The notes under the pieces are model-generated. The model was not told the DNA's origin and did no database searches. It saw nothing but the letters and a program-made list of their open reading frames with translations. Positions 1 through 64,000 of a DNA stretch of 64,000 bases are shown piece after piece; position 1 is the stretch's first letter; each line of letters starts with the position of its first letter. The position numbers and the translations under genes were made by a program. The stretch is taken from the NCBI RefSeq assembly GCF_041146345.1, contig NW_027191405.1, positions 372,001 to 436,000 on the forward strand, given 5' to 3'. This DNA comes from Neodothiora populina (taxonomy: Eukaryota).

Positions 1-1048
1 ACCATTTGAATTCAATAAAGAGGCGCAGCTTTATCCAATCGCTGGCCTGGTCGAGGCAGAGCTCAACAGGCAAGGCAAGACAGCAGAAGACGTCAAGAAA
101 GAGAAGGACGAGACGTCAACCGAGGATGAGTTCAACCCCTTGAAGACACCACTCCAGCGACACCATTCATACATCGTCGAAATCATTGCAGATGAGGCCG
201 GCGTCAAGCCAGAGGAGGTGCTCGATTTTGAACTGTCGCTATACGATGTACAAAAGGGAACACTTGGAGGTCTCAACAATGAGCTCATCTACTCTGCTCG
301 TTTGGACAACCTGGGCATGACTTATTGCGCCGTTGAGGGTCTCATCAAGTCCACCGGAGATGACGGCAAGCCTCTGACCGATGAGAACACAATTCGCTTG
401 ATCGCTTGCTTTGACCACGAGGAAATTGGCAGTACTTCCGCCCAGGGTGCTGACAGCAACATCATGCCTTCGATCCTGCATCGTCTATGCTCTCTGTCTT
501 TCACCAACGAAGCCGAGAGCGACAAGTCCTACGACCGAGCGGATCAGCCAACGAGAAGAGAGTCGGACAGCAGCACAGTCTACGAACAGTCGCTTGCTGG
601 CAGTTTTCTCATTAGTGCAGACATGGCTCACAGCGTGAACCCCAACTACAGTGGCAAGTACGAGGCCGAACACAAGCCACAGATGAACAAAGGAACCGTC
701 ATCAAGATCAACGCCAACGTGAGGTATGCGACCAACTCGCCTGGAATTGTCTTGATCCAAGAGGTTGCGAAACGGGCGAAGAAGAGCAGTGGTGATCTGA
801 GGAAGAGCGGCTCTGGCGTGCCCTTGCAACTTTTCGTTGTCAAGAACGACTCACCTTGTGGCAGCACGATTGGACCAATGCTGTCAGCGAACACGGGAGT
901 CAGGACTCTGGATTTGGGCAACGCTCAGCTAAGCATGCACAGCATTCGTGAGACGGGTGGTGCATATGATGTCGAGTATGCAGTCAACCTCTTTGACAGC
1001 TTCTTCGAGCATTACGGCGAGCTTGAAGGCAAGATATATGTTGACTGA
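1..1048 (+). CDS. APE4: Aspartyl aminopeptidase (peptidase M18), C-terminal part; gene starts before the window
   Basis: Frame open from nt 2 (PFEFNKEAQLYPIAGL...). M18 motifs RLDNL, FDHEEIGS, SADMAH, PCGSTIGP and LSMHSIRE present. Confidence 0.93.
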   Translation, partial: PFEFNKEAQLYPIAGLVEAELNRQGKTAEDVKKEKDETSTEDEFNPLKTPLQRHHSYIVEIIADEAGVKPEEVLDFELSLYDVQKGTLGGLNNELIYSARLDNLGMTYCAVEGLIKSTGDDGKPLTDENTIRLIACFDHEEIGSTSAQGADSNIMPSILHRLCSLSFTNEAESDKSYDRADQPTRRESDSSTVYEQSLAGSFLISADMAHSVNPNYSGKYEAEHKPQMNKGTVIKINANVRYATNSPGIVLIQEVAKRAKKSSGDLRKSGSGVPLQLFVVKNDSPCGSTIGPMLSANTGVRTLDLGNAQLSMHSIRETGGAYDVEYAVNLFDSFFEHYGELEGKIYVD

Positions 1049-2307
1049 GCAGCCAGCGTAGAACGATAAGAGTGTGCATACTATAGCTACCTTACCTTGA
1101 GCAATACTGCAAATGACAATGACGAATGCATCGAATCATGTTTCTGACTGGGGGAGTAAGAGGTCAGAGCGCTGGTGCTGGTGCTGGTGCGTAATATGGG
1201 GTTCGGCGCTAGTTCGAACCCTGTGTAGAGTAAGGCTCCGCCAATCGATCCACCTTGATGCGCGACCTCTGGTGCGGTGAAGATGTCTCGACGCGTCGCG
1301 CTGGTAGTGCGTGAAGTGAACAGAGATCAATGGACGCGATTTGATCTAGTAAGAGTCTTGTTTGAGTTGTGGAAAAGGCAATAGGTCAACATGGGCAGAT
1401 GTGAGTGGTTTGAGCTGGCGGTCAGCACATGAGAAGAGCGTGGGTCATGAGAAAGGCAGGTACGAAGAAAGTGACTGCATGTGCTGCTACATTCCTTCCC
1501 AGATCTCCATCTCTTCATGCTTCTTGCGAAGCACACACACTTATCTCTACTATCAAAGTATATCACCGCACTGTCCCCCTTCTGCATCAAGCGGTGTATA
1601 TACAACCTGGTATAGCCGCTATATTGAGAGGCTTGAAAGGTTTCGCCAAGGGGCCGTGTATGGAGCGGACCACCGACGCAAGTGCAAGGTCCAGGATTAG
1701 CAGATCCAAGGGTCTCTTTCCCTTGCCCTGGAATCTGTGATCAAACTCCGGACTCGTCATTCTTTCTTATTGCTTCTTCTCGAGAGTAATCAAGGTATAC
1801 AGTAGATCAAAGTAAACAATACATTCGCTTCATCTCTATCGGAAGCGGTTTTCCTTTGAGATGCAACAGAAGAGGTGTTATTTCTGGCTGGTCTAACGAG
1901 GACAAGAAAGACAAACGGCGCGTGTTTACCTTGTCTTTTCCCCTCACACTTACACTCCGGTCACTCTCTGCTGCTCCTGTGCCTGTCCGGGGAGGCAGAC
2001 AGAGGAGGCTGGGAAGGGCGTCACAGGCCAACAACGGCCGCGCAACAACAGCACAACGAAGCCACAAGCAACGACAACCGTCAATCCAAACAATCTGCGA
2101 CCGACTCTCGATTGACCGATCGATCGAATTCGACAATCGCTAATTCTCCAATAGCCGTATCGTCGTCAATTGACATCGGCATACTCTATCTTAACTCCGC
2201 CGCTCTGCCAGTCGGCAACAACACGGCGCAGTTGCGACACGACTTGTGTTGTTTTAATTTAAGACACATAACTATTGCCGGAAAGGACACGAGTCCGTCG
2301 CGCAATA

Positions 2308-4451
2308 ATGAGGACGAGGTCCGCAGATACAAAGTCGCTGTCCGACAAGACCAACAAGCCGCAACCGCCGCTGGATGATGTGCGCACGCCCAAATTGATA
2401 TCGCCTCCTGGAACCAAGACACCCTCGACAGTATCAGACAAGCGCAATGCGACTACCAAAGCGACAGCGAAGAAGGTGGACAAGGACGAGGCTTCGGAGG
2501 CGGTCGATGCCACGGCGCTAAGCAAGGCATTACAGCTCGAACAGGAAGGGAGGAACAGAGAGCATACGCCAGGCGAGAGTCCCAAGCGCAAGCGACAACG
2601 AGTCTATGGCGACAGGTGCGCATGCAGCGACATGTGTTTTTTCCTGCGTGAAGCGGAACATGAGTTTGACAAGTTTGACCTGCAGATTTATACCAAACAG
2701 ATCGGGTCAAGACCTGCAATCCAGCTACAACCTGCACCATGACCATGGCTCACCTGCAACACCCTCACGCGCACTCAGACATGCCCAGAGCGGCGAACTT
2801 CACATGCAGAAAAGTGCGCATCTTTTTACCCTTCTTCTTGTCTCCTTTCTATGTTCTGACATTGCCGTGAAGCTGAGCAAGCCAATCGCACATATTCTAC
2901 ACTTCTACGATCAGAAATGTTTGACGACGAAATCCCACAATCCATCCAGGAGCACACCGGATCGCGCTCAAAAACACCGCCGGTCAATCTATCTGCCTTT
3001 CCTGCCCCGAATCTTACGCCATCGACACCGCACAAGAATCTGTTTTCTTATTCATCGCCCAGTAATAATCCTACACCATCACTTACACCTCATTCGAACT
3101 CGCGGCGCACTTCACGTGGTCCAAATCTAAACGCCCGAAGCGAAATCTACAGCCTTTCTCCAGTCAAATATACCTCGCAAACAATGCTTCTATCGCCGCG
3201 AAAGACGCCGAGAGCAGTCAGCAAAGTGCCATACAAGGTGCTTGATGCGCCTGAACTGGCAGACGACTTTTACCTCAACCTAGTGGACTGGGGAGCGCAA
3301 GGCGTGTTGGCCGTCGGATTGGGCGAGAGCGTTTATCTTTGGAACAGCGAGACGGGCAAAGTTGAGCAATTGTGCAGATTCGAGGGCGATCAGGTGAACA
3401 GTGTGGGCTGGATACAGCGAGTAAGTCAATTTTGATTTCGTGACTCCATAGTTCGCAGAAACTGACAGTGCGACAGGGCTCACATTTGGCAATTGGCACC
3501 AACCGAGGGCATGTTCTGATCTACGACACCGTCACCCAACGGCGCCTGCGGACAATGACAGGCCACACTTCTCGCGTTTCTTCGCTCGCCTGGAACAGTC
3601 ACATTCTCTCTACGGGTTCGCGCGATCGGTCAATCCTTCATCGAGACGTCCGCTCCCCTTCGCAGTACTTGACCAAGCTTGTCGGCCACAAGCAAGAAGT
3701 CTGCGGCTTACGCTGGAACTCAGACACGGGTCAACTAGCATCGGGTGGTAACGACAACAAGCTCTTCATCTGGGATGGATTAGATGATCGCTGGTTGCAT
3801 CGCTGGGGTGAAGCAGAAGGCGGTCATCGCGCCGCTGTGAAAGCTGTCGCATGGTCACCTCATCAGCGCGGCCTGCTCGCTTCTGGTGGAGGAACCGCAG
3901 ACCGCTGCATCAAGTTCTGGAATACAGTCTCGACCGCACAGCATTCGGCTAATGCTGCGCTGACCGCTACACACTCATCACGACAATCGTTGGACTTTAC
4001 TTCATTAAATTCACCACCATCGCTACTGAATAACGTCGGAGAAGGCGACTCCGAGCGGCCCGCTAATCCGCATTTATTACGATCTCACGATACGGGGAGC
4101 CAAGTGTGCAACCTGCTCTTTTCACAACTCACATCAGAACTAGTCTCGACCCACGGATTCTCGCAGCACGCAATAAACATCTGGAAATATCCCAGTATGC
4201 AACAAGTCGTCAGCCTGACCGGTCACACATATCGCGTCCTATATCTCGCCATGAGCCCAGACGGGCAAGTCATCGTCACCGGTGCCGGAGATGAGACTTT
4301 GAGGTTCTGGGATTGCTTCGGTGGACTAGGCGGAGGCAAAAGAAGCGTTTCCGCCAGCACTATCGGCATGAGGAGTGGTGGTGTCGGGGGTGTCGGTGGT
4401 TCAACTAGTAAATCAGGAGGGCTGGTCAAGGAGTGGGCGAGTATACGGTAA
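2308..4451 (+). CDS. CDH1: APC/C co-activator Cdh1/Fzr (WD40); introns 2616-2685, 2814-2872, 3421-3476
   Basis: Splicing rebuilds the C-box DRFIPNR and the segment KTEQANRTYSTLLRSEMF. Also has KVLDAPELADDFYLNLVDW, WD40 repeats and a C-terminal IR tail (WASIR*). The start codon is less certain. Confidence 0.92.
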
Positions 4452-7020
4452 TTGATTGGCGGCCTCGGATCATGCCCATCAACATCCGGCAGACAGATCG
4501 AAGTAGATCTTTTTTTTCCATGTCTTTTTGAACAACAGGCGTATGAAAAGGGAAAGGAAAGGCAAAGGAGTCTCTGGAATGCAGCAGCCGATATGGGCGC
4601 CTGTGGGAGACGGTCAAGGGGTGCAACAGGATGTGGGCAGGGAGGTTCAGATTCACGAAGTTTATGAAAGGAATTATTCTATATTTTATTATCTTCTTTT
4701 TTTCTCTTTTCAGCCCAGACTCCACATGGAGGAAAACATGCTTGAACCAGTCTTCATTTTTTTACTGTCATAAAGAGATCGATGGCGTACGACCACCGAG
4801 GCACAACATGAATGGCAAGCTTCGGAGGTCTGTAGATGCAATTAGAATTAAAGCTTTGCTGCGACGAAACGCCCATTCTTGGTTCTCTGTTTATTTGTAG
4901 ACATACAAGCTAATGTGAGTCAGGCTCTCCAAGATCAATAGGTCTTGGTGTATTCTGGTCCAAGTAGTGGGTGTATTAATTGTCGTGATTGAGGTATCTG
5001 GCTGGGTAAGAAAGTGCCATCGAACAGGGTCGCCCTCAATTTCCGCTTATTCTCAACTTCCATCTACTACTTGCATATGAGCCGAGCGACAATTGCGTTA
5101 TCGTGAAACAATATATCTAATGATCAAGTGGTGGTAGCGAGAGCCGCCGGAAATGTCTGTAAAGCTTGAGAAAACAGGCATTTCCATCTTTTGACAGCTA
5201 TTCGTTGTGGTGCTACCGTGATCGTGTCGTTATATCTGCCATATTCATCCGCAATCATATGACATGATGAGTCGTGGCAAGAGAATGGAACACAGCTTCT
5301 GTATGTCATACAGATCCGGATACAGATCCGGGTACAGGGATAAATTAGACATGGTAGATCGAGTAAGGACTCGGTCTTCCCGGGAGCAAAAGGAGTCATG
5401 ACAGCGACAGTAGATATATAATTGTTCTTTTGCATGGTTCTCGACTCCAGATGTTCCTATGGCTTGACGTCCAGATAGAGTTGGTGGAAGCTGTGTGTTC
5501 TCGCATTTGGAAGGAGCAGAAAAGGGAAAGAGCAATGGAGAATTGACGACAATGAAATACTTGTGCATTCTTCCTACCTTAATTTGACTACAGACCTACA
5601 GCCTCAAAAGTTCGGACTCACCGATGCCGCGAGATGTAGTATGTCAATGCTATTTTCGATATTTTAATCAGATCGTGGTTGCCTCATCACCCAGTTGCGG
5701 AAATCAGACTCGAATCCGCCATTCTGCAACTTGACACGATGGTTTCCAGGGCACGGACAGGCTCGCCCATTGTACCACTTACATGATCGTAGTATAAGAT
5801 ATTCTGGCTATGGATTTTGCTTCTGGATCCTTCTCTAAAGGAATGCACCAATACCACCTGAAGTTTGGGCCGAGACGGTCGACAGCATGGATGCCAAGTT
5901 GACCGCAGGACAAAACGAGCCCAATTGTGGTGACTTATTGACTAGGATCGCACCTGTACTTGAGGAGTCTCATTCGATCCAGTGTGTACCGTGGTTCGGA
6001 TAGGTTCATTCACATCGCGGCTCTCGGCCCCGAGGTGCACGCGTTCGCTCCCCCGGCTTGGACAGGGTCACCAATCGAAGGCGGCCGCCGGCGACGAGAT
6101 AAACCAGATCCGATCCTTGCATGATCTGGACAGGCCGCTTGGATGGACGACTCGAACAGCGTGGAGTGCTGGCGCTGTTCCAGACGGAAGTCATCAGAAA
6201 AGCCAAGTTGTTCGACTGCCTTGATCTGTGCTCAAGCATCATTCAACCCCACTCTGCCCCTCTTCGATGGGGCAGGTCCATTGTTTATTGCATCGATGGC
6301 TGCAGGAAGAGGCGTGGCCTGACCGACTTTGAGCTTGCTTCTGCTCTCCTCATCGCTTGGTATCGCTGAATTGATCCAGACTCCAAGGATCACTCGAAAT
6401 GGACACCTGTGCATGCTAGCTTGCCCTCCCATGTACATTCGCTGCTCCGCATAACCTGTCGCTGCTCGAGATGAAGCCTTGCTGTTGTAGTTTCTCAAGG
6501 TCCCACCTCTGCATCGTAGTGCACATGGTGAACGCATACCTTTCCGACCGATATGGGAGGGCGTGTAAAAAAACATAGAAACATGATGTGTATGTAGTCG
6601 TTCTTCGGGAAAGTCTAAATTCTCGACCAGGCCCCTCGTTGAATGCAACAAAGATCAAATCACAGTTGTCGGTCTCAACACCGATGACCCCTTACTGGTG
6701 GCACCACAAGAATAGATGCAACCAAGGACGCCTCCGTTGCAGGGTTCATGTACGATCACCTTGATGGCATGACCCGCTGGGTAGTTGTCGTTGTCAACAC
6801 GTATCAATGGGCCTCCCCGAATGTATGTCACTACGGCATGGTATTGTTATAAAAGAGTAAGAGTGAAAGTATGCCGCTCCCAGGTCGAAATTCGCCAGCG
6901 AGTCAAGCGATATCTATCGAAGCATATGGCAGTGCCCCAATTGCGATCAGGTCATGATCATTTACGTGGACATACTATCTGCGATACAGGCCCGCTACGG
7001 ATGCCGGTGTCACTCAGGTC

Positions 7021-7481
7021 CTACTGTGCCTGACTGCAGTCTGGCCTTCGAAACACATACGATCGGGCCGTCAGACTGACGAATACAATATCAGCTGAGC
7101 ATTGAAGGATGCCGAAGAAGCACGTTTCATTATCGTGCGCCTCAATGGACATGCCGAAGGGCGTGAACGCATCAGGCAACATTGGGTCGTACACATCGAC
7201 CAAGGCTTTCGCCAAGATTCCATAGGGTGTGTCTTCGGTCTTCGTATCCTACGGAGCCAATCGTGCATGGTTACCTTCTCTATCTGGATAGCCCCAAAAT
7301 GGATACATACCTTATCCAGTGGGATTACGGCTGCTTCGGAAGCGTTGCAACAAAACAAGCCGAAGCTCCCCCTCCTCAGGTCACCAAAATTGATCTTCAA
7401 GTGATCTAGGGGTTAGGTTTCAGCATACTGGTACTGGTACACTGCAGTCCGCAAAGCACGTGTGGACTACTGACAGGACAT
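7021..7481 (-). pseudogene. Putative small multi-exon orphan gene or relic, divergent from GAPDH
   Basis: GT-AG introns at 7406-7474 (GTCAGT...CCTAAC...TAG) and 7249-7310 (GTATGT...TAG) join ATG 7481 into a 109-aa frame. The frame and another intron-like segment (6914-6975) continue past the TAG. No family recognised. Confidence 0.3.
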
Positions 7482-8266
7482 CAGGTGTTTGTGTAAAAGG
7501 ACCGAAAGGCATTAGCGCGAACGGCAAGATGATGGAGCTGGCCGTCACGCAACTCCCGTCTCAAGCCTAGCTGTAATACCGTGGGCGCGCCGACAGCAAC
7601 ACCATAACCTTGGTAAAATGCTTCTACATTCACGACAACCGGAACAGAACAGTGTATACGGAGGGTCAATGGTCCTGGATGGAGGGATGTTTCTCGCTCG
7701 GCTACCCTTAGGGACTCAGCTCGCGGGCGATCCCTTAAACGAGGAATAGCCGAATCGCGGAGCAAGCGATCGGGCACAGTAGGCAATGAGGGGTACATCG
7801 GGAGAGCTCGAGCTATAAGAGCGACACCTTCGGTAAAGACATGGTATAGACGAGTATACGGGAGATCTACGTGTATTGTAACCAGATAATCAAGCCCAAA
7901 AGCGTCATTGTTCTCGACCCAGTTTCGCGAATCGCCACCTGTGAAGACGAAGTGAAGGCTCACTTGATATCACTCTGCGAGACACACTAGCGCACGTCAG
8001 AGCTCTATTTTCCCCGCCAGCTCCGGTCACGGCAGCGTGTCAGCATCCCACCAACTGACCGACTCACCAAATTTTCTCCTGTCCCAACAGCGTAACCTCC
8101 CCTTCTTCACACCACCACATCACAGACCACATCTCACTCACACCACATATAAGTGTAAGTAGCCTCGCATCTCTGTAGTCCTGTACCATCTCACAACAAC
8201 TACAATCAAAACAACTCTCACTACAAGTTCCCAGAGCTAATAGCTACCCCGCAGCACATATCAAAA

Positions 8267-9521
<1,255 letters not shown>

Positions 9522-9789
9522 ATCAATTGCGCCAAAATTGGTGCTGTAATGCATCATGGTATGGCCATCAAGTAGCTGTATAGCTCAGATTGACGAATGT
9601 TTCTTTTCTCCGCAAGTTTCTCCGCTGAATACGGCACGTGATTCCCCGTCCTTGGCAAGCTTCAGCCTTGGCAAGCTTCGCCCACCACATTCATCAGACA
9701 TAGTATTTTGTCCATCTCCCATTGCCTTGCTCCTGTAATACTGCACACTGTATGATGCTGCCTCTGTTGCATTGCCATCGATGAATCAT

Positions 9790-10700
9790 CACTGTCTGTA
9801 TCGTATATCCATTAATATCCCCACTGACTCTGGGCAGTCACTACTGGAGTATCTACCCTGTCGCCTTACAGTACTTTGTATCTCTTCTACCATAACTGGT
9901 CTGTCATCAACAAGCTGCCGCACCCCTGTCACCAATTACTCCGCCATCACCAAATGCCCTCACTGAACGGTTGCCTTTACCCATCTTACCATCGCCGAGT
10001 AAGTATTATGCCTTCACTAAGTATTTGATTCGCCATCGTCCATAATCATTTTCATGTTACCGAGTACCGAATTCGCTCTCATCCTGTACTCATTCTGCTG
10101 TCACCGAGTAAGTGCTTCTTTATCACCGACCAACCTTTTCATCAAGTCCGAGTAACGATTTCGCCCTGGTCAAGTAGTTACTTTGATCTCACTGAATAAT
10201 TGCTTCTCCATCATCAATTATCCATTTTGCCATTGCACCTTTCACCACTTTTCCATCACTGAAAATCACTTTGCCATCAATTTCCAGATATCCAACCGTC
10301 ATTGAATACTCACTCTATGCTTGATTTTCAATTACTCTTCTATTATCATATCTTCTCTCTGCCTTCAATTTCCAAGTTATCTATCATCACGTGATATTCA
10401 TCCTGCTATCAGTTAAGTACTCTATCATCACGGAATATTCATCCCTGCTATCAGTTTTCCATTATTTTGTAATCCCCGAAGATTCATCGAGTTATTGGTT
10501 TTCCAACTACTATACCATCGGCAAACCTTTACCGTGCCATCAGTCTTTATTTTGACTGCCTTCGCTTGTCCTTTATTCTGCCGTCAAATTTCATTTACTC
10601 TGCCATTACGGAATTTTTACTTCGCCATCAATTTTCAATCACTCTGCTATCATCGAACCTTTTCTTTCGTATCAATTCCGAGCACTTTGAAAACAAAAAG
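9790..10700. repeat. Degenerate ~21-23 bp tandem array, consensus roughly TTTGCCATCACCGAGTAANNA
   Basis: Recurring ccatcac/accgagta cores at about 22-bp spacing. Includes a ~41-bp direct duplication at about 10381-10457. Confidence 0.55.
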
Positions 10701-11949
10701 CTATTCGTCCCGCGAGGATCGATCAACAATCTATTTTCACCTGTCAGAAAGACTGTGCTTGCCGAGCATTTATTTCGTATTCACTTTTTCGCTCTGCCTT
10801 CTACCCTATACTGCATCCCCTGTGATTGCATATTAAGCAAACAGCTCCCGAGAGATGTGACAAAATGTTATAACGGCCGCACAGAGTTTTTCTGCGTGTT
10901 TGTCAGTCATTCAACCCCTGAAGAAAGACGAAAGGCAACTGGACAGGCAATGAAGGCGTACTCAAGCAAGCGCCGAAGTACTTAAGGACAAATTGAAGAA
11001 CAATGATAGCAATCAGATCGCTACTTTTACTTCGTGGTATAGCTTGGGCTAATGCGCACAACAAAGAGTGAAGCAGCAGTGAAACGTGAAACGTGAGATG
11101 CAGCCAAGGACTCTACAAGAGAAAGGCTGATTCAATGGAGCCACCAAGATGATTTACTAGCCTCAGTAAGCCCTGTCTTCTACCACGTTCTAAGGCAGGC
11201 GAAAGCTGGGGCCAAACATTCGAAGGTATATCTACGAGTGATCCACCCACACGTGGGTCTGAGCCAATCTATATCCTGTCAACATGACAGCTTTCGACAG
11301 CTCGGCTATATTCACCAGTCTGAAAGATCCTATATATATATATAAGGTTAGTGATGTCGTTTCCTTTACCGATACGTCTCTTTTCTTGTGACGCAATCGG
11401 GCTTTCTGTTTCAATCGCCTACCACCGAATGGGTAGGATGATGGTGGAGGTAGACAGCACAGTCTTCAACAGGAGGCTTATAGCCCTTCTATGACAGCTC
11501 ATCCAGTCAGGAGAGCTTCGTTCCAGCTGGACAATTTTTCGACTTCTATGAAGTGCATGAGATCCACGGAGGGAGAGTTGCAGGATCTCCCCGTATCCAC
11601 GCCTGCCACCGACGATAAGCCGAAGCTAGCTCTGTGGCGAGCTGCCTCGAATGGCATGGCCACCTGAGGAGCAAACGGCGTGGGATGGAACAATTGGACT
11701 GGAATCGGATCTCACCAGTACTATGGAGCGACTTAAAAGCCTCAGATCAATCAGAGCACAAGAAACTTGCAAGTGGACGAGTCATGACGAAGATATCAGT
11801 GCTATGGAAGCACGTCCTGTCTCAAAGCGCGCGCATCATCAGCGCGAGCAAAGACTATGACATCCTCATCGCGAAGAAGGTCGGGGATGATGGTGCATGT
11901 AGTCATTTTTCTGGGGCGCAAAGGGAGGAGGAGACGAGGGCGAGCAATC

Positions 11950-12920
11950 GTGTGGTTGAAATGCATTGAGCTTGTCGATGCCTTCTTGAAATACAGCGTT
12001 GAGCCGCCAGCCCGGATAACTCAGATCAAGACTGGGCTTTCGAATGCGTTGACAAAAAGAAAAAGCCAATGCCCAAGCCGATGCCGCTAACGTCGAGAAT
12101 GCCCCTGGACAAGATGCCAATGGTGCCGCTAAGGCCGATGCTGCTAATGCTACTAAGCAGCCGAAGCCGGACGCCAAGGAGGAGAAACATAAGGCCGGTG
12201 GCAAGAGCGAGGCTCCTAAGGACAAGAACGATAAGGGTAAGGGCAAAGAGGTCAGAGGCAAGAAGTCATCCATTGGCCTGGGCGTCACTTCAACCTTGAC
12301 CAAAACCGAGGCTGGGAGGACCGTTCGAGACAGGATGATCACCGAACAAATCACTCAGTGCCTGTTTGTCAAATTGCTCGAGAAACTCCTGAAGGGAAAA
12401 GACAGCGACGACTTGTTTGTAAAAGGGCTCGCTGAGAACAAAAACGAACTCAGTCACCCTGAGGCTTAGAAGAACGCCGGTGATAAGCCTACAGAGGATG
12501 ATGAAGCCGAGGCTGGAGATGATGACCGGACGCGCGATGCAAGCCTATGCGAGCACGATCACGGCTGCCATCTGTTTGTCGAATTTTTTCTACGAAGGTG
12601 ATGATTGATGCTCTTGTCGCTGCTGGGATGGACCCGACGGAAGTCGGTACGATCTCTAAGCACGACTCGAAATGGTACCTGCTTCGCTTCCGGAAATGGA
12701 GCAGGCCCGCCTAGGAAGAAGTCTCGTGGGTCGCAAAAGAGGTCGGAGAACTTGTGAGCATCGCTGTTGACAAAGGGCCTTGGCCTCCCATGAATACTAT
12801 TACTCTGGAGATGCACCAAGTATTGGAGAAGGAGATCTTCAAAGTGAGAACCCAATCAGGCGGGATTGGGCGAAGCGTTGAAAGAACGCCATCGATGGAG
12901 TCAAGCGAGGTACACGAATG
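11950..12920 (+). pseudogene. Decayed orphan gene with an Ala/Lys/Asp-rich segment followed by globular-looking sequence
   Basis: Long coding-like frame 12053-12466 without a proper start. In-frame TAG stops at about 12467 and 12712, and frame changes at A- and T-runs. Confidence 0.35.
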
Positions 12921-15049
12921 AATTGCAAAGAATGGAAGCACCGAAGCTTAGTGCAATCGACGTCGTATATAAAAATTGTTGTGGCAGGGAAGAATGTAAG
13001 AGGACTACCTTACGACAAGCACTTGATGGCTTCATCTTGTGCTAGAAAAAGCGTTGACACGATCATCGGACAAGATTTCCCAGCAGACCTACGGCCCATT
13101 CACCCTGGCATCTCTATAAAATTACTCTGATGAAGATGAACACCTTCCTCCTGAACGCCAAGGTCCTTCCGCAGGTCTTCGATCCTTACACATCTTATAC
13201 TATGTACTATATACTACCCTCTGGACAGGCGATACCAAGAGATGGACGGTTCCCTAACCCCTTGGCCGACAATGTGAGCGATTCTTCTACGCACATAAGA
13301 AGGAGCATCTTACAACCTAAGTCAGGGGCAGAGAAACGTTTGATAGCAAAGTCCCCCTTTGATGGAAAAACGCACAGATTGGCATCAACCAATCCCATGA
13401 AACAGAGGAGAAAGGTCGATGATTATATAAATACTGGCGCTCGAGATTGTGTAACGTGGACCAGGCTGGCCTAAGTCGGAGCCTGTAACCTTCCTTTCGA
13501 CAGGCTCAGGCTATACGTACCCAGGGTGCCGCAAGCTCACCCAAGTTGCAGAGATTGAGCGGTTCTTTGGGATGCAACAGTGCTATGCTACAACGCGAAG
13601 TTACACCGATTAACTATAAAAGTATCACAAACTTAAGCTATCCCATTATTAAGGGCCTGAAAGATTCACGGCAAAGACCGGAATACCATGGGTATTCTGG
13701 AGGGCCGTAGATCGGCCCCCTGCTTCTCCACCTACCCACCCACACACACACACTCCCAGGGCTCAATCAAGCTGTTCTCCGATACCGCCAACAACTCCTA
13801 TACATTACCGGGCGAAGGCAGGGCGTTATAACACATCATTGTCAATCTTCGAGATTGAAGAAAGATTTGGCTTGTGCCTGCTGGTTGGGTGTGTGAGGAT
13901 CGCCTGAAGAATTGCAACAGTAGCATCCATGCAAGTGCTCGTCAATATCGCTTTCCTAAGGCAACAAAGCGGACATGATTTCGAAGCATCGCACGTGCTC
14001 GGTGGTGTCCTGTGATGGTCAGACTCTGCTGCAGAGTCACAGGTTCAGTGGCGGTTCTGTCAGTAAAGCTGTAGCGCTCAGTGAAAATGAACTCAGAGAG
14101 TGCGTGAGGAGCAAAATGACCAGGCATCCACTCCGTTCAATAAATCGAAGACAGGGATCCCGTGATTGAAGATCTTCTCCTTTTCATCTTTCATCTTCAT
14201 CGTTCGTTTTCGACACGCGCTCCGCCAGCGGGTCTCTTCTTCTCCGTTGTCACTACGCACTATATACACAATCGTAACGCACGATTATGTCTCAAACTTC
14301 CGCTCCCCATTAAAAGCCCCTGTGAAAGTGCGAGTGGTGCTCCGTCAGCAAGCGCGACTGTGTCCCTATGGGGGAGTACTCTGTGCGCGCGTTCAATCGC
14401 TATGTTGTGGCGATTCGTGCCCGCGAACAGTTCGAGGCGGGTCGCGGGGCTAGCGCTGCCGCCATCGGTAGGTTCAGGCTGCTCCGCGACGTTGTTACGC
14501 GCGCAGGAAAGATGCTTATGTCTACATAATGTTATTGGTGGATCTTGCATGAGATTGAAGCGACAATGGGTTTGTGTTGGCTGTATCTTGGTGAGAAATG
14601 AAGGATACTCTGAGTGGAGATTCAGATTACCTCACTCAGCTGTGAGATTGACTTCACTAAGCTCTTCTCCATTGCTTAGACTTTTTCCAAATCAGCAGGT
14701 GACTCCTTCAAAGACAGTAGCATAAGACGTATAGACCCCCAACTTCTTCAGAACGCCACACGAGTTCAAGTCGATGAGTTCAAGTCGATCAATTACTATC
14801 AAGATAGATACTCAGCTAGAAAAATTGCTATTCCATTTCCGAAATCATATCTCTTTGCCTGTGATTCATGAAGTGGACCAATGTATGATCCTTAGATTGC
14901 AGTTCCAGCTTCCATCCTATGTTTGTTTCCAGTGTGGTCACCACAAACCGTACCAGTGTTGCCATTTCGATATCCAGAGTCCACTGTTATCCCCCCACCT
15001 AGCAGCGCTCCGTAAGTTGACCGCTATGATATCTCAGGAATTACCTTAC

Positions 15050-15510
15050 GCACGCAACTACGCCCTCCAATCGATCGACGGGAGCATATGGCGAAGTCAT
15101 GGATATGCTACTACACGGATTCGAGCTCCAATAAGTCTCCGAGGCATGGTCGGCTTGTTCAGCAATAGTAGCTGAGGTAGTACGCCCATGACTCAGACTC
15201 GAAAGATGAGAATATCATGCACGTCAACAGAAGACGTTGTCGACACGCGATCCTTCAGCATCCTCACAGTCCCGTCTGCTGTCGTGATCTCACACCAATA
15301 ATCAGTGCACTCAATCGGCAGGTCTAGGAAGTTGACCACGTCGCTTCAGGCATGCTCCGGATCCGCCGTCAATTAGCACCTCCTAAAGAAAGCCTCTCTG
15401 TCCTCCCGCTCCCGCTCCTGAGGCTCGAGGCGTGCTTCTGTGTAGAAGTTCGAAATGGTTGGGGCTGGGCCCTGCTCCGGGTCCTCATGCCTCTCGATAG
15501 TAAGCTTCAG
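15050..15510 (-). pseudogene. Relic of an F-box-like fungal protein
   Basis: One minus frame reads ...AFFRRC*LTADPEHA*SDVVNFLDLPIEC...*VMGVLPQLLLLNK. FLDLPxE and PxLL motifs are interrupted by several stops. Confidence 0.35.
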
Positions 15511-15711
15511 GGTGTTTCCCGCATGGTCCACCTAATCTCTCTCTGCAGCATAATTCACTGATACGGTTAATGTGAGAGGTGCGGTGGCTGCCTTCCGTGG
15601 AATCTGCATTCCCTTGGCCAGGACTGTGCGCACTTCCGGTGAGCTGTTGACGACGTCCAACAACGTGCAGGCGGGGTTGCTGCGCTGTACCTTGCAAATT
15701 GGCTCGTTTTA

Positions 15712-15902
15712 GTCAATGATCAACCGATGTACAGTGACCAATGTCTACTGAGGAGTCGATGACTCTTGAATGAATGGTTGAAAAGTCTCCGATCAGAGGT
15801 CAATGATTCCTCAATGACTAGATACTCAATGACTACTCGGTGAATGGCGGATGATCCCTCAATGACCAGTCAATGACTACACGGTCAATGATGAATGACT
15901 AG
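15712..15902. repeat. Cluster of TCAATGAY motifs
   Basis: About 8 copies of (g/c)tcaatga(c/t) in 190 bp. Shares an exact 18-mer in inverted orientation with 28858-28875. Confidence 0.6.
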
Positions 15903-17982
15903 AGCCGAGCTCCTTTGTGGATCGGCAGTAGGGAGACACTATCTCGAGGAGCAGTGCGCAGTGTGCAGCGAGCAGTGAGTGGTGGACAAAGCTTTGTGGA
16001 TACTATCGATAGGCAGATCTTCCATAGTCAATTGTTAAGCTGTGGGTTGGCTGACTCAGCATACTGAGCCGGCGTCGCCAAGATTGTATCTCAGACTTCA
16101 CTCCGTGAGTATGTCCCTGGCCTTGTGGCTTAAATAGTGGTTCAAGTACTGGTATAAGGATATAACCATGTCGAGATTTACTCGAAAGGAGATTAGGTCG
16201 TCGCTATGGTTCTTGTTCCTCCAGTCTTCGGAAGTCAAGAGCTCGCGAAGACTTTGACAGAGCTTTTGTGCTCGAAACTCTGCCAGTCGGTCTTCGTCAA
16301 CCTCCCTTTCTCTGCCCGATAGATTTTGCACTCTTGGAGATTGCCGTGTGTAGGACTTCGAAATCATGTTCGAGAGAACTCGTAACATCTTGCTGTGCGT
16401 TGCTGTGTATGCATAGTATTTCTGCCGCAATTTTCTGGACTTTAACCTCTCCATTACTGACAATATCCGTAGGCGATAATCACTCGCTCCAGCTATCGAT
16501 ACTACTCGTCGGTGTCGTCAGAGGTTCATTGCCGTCGTATAGCGGGTGTAAAGCGATGCTTCGTCATGCAATTTCTAGGGGTGTCCTACCGATGTTTGAG
16601 CACGATCTGACGGCTGTTAGGTCATCGAACATCCATCCCTTCCCTGCAGGGTGGAACGAGAGATGCGCGTTGTTTTCCACGGCTCTAGCCAAGTTGCTGC
16701 ATGATATATACGCGCCAATGATGCGACCGAGCCGAGCACGAATGATGGCGACTCTGCAGTCGTGCAGCGTCAATGGCTTGCGATATCAACGACCGGTGGG
16801 CGCGTCGTGATCTCAGTCGTCGACTTCAGTGTGTCGAGCCAGGATCCGCCGGCTGCAAGGGAACCACCAGCTTCCCGTTGACGTGCCTGGTCGTCTTGAG
16901 GGCGTACATGATGAGGCGGTGTCCGAGTGGACGATGACGCAGTTGCGTGCGACGAATGGTTCATGGTCGCTCAAAGCCTCTCGAGAGCCACCGCGCTGAA
17001 TGTATGCCAAACAAGTGATGGTGACTTTGGCGCCATGGTGTGCCAAGTCTGCTGCGCGTAACGAAGAAATGGCAGGTAAGTCAATGTTTCATTTGCAAGG
17101 ATCATGAAGAGGAAGAGAAGAAATCATATACCATCGTCTTGGAAGATCGTCGCAGATCGTGCGATTGTTATGGCGCTTGGCTGCTGCGAATGGTTATTGC
17201 CTTTGGGTATTATGGTGGCTCATCTGTCCCTGCTGGTATAGACACAATTCCCTTGGAGATGATGCGAAGGTGGATGTTATCCCGCTTGACAACAAGTCAA
17301 TGCGTAGAGAGCGTCTGCCGCACAGCGATCGTGGACGGCGCAAATATTTCCCAAGGGTCGATCACCCCCGACGCAGCACGAGTGGTATTCATATAATACA
17401 GAGTTCATGTCATTTTCGTTGCGGCGGCTGGGTGGCGGGATGGCAGAGCGGATGACTTGAACCCCACTTCGCAGCTAACCCGGGTTCACCCCCCAGCAGC
17501 CGCAACAATCTTTAGGGGAGGAGAAAGAGATGTAGTAGTCGGTGCAGGCATAACTACATGGTAAAGCTGCTTGCACAATCGATTTGCGAACTCTGAAGAA
17601 GCATGATGGTACGACGGTTCGGTGATACCGTACCATATGCTTCTTTTTGCTCTTTTGGATGTCGCACACTTGTAGTCGTCGTCGTCGTCGCGATCCAGAG
17701 ACTGACTGGTGATTCAGATTCGACTCGCTCGGTGCCACAGAAGCGCAGAAGTACAGGAACATGAACGCGAACTCAGAGAAAGGAATGAGTGCCCAGCGTA
17801 CATACAGCACGAAGGTATGTCTAATTATACATGGTCATCGGCAGGAGCGTTGCACTGCAACTTCCTTGACAAGGTTGCGAGAAAGGAGACTGCAAGCAAC
17901 GGAGTACAGCTAACCAATTGTTCAAACAATCCAACCTATATATACCCAGATGGTAGGTGGAATGTTACGAATCAGACAAATA

Positions 17983-18107
17983 GTGGCCGTAGTGTAGTGG
18001 CTAGCGCACCTCAAGAACAAGCCCTTCAGTGGGAAGTCCACCTCTGGGTGTCAGTAAGAGGCGGTCTTCATGAGGGGGTCCCTGGGTTCGAATCCCAGGC
18101 GGTCACA
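17983..18107 (+). ncRNA. Non-canonical tRNA-like Pol III gene, copy 1, with a long structured insert in the anticodon arm
   Basis: Acceptor stem GTGGCCG/CGGTCAC plus A. A-box TAGTGTAGTGG, D stem GTGT/GCGC, stem CCTCA/TGAGG, T arm CCTGGG-TTCGAAT-CCCAGG. T5 run at about 18124. Confidence 0.8.
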
Positions 18108-18199
18108 AGATTCTTCTTGCCCCTTTTTGTATCATGGCTAAACCAATCTAACCCTTATATGTTGCGGTTACTGAGGGAGTCTGTACGGATCAAAGTAGA

Positions 18200-18328
18200 G
18201 TGGCCGTGGCGTAGTGGTCAGGGGCACTACTCAGAACAAGTCCTTAAGTGCGAAGTCCACCCGTAGGGGTGTCGGCAAGAGGCTGTTTTCGAGGAGGGAG
18301 TCCTGGGTTCGAGTCCCAAGCGGTCACA
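18200..18328 (+). ncRNA. Non-canonical tRNA-like Pol III gene, copy 2 (diverged tandem paralogue)
   Basis: Same acceptor stem, A-box TGGCGTAGTGG, B-box GGTTCGAGTCC, homologous insert and a T6 terminator at about 18337. Confidence 0.78.
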
Positions 18329-18768
18329 AGATTCGATTTTTTCTTTTTGTATCGTTTTTGTTGTTGGTACTTTGCGATTTCCATCGATGCTGGCTGGGTT
18401 GTATATATCCAATTACCTGCGCTGCATCTCTGGGCATGGAAATCGCGTCTTCTCACATTGCACTGTTTTGCCCCTTACGGGATGGGTGTTCTCATCACTT
18501 CCAGATCCAATGTTATGTCTCTATACACATCTACGCGTGCGCGTCTTGCACTCCTTCACACGTTCTTCAACCTATTCATCACAAGTGGGCGAAGTTCATC
18601 ATTTCCAACCCCTGCGGATGACAACAGGCGATATCACAAATCTCAAAATCCGTCAATTATCGTATACAGCGGCTTTTCTTCAACCCGTGCGATACAAACC
18701 ATGACATTTACGCAGCTTCACTCTCACAATCTCCATCAAACCAATCGCATCCGAATCCGACCCACAAC

Positions 18769-19092
18769 ATGACTCACTTGCGTTACAACCAGAGTCCACC
18801 ACGCCTCGCACATCTGGAGACACACACACAGAGACAACAACGCGACAAAGTCATACCATCCTCCTTTTCCTTCGACCTCCTCCAGGAGCAATTCAAGCGA
18901 CAGAACCGAGTAGACGGTCACATTACAGCCCCTCCCGTCCCATGCCGCTTGGCAAAGTCTCCGATACCAAAAGTCGCATCTCTTGACCCTATTGACGCGC
19001 CTTTGACCCTGAAGTCACGCTTCCTTGACCCCCTGCTCATGATGACAGTAGCTGTGGAAGGCGATATTGACTCTTTCGAGGTGCTGCTCTGA
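18769..19092 (+). CDS. Hypothetical 107-aa orphan protein
   Basis: ATG in good context (cacaacATG) after a C/A-rich leader. No recognisable domain. Confidence 0.2.
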   Translation: MTHLRYNQSPPRLAHLETHTQRQQRDKVIPSSFSFDLLQEQFKRQNRVDGHITAPPVPCRLAKSPIPKVASLDPIDAPLTLKSRFLDPLLMMTVAVEGDIDSFEVLL

Positions 19093-19773
19093 AACGCGCA
19101 TGAGGGTTGTTGTTTCGATTGCTTAAGACACCTTGAGCTGAGGTAGACCTGAGGTAGACCTGAGGTAAGCTTTACGAGGAGGGGGGGGCGGGGGGCGGGG
19201 GCAGGCAGAGGATGGAGATGATAGCTAGGAACTGACTACACTACCTGAGATATACAGATCGTGTTTCGCGGTGAGAAGTAAGTCTTCATCTCTCTCTGAT
19301 TGTTGCTTTACTGGCTGACTTGATGGTTTGGAGGAGCTAGCTATATAGGGTGTCTTATTTTCTCGAGGTACCTCACGGACGAACCACAAATTTACCACAA
19401 GTAAACCACGAGTGAGACAAGCGCAGAGCATGAACAATGTCTGGATGACGCTTTAGCCACGAGCTGAGAGTAAAGAAATCACGAACAAGCGGAGTCCGGA
19501 GCTGGAGTAAAGCAAGAGGTAAGCCAGACCCGATAAGAGGAAAGCAGGAGTCGAGGTTACATTCGGTACTGACATCCGTGGTCCACTCGTGGTCTCTTCC
19601 TACTTGAAAACTACTTCATCATGGTTGGATTCTGGTGTACAAGAGCTGGAGGCTGAAGGAGCGATACGGCCAGAGAGGATGGGGCTGACATGCAGTCACA
19701 AAGGCAGGTTGAGGGTAGGCACGAAGCAGATGATTAGAACGACAAAGTCCCGTAGGGATGCTGATATGAAAGC

Positions 19774-21360
19774 TTAAAGTTTACTCGCCCTCTTCTTCGC
19801 CTTCGCCCAGAGTCCAGCCTCTTCATACCCCTGGGGCACACCATCAAATATATCCCTCTCGACAGCTCTAGCATTGACATGACGCGCATTCAGCTGACCG
19901 ATCTCACCCACGCACAGTAGCCGCATCGCCGTCTCCATTTCGGCCTTGAGGATCTCAAACACGCGTTCTACGCCCGCTGTGCCGCCGGCTCCGAGACCGA
20001 ATAGCGCGTTCCTTCCCATGCCTACGCCCTTCGCGCCCAGAGCCAGGGCTTTGACGATGTCCGTGCCGCGCTTGATGCCGCCGTCGACCCAGAGCTCGAG
20101 GGAGTCGAAGACGTGGGGGCAGAACTTCTTGCACTCGAGCAGTGTGTGGATGGACGGTGGCGACGTGTCTGCCGAGCGGCCGCCGTGGTTCGACAGGATG
20201 ACGGCTTGGATCTGCGGGGCGAAGCGGGCGGCGAGTTCGACGTCTTCGTGGGTCTGTACGCCTTTGAGAACGATGGGGAGGGAGGTCTGCGCTGCTAGCC
20301 AGGGCAGTGTTGTGTGCCATGTTAGGTCGCACGCTGTGCCTGCGAACATGGCTGCTGCTACACTGCCTGATCCTTGCTTTGTAGGGACACTTGCTGCTGT
20401 GGGTGATGGGGTGGTAGTGGAGGATGAGCCTTCTTGTGCGGCGGAACGGACAGGTAAGTTGGCGCCGACGTTCTTGCCTTCTCGTTCGTCGTCCTCGCGC
20501 TTTCCTGGCACAGGGGCGTCGAGGGTCAGAACAATGAATTTGATCTGGGGGATCTTCGAGACGCGGCGGATCATGTCTTCCGATTTCTTGATGTCCATGT
20601 TTACGTATAGTTGCCACCCGAAGATTTGGTCTGGCGCGGCACCGGCGCATATTTGCTCAGGCGTTTGCGAAGCATTATTGGAGATGATCTGGCAGGCGCC
20701 ATATGTCCTACAGGCTTGCGCGATGCCGTGTTCGCCGTCAGGATGACCGAGACGCGCCATTGCTGCTGGAGAGACAAAGAGCGGGATGTTGACTTTGTTG
20801 CCTAGGAGTGTAGAGCTGGTGTCGCATTTGGTGACGTCGTGGAAGACGCGTGGGCGCAGCAGGATGTTTCTGTAGACGGTGTTGTTCAACCGCTTTGAGA
20901 TGAGATCGTCACCAGCGCTGTAGTAGTATGCCCAGGCCTTCTTGCTCATCTTCTGCGTGGCCAGCTTCTCGATGTCGTCCATGTTCAGGCAGTCGTCCAG
21001 CGTCATCAGCGACTCTTCCACGGCTGGGTCATCGGCAGGTGCTTTCTCTACGGCAGGCAGAGTAGACTCGTCTATGGTTCCAATCTTGGCCGAGGCCGGC
21101 AATGCCTCCTCCAGTGTCCCAGGAGGATGTATCGGGTCGTATTCTTCTGTCGCATCTTGACCGGCCAATTGCAGTATGATCCTGCTTCCTCCGGGGTGTT
21201 CGGGGACGAAAGTGGTGACATCGTAGACGTTGCCGTACAGAATCACCCAGCAGGACTCGGCGCTGCGATGTTGCTGGACTGATGTCTGTGAGTTGTGGGC
21301 CAGTCGGACAGAAAAGAAGATCGCCGACTCACCTTCTTCGTATGTGTATACCTTGCCCAT
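19774..21360 (-). CDS. CYB2: Flavocytochrome b2 / FMN-dependent L-2-hydroxyacid dehydrogenase with PTS1; intron 21279-21332
   Basis: Cytochrome b5 domain (VYDVTTF...HPGG). FMN-domain motifs LRPR, SPAAMA, SNHGGR, DGGIKRGTD. C-terminal SKL. Confidence 0.93.
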   Translation of the reverse strand: MGKVYTYEEGESAIFFSVRLAHNSQTSVQQHRSAESCWVILYGNVYDVTTFVPEHPGGSRIILQLAGQDATEEYDPIHPPGTLEEALPASAKIGTIDESTLPAVEKAPADDPAVEESLMTLDDCLNMDDIEKLATQKMSKKAWAYYYSAGDDLISKRLNNTVYRNILLRPRVFHDVTKCDTSSTLLGNKVNIPLFVSPAAMARLGHPDGEHGIAQACRTYGACQIISNNASQTPEQICAGAAPDQIFGWQLYVNMDIKKSEDMIRRVSKIPQIKFIVLTLDAPVPGKREDDEREGKNVGANLPVRSAAQEGSSSTTTPSPTAASVPTKQGSGSVAAAMFAGTACDLTWHTTLPWLAAQTSLPIVLKGVQTHEDVELAARFAPQIQAVILSNHGGRSADTSPPSIHTLLECKKFCPHVFDSLELWVDGGIKRGTDIVKALALGAKGVGMGRNALFGLGAGGTAGVERVFEILKAEMETAMRLLCVGEIGQLNARHVNARAVERDIFDGVPQGYEEAGLWAKAKKRASKL

Positions 21361-23400
21361 CTTTGCGCTTTACAGAGAATGAGTGCTATGAATCTCCGCA
21401 ATTGCCTCAGACCAATGTACATGCGTCTCGTTTGTATGTAATGTACACAAGCCAGTTCTATCAGGTTATCGAGAGGCGAATGCTGGAAGGAAGAAAAGAG
21501 AGATGGAATTGTTGATAGATGATATGGGTATTATTGGGGAGGATATACTTTGTCCTCCGGGGGCTGTTTAACCGGAAAGTACCTCGTCGTGCCATGCATG
21601 TTATGGTGGCGTGTACAGGTCAATGATGGGGAAGACTAACGGTGTTCTCGCCGCTGTTGTCGGCGTTTGAAGAAGACAGCCCACTGCGATGCGATAACAA
21701 GATAGGCGCGGCATCACTATTGCATGCTGGATCGAGAGTGCAATCTCGCTCCTTCAGTGTTGCTCGACTCTGCGTTCAGTCATGCTCCAGCATCGTTATA
21801 TCGACACATCTGATTGAGCATGAGGTACTTAGCCGTAAAGGTTCGCCTGGATCGGGCAAGATACGACCGACGGCGCGGGGAAAGAAAGAATAATTTGGAA
21901 TGTAAGCTCTATCATTGGACCGATAACGTCTCCGCCCTATGATAATCGGATTTCGTCGTCGAACCACACTATCCTTCAGTCAATATTGATATTGAGTACG
22001 CTGCTGTCGGCATCACCGATAAACGCTCCAGATCAAGAGAGCTTGCGTCAGCTTCATGACCAGCGATTTTACAGAGTCCGATGTTCAGGCCCTAGTTTCA
22101 ATCTCAGCATTACGGCAACCCTGGAGTTTTTTACTAGGAAGAGAGAGGGTCAAGAGGTCAAAGATCAGCCTGGGATTCGCGAATTGACTGCTTGGTAGCT
22201 CCCTTGCATATACTCGAGTCGCAATCTATGGTCTGCGCGGTGCTGAAGTCCGAGGTCGAAGATCATATGTGCCCCGACGAATCATGCGAAAGTATACCTG
22301 GTGGCTGTCAATCACTCCTCAAGTGCCCATGATACCCATACCTGTTGCAATCGCTCTTTGTTGTATGTGGAGCCTGAAGATGCTAAGTTGTTCAAGTCGC
22401 CAGAGCAAGACAGCGACTGTGGAGTGTACGCCAAGTGCGATGTTCGTGGTGCCGTTGGCACATCGTCTGTCCATATCGTCTGACACTCTGAGATATTGGC
22501 TTGGCTGAACAAAACATGCAAGCATGGAGCAGGAACTATAGCACGTCGTTTGTCAAGTATATGTGAGCCGAAGGCTTCACTGTCTTGACGTTCTTCTATG
22601 AGATTCGCCTATAGGGGGCCCTTCCGGCCAGGTGAATAGACTGAAGACCAAACCAAAGAACCTGTCATTGGCAGATGGCATTGAAGGGCGCTTTTGCAGA
22701 GTAAGTAGTGAGGACCCAGTGTCAAGGCTTACTTCTGTAAAGAAGTTAGAAGAGTTGTTTCGATACAATGTTTGTGATCAATATACGTCAGTTCCACAGG
22801 GTTGTACTAGGGGCGATTTTCCCATACGAAAAAAGCAAGAGGTGGTATAGTGATGATGAAGAGTTTATTCTGCCACAGACATTAAGAAGCTAATGGTGAA
22901 CATAGTCGATTCATATCGCCGCCACGAATGAACGTCGGAATGAGTCTACAACAGAGAAGTGATCGTCTGATTGAGTACTCGGAATTGTCAAAGTGTCTTC
23001 ACTTTGGTGTTGTCATCTGATTCATCATCTTACCTATCTTTCAACTCGCATAGTGAACCGAGATTCTCTACCTATATTTCACCTCTAAACCTCACTTTAT
23101 TGGTCACCTTATACAGTGAATCGAACTTCCGTATGTTTCGCCTGTACTCTTCACTTTGGAGAGCGATTGATACAGATCTCTCTTTCCGTCTCTCCTCTTC
23201 TCATCCTTCTTCCCCCATCCTTCTTCCTCCGCCTACCACCTTTCTTCCTCCTTCCTCTCCATCTTTCCTCTTTGCTGGTATTGTCGTCCTTAATCTACTG
23301 GCATCAACTACAGAGCTTGACACACGTTCCCATCCATTCTGCAGTAAGTCCCTCCTAGATCAAGTCCCCTGAGCAGCTACTAAACACTGAAACGAACAGC

Positions 23401-24264
23401 ATGCCTATCTCGAAAAAGCCTCGCCGTACTTACAGCATGTCCTACGTTGGATACGGCACTGCTGGAAGTCCTGAAATCAATATGGATGAACCAGTCGACC
23501 ACAACATGTCCACAGTCCCCAGCGAGTCTGGTGGCAAAGCTGACGAAATTGAGGATGCTGAGGACGCCGAGGACGCCGAGGTTGCTGAAGACGCTGAAGG
23601 TACTGAAGGTGCTAAAGATATAAAAGACGCCGAGGACGCTGAAGATGTCGAAGACGCTCAAGACGCTGAAGACGATGATGATGGACAGATCAACTTTTTT
23701 GACTATGACAAGCTTGTCGGACGTATCATCCCCACCAGGTTGCTATATACCACGTCCGTGGCGCCCACGATATCGGACCCAAACATGAAAAACATGACCA
23801 GGCGGTCCTCTGACCTGAAGAAGTCAATGGAGAAAGACAGGAAGTTCATAGTGACATCCCTGGGGTGTTTTCACAATCGTCTTTGCCATCTGAAGGTCGA
23901 TCTCGGCGCGTTCGCAGCATTGCCCCAGCTAGCTAGAGACTTCGACAGCTTGTTCGACTTACTTGAGCACCTGGGAAGAAGGATCAACAATGCGACGCCC
24001 ACTGCGGAGCTGGGACATGAAGAGTCTGACCTGGAGGGATTAATGGAGAAGGACAAGAAGTTCACAATGAAATACCTGGAGCTTATTCATGCGTATGTTC
24101 GCAGCCTGCATGCCAGCCTGCATGCCAGCCTCGGCGTGTCCGCAGCAATTTTCCGGCTAGCTACAGACTTCGAGGGCTTATTCGAAATGATTAAGGCCCT
24201 GACACGAAGGATCCAGCGTCCGATGTCTAGACGTACTGCGGAGCAGGGACACCACCAGGAGTGA
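23401..24264 (+). CDS. Orphan protein with acidic (EDA)n tract and an internally duplicated ~65-aa helical module
   Basis: 287-aa ORF after a CT-rich leader and a probable 5'UTR intron (GTAAGT 23344...AACAG 23399). Two repeats of the form SDL...MEKDxKF...LAxDFxxLFxxxxxLxRRI. Confidence 0.6.
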   Translation: MPISKKPRRTYSMSYVGYGTAGSPEINMDEPVDHNMSTVPSESGGKADEIEDAEDAEDAEVAEDAEGTEGAKDIKDAEDAEDVEDAQDAEDDDDGQINFFDYDKLVGRIIPTRLLYTTSVAPTISDPNMKNMTRRSSDLKKSMEKDRKFIVTSLGCFHNRLCHLKVDLGAFAALPQLARDFDSLFDLLEHLGRRINNATPTAELGHEESDLEGLMEKDKKFTMKYLELIHAYVRSLHASLHASLGVSAAIFRLATDFEGLFEMIKALTRRIQRPMSRRTAEQGHHQE

Positions 24265-24645
24265 GCTTTGCTGAAGCTGTGCAACGGCAGGCTGGAAGTA
24301 CAGAAGATCATTCTGGAAACTCAGGTTTCTTACAGAGTAAGTTGTATTACCTTTCATTTTTAAGGTGATGTTTTTCTGACCACCACAGGCTTTCTTTATT
24401 TGCCTGCAACCTATCGTAGCCGCGAGCTACGCGCCTTCCTGCAGGTTGCTGCACAAGGCAGCTCAGGACTGGACTTAACACTACTCTGGACGCGAAATGC
24501 ATTGCTACAAGTCGGTCTGTTGGCTACGTCTGCTGAAGCATTACTTGGGAGACACATTCGAGATGGAGGATGATTTTGGAGGTCAGCGGCATGCTTGCCA
24601 TCTCTGCTGAAGCTTCAATTAGTCGACTTTTTCAGAATGGAGGCT

Positions 24646-24823
24646 GGATGAATTTCAGGATCGGATGATTTTCAGGATCGGATGCTTTCGAGATCAGATT
24701 GGGTTTTTCAGGGTGGGATGCCTTTCAAAGTTGGATGGTCTTCAGGATCGGATGATTTTCACGGTCGGATGTTCATCAAGGTCGAATGGTCTTCAGGATC
24801 GGATGGTTATCAGATTGGAAATG
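24646..24823. repeat. 17-bp minisatellite, consensus TTTTCAGGATCGGATGA, about 10 units
   Basis: Exact TTCAGGATCGGATG at 24654, 24671, 24741 and 24792, with degenerate units in between. Confidence 0.85.
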
Positions 24824-25688
24824 CAGCCGCTCTATATGGCTCAGACAGAGATCCTACCTCTAGACAGGTAATCCACTGGATCAAGAGACCTGCCCCCTAC
24901 TCAATAATGCGAAATCCCCCAAAAATCATTCATGGTTCGAACAGCCTTGTCGAACCATGCTGAGGCAAGGCGCAGTAAGTGTATACAGCACCCCAAGCAT
25001 GAAGAAGAACAAGCGGCATTCTCGCCGCCGCGTCGGCGTTTGTTTCAGAGGCAAGTAAGCTCGGCTGCCGATCACTGCTCTCCTGTGGCAAGCATGCGAA
25101 TATCGTCTGGCTCTTATGAGAAGGAAAATAGTCTATGGATTTTCTGCTGCCTAAACCTCCACAAATATTTGACTATAGCTTTACACGCTGCCTCACAGCT
25201 GACCTTCTCGTATTTGGTATTTCATACCGGCTGTGCTAGCTATATTGTATACCGCCTATAGTCGAGAGCGTAAAGAGCCACAGCATGTCCGGCGGGTAAA
25301 TAAGCGCCAAAGCGCGGGGGGAACCGACGAAACAAGACGATAACTCAGTGTCCGACGGCTGTCATTGGTTAGCTTTTGCAGCGTCGGCGTTTGAAAGACT
25401 GATTATAAGGAAGGGCACATTTTGAGTCTTTACTATCGAGGACAGTCGCTTGTACTACAGATACACGATATAGGCAAAGTCGAGTTCTTGGATTATCAGT
25501 GCTATTTAAGGTGATGCCCTGCAAGTTTCCTATAGGGGAGGGGGTTGCAAGGAGCTGATGGAGATAGAATTACACTTTCCCCCCCTAGGTGTCCTAGCCA
25601 CGTCTGTTCTGTGTGTCGCATGCTGCTGCACCCTGCAATGGACTGAACAACATGCTCTGATGTCGGTTGTGCAGTATCAGCTGTGATC

Positions 25689-26824
25689 TCAGGTATACTC
25701 AGATCCCTCCTCAGCGCCTGCTGCATCAAAGTCGCTAGTCAGATCGACTTCCTCTCTGGCACGACCAGCTTCCTCGCGAGCAATAGTGTCAATGCTGACG
25801 GCTGCCTCGTCAGCCAGCTTGGAATTGATTCTTCTCATTTCAGTGATTCCAGCTTCAGCCGTGTGGTAAGGAATTCTTCTCGTTTTTTTTTTGAGACCAG
25901 CTTGGACCCCTCGATGATATCCTGCGTCGCTCCGCTTGTTGTTGTCGCGTTCGAGGTTTTCGTATTTCTTGCGTAGTGTGTGGTTCTCATGTTCCAGGTT
26001 TCTCATCTTTTCGATGATGCTGTGCAGCTCCTTTGGGACTGCGGTGTATGGCTGGTCTGCATGCTCGCGATGAGCCTCATGGATAGTGTCTGGATCAGGT
26101 TCCTTGTGGGGTTGATTGAAAGCCGAGGAGGCTGCTGCTGCTGCTGCTGGTTTCTTTCCTTTGTCTTGGGATCTAGTCTTAGGGCCTTGGTTCTGCTCTG
26201 CAGGCTGTCTTTCAGGTGAGACGCGTGATGGTGTGTTGCTGAGTCGACCGGAGTCTGGCAGAGCAAGTCCCCTAAGGCGTCGCGGTTCCTGCTCGACACG
26301 CACCATCGGTGGCGCAATCGGCAAGTTGGACCTCAGGGCCTCGAGAACACGATCCAGATCTGGACCGGGAGGATAAGACCTATGGCCCTGATCGTAGGCA
26401 TTCAGGATGATAGCGGGGATCCCAGTGTGCAGTTCGAATTCTTCGACGGTCAGACTGCGAGCGAACTGCAACATGCTCGCGGTCTCGTTGAATCCTTTTC
26501 CGATGGTAAACTGGATGCCTGGGTTTCCCTTCATCAACTTGACGGTCCTGTCCAGCGCTGTCTTGCAGGCCCATCCCTTTCTTGTGCCTTTTCCTCCAAC
26601 GCGGATCAGCTCGTTGGCCACCAGGCCCCAGTTGTAAAGTCGGGGTCAGGATGGTTGAGGTTGTTGGCGACAATCTCATGGGCTTGCTGGGCGGTGGTGT
26701 GGGCGCTGTTTGGCCAGCCAGTGATATCCAGCTCGTTCAGTCTCCAGATGGTCCACTCTTCTTTTCTCAGCCTCGCCTTCTTTTCGGAAGGAGGCTCGTA
26801 AGGAGAGTCGTCCCAGGTATCCAT
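25689..26824 (-). pseudogene. Orphan coiled-coil protein gene with one frameshift near 26635
   Basis: ATG ORF 26606-26824 overlaps the 310-aa ORF 25689-26621 in the -1 frame. The join reads ...HPDPD/YNWGLVANELIRV... Confidence 0.5.
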
Positions 26825-27124
26825 CGTGAGATGGGATGCGCGAAGTTGAGGTTTCTAGATGATGGCAATTGTGTTTGTGAATGATAGAGATGATGTCTGG
26901 TGTAGCGGCAGCACAAGCGGGGGAGGGGGGAGAAGGAAGATGTGAGAGTGAGGAGAAGAAAACAAGTTCATGGGGCCCCTAAAAGTACGTTTTGCGGGTT
27001 AGAGAGACCAAAGCAAGATAGGTGACAACTCTTCGTGTTCGACTTAGGCGTCAAGTTCACGGACATGGTCCACGCTTCTTGATTCATTTCTATATCATTG
27101 CAACCAGTGCCAAACACCTAAATT

Positions 27125-28554
27125 TCACACCCGCCGAGAAGCACCTGCTAGTCGTCTCCGTCGCTTGCTCTTGACGACAAGCCACACGAACAGCACGGTC
27201 AAGAGAGAAGTCCTGCCGATCACGACCACAGCGATGGCTTTCCTGAGCAAGTCGTAGTAACCGTCCAATAGATTGCCTACAGTGCTGCTCGCGCTCCTCG
27301 TGTCCAGCCCCGAGCCGAGACCGGGCATGCCGACGTCGTAGAGTTTCTTTGGTTGTAGCTCCTGCGACTGTGGAAGAGACTTGTCGCGCGACAGATACCT
27401 GCTCGAATGCATCCTCTTGGGTGAGTCCGCGGCTTCGCTCGTGTTCCTTGGTAGTTGCATCGAGTCGAGACCCTCCTCGGCGGCGGGAACGGCCAACTCC
27501 TCGCCGCCTCCGTTCTCTAGCTCCTTTGACTTGCGCTGCTTGAACCTATACGTCATGGCCCAGATGGCGAATCGCACGTCCAGCGGGGTGAAGGTGGGAT
27601 ATGTCAAAGCTGCAGGGCATTGTTCGGCGGCATCATGTCGAGGAAGTCGGCCATGACGCCCAGAGTCAGACCCCATAGCAACAGCGGCTGGTCTTGCGGG
27701 ACCGAAGCGGCTTTGCGTTGTTTTGCGACAAGGCTGGTGAGGAGAGTGGGCACGTCGAACAGCGTGGTCGCGCTGCTCTTTGCAGAAACCTCCTCTGCCG
27801 GCGACGCCAGACAATGCAAGGACTCGGCGGGGAGCAGGCGGATGGCGGCAAACTCCATGTGGCCCAGCATGGCGCGCAGCATCCATCTCTTGACTCCGGT
27901 CTCCTGGTTTGCCAATCTGTTGGAGACGTCTTCGTAGGACACAGTCCTCTGGGCGGGATCAAGGAGGGCGCGCAGAGGCACCCAGTGGGTGGAAGCGACC
28001 TCGGTAGGTTGTAGTCTGAGAGGGGCAATTTGGGGGTTGGTGAGAAGAAAGACGTAGGGACAGAGGACCATCAGCGGTATGCGTCCCCAAGAGGTCGTCA
28101 CAACCCGCTGCGGCAGATTGCCGACCGGAATGGCGTTCTCGGGCGACAAGTCGATGCCGACCTCCTCGGCCGTTTCTCTCACGGCGGCAGCCTGATCGTC
28201 GGCATCGGTGGGGTCTCGTCTACCGCCAGGCAGGGCGACATGGCTCGTCCAGCGATCGCCTTTTCTCGCAGCGCGCTTGATGAAGAGAATCTCGGCTTCT
28301 CCATGCTTGACCCAGTCCTGAGCGAAGAAGGAGTCGATGTCCTTTTCTGGTGGTGGTGCTGCTGCTGCTGCTGTGGCGGCAGCGTCAGGCCAATGTTCGT
28401 AGTTTGGCTGGCATCTGATGATCAAGGCAACCGAGGCTCGTTTCTTGGTAGACTCGGGGCCTGCGACGTAGGGATATGGATTTTTTGATAGATCGTCGAG
28501 GACATGGCGGAGGCTGTCGAGCAGATGTCGTTGACTCGAGGGGACGGGTGGCAT
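27125..28554 (-). CDS. Nudix hydrolase (CoA-pyrophosphatase-like) with C-terminal TM; 1-bp frameshift at about 27604
   Basis: Nudix box PGGRRDPTDADDQAAAVRETAEEVGI and LWGLTLGV motif. CTT TG ACA TAT CCC lacks one G of an expected LQL-W-TYPTF. Confidence 0.85.
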
Positions 28555-28779
28555 GGTAGGAGAACAATGATCAGATGATACACGAGTATTGTTTGGCGAC
28601 AGCGTAATATCTAACTACGTATAAAGAAAGCACGCACGGGTGTTTGACCAGGGTCACCTACAGTGTATGCGTACTTGGATGTGTAAGGCGTCCAGCCATG
28701 TCGAAAGCCACCGGAAATCAGGATCAGGCTGTACGGGGTGAGACGACTAACCCGTCTGAGTGAATGGTATCCCTTGACT

Positions 28780-29040
28780 GCCACTTGACGGTCATTCCAG
28801 TGGCTACTTGCTTTTACCTGATTGGCAGTTCGGCCGTGTTCGTTGGAGAGTCATTGACCATTCACCGAGTAGTCAGTGGCTAGTCAGTGGCTAGTCATTG
28901 TGAGATGACTGATTCTCCACGAGAGACTTGGCAACAAGTCATTTGAGACTTGTTGGCTGTTCATTTGAGCTCCATTTACTGTTTATGAGACAGTCACCAA
29001 CCGATCACTGGGAAGTCACCGACTACTGGGTACTGACAAG
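28780..29040. repeat. GTCATTGA/AGTCAGTGG motif cluster in the Nudix-VTC divergent promoter
   Basis: Tandem 11-mer tagtcagtggc x2-3 at 28870-28900 and many gtca(t/c) cores. Confidence 0.5.
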
Positions 29041-29279
29041 GTAGTGATATGATAAGACAATAAAGTGATGCTGATGCACATGACAATGACATCAGACGTG
29101 TCATCTTTGTGAAAATCCATTTCCACATTCAAGCGACTTTCTGGACGCGCATGGGCGGTTCATTGGCTTTGATTGGTCAATTGAGTTGACAGCAGCTTCA
29201 TCTCACTGGACTATAATTATTATTGTCCATTCCTTCTTTTCTCGAGTCGTCTCATCACAGGGACAAGAAATCGAGCAGG

Positions 29280-29930
29280 ATGAAGTTCGGCACCACTCTG
29301 CGCAAGAGCATCTACGAGCCGTGGAAGGAGGAATACATCGACTACAACAAATTGAAAAAGCTGTTGAGAGAAGACGACTCGGCCGATATCAGTCCTGTGC
29401 GCGGCGGCGCCAACGACTCTTCCAGATGGACCGACGACGATGCCCAGGCCTTCTTCGACGAGCTCGTGAACAAGCAACTGGAGAAGGTCAAGAACTTCCA
29501 CAAATCCACCTACCAGAGACTGAGCGACACGACCAACAAGTGCGAGACCAAGCTCGAGCCCGTCGCTGCCAGTTTGAAGACTCAGACCCAGGACCTTCCT
29601 GTTTCGGATTCCAGCGACAGCAACGGCAAGCAGCCCCTGCCCAACGAGGAACAACGAAAGCAGACACTCAACGAGGTCCTCTCCGAGCTTGACAGCATCA
29701 CGCAGCGGATCAACGAGCTCGAAAAGTACAGCCGCATCAACTACACGGGCTTCCTCAAGATCGCCAAAAAACATGACCGCAAGCGAGGAGGGCGCGTGTC
29801 GAGTGTGCGCCCGCTGGTCAAGTCCATGTTGGCAGAGGTTCCCTTCAACAAGGAGGACTACTCGCCGCTGCTCTACCGTCTGTCTGCCATGTATTCCTTC
29901 TGCTGGCAGAACCTCGAGAAGAGCTCACAG

Positions 29931-29975
<45 letters not shown>

Positions 29976-31950
29976 TCGACGCTGCCCGAGTCGGCCGAGG
30001 GAGACATGTATACCTCGCACAAATGTATCTTCTCCTTCTTCTCTTTCTTCTCTCTCTCCCTATTGATCTCTACTGACAACCCCCTGCACAGTCTGGGTGC
30101 ACATGGACAACCTCCTCGAGGTCAAGACCATCATCCTGCGTCGCCTGCCCGTCCTCGTCTACAACCCTTCCACCTCCAAGATCGCCCAGGGCAGCCAGAA
30201 AGACCCGACCCTGACCTCCATCTACTTGGACAACCCCAACTTCTCCCTCTACACCGACAAGGTCGAGCACAAGAACGAGGCCTCGTCGGTGCGCATCCGT
30301 TGGTTCGGCCAATTGTCGCAGAAACCCGAGCTCATCATGGAGAAGAAGACGGCCAAGCAGGACGGCGCCAGCGAGGACGAGCGATTCACCATCAAGGAGA
30401 AGTACATCAAGCCCTTCGTGGACGGCGACGAGGACATGAGCAAAGCCATCGAGAAGCGCAAATCACGTGCCGGCGCCGACTCCAGTGATGTCGACTCCTT
30501 CACAAAAGCCATTCACGACATTCAGACTTTCATCAAGGACAACGAGCTGCAGCCCGTCTTACGCGCAAATTACTCGCGCACCGCCTTCCAGATCCCCGGC
30601 GACAACAGGATCCGCATCTCCCTCGACACCAACCTCGCTTTCATCCGCGAGGACGCCATCGATCCCGATCGTCCCTGCCGTGATCCCGATGACTGGCACC
30701 GCGCCGACATTGACGACGCCGACGTCGAGTGGCCCTTCTCCTCCATCCGCAAGGGTGAAATCTCCAAGTTCCCCCATGCCGTGCTCGAGATCAAGGTCAG
30801 AAACGACAAGCACTACGAGTGGGTCGACGACCTCATCAACTCCCACCTTGTCTATCAGACTCCCCGCTTCAGCAAGTTTGTCCACGGTGTCGCCCAGCTG
30901 TTCGAGGACTACGTCAATACTTTCCCCTTCTGGCTGTCCGCCCTCGAGGAGGACATCCGCAAGGACCCCGAGGAGGCTTTCAAGCAGGAGCAGGCCCTGC
31001 GCAAGAAGCAGGAAGAAGACGAAATGGCCGTCGGCTCTCTGACCAAACACGGTCGACGCGCCTCTCGCCTGCCCGGCCAGCTCTCACCCGTCGGGTCTCC
31101 CTCTCAGAAGACCGTCTGGACAGGCTCCCACCAGACCAATCGCGCCCTGCTGAACTCCAGCAGCCAGCCACAAACCTCTCAGTCCCTCGGTAGTATGGCG
31201 CGCTCCGCCCCTACAGGCCTCGACACCACCGCCGAAGAAGAAGACTCGGACGACGACCGTCTCCAAGCCCCTCGTGAGGCCAACGGTAAGAAGGTCAACG
31301 CGCACCTGCCCACCGGCCTCGGTTCCCTCTTCCCCACCTTTTCCACCTCCAAGTACGCCCAGCACCGTCGGCACAGAGGCGACGCGCCCATCCCGGAAGG
31401 AGTACAGAAGCCCACTTTCTGGATCAAGGATCAAGGTCCTGTCAAGGTCGAAGCAAAAGTCTGGCTCGCCAACCAGCGTACCTTTATCAAGTGGCAACAC
31501 GTCACCGTCCTTCTCGCGTCTCTGTCTCTCGGTCTTTTCAATGCTGCTGGCGAAGACAACAACGTCGCTCGCGCCCTTGCACTTGTCTATACCCTCATCG
31601 CTGTATTCACAGGAGCCTGGGGCTGGGGCATCTACATGTGGCGCAGCAGGCTCATCATGCAGCGCAGCGGCAAGGACTTTGACGCCCTCACCGGCCCCGT
31701 CGTCGTGTGTCTCGGCCTGATCGTGGCCCTCATCTTGAATTTCGCCTTCAAAGTACGTTCACCCTATCCTATCCTTTTGATCCTTTATCAATCATACTGA
31801 CCTGGTCCACTACAGTACAAGGAAGCGAAAGACAACCGTCATAAAGACCACCAACATAACGACCAACCCGATCCTAGTAACTCGACATTAGCAGCCGTGG
31901 AACCTGTCGTGACGGCTCTCGTCGAGCATGTCATGCAGGAATTGCGGTAG
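29280..31950 (+). CDS. VTC2: Vacuolar transporter chaperone subunit Vtc2/Vtc3 (SPX + VTC + DUF202 TM); introns 30025-30091, 31753-31815
   Basis: SPX start MKFGTTLRKSIYEPWKEEYIDY, INYTGFLKIAKKHD, VTC domain and KVEAKVWLANQRTFIKWQH (Vtc2/3-type rather than Vtc4), with three TM helices. Confidence 0.9.
29931..29975 (+). repeat. (GCT)n microsatellite encoding poly-Ala in Vtc2/3
   Basis: Run of about 14 Ala codons in the SPX-VTC linker. Confidence 0.9.
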
Positions 31951-32157
31951 ACTTTTCACTTTTGCTTTCGCCACTGAAGAAGTGAGGGGGGGGGGGAAGA
32001 AGAAAAGCATAATAAAGATGTATAGACTGGCTGTACTGTATATAGTGTTTCCATTGAGTATTCATACATATCGCTCATGTCCCATCTTGAGAAGTCTATC
32101 ACTCCCTGCGTAAAGCCCCCATTAGCCGTCATGCTTGCAGTCAAGACTACTGTTCTA

Positions 32158-32159
<2 letters not shown>

Positions 32160-32201
<42 letters not shown>

Positions 32202-32215
32202 TCTCTCTCTCTCTT
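32160..32215. repeat. (CT)n microsatellite
   Basis: Direct dinucleotide run. Confidence 0.95.
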
Positions 32216-32459
32216 TCGCTTCACAAAGAGAAAACGCAGTCGCGCGAAGGGTTGGCTAAAGCAACATGACATGGTTTCGACTATAATAAGCAGCAGTAGT
32301 GGACTTTCTGCTAATAACAACACGCTCAACATGGCAGCTTAACATGGACAATGACATTGACAGTGAAGAGGAGGTGGCGGCGATACTATGAGTGCATCGG
32401 GAAGAGAGGAGGGACGGCGAGCCGACTCCCAGCTGTGCTTTTAGTGCTGCGCTGCGGAG

Positions 32460-33290
32460 TAGTAATGAAGAAGGAATAGTGAAGAGGTAGTAAAAAGGTA
32501 GTGAAGAGGTAGTGGAGAGGTAGTAAAGCAGTAGCAAAGCAGCAGTAAAGAAGTAGTGGAGCAGCATTTGATATCAAACACTTACCTTGAATTGAAATTC
32601 CTTTAAACATGGATTAGTCCTGAGGTTAGACCTAAAATTGCACCTGAGATTGCAATTGAGATAGACCTCAGGCAGACCTGATATTAGAACCTGGAATCGC
32701 ACCTGAGTGTTAGAGGTGTATGCAGGTTGTCCCCCAGTTGACCCTCTGGGTTGGTCCTGGATTCGGACCTCGCAGTCGAACTCCGGGTTGGACCTTCCAA
32801 CTTAGACTCGAGGTCCAACCTAGAGTATAGATACTCTACCTCAGGATCATCCTGAGAGAATGATCACTTTTCTTCTATGTTACAGACCTTTGGGCTCGTG
32901 ACAGTTAGACCCTGATATTAGACCTGAGCATCAGGCCGGAGGCTGGACGTAGAGACGTGAGATTAGTGCTTGAGTTGAACCTGAGATGGGACTTGAAGCA
33001 GAGCTATTAGACATAAGATTCAGGCCTGGGTCTCGAACCTGGGATTGAAGCTAGAGTAGACCTGAGATCGAACCTGAGATTAGACCTTGGGGTAGTACTA
33101 GTGAAGAGGTAGTGAAGTATTAGTGAAGAAGCAGTAAACTGTTAGTGAAGAAGCACTGAGATAATAATAAGGCAATAGTAGAGAAGCAGTAAATAGTAAT
33201 AAAGTAGTAGTGAGGTAGCAGCGAGATAATTATGAAGCAGCTGTAAGAACATAATGAAGTGGCAATAAAGTAGAAGTCAAGTGTTACTTA
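32460..33290. repeat. Composite degenerate minisatellite: GTAGTGAAGAG-type units flanking ~12-bp TTAGACCTGAGA units
   Basis: agtagtgaag/agcagtaaa units at 32460-32570 and 33090-33290. acctgaga units at 32615-33090. Confidence 0.7.
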
Positions 33291-33620
33291 CCTTGCTTAA
33301 GTACTTGAAGTCAGGAAGAAGTGAAGCAATATTAACAAAGAGTGATTCATAAGTGAGATGACACTAAATGCACGATGACGCAGCAGTAAAGCAGCTGTTT
33401 CTACTTTATACCTTACATCATTTCAGGCGGGTTACTGTGTATGTCAATTACGTTCATTAATCTCTTAACGTCTCTTCACTCATCTTCCACTTTTGCTTTA
33501 CTCTGTACTTAATATCTGTTTGGTTCAAGAATGATGACACTCTTGCCATACAATAAGTACAACACCTGCATCTGCGCTCTCCAGTACTAGTACATATGAC
33601 CAAAAAAAGGAAGACAAAAA

Positions 33621-35589
33621 TCAAATCCCTGAATCAATCTGATCCACCAGATTAGGCCGCACAAGCGAATCAGTATAACTCCACCAGTCCCTGCAAACTC
33701 CCTGAACCGCCGCAGGCACCTGGATAGCCTTGACAATCGCATCTGGATCTTCCAGAATCTGCAATGACATGCCCATGCTCAAGTGCCACGCGATATGGCA
33801 ATGGAAAGGCCACGAGCCGGGGTTGTCTTGGTTCCATTGAATGACCAGATACCCTCCCGCCTGGATGATCTGGACGTCTCGGCGCTGAGGGTTTTGCGGG
33901 TTCGTGATTGTGCCGTCCCATTGGCCTTGCCCTTCGGCTAGGACGAACATGTTGTGCCCGTGAAGATGCATAGGATGGGGGTTTGGGGATTTGTTGGTGA
34001 CAATGAAGCGCACGGATGAGTTTGTGCCGTAGTTGTGTACGTTTTGTGACGGATTGTATGTCTTGTTGCCTGATTTTGCTTCGAGTAGCGTCGGGTCGTT
34101 GTAATCTAGTATCGCGGCCACTCCGTCTATGTACCATCTGCCGTGTGTGCCTTTCGACCCTACGTTGAAAGTAATGTCGTCTGTGGTTGCGGCGTCTCCT
34201 GGCGTGATTGAATAGTAGGGAATGGTCTTTGACAAGGGACGCAGTAGTTGTTGTCGTAGTCAGTCTGAGCAGTGGAGGTGGGAAGCTTGCTGCGATCGGC
34301 TTGTGGGTAGTTGAATACTGCTTGGGCGTAGTTCGTGCCGTTGTTGGTTGCGCATGGAGAAGGTGCCACGACCCTCATCCAGTAGGAGCTGCTGGCGTCT
34401 TGGTCACCGTATACAACGACGTCCGATCTCTGGCCGACTCCCAGTGTCACGACAGTAGTGTTGTAAGGCTCGATCTCAACGTAGTCGTTTGCAATGACTT
34501 GCATATTGTGATTGTCGATCGAGAACTTCAGCGTAGCTTCAACGGACGTGTTTATCGACGGAGATGATGTTTCTTACCGCTGGTCAGGTTGAAAGTTGCC
34601 AGACCAGCGTCTTCGATGCATCCGAGTTCCGTCTTTGAACAGTCGTAGTTGTTCTTGCCATTGATCAAAACATTCTGAGAGTATGGGATTCTAGTGTTCG
34701 GGATAGGTTGCGAGAGACCCTCTACCAGATCCATGTACTAGACGAATACATTAAGTCCTTTCATTTCCAATTTGTCGAGCGGATATTTTGCTTACGTAGG
34801 TGTGGTACCAATCTGTCCCAGAGATAGGACTAAGATCAATATCATATTTGGCGTTCTGTGGTCCGTATATGACAATCGGTCCAGACATTCCAGACGCATA
34901 TTGGGAACTATAGTGGCTGTGCCACCAACTTGTGCCGTAAAGCTCAGCAGTAAAAGTATAAGTGAAGGACTTTCCGGGAGCTATAGGACATAGTGAAATA
35001 CCAGGCACGCCATCGAAAGATTGTGTGCCTTTTTGGAGGAAGCCGTGCCAGTGGAGAGCAGTTCCCTCATCTAGTTCGTTGTGCAGAGTAACTCGAATAG
35101 CTGCACAGACTATCAGCAAGAGATCAGCTCCAGGCACAGAGCAAGAATATCATTTACTGTCACCCCAATTGGCCTCTATCATCGGCCCAGGAAACTGTCC
35201 GTTCACTAAAAGCCCAGTCACATTGACGCCGTCCGGTGCAATATCTTGCTTCGTGACTGTCCAATCATAGGTACGCACGATGCCCGTCCTTGGGTAGTCT
35301 GTGTGATAATTGGTGTTTCGAGATGACTTCTTGCCCCATGGAAAGCCACCAGAGAAAGGCTGCGCTGAAGTTAGGGGGTATGTCAAGATATCGGCTCTTC
35401 GCAAAGGCTTACATTGTCTGTGAGAAATGGTGGTAGATGGGCCGCCAATTCTGTGCCCAAATTCGATAGATTACTACCAATATCGGAGTGAGAATGACCA
35501 GAGATACTGGTGAGATCAGGAAAGTTATGAACGGCGGAGCTGATGGTGCCCAGAATGCCTGCCAGCAGGTTCAGGTAAATAGGGGCCAT
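33621..35589 (-). pseudogene. Laccase / multicopper oxidase with two frameshifts; introns 35360-35412, 35101-35157, 34738-34795
   Basis: Signal peptide and all four Cu motifs (LHWHG, WHSH, HPMHLHGH, HCHIAWH). Frame breaks at about 34556 and 34240. Confidence 0.88.
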
Positions 35590-38500
35590 CTTATTCTCGT
35601 GTCAAGGAAAGTCGGTCAGAGAGAAGAACGATACCGCCAACGACCAATGAAAAAGGAGGATGAGGTGAACAATCTGAGGTTCTTTGAGCAGATTCATGAG
35701 AAGATAGTCACCTTTTGTACGCAGTGGGATAGTTGGCATGTTCTCTACTCCTATTTCTTGCCTCTCCTGTTGACATGATGGTGAAACGATACCTATGGAG
35801 CCACTGAACAGCTCTGGGCCATAGACTCGACATACTCGACTGGAGAACTTAACAATAGACAAAAGTGAGGTCAATCGCTCGACAAGTTTCAGCGGGTGTA
35901 GTGGAAACAATGGTATACACCATGGTCAAGGATGTTCGGACAGACCAGTAGCATTCTTCGAAAGTCAGTTGACTCGTGGACACAGAGTATGCCATTGAGA
36001 GAAACTGCACCTCCGTGCGCTATCGTAGTATGGTTGGGATGCCGTATATGATGGTCATGGCGGTAAAAGGTTGATGAATCGTATTGGCGAGTAGTGGTGG
36101 TATTCATTGGGCATAAAACTCATCGTGGTAAAGTTTCCCTGTTACTTTTGCATTACTAATGTAGAGTTACAGCAACTTCCATGAACAGAGAAGACCTAGT
36201 CTATGGTTCAGGAGATTGCTATACAGCGCCCGAGTTATATGGTCTATGGCGAAGACGAGTCATTGGTAACTATTGACACAATGCCCTCCGACAAACTGCT
36301 TCTACAAATAGAACTCGCCCTCGACACTGTGATTCGAATTTCAGCATGCACTAAGCTGATTCGACACATGTTGCATGTCCGACCTTTAGTCAGTACAAGA
36401 AATGCCCTGCCTCGATGCATAAAACAGGATGGAGTCGGAGGAGAGGGAGAATATCAAGCAGCCCCAGCGAGAAGAGCACGGTCCTTCATGTTTGTGTGGG
36501 GATGATCTTATCTCAAGATCTAAGATCTACAGTATCTATAAACAGGTCAGCCGGATACGAGAAGCCTCATAGATACCTTAATGATAAAGCGCATCAGAAA
36601 CAACAGAGGAAACAATTGATCTCATGTTACTATGCAGCAGCCAGCTAGCTTCACTAAATGTGTATCTTACCATCCACAATCAAGACGTTTCCTATTGCAG
36701 CCACAAGATGGCCCTCTTATGTCTACTATGTAGGGTTAGGCTTGAGTCTATACAATTGTGAAACACAATTTCAAACTTGAACAATAATTATTTTGCGTCA
36801 CATCTGCTTCACTGCCGCCTCATTGCCATAACAGCGCCGCTTACTCGTTTCTGACCATACTTTCAATAGTTCAGAAATGAAGCCAGATGCGTTGTTGCCT
36901 CCAGGGATTAGATAAGCAAGCCCTGAGTATCAGGAAGGCGCAGATGTATGTGGCTATACAAAACTTCTTGTCCATCGATAGATCACATTAATCACTATGC
37001 GGTGCTAGCATGCGACGCATGTTACACTGACTGGAACCTACACCACCCAATTGTGCGCGTTGCTCGGACTATGTCGCGCTTCTCAGGATGCCTAGGCCGC
37101 GGAGGAGGAGGAGGGAGAGGAGCAGGCACACACCACCGACTTTCTCATCTCTCAATCATCTCTTAAAAGAGGAATAAGTAGCTGGGGCTAGGCACATACC
37201 TCTGTCCCTCTTATAACACAATTGCGAGATGGCTTGCGATTGAGCCTGCGCGCTGTGTCTGCTTACGGCTCCGTCCTGCCCGGTCCTTCCCTATTGTCTG
37301 TCTTTGTTTTGGCCTACAGAGCCACTTCGGCACTCCTTGCACATGTGCGTTGGTGGAGAGTTCTAAGTCCGGCGGTGGGGGAGGCCATATAGTGCTCTTT
37401 CACGCACCTTCCTTCGCTCAAACCCAGCTGACTTTCACTGCAATCTAATGATAGACAGCTTCATAGCGAGATTGTCTATTACAGAGTGCAGGACCATTGA
37501 GGCTGATCGAGCTTACTTCTTAGGTCCTTGCTCTTGATCTCAGCGTACGCTGAGGACTTGTGAAGTACCACTGCTCCTCTCTCCCTTGGGTCCTGAGGGA
37601 CAGGTAAGTACACCTGGCGAGCTTTGAAAGATTTCCCCAAATACAAACCCTCTCCCTTCTTAACCATTACTGCATCTGTTCGTCAAAGTGGGAGAGCAGA
37701 GTCGAGTTTTTCTAATGACCTTTTAGAAGACTAACACAGAGGAGATCCCAACATGCAGTCACAGCTACACACTATAGCTGCTCTCAAAGTCTGTATAGAC
37801 AGAATATATGCTTCTAGGGGGTGTCAGCTATCCTTACCTGCTTTTTGTAAAAAATGGAGAGAAGAGGGAAGAGGTGTTGTGTGCCTGTGTGTGTCTTGTG
37901 GCTCTAAGAGCTTATGTGCACCCTTCACATCACTAGCACACATACCCCACTACTCGTAGAAGTTCCAGTTACATGGGGTACATACAGGACAAAAAGCCTC
38001 CTGTCGAATCATTCATATGACTAGGAATAGTGTTCAGCTGACTTGACTGGATCCCATCTAGCGAGATAGAGAGGCTGGTCCAAAGTGAGGCTATTTACAT
38101 GCAACAGGTGTGGAGGATAGATTACTGCAAGAAGTCGCATAGCAGCGCTTCCTAAGGGCAGTATATGAGCTTGTCCATAGTACTTCCTAACGCTCCTAAC
38201 AATGGACCCGTCTGCGACGCCTGCTACACAGATTGGAGGAGAGGAGTTCGGACTTTTTTGAAAAGAGCCGAGGAAATGCACGACAAGAGGGAGACACAAG
38301 AACCAGGCTAACTCACAGATTTTGGGGCTTTTGGCCTCGATCTCGGCTTTTTTAGGTTGGAGATAAAAGACTGCGACTGGCTTCAGCTGCATATTCATAT
38401 TCTTATGATCATTGAGAGAAGGGGAGGAAGAAGGAGACTGAGAGGTGGATTAGTCGTTAGCCTGCTCATTTGTCTTTTGCGCCGCTGCTGCTGCGACTTG

Positions 38501-40286
38501 CTGGATGACTGTGGTGGTCAGGTCGAGATATCCTGGATACTAGTATTCGCAGACTGCTCAGGACATCCTGAAATCTCAGGATCATATGTAGATACGAGCC
38601 GTGAACACTAATGTCAGCCTGTCATGATGACCTAGGAGAATAGACTCTCGGTGCTCCAGGTCAGGAAGCATTGCTTCAGCATGACTGCTGCAGCCTGCCT
38701 GTAACCATGAGCGACAGCGTTGTACAGCTTCGTCTGTTTCACAGACATTATTTTCAGCCTGAGCTCTCAGCCTGGAGCAAAAGCTGTTCGAATCTCCTGG
38801 TCCAGTAAGCATCAAGTGCCCTGACATTGCTTGACTTTTGTTGTTATTCCACAGGGCTACAGCCTCCTGCAGCCACTTCTAGTCTTGTCTCTTTGCAATT
38901 GTGCCTGTGCAGCTGGCCTTGGTGACAAGTCAGGATGGTTCATAGTTGTTCGGCTCGCATAGTAGCCATTCCAACTTACGAGCATAGTGTATTGATGGGT
39001 TGACTCCAGCTCGACTCCACAGTGCACCTCTTCAACCAGCTCAGTGCTGAGCATTACAGGTCTAATTGCGACTGAACCAGGTATTAGCAAGGAGGAAGTA
39101 CAGGTGAGGAGAGATGGAGAAACACAGAACCAGCGAATCTCCATGTGAAATCAAGTGTCTTGAGCAAAGTAAAGCAAACAAGGTACCAAAAGATTCCTCT
39201 ATAAATCAATCCAACATCTCATCTTTTCGGATTCTAGACTTCTTTTCATCTTCTTTAATCTGGTACATAAAACATTTAAGATGGCACCTCGGTTTATTTT
39301 TACATGACTCCCCTAGTCCAACACATGATATTAGAAAGCGCTAATGAAGAAGCATTCTAGATCTCTCCCCCAGTCCTGAAGAAGAAGGGTCTGACAAGAA
39401 ACAGACGGGCTCGTGACATGCCTCTGCTGTTCATCTCTCAAGCATAGCTCTTAGTGACGATTAGATAGCGGACGGGATGCACATGGCTCTGTCCTTTGGT
39501 AGCAGGAGATCGAGATGACCTTGAGGAGCCTGCATGTGCCTGTTCATCGAGCCTAGCGGTCCTATTCTTATAGCATCAAGGAGCTTTCCTTACTATGCCC
39601 ACACATATACACCTTATCCATAACCCACCATTCTTTCCTCTGTAAAGCTCAAGATACAACGAAGACCGAACGGCTCACGCGCTCGAGAAAGTGGTTACAG
39701 AAAAGGAGCAACACATCACACGTGCACACGCCAGACTGAGGTGGTCGAGAAAATTCCGAATTCGCCATCTGTCGTGATATATAAACGGAGTCATAGTCAC
39801 TCAGTCTATGGCATGATTTTGACTAAGCCTTTCCCGCACTCCTATTGGTCTTCTTATAGATCTTTAGGCATAGGAAAAGAAAATCGTCGCCGATCAGGAG
39901 TCGGAAAAAAGCGGAAAAGTCCCCAACAAGATGCCCCTCAATCTATGGGCAGCGACATCGCGCGGCGGAAAAGCTTGTCGAATTGCTCAATGCGGTAACG
40001 TCATGAGATTCTCCGCCCAATGGACTCGGTGACTGACTGTGTTTCTCGGCCTATCTTGGTCGGAGATGCGATGCATGCATGCACCCTTTTTCTCGATAGT
40101 GTGACTGTCAAAAGTACTTGTATGAAGTCTCTCGCTCTGTTTGATGTGTTTTTCCTTTGCATACTGTATATCCTGAGATCTTCTTGCCTGGACGATCTTT
40201 CTCCTGCATGAACACCTTGTTCATACCACACAGTCAGAAATTCCAATGCGCTCGTGGTGGCAAAACAAATACACAGGGAAAGTATA

Positions 40287-41843
40287 ATGGACGGAAAAAG
40301 CAATCCCCTCCCGGCTCCGCCACAAGCTGTGTATCAGCCCAGTGTGGAGCAAATACCAGAACCATACGAAGAGGATCACGACTTGGACCTCGAGAAACAA
40401 CAGATTAATGTACAAGATAAGAATGAATTGACGCAAGTCCCTACACATGCATCTACGCATGACATTGCTCATGTACCATACCGAGAAGCCGGCGACGAGG
40501 TATACGACAAATTCACCCCTCAGAGAAAAGTCGGCATCGTCGCTGTATTGGCCTACTGCAGTTTCCTGGCTCCCATGGCTTCGACGACTGTTCTCGCCGC
40601 TGTGCCAGAGGTTGCTGCGACATATAATACTACCGGAACCATCATCAACGCCAGTAATGCCCTCTATATGCTTTTCATGGGTCTTTCGCCGATGTTCTGG
40701 GGACCAATGGGCCAAGTTTATGGACGTCGTTGGACGCAAATATATTCTGCTATCCTTTTCTTCGCCTTCAGCATCGGATCGGCTTTGGCTCCTAATCTTG
40801 CATCTTTCTTCATTTTCCGCATCTTGACGGCATTTCAAGGCACGAGTTTCTTGATCATCGGCAGTAGCTGCATTGGCGACATTTACGTGCCGACGGATCG
40901 TGCCACAGCATTGAGTTGGTTCTTTAGTGGAACCCTCATTGGACCCGCGTTTGGACCTTTCATCGGTGGTGTTATCGTCACTTTCAGAACGTGGCGAGAC
41001 ATCTTCTGGTTGCAGACTGCTCTGGCTGGTCTTGCGGCGATCCTTTGTTTCTTCTTGCTACCAGAGACCATCCACTACAAGCGCTCCGTCGAGCTCGAGG
41101 GCCTCACCTTCAAACAGCAAACCAAAAGCCTCTGGAGCTGGACCAACCCCATGCGTGTGGTCAAACTTTACCGCTACCCTAATCTCCTATTTGTGGGTCT
41201 TGCTTCCAGTTCACTTGTCTGGAACATGTACTCCTTGCTCACTCCGATCCGCTACGTTCTGAACCCGCGTTTCCACCTCACAAGCCCAATATTGTCTGGA
41301 CTCTTCTATATTGCTCCCGGATGCGGTTATCTACTGGGAACCTTTTTCGGTGGGCGCTGGGCAGATTACACCGTGCGCAAGTGGATTGGCAAACGCAATG
41401 GCCAACGCGTACCCGAAGATCGCTTGAAATCATGTCTGCCGTTCCTTGGTATCGTAATACCAGCGTGCATGTTGATCTACGGATGGAGCATCGAAAAGGA
41501 AGCTGGAGGTATCCCGTTGCCAGTCATCGTCATGTTCCTGCAAGGTGTAGCGCAACTTTTCTGCTTTCCGTCCCTCAACACATACTGTCTAGACGTCATG
41601 CAAGGCCGCTCGTCCGAGGTTGTCGCCGGCAACTACATGCTGCGATACATCTTCGCCGCAGCAGGATCGGCTGCTTGTTTACCGGCTGTAGAGGCTATTG
41701 GAATCGGTTGGTTCAGCACCATCAGTTCTTTCTTCTTGATCGCGTCGGCGGGCATGACGTGGGCTGTCACAATCTGGGGCCAGGGCTGGAGAGAGACTAT
41801 CCTCCAAGCTAAAGCCGACAAGGGCAAGACCGAGGAGCAGTGA
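40287..41843 (+). CDS. MFS multidrug transporter, DHA1 family (Qdr/Dtr1-like), intronless
   Basis: About 12 hydrophobic segments. WGPMGQVYGRR motif A, GPAFGPFIGG motif C, LPET and PEDRL. Confidence 0.92.
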   Translation: MDGKSNPLPAPPQAVYQPSVEQIPEPYEEDHDLDLEKQQINVQDKNELTQVPTHASTHDIAHVPYREAGDEVYDKFTPQRKVGIVAVLAYCSFLAPMASTTVLAAVPEVAATYNTTGTIINASNALYMLFMGLSPMFWGPMGQVYGRRWTQIYSAILFFAFSIGSALAPNLASFFIFRILTAFQGTSFLIIGSSCIGDIYVPTDRATALSWFFSGTLIGPAFGPFIGGVIVTFRTWRDIFWLQTALAGLAAILCFFLLPETIHYKRSVELEGLTFKQQTKSLWSWTNPMRVVKLYRYPNLLFVGLASSSLVWNMYSLLTPIRYVLNPRFHLTSPILSGLFYIAPGCGYLLGTFFGGRWADYTVRKWIGKRNGQRVPEDRLKSCLPFLGIVIPACMLIYGWSIEKEAGGIPLPVIVMFLQGVAQLFCFPSLNTYCLDVMQGRSSEVVAGNYMLRYIFAAAGSAACLPAVEAIGIGWFSTISSFFLIASAGMTWAVTIWGQGWRETILQAKADKGKTEEQ

Positions 41844-42392
41844 GCGGAAGACCGAGTTTTCACGAGACCAAGATGCAAAATTTTGATCCAATGTCTTGAG
41901 GACTTTTAGTTAACACGACAAAATTGGAGATGGCGGTCATAGGCTGGGGTATCATTCGATTTTTTCTCCCGTCACTGGGATGACAACAGATACCATTGCG
42001 CTGATTTAGCATTTCGAGTCTAACAATGATAGATGGACTCACGGTAATAAATGATAATAATCTACTCACTGTGCATTCATTTACGCTTCACCGTCCACAC
42101 ACTCATGCTCCACTGTCCACTCTATCACGCATCACTGTCCAGTCGGTGGTTCTTTGCTGTTTACTCAATGAGGCTTTAGTGATCATTGATTAAAGTGTTA
42201 GGACCCTTTCATTTATTCTTCATCTTCAATTTAATAAGCTGGTGCTGGAGGATACGTCCATGAACCAGCGCTGCGCCCCACAGGACAACAAGCAGGCTCA
42301 CGACAACATATGTGATCTTCTCCCAAATATATGAGTGTGGGAGGTATAGATACGTGACATGAGGCAGAGGGAGATATGCTTCTCATATACAA

Positions 42393-42632
42393 CTATTGAG
42401 ATCGAGCTGTTCTTCTACGCGTGCCTGCCTGTTTCCTGTGTCTCCCTGCTCTAGCACCCTTTTGAACGCCTGGAGTGTCAGGCTCATCATCGAAGATGCT
42501 TCTCTTCGGGACAGGTTCAGACCCTTCTTCTGCCTCAGGATCAGTAGAGACATCTAAGTTGCTCCTGATTTCGCGCTTTCTACTATGTTGTGTTGGACTT
42601 GGGGAGTCCGGAAATAAAGACCGAGGGGCCAT
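42393..42632 (-). CDS. Hypothetical 79-aa low-complexity orphan
   Basis: ATG in acaATGG context with a basic C-terminus. No domain recognised. Confidence 0.2.
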   Translation of the reverse strand: MAPRSLFPDSPSPTQHSRKREIRSNLDVSTDPEAEEGSEPVPKRSIFDDEPDTPGVQKGARAGRHRKQAGTRRRTARSQ

Positions 42633-43378
42633 TGTAAAAGTAGATGTAAGGATGAAAAGAAGTTAAGATTCTAAAGGGTGCTGTTCTTGCTGGCGACAGC
42701 AAAGTGAAGGTAACAGAATACAATGCCCTAAATGAATCGACTACGAGAACAAGATCTGATTCAAGATGAGGTTTAATTTAGTAAGGCTGCAAACTCGAAG
42801 TGAATATAATGTGACGAGATTTCTTGTTACTTTAGCTCACTCCTGTCAGAACTATTGTCCTTTCTTCCTATGGCCTTCTTGACCTCCAACGAAAGCGTTC
42901 TAGATGTAATGACCGCAGCACTGTGCTGTACAGCGTTGGACTTGACGGCGTTTGCCATGCAGTTTTCGGATGTGTCTTTCATTTCGGTAGTTGATGCTTC
43001 GATATACTGTATACGGCTTTGGGTTCGTCGACTGACAGGACTAAATCGTCGGGCAAAACCTTCCTATACCGGGACCGGCGCCCATTACCCCACAACCGCG
43101 GCTATCTGTACATGATCCCCTTCACATGTGTTTCTGTTCCTCAGCGCGTCTGTACATATTTTAACTCGATGTAGCACCTCTCGCCTCCCCGCCATCTCCC
43201 TCGGCGTACTGTATCTGTCCTGTTCCACTCACCACCTGCTGTCGCGTTATTTTCTTTTCTTTATGTCTGAATGATCCTCTGTGTATATCTTACGACATAT
43301 AAACGATTCACATCTGATATAATCTCCGAGTGGTTCTGCGGGCAGATCCTCCCGACATAGTAATTCCAGCGGTCAGAG

Positions 43379-44596
43379 ATGGCGGACTCGGTAGGTAGGC
43401 GATAACCCAAACATCTCCTTGCGTATACTATGTTTTTCTGTCCCATCGTTCAGGATAATGCATCTTTTCTATCGTGATCCATACTCATCATGACCACAAT
43501 CACAGACCGCGTCTTCGGACACGCCCTCAACACCGTCAACAAGATCCGGACCGGCTCCCAGAAGCCCCCTGTAAGCGAGCGATTGAAGCTCTATGGCCTC
43601 TACAAACAAGCTATGGAGGGTGATGTCGAGTACATCCAGCCGCGACCGTCTTCCGCTCAACCCGCCGGAGCTTCTTCGACCACCATAATTTCGGCCAGCG
43701 ATATCCGACGAGAACAGGACAAATGGGACGCCTGGCACGCCCATGCCGGACTCTCGCGCACCGCGGCCAAGAAAGCATACATCGAAACCCTCATAAGCAC
43801 CATGCACACATACGCATCCGCGACCCCAGAAGCCAGGGAACTGGTGGCGGAGCTCGAGTTCGTCTGGGATCAAGTACGGGACAACTCGAACCCGGCGAGC
43901 GGAGGCAGCGATAGAAGCAGTCCGGTGCAACAGCATGGCTCTTATCCTGGTCTCGGCGTAAGCACATCGGCAGCCGGAGGCGAGAATCTCGGAGGAGGTA
44001 CACCGCCATCACAACGGAGCCAACAGCAGCAGCAACAGGACCAACCGTTAAGGATCCTGAGCCCAGTCAGTCAAGGCACGCAAGAGGATGATCAAGAGCG
44101 CGAAGATGAGGAATTCGTCGACGCGCCAGCCTATTCGCAATACGAGGGCGAGGATCAAGAGGGAGACTCGGAACATCACGTCATGGGCGGTGCGAGAGAC
44201 GGATATGGAGCCGTCGTCGAAGACATTCCGCCAGAAAGGCCGCGCCCGCGCCGTCGACCCTCGGGCGACTCACATTGGCGGAAGCGCATCGAGTCGGCGT
44301 TGGTAAAGGTATCGACCGAAGTCGCCGCTCTGCGAGAGCAGCTCGAGTCACGAAGCTACGTCGCCCAGAAAAGGCGACACTCGATCCTCGGATGGATTCT
44401 GCGCCTTTCATGGTTCTTTGTGCGTCTGCTGGTCGTCGACGTCTTTGTCTTGTGGCTTGTTATTCTCTGGCTGCGGCGAAGGAAGGACAGGCGACTTGAA
44501 GGCGCCGTGAGGGTGCTGCTCGGCGACGCTGTGGCTCAGATGCAGAAAGTCGGCAGTAACATGAAGGTGCCCAAGTTGCCGAGTAGGAAGAGCTGA
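43379..44596 (+). CDS. Acyl-CoA-binding-domain membrane protein (ACBD5/Atg37-like); intron 43395-43505
   Basis: A micro-exon gives MADSV|DRVFGHALNTV. ACBP motifs LYGLYKQAMEGD and KWDAW, then a coiled coil and C-terminal TM. Confidence 0.88.
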
Positions 44597-44905
44597 AGAG
44601 AAATTCGTTCTTTAACACTTCACTTTCGAAATGTACATATCACTTTACGTCTTCGCAGCCAAAACACGTGAGACTTTAGCAACAATCATAGTGACCGAGA
44701 TGTCCAAAGCACGACTGAACAGAGAGTAAATAATCCCTGGATGGAGACTGAACAGAAGATGGAAATCGAATGAATAAAGGTGAGAGACAATTGGATGAAA
44801 GGTGAGGAACAATTGAATCAGATTGAAGGACGTCTGAAGGAAATTGTATCCTTTTTGTCAATCTGCTGCATTGATATCTACGATGATTCTGCTCACAGGC
44901 ACGCC

Positions 44906-46059
44906 TCAATCTTCCTTGAACGGGCACCCCTTGGCGCTGCTCTCACTTCTCGTCTTTTGCTCCACAACCTCCGAAGTCAGCTTCATCAGTCTCTCTGCCA
45001 ACGCCATGTCGTTGGCCTTGTCACTGCCCTTCTCGATGACCTTTGGTGGTGCAATGTACTGGCCGCCCTTTTCGGCCATCGTAGCCGCGTACATGGCGCT
45101 CACGCATCCTTGGAACTGTGACTTGCGGAACGGCTTCAGCAATGTCGACATTCCGTATCCCAACAGAGGATATGCCTCATGGATATATTCGTTCGTCTGC
45201 GCTGTGTCCACAATACCAGGGTGAACGGCATTCACAATAATGTTGGGGTGTGAGGGACTGAGGTGCTTGTTCAACCACTTGGAGTAAAGCAAGGTGGCAA
45301 GCTTGCTACGTCCATATTGTGCATTAGGGCCATAGTCCTTGTTCAACTCCTCGATGGAAGCAAATTCTGTGTCTGAGGGGGCGTTCTCATGGAGACTGGA
45401 TGCCAAATTGACGACTCGAACCGTGTTTCCAGCGTCTGCTGTTTTCTTTAGAGTTGGTAACAAGTGTGATGTCAAGACCACATGTCCCACGCTAGAAGTT
45501 CTTCAGCAAAACCACATACAAGTCCAAGATAGATTGACAACATACTGGTTAGTTGCCATGTGTTGATCGATGCCATTGGTTGGGGCCAATTGTCTTGTCA
45601 TTATACCTCTTCCAGCATTGTTGATGAGAATGTCAATCTTATCGGTCTGCTCTGCAATCTCACTGGCGACCTTGGCGGTTTGCGTCCAGTCAGACAGATC
45701 ACACTGCATCCAGATGAACTTTTTAGCCTTGTCTTCGCCGAACTCGTCGGCAATGGCCTTGATGGCATCGTCTGCGACTTCCTTACGGAGAGATGTGACC
45801 TGTTCAAAGTGAGCACAACTGAAGCCATGAAACCATGGAACAATAAGAATTGGAAGTTACGTACGAACAATTTGTCGATATTCTTTGACAACAAGGTATG
45901 GGTACAGCCAAAACCAATGCCTTCGCTACCTCCAGTCACAACAGCGGTTTTGCCAGCAAGATCGGGGACCTGCTCAAGGCCGAAGTAATCTTCCTTGTTC
46001 ACCACGCTGTGGGATGGTCCGCCAAAGTTCTCGGCAATGCTTTTCTGAATAGCCTCCAT
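44906..46059 (-). CDS. Short-chain dehydrogenase/reductase (retinol-DH/WWOX-like); introns 45800-45864, 45492-45545
   Basis: TGGSEGIG, INNAG, YGRSK and VHPGIVDT motifs after splicing. Confidence 0.92.
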
Positions 46060-46627
46060 TTTGAATCGTGATATCTTTTATTGTGGTATAAATCTTTGCA
46101 ATAACCCGTGCTGTGATCAAGGATAGATGGTGAGTTTAACTCGAAGATATCTTGAAGTCCGAGACTCAAGTCATGATGTCAGACAACGGAGCCTAGGAAT
46201 AGTCGTTGGTACCGATGGAATGGTCTGCAGCAGAAGCATACTGGGTTAATAGTTACAAACGAGCTCTTATTCAGTGAATGCCCATCTACTGGAGGGTCAT
46301 TGAACCATTCCTCAGTGTATCGAGCAGTATTCATTGGCGATTTATCAAGAAATCATTAACCATCCATTGAGGACTTATTGACTATTCATTGCGGAGTCAA
46401 TGACCAAAAACCCGTAGGTAGCGTGTTTATTTGAGATACAGTCATGCGGTCATCATAGATCTTCATTGGGTAATTCCAAGATCCGTCTGGGGTAGAGCGA
46501 TCTTATCTGCAAGAGCCGGAAGATCTAATCTCTCGGCATAGATCGATTACTTCATTTCGACGAGACAGCCTCGGCAATGGCTACTCGGCATGATGAAGGA
46601 CTTGTAGGGTGCGTTCGACCAAGGCAC

Positions 46628-48158
46628 CTATATCGTGGTGTCTTTCACTGGAAAGACGATGTCCATGTGATCTTCGATTAGCTGGCAAGTGCCCTTCCGC
46701 TGGTGATTTGTCGAGACAGCTTTCCATTGCAAGAAAACACCACCCAAATTACACGTCACGTAGTGAATTTCTCCCCACATTGCTCTCTCGACATCCTTTC
46801 CAAAAGTCTTCATAGCACTCGTTTCGTCTCCCCATAGGCGGTGGTGCTTGCCTGTCACTGAATCAATGATTGGGCTGTCCTCGCCAAAGAGGGAGTTTGG
46901 TTCCATCTTTGGAAAGTTCGCATGCACCGTGAATGGTCCTGGGTTGGCTAACCCGTCGTGGTCACCGACAGGGTCATGTTGGAGCATTGCTACACCCTTC
47001 AATTCCCCATGTTCTTGATAACCAAGAATTGAGACAGGTGCGGAGACCTGATAGAACGGGGCCCCGACCGCTGCAGCACCTGCAAGGAATGTCTCCTTAT
47101 CTCCTTCACCTGGGCCACCTTGTGTGAGAAGAGGGTAGTAGTGTGTTGGTCCATAGAAGTTGTAGTAAGCTGCGACCAACAATGCCGCCGCATGGCTCCG
47201 TTTTGATACTAAGACTTGGCCTGATTCAGTCGATGCCCGCAAATTCGTTGGCGGCGTTGGTGTGCCTTGGATAGCGTAGAACCTTTCTGAAGCCGTCGAT
47301 ATCCAGAAATCGGGCCATGTGATCATGCCCTTGGAGAGAAATGGTTCAGACTCGAAAACATAGGTAGGGTCCTCGACAGGGAAGTTGTCTGCATCGAGGA
47401 GAAGGACATCCTCAAATGACGAGAACAAAACCGAAAAGATCTTATATTGAAATTTCTCGAGTTTGAACGATCCACGGCGTTTGCTGGGTTTGATGTAATC
47501 GTCTATAATCACACAACGAGCATTCATAGATGGCAGTAGATCATCGCAGAGATATTGCCCATGCTCTTCATCAGATCGAAGGAACAGCTCAACAGGCAGA
47601 TTGTTGCCTGTCCGTCGCAGCATACGCAGAGAAATGATGAACACCGGTAACAGCGCTCCGCCTGCGGTGCTCACGATACCCTGTGAGCCAGGGAGAAAAG
47701 GTAGCGAAACATTCTTTACCTGGTCAATGAAGTTTTCATGTGCGTTGCTCAACAGTCTCACTTCTGAAGTTCCAACTGAGACAACATCTGGTCTTTTCAG
47801 AGGCACATCGTTGTGCTCCTTGAAGCCTATAACGCCGGCAGAACCGAGCTTCGTCAAAGACGCCACAGCAGGTTTGTTGTCCGTGAATAACTTCACCAAC
47901 GCTGATCCGAATTCAATTCGGTGGTACTGTGCGGGGTCTTCCAGAGCGATTGGTTTCAATTCTCTGTGTTTCGATCAGCGATTGCCCGTGATGTGACGTT
48001 TTGTCAAGGAAACGAAACAAAAGGCTTCGCACTGACCTGTCACTCCCCCAAGGAGGCAAAGATATCGGCGGTAAAGCACCATACAGGAAGTAGTATAATG
48101 ATACAATTCCTATGGCAACAATGACAATACGCCGATGCAAGAGGACACGGGGCAGCAT
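46628..48158 (-). CDS. MNN2: Alpha-1,2-mannosyltransferase, GT71 (Mnn2/Mnn5-like); intron 47964-48036
   Basis: Type II TM anchor in exon 1. SSFEDVLLLDADN, WPDFW, STESGQ and GEGDKETF motifs. Confidence 0.88.
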
Positions 48159-49758
48159 GCTCACGGGAAACAGTCTCGATAAGCCATGAAGCAGAAACGT
48201 AAGAATACGTAAGGGCTGCGTTGAAGGGGCCGCCTCACAGCTCGGACGCAAGTCGACGTAGGAATTTTGAAACGCTAAAGCGGCTTTACTCGGCGATTGT
48301 CCATACATTTGAAAGAAGTAAATACAACATCCTTCCCCGACTTTGACCGTACTTGTGCATTGTACTAGCAGCTGTTAAACGACTTTTAGGTCTAACTTTG
48401 TTATTAAAGATCATCAGCGAGCTAGATGATCCCGAATGCTGAGGGTTACGTTCCTCCACCAGCGAGTCATGATTCAAGCTCTCCGACGCATGAAGGCTGA
48501 CTCGTGCATGTGGGGTCAAAAATTCCTCCGCACATCAGAACAAGGTGTTGATAGACTAGTCCACAAAAGGCGACTCGCTTCGTCCAGCGCTACTACTCGT
48601 ACCTATGTCCAAGTACAAGTACAGCATGTCGAAGACACCATTGGCATAAAAAAAGTCCCAACGGTCAGCCGGTTTTGTGTCAGCATACTGATTAGAACCC
48701 AGAACAGCATCTTGGGAGTAGGGACAGCGTTTTCTAAAGGCAGACGGCTCGGGAAAAGCTGCTCTCGCTGGACAATATCCCCGAGGCTGCGAACGAGTGG
48801 GGTGAAGAGTATTGTATCGTAAAGTCAAGGCTTGGACAACCATGCCGCACAGTCCCGAGTCACAGCTCCTCACTATCTTGGCTGGTACTGTGGATCTCTC
48901 ATTTCTGGACGGATCCAAAGGGCCCTGCTTTCGCTTGCACTTGAAGCTATAAGTTCTCGGCCGGAACGGAACCAGATTGCATAGCCATCGCATGGCAGAG
49001 CCAATTGGCCGACAACGGGGTCATAGCTCTCATAGGTAGTTTCCCTGACCGATGAGCATATTTCTTTGGGTCCACCAGTACGAGCGAGGTTCTGCACCAT
49101 TTGCACAAGGGAGCAAGGCGCGATCGTAGGTTGTTGCATCCATGCTTTTGGATAGGTGCCAGTATCCACTTCACATGCGGTTATCACCTGTTGGGACAGT
49201 ACCTGGGTCAGAAGCTAACCTTCGATTGCGCGTTATGCCTTGATTGGGCTCTCGAAACAGCACGGAAGAACTAGCAAAGACATTGACTTCTTCCTGGGCC
49301 CGGTGACGCATCGAATGCTGGGACAGGTCCATAATAGGTTCGAGCCTTTTGGCGACCGGCAGTGAAGTCTATTTCATCAGCCATTCCCCATCAACTATAA
49401 CTAGTAGTTTATGCTGCACGCTCCGAAACATCCCCCTCTTCAACTCCAGGCTTTTCAAGGTACATAGTACTAATATACTTTACTTGCTTGGCTCCAAGAC
49501 CCTTCTGTTTCTTGATTGAAACCCCTCGTTTCTTCAGCAGGCTGACTGCAGCTCACTGTTTGACACCCATTTAGTTAAGGTCTGCCCGCACCTCAGATCA
49601 ACGTCTCCATCCACACTCTGTCACACTAGGATAATCTCTCCTTCATCAGCGACACAGCAGACCATTGGTATACGTGGACGGACGAAACGAAAAGGAACCA
49701 ATATTTCATACACTGCGCCATCACTCATCCTGTAGACGGACTGTCCATCATTTTGGCA

Positions 49759-50604
49759 ATGCCGTTCAGTCATTTCATGCACATGAACTACGCCGAGGAC
49801 CAGGATATAGCTGGCTTTTATGGGCAAAGTCCAATATCCCAAGAGCTCGGCATACCGACGTCCGGCTCGCTCGATTCTGGCTATGCGGAAGTGGAACCCT
49901 TCGATAAGACCAGTCGATATCCCAGCTCTACCAATCTGGACTTCAATCAGACGTGTTCCATAGGCACAGGCGATGAGAGCACTTTGGACTTTGGCAATTT
50001 TGCCTTCTCACCGATACTCATGCAACCCAATGAGTCTAACATAGGAGCCTATACAGTGTCTCCCCGACTTGACACAAAGTTTCAGCGTTTAGTAGACTCG
50101 ATGCAGCCATATCAGACCTCTTCAAGTGTAGGAGATACATCTGAAGATGGCCACTTAGCGTCAGTCTCCAGCGGCTCTCCGCAACATGCCCCATCAGAAC
50201 CTGGTGCTAGTCCTCAACGAATGCAGCAGCAACAGCAGCAGAAGAATCGAGTTTGGGATAACATGTCCACAAATGCTATTCACAAGGTTGAAGACAGTCC
50301 AGTGGAAGTTGTGTGTAAGACAGAGGAGCCAGCAGCCCCGAAGACAGCACCTTCTCGAGGACGTCCCAGGAAGCGAATTCCTCACACGGCTGTGGAGCGT
50401 CGGTACAGAGAGAATCTCAATGCACATTTGGAGAAGCTACGTTCAGCAGTGCCGAACCTGACTGCGGCACAGCGAAGGAAGGCTACTGATGGCGCGGATC
50501 CGATGAAACCTAGTAAATGTGAAGTACTGATCGGCGCTGTCGAGTACATCAAGCGTCTCGAGGACGAGAACGAACGTCTCAAACGAAAGTCTAACGAGGT
50601 ATGA
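49759..50604 (+). CDS. bHLH transcription factor, SREBP/Tye7-type (Tyr in the basic region)
   Basis: HTAVERRYRENLNAHLEKLRSAVP...KCEVLIGAVEYIKRLE. GRPRK precedes the basic region. Confidence 0.88.
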   Translation: MPFSHFMHMNYAEDQDIAGFYGQSPISQELGIPTSGSLDSGYAEVEPFDKTSRYPSSTNLDFNQTCSIGTGDESTLDFGNFAFSPILMQPNESNIGAYTVSPRLDTKFQRLVDSMQPYQTSSSVGDTSEDGHLASVSSGSPQHAPSEPGASPQRMQQQQQQKNRVWDNMSTNAIHKVEDSPVEVVCKTEEPAAPKTAPSRGRPRKRIPHTAVERRYRENLNAHLEKLRSAVPNLTAAQRRKATDGADPMKPSKCEVLIGAVEYIKRLEDENERLKRKSNEV

Positions 50605-51309
50605 ACAAATTTCACGAATTTGCAACGAGTCACGGGGTTGAGCGCTAGACCTCTGTTTCCTTTTTCTTTCTTGTTTTTCTGGGAGGCCAAATTGAAGGTC
50701 GGAGCACCTCAAAGGGCGGGCGGATGCTTTTGCGCTTTATCGGTACATCGGATAGAGATAAGTAAGGTAGCTTCTATGCCTGCTTGGTGCCATGGGGTCT
50801 CAACGGGCGCTGGAGGGAAAAGGCACTAGCTGCGCCTCAAGCGCGGCTTCAAAGTACATATTTGCGTAGCACTTTAGACGAATCCCTTTCGCTTCTGATA
50901 GCAGGGATTGTGGAATTTAGACTCGAAGCTGTTTTGACCCTACACTGACAGTGTCCAATGGTGGTGGAAGAGATGAAGAATGGGAGTCAAGACAGAGTTC
51001 AGTCAGGTGGCTGATCCGCAAGTGCCACCACCAAACCCTTTTTCACGCGACCGGAAGCTCGGACTGTTTTCCTGCGTCACCTCGTGCAGCTTGTTGTACG
51101 GAAAGTTTGACCCTGAAATACCTTACGTCCATGCCAGGACATACGGCGATTGTTTTGCCCAATCGATATCTTCCTACAGTACACTACACGTGAGGGTCCA
51201 GCGGCATGATCTGGTAAGGCATCTCAAAGAGCTCGTGCAGCATGTGAATCAGGCACACAGCAGCCAAATCCAAACTCGATCATTACCGTTGCCGTTACCG
51301 AAGTCCAAA

Positions 51310-53987
51310 ATGGCGGATACTGATCCACCAGAATTGGCAGCAGCCTTGCTCAAATGGGTGCGTTTCGAATATTGGGAAAAGCTGCCATTGGTGCATGCAA
51401 AGATTGATAGCTGAAATTTCGTATACATATGTAGGCCAAAGCCTTTCCTACGTCAAGACCGGTGGAAAACTGGGCTGATCTCCAGGATGGCCGGGTGCTG
51501 TGGGATATCTTGAAAGATATTGATCCGACATATTTCGAGGGTGATTTGCCAGAGTCACTACAAAGGACAGATGATCACTGGATCCCAAGGTGGCAGAACC
51601 GTAAGGAAGCTTTGTTAGCTGCCTCAAAGACACCACAAAGGCTAAGATGTTTGCAGTCAAGCATATCAACCGCCTTGTCACCGCTTATCTCAGGGATTCG
51701 AGCGATTCGCTCGAAAACCCGTCTGTAAACCTTGCGCCTGACTTGAAGGCTATAGCTACAGATGGAAGTGCCCGGGACACAGTCATGGTACGGATCACAA
51801 TCTCCAACAGTTGCGCCCTGGGATACTGAGTAAACACATGTATAGCTTCTCAAAAGCATGCTTCGAGCTGCCATGTATTCACCGGAATCCAATCAACGTA
51901 TGGGACGGCTTGTGGTCAGCCTGGGCCCAGAAGCTGCAATGACAATTGCTGGCGCCATGAAACAGATGGAGGAGGAGGATGCAGAAGCCGAGGAGAGTGA
52001 GATGGGCACCCCTCTTCGAATGACAGGTGATGGAAGTGACTATGAAAATACGCCGGATCTTGGTACACCCTCGCTACTCCCTTCAGCGCTCTCTACTCCT
52101 CCTACTGCTGCACGGCCGCCAGTCGATCGAGACCCTGAGTTGGAACAAGAAGAGAAACTCATACAGGCTTTCAAGACCATCAAACAATTGCAAGTCAGCC
52201 ACGAGAAAGCTGCGACAGAATTAGAGGAGTTGCGTCAGGATAAGGAAGAGCTCCAACGCAATTTCGATGCCTTCAGATACGAAGTGGAAAATGAAGGTCG
52301 TAACGCAGCCCAGAATGACATTGTGAAAGAGTTACAGCGCAAGGCAGATCGCGATAGGGATTATATTGCAGAGTTGGAGACGGAGCTTGAGACGACTCGC
52401 ACTACAATGACGAATCAAGAACGACAGATTGAGCGCTACAAGGCTGACACTGACGCCAAGCAAAAGCTTCGCGATGACCTGCAGGAAATGCGAGCTGAGA
52501 GGGACGACCTCTTGCAGAAGTCGCGTGCTAATGAAAACCTTAAGAAGAAGATCCAAACCCTTCAAGATCAGGCCAAAGCAAATGCGACTCTGGAAGATGA
52601 CTTACGTCTGGCTAATGAGCAGCTTCAAGACCTAGACAAGCTCAGGGATCATTGCACGATCCTACAAAAAGCGAACGCTGAGAATCTTAAGACTATTGCC
52701 AACGGAGAGCAGGAGATCTTCGACCAAAAGACAAGCAAGAAGCGTCTTGAGCACGAGTACAAGGTGCTTGCTCAGAAATGGGAAGTCGCCAAAGAAAGGC
52801 AAGGACGGGATCACGAAACCATCACCGAGCTTGAGAATCGACTTCAGACCCTTGAGATTAGCCGCAATAGTATCAACGGGAACCAAAATGGACTGGCCGA
52901 CGAGCTCGCCGAGACTGAAAGAACACCGATTGAGAGATCCGAGTAAGTTCAATTTATCTTGTGATACACGACTAAAATAACTAATCAGTGACCTCAGCCT
53001 GCAAAGCAACCTTGGCTTATCGGCAGACGCCGCTTTGCTGCAGCAGAAGTTGGACGCTATCACAGCCCGCAATACAAAGCTCGAAGCTGAATATCTTGAC
53101 ATCTTACAAGACAAGCTTGGACTCGAAACCGCAGTCCAAGACCTGCGTGAGCCTTCTCGTGAGCCGGAAGAGAATGTTCCATTCCTCGAACAACGCAAGA
53201 AACTACAGGTTACACAAGCAGAAGTTGCAGAACTTAAAGCGCAACTATTCACCTTGAACTCCGAGTTGGCCAGCATCAAGGAGAAGCTAATTCATGCCGA
53301 GAGTGACATGGACGGGCGCACGTTGGACAGCAACAGCGAATACCAGGCTCTCACCGAACGCTACGCCGAGTTGCGTACCCACAGCGGGGACATTGAGGCA
53401 GAGCTAGCAGAGCAGAGAGCTCTCCTGCGTCATGCTCTATTGAGCACGTCTGCGCTCTCTAGAGATCCTGCCGACATCCGCAATAGTAACGAGTACAAGC
53501 TCATTGTCGAGCAACTTGAATCCATTAGGAAATCCCCAGAGGGCAGCGTCGTTCTTCAGAACACTGCTACCTGTCTTGCGGATCGAATTGAGAGTGCCCG
53601 CGCTGATAGCGCAGCTGCAAACAAGGTACGCAGTTCTCTGAAAGCATACGTCAAGATGAATACTGACTCTAACCTTGAAAAGCGTGCCGAGGATCAAGCC
53701 AAGGAACTCGCTACAATCAAGAAGACTATGCCGACGCAACAAGCGCCCTCAAAGGATTATACAATCTTGCAGCGCGAGAACAAGCTTATGGCGAGTGCAT
53801 GGTTTGATCTGAGCAGCCGCTTACAAAGCAACACCGTCATGGTTGGCAGGCGTAAAGAGAGTCCCAAGAGCTTCCTCGGTAAACAGAGAGCTGAAGTGGC
53901 TCCGTTGTTGATGGCAGGAGGACAGGTAAGTCATGCCGATGTATGATATCGGAGCTGCCGCTGATAAGATTGTAGCATCGCCGATGA
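51310..53987 (+). CDS. hookA: Hook-family dynein/endosome adaptor; introns 51358-51434, 51601-51656, 51788-51845, 52943-52988, probably 53626-53682, 53926-53975
   Basis: N-terminal Hook domain (LLKW...WADLQDGRVLWDILKDIDP...WQNLKHI), long coiled coil and C-terminal RENKLMASAWFDL. Confidence 0.85.
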
Positions 53988-56682
53988 TATCTGTCGATTC
54001 TCAATACAAACCAACAGTGGTATTCTTGTTCATAAATGTTCTTCCGAATTAGTAATGAGAAGCAATGAACAGCTTTAGCAAAAGCACTTTCGACCACTAT
54101 CTCTGTTACATGGTCATGCACAGACACGGGCAGCGCTAATATTCTTCTCAGTATAGACGTAGACACGCAAGCGCATGCCTCTGGGCCGCAAGGCCCGCAG
54201 AACATAGAACATGATAGTACATAAAATTCTCTAGATATGCGGTAGTCATCAGACCGAGGGTTTTGACCCACAACTTGCCTTTAGATACATATTATAGCAC
54301 TACTAGATCGATAAGGTTCGCCCAGCCAAATCCTCCCCGGTCAATGCTGGAAAGCCGCATCATCTTCATGCAGCAACGCCATGGCGCAAGTGCGGCCTGA
54401 ATCAACAGCGAATAAAGTGCAAATCACTGTATAATGTTGCTAGCTCGACGCTTGCTTCAGCACATCATCTACGGCTCGACTCGAAAGGGGCGGGTTCTGA
54501 TCCGTCAGGATTAGGTGTGAACCATTCGCTTAATGTCCCAAAGATCTGGGGCAAGCGCGGGTTCGGAACTGGAAAAGTCTGCCACGTGATTTCCGAGTGT
54601 CCCGAGAACACTGCAGGGGGTTAACGGTTCCATGCACACCGCCACAACAAGCTGGCCTTCACTTCCTGTAAGTACCTTAATGTGTGCCACGCACGCACAT
54701 CGCTATAAACCCTGTGCAACTCGGGTCTGCAATTCGTCATCGTGACGGTACATCTGTCACAGTGATTTCCACATTTTTTGCATTATTGATTTCAGCTGAT
54801 GCTTGCTGCCAATCCGCCAGTAAATCGGCTATACCGTAGCATCTGAAGACGTCGGAAGTACCATAGTGCATCCGAAATACGACGGCAGTTTTGACACAGT
54901 TTTGACGGCGGCAGCTGTTATCTGGTTCCTGATAACCTCATGTATGTAGGTACCTTACCCTACTATACTGTACGCGAACGCTGCGCGGCGCCTTCGAATT
55001 CTGTTGAGCCTAGAACATGGACCTCATTCCTCTCTTTCAAAGAAGGTTGACTCGCATTTTGCGGAGGAAAATAGCGAGGCTCACGGCACATGTAAAGGAA
55101 CGATATTATACCGGTCTAGAAAGAAAATGGCGTAACTCCACACTCACAAGAACTCCACCAGCATGCAAGATATCGATCTAGCTTGAGCCCTGCATGTAGA
55201 TACACCGCTGGTCAATCCCCCACTCTCAACATAAAATTGACTCGTGCGTAAGTGCATCCACGGTGGAAGTCCATACTGCACGGTTTTGTTACACCATAAC
55301 ATCACCGACCTCGGTGATACGGATCTTCGTCGAAACTACTTTGCAAAAGCCCCGAGCAAAGTCGGCGGTCATGCTAATATGAAACACATTTTCATCATGA
55401 CCCATAGCCATTTATGATACCATCTTCAATCTCTCTTCAGCAAAGCAGACACAGCAACATGCCGCATCTGGCTGACTTGAGCATCTTGAGCGACGTTAGG
55501 TACTGTACCTGGGCACCTGCACCGTTCAAATCGTTCTTTCAGGGTCCCGTGTTGCGAAGTTCGACCTTTACCATTACCAAGTTGCCCCCTGATTTGCATG
55601 AATATCTAGCAGACCTGTCACATCGCCACTGTGCACCAGATTAAGGATCGATATTGTGGCCGCTTAGCCTCATGATCTTCACTAAGGTATCTATGGGGGA
55701 TTTCCGTCCTGGTGCCCTAGGTTCACAGTATGGGGACTAAGGATGTCCATATAACCCCACTTCGGCTTGAAGTGTACGTACCGTACTCCACGTTGCTCGG
55801 CGTTTATTCTCTAACCGCCATCCTCACACACGCTTGTCCACATCCTACAGGACACTCCTCAGAGTCTGGAACCGGTTAGGTCCTCGGCATCGCGTACTTG
55901 GTTAATGAGAATCAGTAACGACTGTCATACCAGCGTTGCCCCCACTGCAAAGGCCTTTGCTAATGGGCACGGAATTGATGAATTGCATACTCTGCACCCT
56001 AATATTCACACTATACGCGTACTGTAGCTGCTTTCGAACTTCTTCTTAGTGGTGATCTACAATATTGCACTGACAGCGTCCCGCCTTGGCGTTGACAAGG
56101 TTAAGGTACCTGTACCTTATGCACAATTGAACCCTTCTGGTTCATGACTGCATTACTGCTTTAGGGTTTGCGAACTACTGCTTCTCACAACAACTCGGTC
56201 TTCGCAACGTTTAACGTACGGAGAAACAATTTCGGAGCAAACAAGTATCTCGAAGCTGAAGCATACGGCTATACGGTCTAGCTATTTTGTTATCTTGACA
56301 TATTGAGCGTATCAAGCCTTTCCTGATAAGCGGTCAATATTAGTGGACGAAGGCCCGCTTGGTGTCGGGGATAAGGAATGGCAACGGCAGGACTCCATCT
56401 GCTCTCGCATATCGCAACCTCCTGAAAGTTGACAAGAGATCCGAGCGACATATGGCAGACTAAGGACGGAGAGATTAGTTTCATGTGCCATAAATCGACG
56501 ACGTGGCAGGAAGAGTTTTCATGATTTGTGTCATCTTTTGGTTACTGAACCATTCTATCGGTTTATTGATCGTCGCTTTCTTACCCGTATACCGTTCGTA
56601 TCCAAGCTGGCGAGGTCGGGGATATCGATTGAAGCGCGCACACCCGCACACCGTTCAAACTACAAAACGACCGGTCTCAAGG

Positions 56683-58154
56683 ATGCAAGAGCCATGGAGT
56701 CTAACAGCTAGCGAAGCTGCATCCCTGATTAAGACCGGGGGCTTGACTGTCGAGGCGTACGCCAGATCTTTACTTACTCGTATCAAAGACAGGGACGCCT
56801 CAGTCAAAGCATGGGCATATCTAGATCCAGAATTGGTCCTCTGTCGAGCAAGGGAGCTAGACCTAACTCCGGTGGAGCAAAGAGGACCACTCCATGGCGT
56901 GGCTATAGGCGTGAAAGATATCATGCTGACAAAAGGTAGAACCGCACACTGAAAAGATTCCCCTTATCACTGTTTCTAAGCGATGTCATAGATATGCCAA
57001 CGCAGCACAACTCGCCAATTTATGCCAGTGATACTGCGGGTACGGTTGATGCCGCACCGATCATCGCTCTCCGCGCGGCAGGGGCTTTGATATTTGGCAA
57101 AACGACGACCACTGAATTTGCAGCCAGCACCCAGGGCGGATACCATCAGAACCATACCTCAAACGCCCATGACTTTAAGCGTACGCCTGGAGGCTCCTCT
57201 TCTGGCTCTGCGGCTGCTGTGGGGGCCTTCCAGGTTCCTATTGCTTTGGGAACGCAGACGGCCGGGTCCATCATCCGCCCCGGCTCATTCAACGGTATCT
57301 ATGCGTTCAAGCCTACATGGGGCGCAATATCGCGTGAAGGCTTGGCGCAGTGTTCGATAACCTGTGATACAGTGGGCTTTTTCGCGCGCTCTGTCGCTGA
57401 TTTCGAACTTATGGCAAGTGTGTTCCGGATCGTCGACGATGAAAGTCGACCGGCTGAGCAATCTTTTTCTCTGCAAGGTGCCAAGATTGGTTTCTGTAAA
57501 ACGCCTACGTGGCCTCACGCAGGACCCGGTACTGTTGCTGCTTGGGAGAAGGCTCAGCTTCTACTCAGGTCCAATGGGGCCGTAGTTGAAGACGTACAGC
57601 TACCCAAAGACTTTGATCGTGTAGCCGATTGGCATGAGAAAGTGCTAGCCAGTGAAGGTAGGTCTTCGTTTTTCGGCAATTACCTTCTAGGCAAGGACAT
57701 GATGCACGAGACAATGACTGGATACGTCGAAAACGAGAAAGGCTTCTCCCGAAAGCAATACCTAGAAGCCTACGATGGATGTGCGCGCCTACGACCAGTC
57801 TTGGACGACATTATTGGCAGATACGATGCAGTCATAACTCCTAGTGTTATTGACGAAGCACCCATCGGACTGGAAAGCACAGGATCAGCGGTATGTCTTT
57901 TGTTGTTGTTGACAAGGTGCGATCGCACATTATCTGGATACTAACAAAACTTTCAGGCGCTCTGCCTCATGTGGACTATTATGCATGTGCCTTGTGTCAA
58001 CCTGCCTGGATTCGCAGGAGAGAACAGCATGCCTATTGGCTTGACGCTGGTCAAACCCCGCTACCACGATATCAGCGCTTTGCATATCTCCAAGGCTATT
58101 GGTCGAGTCTTTGACGCTGAAGGTGGCTGGCGAACGCAGCAGATACGATCTTAG
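56683..58154 (+). CDS. Amidase-signature family enzyme; introns about 56936-56991 and 57891-57956
   Basis: GPLHGVAIGVKD, GKTTTTEFA, TPGGSSSGSAAAV and LGTQTAGSIIRP (Ser-cisSer-Lys triad positions). Confidence 0.92.
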
Positions 58155-61100
58155 CAAGAGAAAGCAAGCATAGGAGTAGGTCCTGTTTGGTCGATAGATA
58201 AAGCTATCTTTGCTGTTGACAACTTGGCACATCAGAAAGAGCGCGTATGTTCCGAACAAGCGGGACATAATTTGTCTATGGAGATCTTCCTGAGAGCTCG
58301 GCAGGATTCAGCAACAGCCCCGTTGTATTTGATAGTGTAGGATCAGTACATTTATTTGGTGCTCAACTGAAGTTTCCCCGATATGCCCCATCCCCAAGCT
58401 TCCCCACCCTTCGTTGCGCCTCGTCAGAACGACATCTAGGGGTGCATTACAATCTGCACGTGGTGGGCTTCATGCTGTACATGCTGGGGATGACGTCTCT
58501 AATTATTTGTTATATGAATCTCGCCTACCTGGTGAGAGACTCGATGGTACGAGTGCGAGTCGAGGGCTGGCAGGCTCCATTGTTTTGTAGATAGTCTCCT
58601 TGTTAGGAGCTGCTGTTATCCTGACACTAGTTGTGCAACACGAGGTCTAGACATCGTCGTCAAGCTTTCATCATACGGGAGTTTCGCGACAACCGTCGTA
58701 TGACATCCTCTGCCAGAACTTAGGCAAGATTAAACTGAATGTCAACAGGACTGGTTCGTATCGGTAGGCTCGTTTCTGGCCCTGTCGTTTGACGACAGAG
58801 AGCGACAGTAACGCTGTGGCACTTCCGTATGTTACAGCGAAATGAAGCACGCTTGAAGCAGGTAGACTTCGTACTCGCGAAGCCACTGAAGATACAAGCA
58901 TTTACACGAATCTCCGCGTCAGCGCCGCACATACTGACATACAATGTTTCGAGTCCGAGGCCTACCTTACCCAGACGTTCTGCCGCTACCTACGAGGTAA
59001 CAAGTGCAGTTGCGGTACTCGCATGCCACATCCGCAAGATAAGTACTATAACGAAGTCTTTTGCGCCCGGGTCGGAGCACACCTGGAAACAAGCTTACCA
59101 TGCTTTACTTAGAGCATCATGCAGGATGCAGCCTTCCATTGTTCCGTCCTGGCTACAGCAGCCATTCGAATTGGTGGCTGGCGGCGCGGGCTGCACCTAC
59201 AGTACTGTACATTGAACCGCCGCCACATATATATGCAGGGTTCGAACTAGTTCACCCAGAAATGCGCAGATGCAGGTTATTGTAACGCGATAGATTACTA
59301 CTGTGACCCAAGGGGGGCGACCTTTGATTTACTTTTACTACAGCGCATACTGTACATGCTTTTTGCTTTGCTCGCCTAGACGTCTTCTTTTCGGTGCTTT
59401 CGGTATCAGAGGCCGGCGAGACCCTCGCGTTGTCTTGCAGATGCAAAGAAACTGCAGAGTCCTCTGCATGTGCTTTTTGTTTTTCTTGACTTCATCTCCA
59501 TGAGTTTCTCCTTCAGGGGACCACGGCGGCGACGCATTGACAGAGTTCGGTAATCCGTCTTTTTTTGCAGCAGTTCAATTACCCGTACGGTAGCGCAGCC
59601 TCTTTGCCGGATGTGTTTGGCTCCGATACGGGTAGGGCTGGGCTGGTTTCGGATGTTGTGCATGTTGTTTTTCTTGTTATGAGAGATTTTGTGCACTTCT
59701 TACTGTGAGGCTTCTGGGCAACGAGAAGCCTCGATTCATAGCACAGGTGTTACAGTCGATTATGAGCGTGAAGAATCCAAGATTGACCTGTCTACACAGA
59801 ATTCGCACGTTCGCAAAAGAATCGTTCAACAGCATCCAAGCGAACGTGGATGGCGGTGGAAGTAATCCGACTATTGTTTAACTTTACGGACTACCATGGA
59901 CTCGAACTATTCCTCTGTAGCTAGTGCTGATAGAACCAACACTGCCCCCGCGCTAGCTCTGCTTTAAAGACTCGAGCAGGGAAATGCACCTTTACTCTTA
60001 AATTGCTTCTCATATCGACTACAGTACTACGAAGCACTCTATCGATGCACAGGAAGCTACATTACACAAAACAGAAAGCTAATTTTTGCAGCTGCAATTG
60101 TTCACCACCACATGTTGACAGAAAATTATGCTGCAGCACATTGTCCATCACACTTCGAATGACCTGCGGAAATAGAGGAAACGCTGCAGCATATTCTCTA
60201 CCATACTCCAAATTAACCGAGGAGAGAAAGTGTACCTGACCTGTCGACGTCCGCGTATACCGCTCCCACTTCTTGTTCCGCAGACCCACGTCGAATGGTT
60301 CAAGGCTGTGATAATGGCACTCGAGCTTACATCCAATTGCCCTTCTTAGACATATATTACGTGTAAGATGTTGCTATCGGACTTGCTGTCGTCGAAAGAT
60401 TCGTCTTGATATTCCTTTCTGCGCATTGGTATCTATGAGATGATGCTAGAGGAGAAACATGAGATGGTCAAGTAAGGTACGTGTCAAGCGGCGCTTCGCG
60501 ACTGCAGCGACTTGAGTTTGTCCTACTTCTTGTGTTTTGTCACAGAAGTTACTCCCCGTCATCTATGCCTTTTTGTTCTAAATCAAGCTCTATATCACCT
60601 TCAATCTACAATAGAAGTCGATGAGAAAGATAAGATTGCTTCGGCTTGAACAGCTTCGTCTTGATAGTTTCGGTTGCGGATATCGAGAAGAAAGGTGTTT
60701 CACTGCCCTCAGACTCGCCCTCTCTCGCTCAGCTTATCCACAAGACACGAATGGGATCCCGTCCTCTATCAATTTCGGCATACTGCAAAGCTCATAATCC
60801 AACACGCATCCCTGTACAATTCCTCGATCAACAAGTCAACCTGCGTTGTGCTTCATGCATGCTTGCGTATATCGAGTAGACATGCACTGACACGGTATAC
60901 AACCGTGAGAACCATAAACCCCATGTTTCACGCTTCCCCTCTGTTCTCCTCTGCAGCTCGTGACGAAGTAGCTAGGTAGCCATAGCCTGTCGTCGTGGCT
61001 ACGTAGACTTAGCACTACAAGACCAGCAATCAAGGAGAAGACAGGGGGGCAGTATACGTTCCAGCTCTCCCGATCAGGTCAGTAGTACCACTTCTCCATC

Positions 61101-61884
61101 TCCAAGTCCAACCCCGACTCTCAGTGCCCCTTGCTGCTGGTCCTTGGATGTTGTCGGTATCAGCAACAAGATCATCACGCTCTGCGCACCTGATTTAGCC
61201 ATGGCCTTTTCTGCCCTCTTTCCTAGTGCCGAGAACGACGGTAAACCAGCAGGACAATAGCGCACGATGATAGAAAGACCTACATAGCAGACAGCAAGTC
61301 GTCACAGCAGTCATACATATTTCCAAAACAATGCCAAAAAGAACATCGCCTTCATCCGAGGCAGGGTGCGTGAGTTCCGTAGCGAGCCCACTCGTCCGTC
61401 TCTGATTCCACGACTTGCTGCTCGAGAGACAATTCTAGACATGTGCGCCTAGCGAAAGCTCATATATTCGTGCTTTGTTGCGCTATTGAGTGTGGCACAG
61501 ACACATGGCTAGAAAACAGAAACAGACGTCTGATGCTCCCTTGTATGCCTATACCAAGCGAAAGAGCTTAACATGACGCAGGTACTTAGACTATATCGAG
61601 ACGCCAGGCTCGGGAACAAAGTGCCGCGTGATGCCTCGCTGTGAGATCGCGGGCATGGTCTACGGAAGGGTAGTGGAAATGAGACGAGATGGAGAAGGAA
61701 AGGAGATTGATGGTGGGATTATAGAGCTTGGAGGGTTTGCTTGAGTGCGTGCTTGGGTTTTGGTTTCCTGTACGGCATTCTGGGAGGGGTCTGTTTATAT
61801 AAAGGGGGGGGGGGGATTCGGGTCGCTGCTCTGTTGATCTTGTGGGTACATGCTGGAGCGGACTGTGGATTGTATGATGAAGCA

Positions 61885-61990
61885 GATGGTAGTGATGAAT
61901 GTTTAAGATAGTAGTGATGAATGTTTGGAATAATAGTGATAATATGTTTGAGATAATAGTGAAAGATGTCATAGTAGTGAAGGACGTCGG
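61885..61990. repeat. ~22-bp minisatellite GATAGTAGTGATGAATGTTTRA, about 5 units
   Basis: Two near-identical units followed by three diverged ones. Confidence 0.8.
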
Positions 61991-62362
61991 AGACTAACAG
62001 ATATCTGAGATGCAAGTAGATGTCCGACATAGCGGAAAGATATCAAAGACGAGAGAAGTCGTGAACGTATAGAGTAAAAGAAACAGGAGAAGAAGAAAAA
62101 TTTGCATGTCAGGGTATATATCTACATATCTCAATCAATTCGTTCCACACCGCATCGAACCATACCGTACCGTACCGTACATTCAACCTCAAGACCTGCT
62201 CTGCCCTTATTACTATTGGGAGGTTCTTGTTCAAATCTCTCGTATTCGTATCTTGTTCCAGTAGTCTCTCCCGATCAGGTTCCTGGATCCTCATGTTCTG
62301 CTTCGACGGTGTCCATTCCAAGACGTCGCAAGCGGCCTTATCTTTTCTTGTCGTAGTCCTTC

Positions 62363-64000
62363 TCAGCTCCGGTATGGCTCAATGTCCTGCATCATATCAA
62401 AAGGCAGGTCCTGCCAGTTCCACGGGAACGGAAAGGGCATCTGCGCGAGAGCTTCCCACGCGTCTTGTCCTTCGAATGTCTGTTTTCGGGTAGTGTCAGC
62501 ATTACTTTACTCTCTACGACCAATACAGGGTATGGCAGATATGCGACTGGAAAAGGACAAGACGCAAAGAAACAGAGCAAAACACTGACCTGTCCGCCAC
62601 AACTACTAGGAGCACCGTAACCCATAGTAGTAGCAGACATCCCACCCATATCGTGAGGCGCAGGATTGTTGTCAAGATTCATCCGTCGAATATGTTCCAA
62701 GGCCTCTGCGTTCAGTCCTGCCATCTGACCGGATTGGTCATGCATGCTGCTGCTACCAGCCGCAGCCGCCGGGTTCCATTGGAAGCCACTGCCTGGTAGT
62801 GAGTTTGGTGTGAGTTGTTGAAGTGGTTGTTGACTGGCGTGATATTGTTCTTGTGTGCTGACGGACGCCGTGGAGATAGGTGGATGATGCGCCAGGTTTA
62901 TTTCATGTTGATCTCGAGGATATGGCTGTGGTGGCATCTGTTGCTGCGATTGCTGCTGCTGTGGCTGCTGCTGTTGTGGTTGCTGTGGCTGCTGCTGATA
63001 CGGCTGATATTGCTGCTGCTCCGCACGCTGTTCTGCTTCCTTCTCGTCGCTGACTGTTATTCTTGCTGCTCGCAGTAGTTCCTTCATAATTGCAAGAAAC
63101 AAATGTCCATGACTTTCAATGTTCTCGCCGGAGAATCGTGATGTGTATTCAATAAGTGTTTCGGCAGCCTTGAGCTCATCAGGATCCCGGATGGGATGTG
63201 GAAGTTTGTTGATAAAGAGGATAACAAAGATGGACAACGGAAAATGTGTCCCGGCCCTGCAAGACATGTCAGAGAATGTGCTGCATCACGACCAAAAAAA
63301 AGGCTCCCTTACCAGAAAAAGCTCTCCGCTTCGTGCGGTATAGCTCCCAGCACATCAATGGACTTCTTCGCAGCCTCCACGCATCGCTCGGAAAAGACAA
63401 ACTGCAGTGGATCCGATTTCCTCCTTGCGCTATCACTGCTCGGACCCGGTCTTCCATTGCGGTATGCCTTCATCCGGTGTATCGTGATCACAGAGTAATG
63501 GTATTCAAGATGTAGACGAGCCATTTCGAAACTAAAAGGCTGGCACCAGGCGTCAATTGGATGGCCGGGTCGCACGCTAATGGGAAGTGCTTCTCGCCAT
63601 TGTTGGAGCTTTTCGTCCAGCTCAAGCACGGCGACGGTGATCTCGGCCTCGGAGCGTGATACGGTAACCGTGGAATAAAGTCGATACAAAATCTCTGCTT
63701 GAATCCTGGCCATCCAGGCGTTGAAATAGAACATATCCACGGTGTCGGTGTCTCCCTCCCGATTGGTTATTTCCAAGGAGTCTCCCAGCATGCTCTCCGG
63801 GAGCGCCAGTTTGCTGCCATGCAGCGCCTGTGCCGGTGGACGTCCGGTTCGGAACGAAGTCGCCTGATCGACTATCACTGCACACCAGAAAACCTGGTGC
63901 CGTTGCTCTCTTTCGAATGCGCTGATGTTGTTGAGGTTCGTGGTCTCGTGGAGTCCGATTGCATGGGAGGTCCGGACCGCGGCACTGGCCAAAAAGAAAC
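62363..64000 (-). CDS. Fungal-specific transcription factor (Zn2Cys6-associated middle homology region), 3' part; introns 63257-63312, 62480-62589
   Basis: AIGLH...EREQRHQVFWCAVIVDQATSFRTGRP motif, Gln-rich region and acidic/aromatic tail ending ...DIEPYRS*. Confidence 0.88.

Follow-up and report, generated by a model that had tools for sequence, protein, structure and literature searches.

Two tRNA-like genes lie in tandem on the plus strand of a 64-kb stretch of a Neodothiora populina contig (NW_027191405.1, positions 372,001 to 436,000), which is referred to below as the window. We are highly confident that both genes originate from a tRNA-Val and that the insert interrupting each of them occupies the canonical intron position of tRNA genes. 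Our preferred reading, which we hold with moderate confidence, is that the pair represents aberrant, probably non-decoding tRNA-Val paralogues. Both copies combine a G at position 33 with an acceptor/T stack of 13 bp, and it is the combination of these two features that makes efficient decoding unlikely.

The two copies are separated by a gap of 92 bp (Table 1). Their homology is beyond chance: blastn aligned them with 79.4% identity over 160 columns (E 2.6e-28), and 97 of 129 columns were identical in a MAFFT alignment. The ends are the same in both copies at 15 of 15 positions, with GTGGCCG as the 5' acceptor strand and CGGTCAC followed by A73 on the 3' side. Because leader, trailer and TATA region are alike as well, we attribute the pair to a tandem segmental duplication of 217 bp. 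The layout given by the initial annotation, that is two diverged copies of 125 and 129 nt lying 92 bp apart, with identical ends, A and B boxes and oligo-T runs, can be seen in the sequence in every detail. The region was found in two DNA runs only, both from one sample that is probably the source, and the Logan contigs of this source run were identical to the window at the pair. These contigs break in the T run after copy 2 (18338-18341), where two of them overlap by 4 bases.

Table 1. Features of the tandem pair, with positions in the window.
Feature	Position	Strand	Description
TATA-like element, unit 1	17937-17944	+	TATATATA; -46 to -39 relative to the start of the tRNA part
Copy 1	17983-18107	+	125 nt; tRNA-like unit, from sequence
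Copy 1, 5' exon	17983-18019	+	37 nt; acceptor 5' strand, D arm, anticodon-stem 5' strand (18009-18013)
Copy 1, A box	17990-18000	+	TAGTGTAGTGG; from sequence
Copy 1, insert	18020-18069	+	50 nt; canonical 37/38 intron position
Copy 1, 3' exon	18070-18107	+	38 nt; A38, anticodon-stem 3' strand, 5-nt variable loop, T stem, acceptor 3' strand, A73
Copy 1, B box	18085-18095	+	GGTTCGAATCC; zero-mismatch
Copy 1, terminator T5	18124-18128	+	begins 17 nt past A73 (16-nt trailer)
TATA-like element, unit 2	18155-18161	+	TTATATG; -45 to -39; aligns with the element of unit 1
Copy 2	18200-18328	+	129 nt; tRNA-like unit, from sequence
Copy 2, 5' exon	18200-18238	+	39 nt; 11-nt D loop, C11.A24 mismatch, without nucleotide 26
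Copy 2, A box	18207-18217	+	TGGCGTAGTGG; from sequence
Copy 2, insert	18239-18289	+	51 nt; also at 37/38
Copy 2, 3' exon	18290-18328	+	39 nt; 6-nt variable loop, acceptor 3' strand as in copy 1, A73
Copy 2, B box	18306-18316	+	GGTTCGAGTCC; zero-mismatch
Copy 2, terminators T6 and T5	18337-18342, 18344-18348	+	begin 9 nt past the tRNA end

In both copies AGAACAAG comes right after the 5' strand of the anticodon stem; AGAACA fills positions 32 to 37 and is followed by the insert, by a single nucleotide (position 38) and by the stem's 3' strand. When the insert was cut out by script at 37/38, ARAGORN with default settings returned tRNA-Val(AAC) for both copies, with lengths of 75 nt (copy 1) and 78 nt (copy 2), and drew each of them as a cloverleaf. 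Subject to this removal, AAC is located at positions 34 to 36 of a 7-nt loop in both copies. The initial annotation had correctly placed AGAACAAG and a further 50 nt or so where a loop belongs in both copies. Its statement that a normal anticodon loop is missing applies to the gene with the insert kept, and fails once the insert is removed at 37/38, which leaves a 7-nt loop with AAC, albeit one with A32 and G33.

Position and length of both inserts agree with what is known of eukaryotic tRNA introns. According to the available text of one review (PMC4090602), introns at the canonical position measure 6-133 nt and are located by a ruler mechanism, not by sequence motifs, and in some fungi most tRNA genes bear an intron. 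Both inserts start at the canonical site, one nucleotide 3' of the anticodon, and fall within this range, while exceeding the 11-28 nt reported for the introns of valine tRNA genes in Aspergillus niger (PMC6108506). As in canonical introns, whose 3' part can pair with the loop, in predicted folds the 3' end of the insert can form a helix with the loop's 5' half, AGAACA with UGUUUU in copy 2 and a shorter helix in copy 1. Such pairing is common in pre-tRNAs and is no proof on its own. Judged from its sequence, the most plausible identity of the insert is that of an ordinary intron at the canonical position, putatively spliced, in a gene derived from tRNA-Val(AAC).

Other placements of the intron were less satisfactory. 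By eye, every placement that brings back U33 left copy 1 with CUU and C37 and gave no consistent result for copy 2. A search of the plus strand for spliceosomal-type ends (GT...AG plus a branch site) whose use would bring back a loop revealed none. ARAGORN without intron search reported nothing in the window. With intron search, it forced copy 1 into a tRNA-Lys(CTT) with a 50-nt intron at 31/32 and C37. Nothing in copy 2 corresponds to this model, which also leaves the valine-type body out of account. Copy 2, with the insert left in, was found in pseudogene mode only, as Arg(TCG). Since the Lys(CTT) and Arg(TCG) models disagree with each other and the former places C37 in copy 1, we rejected both of them. 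Pseudogene mode combined with intron search produced three further "tRNAs" on the minus strand (9167-9340, 50019-51144 and 60883-63122). Their introns range from 80 to 2152 nt and one of them lies inside the GAPDH gene, and we took all three as false positives.

Kinship with known tRNA-Val was judged by eye, without an isotype-specific model. The 14-mer CCGTAGTGTAGTGG at 17987-18000 of copy 1 is identical to human and Aedes tRNA-Val; a text search matched it in 44 papers, and it lies within the 5' halves of human tRNA-Val AAC/CAC (PMC5318995, Table 1) and within Aedes tRNA-Val (PMC10766806, Table 1). The pair also resembles the 11 tRNA-Val(AAC) genes of A. niger (PMC6108506, S1 Table) in its class I cloverleaf, A73, the D-stem 5' strand GTGT, an identical 5-bp T stem CTGGG/CCCAG, AAC followed by A37, internal A and B boxes, and an oligo-T run a few nt downstream. 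The variable loop is similar and differs at one position (AGGTC in A. niger, GGGTC in copy 1). In contrast to the A. niger genes, which have U32 U33, a 12-bp stack and no intron, the pair has A32 G33, an extra C-G pair giving a 13-bp stack, an intron of 50/51 nt and a different acceptor sequence. A match to a described tRNA isotype had been named in advance as an outcome that would speak against a novel RNA, and such a match is largely what we observed: ARAGORN and the valine-type body both indicate tRNA-Val(AAC), with G33 and the thirteenth pair as the exceptions.

The cloverleaf is better preserved in copy 1 than in copy 2. All 22 stem pairs are formed in copy 1, including the 6 bp of its T stem (18081-18086/18094-18099), and its loop consists of A32, G33 (18015), the anticodon A34 A35 C36 (18016-18018) and A37. 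Copy 2 forms 19 of 22 pairs; C11.A24, A28.G42 and, within the T stem (18302-18307/18315-18320), C18303.A18319 are broken. Its loop contains A32, G33 at 18234 and the anticodon AAC at 18235-18237. The D stem has 4 bp, and the D loop 8 nt in copy 1 or 11 nt in copy 2. When the cloverleaf was enforced, its energy lay above the minimum free energy by 3 kcal/mol for copy 1 and by 16 kcal/mol for copy 2.

Against this background, two deviations are common to both copies. The first concerns the T arm, CCTGGG/TTCGAAT/CCCAGG, in which a 6-bp stem is followed at once by the 7-nt acceptor strand. The additional base at the foot of the T stem has a partner (C18081-G18099 in copy 1, C18302-G18320 in copy 2) and hence forms a pair and not a bulge. 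In both copies the acceptor/T stack comprises 13 pairs instead of the usual 12 (7/5), drawn as 7/6 or, by ARAGORN, as 8/5 with a U8.G pair. The second is the loss of U33, which is replaced by G33 in both copies. Because the 13-bp stack and the loss of U33 occur in both copies, both are older than the duplication. The initial annotation had called attention to the extra base and to a 7/6 or 8/5 stack, and had described the anomalies as shared; the T arm and ARAGORN bear out the former, and each copy indeed has both the 13-bp stack and the U33 loss.

Taken together, the two deviations would be expected to hamper decoding. U33 is described as highly conserved, almost universal and important for decoding, and G33 as curtailing decoding, in the available text of PMC11415595. 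The accessible part of a review (PMC7609411) describes 13-bp acceptor domains for tRNA-Sec alone, where they serve special factors. These reports weigh against the idea that copy 1, at the least, functions as a tRNA-Val(AAC) isodecoder, which would be spliced, have A34 converted to inosine and be used in translation despite G33 and the extra pair. Two further points argue in the same direction: both variants of tRNA-Val(AAC) in A. niger (11 genes) are intron-less, 7/5 and equipped with U33, and the isodecoder copies of that species are identical or 1-3 positions apart, compared with about 75-80% identity between the two paralogues studied here (PMC6108506). Still, copy 1 has much of what such a tRNA needs, namely 22 of 22 pairs, AAC with A37, A73, a valine-type body, an intron of ordinary position and length, and intact Pol III signals. 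In addition, at least one fungal tRNA works with G33, the tRNA-Ser(CAG) of Candida (PMC8178436). The Candida albicans gene is likewise a fungal nuclear tRNA gene with G33 in place of U33, but unlike the pair it is class II, with a long extra arm, a 12-bp stack and demonstrated decoding. Taken together, we regard a working isodecoder as distinctly improbable and prefer to see aberrant paralogues in the pair.

The 13-bp stack could also suggest a tRNA-Sec-like or suppressor tRNA, and UCA does occur at the 3' end of the insert, in copy 1 only. However, the long variable arm, the 6-bp D stem with a 4-nt loop and the UCA of tRNA-Sec (as described in the accessible part of PMC7609411) are absent from the pair, which has a variable loop of 5-6 nt, a 4-bp D stem with a loop of 8-11 nt, and the anticodon AAC. 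The lack of these three defining features refutes this explanation. Moreover, the selenoprotein pathway is reported as lost in Fungi in the available text of PMC10573291. At the gathering score, Rfam returned no family for the pair, as had been predicted, and a search of 521 bases at E up to 10 matched neither tRNA nor tRNA-Sec nor any other tRNA-type family, a miss that may stem from the insert alone, which was left in. Sub-threshold matches to mascRNA and Afu_298 scored far under the gathering scores and were taken as chance.

Both units carry signals of the Pol III type. The TATA-like elements upstream of units 1 and 2 presumably act as Pol III upstream elements, and the A boxes, B boxes and oligo-T runs are listed in Table 1. 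Eight B-box matches were found in the window, and only the two of the pair are free of mismatches. With one mismatch allowed, B-box-like 11-mers were enriched in the window (8 versus 2.05 expected; 0 of 100 shuffles reached 8). The six additional sites are located at 32759-59908, each with one mismatch, and all of them are without A box, T run and T stem.

A Pol III promoter that derives from a tRNA and is present in more than one copy is also what the head of a tRNA-derived SINE, or of another dispersed retroposed repeat, would look like. In this case, however, a terminator begins 17 nt past the tRNA end in copy 1 and 9 nt past it in copy 2, leaving neither a body nor an A-rich tail. The tandem arrangement with common promoter and trailer flanks indicates segmental duplication, not retroposition. 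No third copy was detected in the 64-kb window by sequence searches including blastn, and among the contigs of the source run (28 million letters) no other contig was at least 80% alike. A search of the window for a primer-binding-site-like complement to the 3' end hit nothing but the gene. The SINE explanation is close to refuted, and the sequence supports the earlier description of the pair as tRNA-derived Pol III-type units that end at the terminator and lack a SINE body. A metagenome scan with the 3' half GGGTTCGANTCCCANGCGGTCAC returned three loci, all of them GC-rich, resembling bacterial protein-coding DNA and without tRNA features, which we took as chance matches.

Concerning the genomic surroundings, the neighbour at 19774-21360 on the minus strand is a cytochrome b2-type L-lactate dehydrogenase according to Pfam, and its nearest Atlas clusters are ascomycete. 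GAPDH, VTC/SPX, MFS and ACBP genes are also present in the window. In the approximately 7 kb around the pair (about 12000-19700), none of the 13 scanned ORFs of at least 100 aa reached the Pfam cut-off; the sub-threshold matches in this region were HMW1C_N and iHKD. The ORFs that overlap the pair (17709-18266 and others) had no Pfam support.

We then compared the copies region by region for signs of decay or constraint. The 5' exons were 78% identical, the inserts 77% (40 of 52 columns), the 3' exons 82% and the trailers 71%. Over the 40 nt upstream the value was 53%, not far from the 45% obtained with the same aligner for flanks that are not homologous. The transcribed part (104 of 132 columns identical) was better conserved than the 5' flank formed by these 40 nt (23 of 43; Fisher p 0.003). 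Likewise, the acceptor, D and T stems differed at 3 of 34 columns, compared with 29 of 95 columns elsewhere (Fisher p 0.011). Conservation of the stems and of the transcribed part gives a weak hint of constraint, and the figures would fit purifying selection on the whole transcribed unit including the insert. They are fitted equally well by gene conversion between the tandem copies or by constraint on the A/B-box promoter. Since the A and B boxes coincide in part with the D and T arms, a constrained internal promoter can mimic the observed pattern.

In a neutral simulation, random substitutions were placed on copy 1 and the remaining stem pairs were counted. Between 9 and 13 substitutions broke 2.1-3.0 pairs on average and left all pairs intact in 8% to 3% of the trials. 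A copy 1 without a broken pair is not significantly surprising under simulated drift (P 0.03-0.25). The three broken pairs of copy 2 are about what neutral drift leads one to expect, so that this copy looks like the product of drift. That the insert is as conserved as the exons is to be expected if the greater part of the unit drifts as a whole. Decay is evident in copy 2. The initial annotation had called the pair maintained rather than decaying; this is not borne out by copy 2, in which 3 of 22 pairs are broken, the D loop has grown to 11 nt and nucleotide 26 is missing, a state close to that produced by neutral drift.

The likeliest alternative is a tRNA-like Pol III RNA that does not decode and is maintained by selection, with the 13-bp stack and G33 serving to avoid the elongation factor and the ribosome. 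Its active form could be the 125-nt unspliced RNA, a 75-nt charged or uncharged tRNA mimic, or a conserved excised intron of 50 nt. Several observations are in line with such an RNA: the anomalies are common to copies that are otherwise identical at just 97 of 129 columns, promoter and terminator elements are intact in both, and the stems and the transcribed part are more conserved than the regions they were compared with. Shared characters, however, are accounted for by relatedness alone when there are two adjacent members, copy 2 has three broken pairs and folds poorly into a cloverleaf, and the conservation can be mimicked by gene conversion or promoter constraint as described above. The insert points both ways. 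It is conserved like the exons and holds a CACC(C)/(G)GGTG hairpin, which is one base longer on each side in copy 2, and freed tRNA introns of yeast are reported to regulate mRNAs in the available text of PMC13079951. On the other hand, its folds differ between the copies and the z-scores are modest (-2.5 and -2.1). We rejected a conserved alternative fold of the insert, as the minimum-free-energy structures of the two copies differ; a 6-bp GUAGUG/CACUAC hairpin of copy 2 has no counterpart in copy 1. In view of these points, we consider a maintained RNA unlikely, though a reading to be taken seriously.

A more specific proposal would be a lineage-specific RNA derived from tRNA-Val and kept by selection in two copies, whose 13-bp domain and G33 divert it from translation in the way the 13-bp domain of tRNA-Sec does. 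Such an RNA could be a charged but non-decoding donor of valine, a tRNA decoy, or the host of an active structured intron of 50 nt. We consider this proposal quite unlikely.

For the aberrant paralogues that we prefer, the following course of events would explain the data. The ancestor would have been a nuclear Pol III-type gene derived from a cytoplasmic tRNA-Val(AAC), with an intron of 50/51 nt at 37/38. Before the duplication, its anticodon loop may have turned to A32 G33, losing U33, and an extra C-G pair at the base of the T stem may have extended the acceptor/T stack to 13 bp. The tandem duplication of 217 bp would then have yielded both copies. With its perfect cloverleaf, copy 1 may still be transcribed, end-processed and spliced. 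Transcription, splicing and the loss of decoding function at the pair are what we infer from these features. The two shared anomalies are real and unusual, yet they rest on a single duplicated locus with one degenerate copy.

In terms of annotation, the closest look-alikes are models of 128-133 nt labelled "Pseudo" or "tRNASeC" in A. niger NRRL3 (PMC6108506, S1 Table). Like the pair, these genes resemble tRNA genes, measure about 130 nt, contain an insert (about 55-64 nt by our own count, the table listing no intron length for two of them) and have long oligo-T runs. Several diverged copies of them exist, two of which stand in tandem about 208 bp apart. They differ from the pair in that, by eye, their inserts interrupt either the D loop or the anticodon stem and have the form GTAAG...AG, whereas those of the pair lie at 37/38 and have no such ends. 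Their bodies look like Asn(GUU) and Trp(CCA), and that of the pair like Val. The eight long models could be read by eye as complete tRNA-Asn(GUU) or tRNA-Trp(CCA) cloverleaves interrupted by an insert. These inserts look spliceosomal, with a GTAAG start, a CTAAC- or TACTAAT-like motif and an AG end. For A. niger NRRL3, just one Trp and three Asn tRNA genes have been reported (PMC6108506), and going by their sequences the eight long models may be the missing Trp and Asn tRNA genes. A word search of the literature for spliceosomal-looking introns in tRNA genes listed no paper on them.

If the pair consists of aberrant or decaying paralogues, its significance is mainly a matter of annotation. Intron-blind gene finders and Rfam miss the locus entirely, and finders that allow introns give it a wrong label, such as Lys(CTT) with the intron in the wrong place. 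Similar mislabelling seems to be behind the "pseudogene" and "SeC" entries in the published Aspergillus tRNA table. Should the pair be maintained instead, a 13-bp acceptor/T domain would exist in a class I tRNA derivative of eukaryotes beyond the selenocysteine system, and the pair could be used to learn how domain length and U33 control entry into the translation machinery.

Follow-up and report, generated by a model that had tools for sequence, protein, structure and literature searches.

Tandem tRNA-Val(AAC)-derived genes with an anticodon-arm insert in a Dothideales-like fungus may encode a non-decoding tRNA-like RNA

The window, i.e. the whole 64-kb stretch of Dothideales-like fungal DNA that was analysed, is the setting of two tRNA-Val-like units. 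The two tRNA-shaped units lie in tandem on the plus strand, at 17983-18107 (copy 1) and 18200-18328 (copy 2), 217-221 bp apart, and each carries an insert after nt 37, which is 50 nt long in copy 1 and 51 nt in copy 2. The 5' part of copy 1 (nt 1-37; 17983..18019), defined from the sequence, from the ARAGORN run with introns and from the Val(aac) call obtained upon insert removal, comprises the acceptor strand (17983-17989), the A box (17990-18000) and then the D arm, the 5' strand of the anticodon stem (18009-18013) and the loop bases A32 G33 A34 A35 C36 A37 (18014-18019). The insert, placed by alignment and folds, occupies 18020..18069; the 3' part (18070..18107) consists of A38, the 3' strand of the anticodon stem (18071-18075), the variable region (18076-18080), a 6-bp T stem (18081-18086/18094-18099) with the B box at 18085-18095, the acceptor strand (18100-18106) and A73 (18107). 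Copy 2 has the same layout: its 5' part (18200..18238) contains the acceptor strand (18200-18206), the A box (18207-18217), a D arm with one G-G mismatch, the 5' strand of the anticodon stem, which has an A-G mismatch, and the loop bases AGAACA (18233-18238). In the register that gives Val(aac) its insert spans 18239..18289, and the 3' part (18290..18328) includes C38, the 3' strand of the anticodon stem, the variable region, a T stem with one C-A mismatch (18302-18307/18315-18320), the B box (18306-18316), the acceptor strand and A73 (18328). An open frame, 17706-18266, crosses copy 1.

Both units display the anatomy of a type-2 gene for RNA polymerase III: internal A and B boxes, assigned with the consensus motifs, are followed by a T run. 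The B-box matches are exact at 18085 and 18306, and these are two of the eight matches found in the window at no more than one mismatch; the B-box-like matches at 32759 and 33029 were discarded as tRNA-like genes, since they sit inside a short-unit repeat. Runs of T5 and T6 are found 10-21 nt past A73 in copies 1 and 2: the terminator block of copy 1 (18123..18133) contains T5 (18124-18128) within an 11-mer common to both copies, and that of copy 2 (18337..18353) begins with T6 (18337-18342), followed by the same 11-mer with its T5 (18343-18353). The two 3' flanks carry this 11-mer without any difference and at offsets that nearly coincide, and 14 of 2000 shuffles equalled its score. Copy 1 is preceded by a block with a TATA-like run (17924..17943), some 40-60 nt ahead of the mature 5' end, to which flank alignment shows a homologous block upstream of copy 2 (18141..18160), also with a TATA-like run; this block has the same offset (33-53) in both 92-nt 5' flanks, its local alignment score being equalled by 19 of 2000 shuffles. 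The flanks have otherwise diverged, and the upstream block and the terminator 11-mer stand in them as islands of identity; the former probably acts as a Pol III upstream promoter element. Judging from their sequence, both units are tRNA-Val(AAC)-derived Pol III genes.

The units escape the usual tRNA detectors. ARAGORN with default settings reported no tRNA gene across the 64 kb; Rfam 15 gave no match at the gathering score in the whole window and none at E<=1 in 9500-19800, and its tRNA model had no match in 17800-18500 even at E<=10, where four weak matches belonged to other families. Once the insert is excised in silico at 37/38, ARAGORN at the default threshold calls both copies Val(aac), copy 2 in one of its two stem registers; in the other register, again with the insert removed, copy 2 is called Phe(gaa), at a lowered threshold only. 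The first-pass annotation had proposed a Val-type RNA with A73 and G33, and both these calls of Val(aac) and the sequence agree with it. When introns were allowed, ARAGORN described copy 1 as Lys(ctt) with an intron at 31/32 and, at lowered thresholds only, copy 2 as Arg(tcg); these calls were rejected on account of the disagreement between the copies, of intron places (31/32 and 33/34) that are not canonical in fungi and of the C that they would put at nt 37.

The canonical 7/4/5/5-bp cloverleaf (acceptor, D, anticodon and T stems) is found in neither copy. The loop left after computed insert removal reads A-G-A-A-C-A-(A/C), with an acceptable A37 and with G33 in both copies; to our knowledge, U33 is near-universal in tRNA anticodon loops. 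Furthermore, the acceptor/T stack amounts to 13 bp in both copies instead of the usual 12; the additional pair can be assigned to the T stem, which then has 6 bp, or, as in the ARAGORN drawing, to the acceptor, which then has 8 bp next to a T stem of 5 bp. Since G33 and the additional base pair are common to both units, neither is likely to be an ordinary decoder. The cloverleaf of copy 2 is also weak, its free minimum-energy fold being about 10 kcal/mol better than the cloverleaf-enforced one. The additional acceptor/T base pair of both copies and the stem mismatches of copy 2 had not been reported in the first-pass annotation.

Comparison of the two copies, i.e. of two paralogues from one genome, revealed a strongly uneven divergence. 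Identical columns are 33 of 36 in the acceptor and T arm (acceptor stem and A73 are identical at 16/16, alignment columns 1-7 and 121-129), 47 of 59 in the insert, where the 59 columns correspond to the stretches 18013-18070 and 18233-18290 and hold the anticodon-loop bases as well as the insert, 11 of 17 in the D arm and 6 of 17 in the anticodon stem plus variable region; the value is 50/70 for all exons and 45/100 for the homologous flanks. The flank homology between the copies is real by local alignment and near saturation, and the gene body as a whole (97/129) has not diverged like the flanks (p=5e-6), contrary to what a neutrally decaying tRNA pseudogene would show; both the acceptor plus T arm (p=4e-7) and the insert (p=2.6e-5) are more alike than the flanks. 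The insert is also more alike than the anticodon stem plus variable region (p=9e-4), a contrast that is overstated because some of the mismatched columns come from alignment-shifting indels, and it does not differ significantly from the exons (p=0.31). The two copies agree throughout the hexamer AGAACA (nt 32-37); at nt 38 copy 1 has A and copy 2 has C. In the anticodon stem both strands have changed, yet copy 2 pairs at 4/5 or 5/6 positions. These comparisons support a constraint on the insert sequence, as far as two paralogues can indicate it, and patchy gene conversion could imitate such a constraint. The close alignment of the two insert stretches, already noticed in the first-pass annotation, is thus confirmed, as is its remark that the insert does not look like a throw-away intron, given its values relative to exons, anticodon/variable region and flanks; conversely, the statement that the insert is at least as conserved as the D arm holds for the direction of the difference, which is not significant (p=0.21).

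The sequence likeness of the inserts is not matched by a common structure. The two inserts had been proposed to fold into one irregular hairpin, in which most differences preserve pairing. The hairpin can indeed be drawn, with standard pairs at all 22 positions in copy 2 and at 19 of 22 in copy 1, where the remaining ones are A-C, A-G and G-A, but it is no more stable than those of dinucleotide shuffles: the Z score is -0.84 for copy 1, with 42 of 200 shuffles folding as well, and -1.53 for copy 2, with 13 of 200. Between the copies there are no two-sided changes from one standard pair to another, three one-sided wobble changes and three pairs that are unpaired in copy 1. When the observed 6 transitions and 4 transversions were scattered randomly over copy 2, at least 19 of the 22 pairs survived in 20% of 20,000 trials, so that the claimed preservation of pairing is what chance would often produce. 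The proposed hairpin is the best fold of the copy 2 insert with the cloverleaf enforced; with the cloverleaf held in copy 1, it gives -35.4 kcal/mol, whereas a different insert hairpin gives -43.4 and the best constrained fold -47.0 kcal/mol. Copy 1 therefore favours a different insert fold by 8-12 kcal/mol, and this alternative hairpin is absent from copy 2. The shuffles, the random-trial null and the fold preference of copy 1 all argue against an insert structure conserved through compensating changes. A loop-E-like AGUA/GAA pairing, noticed by eye in the insert of copy 1, is not retained in copy 2, and inspection by eye revealed no C/D-box or k-turn layout in the inserts.

In yeast and Xenopus, base pairing of nt 32 with the intron base at -3 closes a 3-nt bulge that contains the 3' splice site of a pre-tRNA intron, and the endonuclease needs this bulge. 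Such a bulge can be drawn in copy 1, with 18014 and 18067 paired and 18068-18070 bulged, in a register that is not the best fold. The canonical 37/38 layout attributed earlier to this copy is therefore available to it, but not together with the AGAAC/GTCTT helix of the same proposal: the helix excludes pairing of nt 32 with the antepenultimate intron base, each requiring a register of its own. In the favoured fold of copy 2, the partner of nt 32 is the last intron base, which leaves a 1-nt bulge at the would-be 3' splice site; a spliceable geometry common to the two copies is thus not supported. Introns of the archaeal bulge-helix-bulge type, with two 3-nt bulges around a 4-bp helix, were also considered and set aside, since copy 2 has 1-nt bulges around a 5-bp helix and copy 1 offers at best a 3-nt and a 2-nt bulge around five positions, one of which is a mismatch.

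Neither blastn nor nhmmer found a further copy within the 64-kb window. With 17880-18160 as query at a likeness of at least 80%, the 65,038 contigs of sequencing run X1 returned the locus itself only, on one 826-nt contig; this run may be the window's own source and the sensitivity of the search is low, as even copy 2 was matched over only 33 letters. Run X2, from the same sample, gave no match to the same query at 80% likeness. The insert-core pattern matched one metagenome locus, which was ascribed to chance, since it lies in high-GC, seemingly coding DNA without tRNA-like surroundings. A 44-aa stretch of the open frame 17706-18266 was compared by HMMER with 1.84 billion representatives, and its single match, to a 3093-aa repeat protein through many weak 28-residue pieces, is spurious. 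An origin as a tRNA-derived SINE was rejected, the unit ending at A73 with a T run after it and having no further copy in the window; a role as retroelement primer was also rejected, a 13-nt pattern designed to pair with the 3' end and its CCA having matched only the gene itself, with 2 mismatches. No description of such a gene was found in the literature, although it may nonetheless be in print.

The explanation that we tentatively prefer, without regarding it as probable in itself, is that the locus produces an insert-centred, non-decoding tRNA-like RNA from two units that arose long ago by tandem duplication of a single tRNA-Val(AAC)-derived Pol III gene and that would both still be kept transcription-competent. 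Transcription would start under the control of the A and B boxes, helped by the upstream TATA-like block, and stop at the T run; the acceptor/T-arm half would ensure trimming and stabilisation by RNase P, RNase Z and the CCA-adding enzyme, and the anticodon stem would be a mere connector, free in sequence provided that pairing holds. The insert would then be the working domain on a natural tRNA scaffold, for instance a protein-binding site or the precursor of a smaller RNA. Retention of the insert seems favoured, because copy 2 keeps the insert sequence but has a favoured fold without the 3-nt bulge; release by splicing may nevertheless occur, at least from copy 1. It should be mentioned that copy 1 can be drawn as a splicing substrate and that the invariant AGAACA would be needed by a spliced tRNA-Val as well, and both observations speak against this preferred reading.

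Three other explanations have to be weighed against an insert-centred RNA. The units could be non-functional relics of an intron-bearing tRNA-Val gene, in which repeated gene conversion has homogenised parts of the transcribed region, an explanation that we consider rather doubtful. Tandem repeats are natural substrates of gene conversion, and a relic would account for common defects that would be intolerable in a decoder (G33 and the extra acceptor/T pair), for the mismatches in three stems of copy 2 and the poor energy of its cloverleaf, for the lack of covariation and for the lack of a match to the tRNA model. It fits less well with a gene body at 97/129 next to flanks whose homology is real and near saturation, and with the arrangement of the identities in separate islands (upstream block, A box, insert, B box plus acceptor, terminator 11-mer) split by fast-changing stretches; several short conversion tracts would be needed, because one tract would not give separate islands, and with 75% identity over 125 bp the copies would be poor conversion partners today. 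A still less credible explanation, which we regard as very unlikely, is that the DNA matters rather than the RNA, the units being TFIIIC/Pol III sites that serve, for instance, as a chromatin boundary in the interval separating the GAPDH gene from the cytochrome b2 gene, with the transcript as a by-product. Yeast tRNA genes can act as chromatin boundaries, the A and B boxes are intact in both copies and the pair lies within a gene-poor stretch (9.5-19.8 kb, some 10 kb long) in which 17 ORFs were compared with Pfam without a match above a family cut-off and in which one ORF yielded no homologue; such sites, however, would leave unexplained the conservation of the insert, of the acceptor stem with A73 and of the terminator block.

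The units could also be true intron-containing tRNA genes, in which the splicing endonuclease excises the 50/51-nt insert at 37/38 and ligation of the halves yields an unusual tRNA-Val(AAC) isodecoder active in translation or in some other tRNA function, or in which the freed intron is functional; this is unlikely in our view. It is consistent with the Val(aac) calls at default threshold, which copy 2 yields in one of its two stem registers, with the invariance of AGAACA and a nt 38 that is A or C, the usual case, and with the ability of copy 1 to pair nt 32 with intron position -3 and to expose a 3-nt bulge. The share of tRNA genes with introns ranges in fungi from 3% to 92% (PMC10946435), and free tRNA introns have been reported as regulators in yeast (10.1101/2025.11.19.689297). 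Against splicing stand the exon parts critical for a decoder, which, contrary to what is usually seen, changed most (anticodon stem plus variable region 6/17 and D arm 11/17, compared with 47/59 in the insert); both copies have G33 and the 13-bp stack; copy 2 gives Phe(gaa) only at a lowered threshold in its other register, and its favoured fold has a bulge of 1 nt; and the intron-allowing ARAGORN calls, Lys(ctt) and Arg(tcg), are discordant and imply non-canonical intron places.

The units can be compared with several known systems. Fungal nuclear intron-containing pre-tRNAs resemble the units in being the products of tRNA-type Pol III genes with an insert directly 3' of nt 37, in the complementarity of the 3' end of the insert to the anticodon region and in the possible position of the 3' splice site of copy 1 in a 3-nt bulge that nt 32 closes by pairing with the insert; conversely, both units have G33 and an extra acceptor/T base pair, their inserts are more alike than the anticodon stem, the variable region and the D arm, the favoured fold of copy 2 lacks the bulge, and default ARAGORN and the Rfam tRNA model miss them. 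tRNA-shaped RNAs that are processed by tRNA enzymes and do not decode are represented by mascRNA and by bacterial tRNA-like Y RNAs; mascRNA differs in being cut from a Pol II transcript and in having no anticodon-arm insert. Membership of Rfam RF01684 was rejected, since only the T arms matched, at 14.5 and 13.9 bits compared with a gathering score of 42.5. A 13-bp acceptor/T stack is also found in tRNA-Sec and in bacterial allo-tRNAs, and the units likewise exceed the canonical 7+5 helix by one base pair; they lack, however, the long variable arm, the 6-bp D stem and the UCA anticodon, and have a 7+6 or 8+5 layout on a Val-type body. In engineered "tRNA scaffolds" a foreign RNA domain is expressed in place of the anticodon loop (PMC3753655, PMC3401473). 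The likeness lies in an RNA domain at the position of the anticodon loop, on a tRNA body that would confer processing and stability; the difference is that the scaffold is a laboratory design in E. coli, whereas the units would be natural fungal Pol III genes for which retention of the insert and binding are only proposed. In yeast fitRNAs, the intron sequence rather than the tRNA could carry the function, which would explain a constraint on the insert; fitRNAs derive, however, from normal, essential tRNA genes, whereas here the host "tRNA" is aberrant and its splicing putative.

A bolder interpretation, which we advance with considerable doubt, is that a Dothideales lineage of Val-tRNA-derived Pol III genes has abandoned decoding, in keeping with G33 and the 13-bp acceptor/T stack, and yields a natural "tRNA scaffold" RNA, where the top half of the tRNA would be kept only to ensure transcription, processing of the ends, stability and possibly export, and the extended anticodon arm would bear a sequence-constrained domain of about 50 nt that may act as a protein ligand or as a small-RNA precursor. 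tRNA introns are usually seen as disposable, and tRNA-like genes that fail the detectors are usually dismissed as pseudogenes; the pattern between these two duplicates runs opposite, since the insert and the acceptor/T half are held and the anticodon stem is free. Should the interpretation be wrong, the locus would be an instructive case of tandem tRNA relics imitating constraint. If it is true, it would represent a natural eukaryotic tRNA body carrying another RNA domain, or a tRNA intron kept for its own sake, and two small genes in a culturable fungus would offer a simple genetic system for studying the function of such RNAs.

Two tRNA-shaped units, copy 1 (17983-18107, 125 nt) and copy 2 (18200-18328, 129 nt), are arranged head to tail on the forward strand with a spacing of 217-221 bp. 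Each contains an A box (17990-18000 and 18207-18217, respectively), a B box that matches the consensus exactly (18085-18095 and 18306-18316) and A73, is followed after 10-21 nt by a T run (T5 or T6) and is preceded by a TATA-like block about 40-60 nt away. An insert follows nt 37; it spans 18020-18069 (50 nt) in copy 1 and 18239-18289 (51 nt) in copy 2. In both copies the anticodon loop, A-G-A-A-C-A-(A/C), carries G and not U at position 33, and the acceptor/T stack is 13 bp long against the usual 12; the extra pair makes either a 6-bp T stem or, in the ARAGORN drawing, an 8-bp acceptor. Copy 2 is mismatched in the D stem (G-G), the anticodon stem (A-G) and the T stem (C-A), and when folded freely it reaches a minimum energy about 10 kcal/mol better than that of its cloverleaf.

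Once the insert had been removed computationally at the canonical 37/38 position, ARAGORN run with the default threshold identified copy 1 as a 75-nt tRNA-Val(aac) and copy 2, in one of two stem registers, as a 78-nt tRNA-Val(aac); the other register gave Phe(gaa) at a lowered threshold only. The body of the units thus resembles tRNA-Val, as the first-pass annotation had read it. With the inserts in place, default ARAGORN found no tRNA in the 64 kb and Rfam gave no match at gathering score; at E ≤ 10 over 17800-18500 four weak Rfam matches were obtained, two of them sub-threshold T-arm matches to mascRNA, and the tRNA model was still unmatched. Detectors miss the units because of G33 and the 13-bp stack. 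When introns were allowed, ARAGORN placed one at 31/32 in copy 1, which it called Lys(ctt), and one at 33/34 in copy 2, which it called Arg(tcg) at lowered thresholds only; both calls were rejected, since they are mutually discordant, leave C at 37 and use intron places non-canonical for fungi. The units are tRNA-derived Pol III genes with an anticodon-loop insert. No other copies were found within the window, a comparison with assembled DNA contigs recovered the contig of the locus itself alone, a single metagenome match to the insert pattern was discarded as a chance match, and a literature search turned up no description of such genes, which is not proof of absence.

The window is fungal DNA; the matches of its long ORFs include a cytochrome b2-type FMN dehydrogenase, GAPDH, VTC/SPX, CDC20, a mannosyltransferase and an MFS transporter. 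The cytochrome b2 ORF (19774-21360, reverse strand) shares 97% identity with a protein assigned to Neodothiora populina; among named relatives, Delphinella and Aureobasidium (Dothideales) come next. The pair sits in the approximately 10 kb (9521-19774) that separate this gene from the GAPDH-like ORF (8616-9521). Within this stretch (9.5-19.8 kb) none of 17 ORFs tested exceeded a Pfam family cut-off, a homologue search with ORF 16268-16810 returned none, Rfam gave no match at E ≤ 1, and the tandem repeats are three, all small. The stretch has no recognisable gene, an unusual emptiness in a compact fungal genome if it harbours no lineage-specific or intron-rich genes. A stop-free frame of 186 codons (17706-18266, forward strand) runs from upstream across the whole of copy 1 into copy 2; it matches no Pfam family, and for the 44 residues covering copy 1 a search of 1.84 billion representatives gave one match only, a spurious one. 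The frame is most likely open by accident, and a gene caller could mis-annotate it. Signals resembling a spliceosomal intron were noticed by eye just upstream of copy 1 (17816-17950, forward strand): GTATGT (17816), GCTAAC (about 17909) and a CAG whose last base is 17950. There is overlap with the TATA-like block, and no coding exon is linked to the signals. Elsewhere in the window, a NUDIX-domain ORF (27604-28554, reverse strand) lies about 6 kb from the cytochrome b2 ORF; several named Aureobasidium relatives of the latter, of 699-833 aa, also contain a NUDIX domain, which suggests a fusion or mis-joined gene models in these relatives. A long degenerate repeat of short CTCAGGTCTAAT-like units occupies 32600-33250 (reverse strand), and the B-box-like matches at 32759 and 33029 were rejected as its chance products.

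The flanks of the two copies are homologous. The 5' flanks (92 nt each) share a block at equal offset (17924-17943 and 18141-18160; its score is reached by 19 of 2000 shuffles), and an exact 11-mer that includes the T5 run is common to the 3' flanks at nearly equal offset (14 of 2000 shuffles); the rest is near saturation, with 31/70 and 14/30 identical columns. Within the units, identical columns amount to 8/9 in the acceptor 5' strand with nt 8-9, 11/17 in the D arm, 2/7 in the anticodon stem 5' strand, 47/59 in the insert stretch, 2/5 in the anticodon stem 3' strand, 2/5 in the variable region, 17/19 in the T arm and 8/8 in the acceptor 3' strand with A73. Compared with the flanks, p is 5e-6 for the whole unit (97/129), 4e-7 for acceptor plus T arm and 2.6e-5 for the insert, whose previously noted conservation therefore holds. 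Against anticodon stem plus variable region the insert gives p=9e-4, a contrast that is overstated, as part of the anticodon-stem mismatches stems from indels that shift the gapless alignment; against all exon columns (50/70) p is 0.31 and against the D arm 0.21. The copy 2 anticodon stem still pairs despite changes on both strands, which was given little weight because pyrimidine-rich and purine-rich strands keep pairing easily. Conserved islands thus correspond to the Pol III signals, the acceptor/T half and the insert, with fast-changing stretches between them and near-saturated flanks around. This pattern, as read from the sequence, points to two genes that have remained fit for transcription and in which the top half and the insert are constrained, unlike the parts that a decoder needs; diverged flanks around a conserved body are also reported for active tRNA genes (PMC6130373).

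The insert had been proposed to form a conserved irregular hairpin (helices AGAAC/GTYTT, AGYC/GGCK and CTT/AAG, with a CACC(C)/(G)GGTG cap) in which most differences preserve pairing. The hairpin can be drawn, copy 2 having standard pairs at all 22 positions and copy 1 at 19 of them, but neither conservation of structure nor covariation is borne out. Insert folds are within the range of shuffles (copy 1, z=-0.84, 42/200 as stable; copy 2, z=-1.53, 13/200), and whole-unit folds give z=-1.93 and -1.01. Across the insert stretch, seven of 10 substituted columns are paired: three are wobble changes that keep the pair (C-G/U-G, G-U/G-C, U-G/C-G), the other four open three pairs in copy 1, and no two-sided swap between standard pairs distinguishes the copies. 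When the same 6 transitions and 4 transversions were placed randomly on copy 2, 20% of 20,000 trials kept at least 19 pairs. With the cloverleaf held, copy 1 favours another fold (proposed hairpin -35.4, other insert hairpin -43.4, best constrained fold -47.0 kcal/mol); in copy 2 the proposed hairpin is best (-37.6 to -39.1 kcal/mol) and the alternative does not form (-14.5 kcal/mol). An insert structure common to both copies is possible. The alternative copy 1 hairpin (18032-18069; 11 bp, GAAG/CUUC, CC/GG and CCUCU/AGAGG) is 8 kcal/mol better than the shared one and is missing in copy 2; the substitutions that open shared-hairpin pairs in copy 1 are partly those that close its pairs.

For cleavage, the eukaryotic splicing endonuclease requires nt 32 to pair with intron base -3 and the 3' site to have a 3-nt bulge. 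The 37/38 intron geometry suggested for copy 1 can be drawn, 18014 pairing with 18067 and 18068-18070 being bulged, but this register excludes the AGAAC/GTCTT helix, which gives a 2-nt bulge. In copy 2 a four-T run allows nt 32 to pair with the last intron base, and the favoured fold bulges C18290 alone. Because of these bulge geometries, 3-nt possible vs 1-nt favoured, splicing looks feasible for copy 1 and far less so for copy 2. It is unlikely that these are true intron-bearing genes for an aberrant Val tRNA, acting through the spliced tRNA or the freed intron. Regulatory roles are reported for free tRNA introns in yeast (10.1101/2025.11.19.689297), and an intron content from 3% to 92% for fungal tRNA gene sets (PMC10946435). 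Since copy 2 keeps the insert sequence but not the splice geometry, the insert would most likely stay in the RNA on the reading preferred below.

It is rather doubtful that the units are relics homogenised through patchy gene conversion, and very unlikely that the units work as DNA elements through TFIIIC/Pol III sites. Tentatively, with two paralogues as its basis, we prefer a non-decoding tRNA-like RNA centred on the insert: the tRNA top half would serve transcription and end-processing, while the insert, on an extended anticodon arm, would be the working part. Orthologues with a retained insert, or a stable RNA in unspliced form, would make these genes far more significant.
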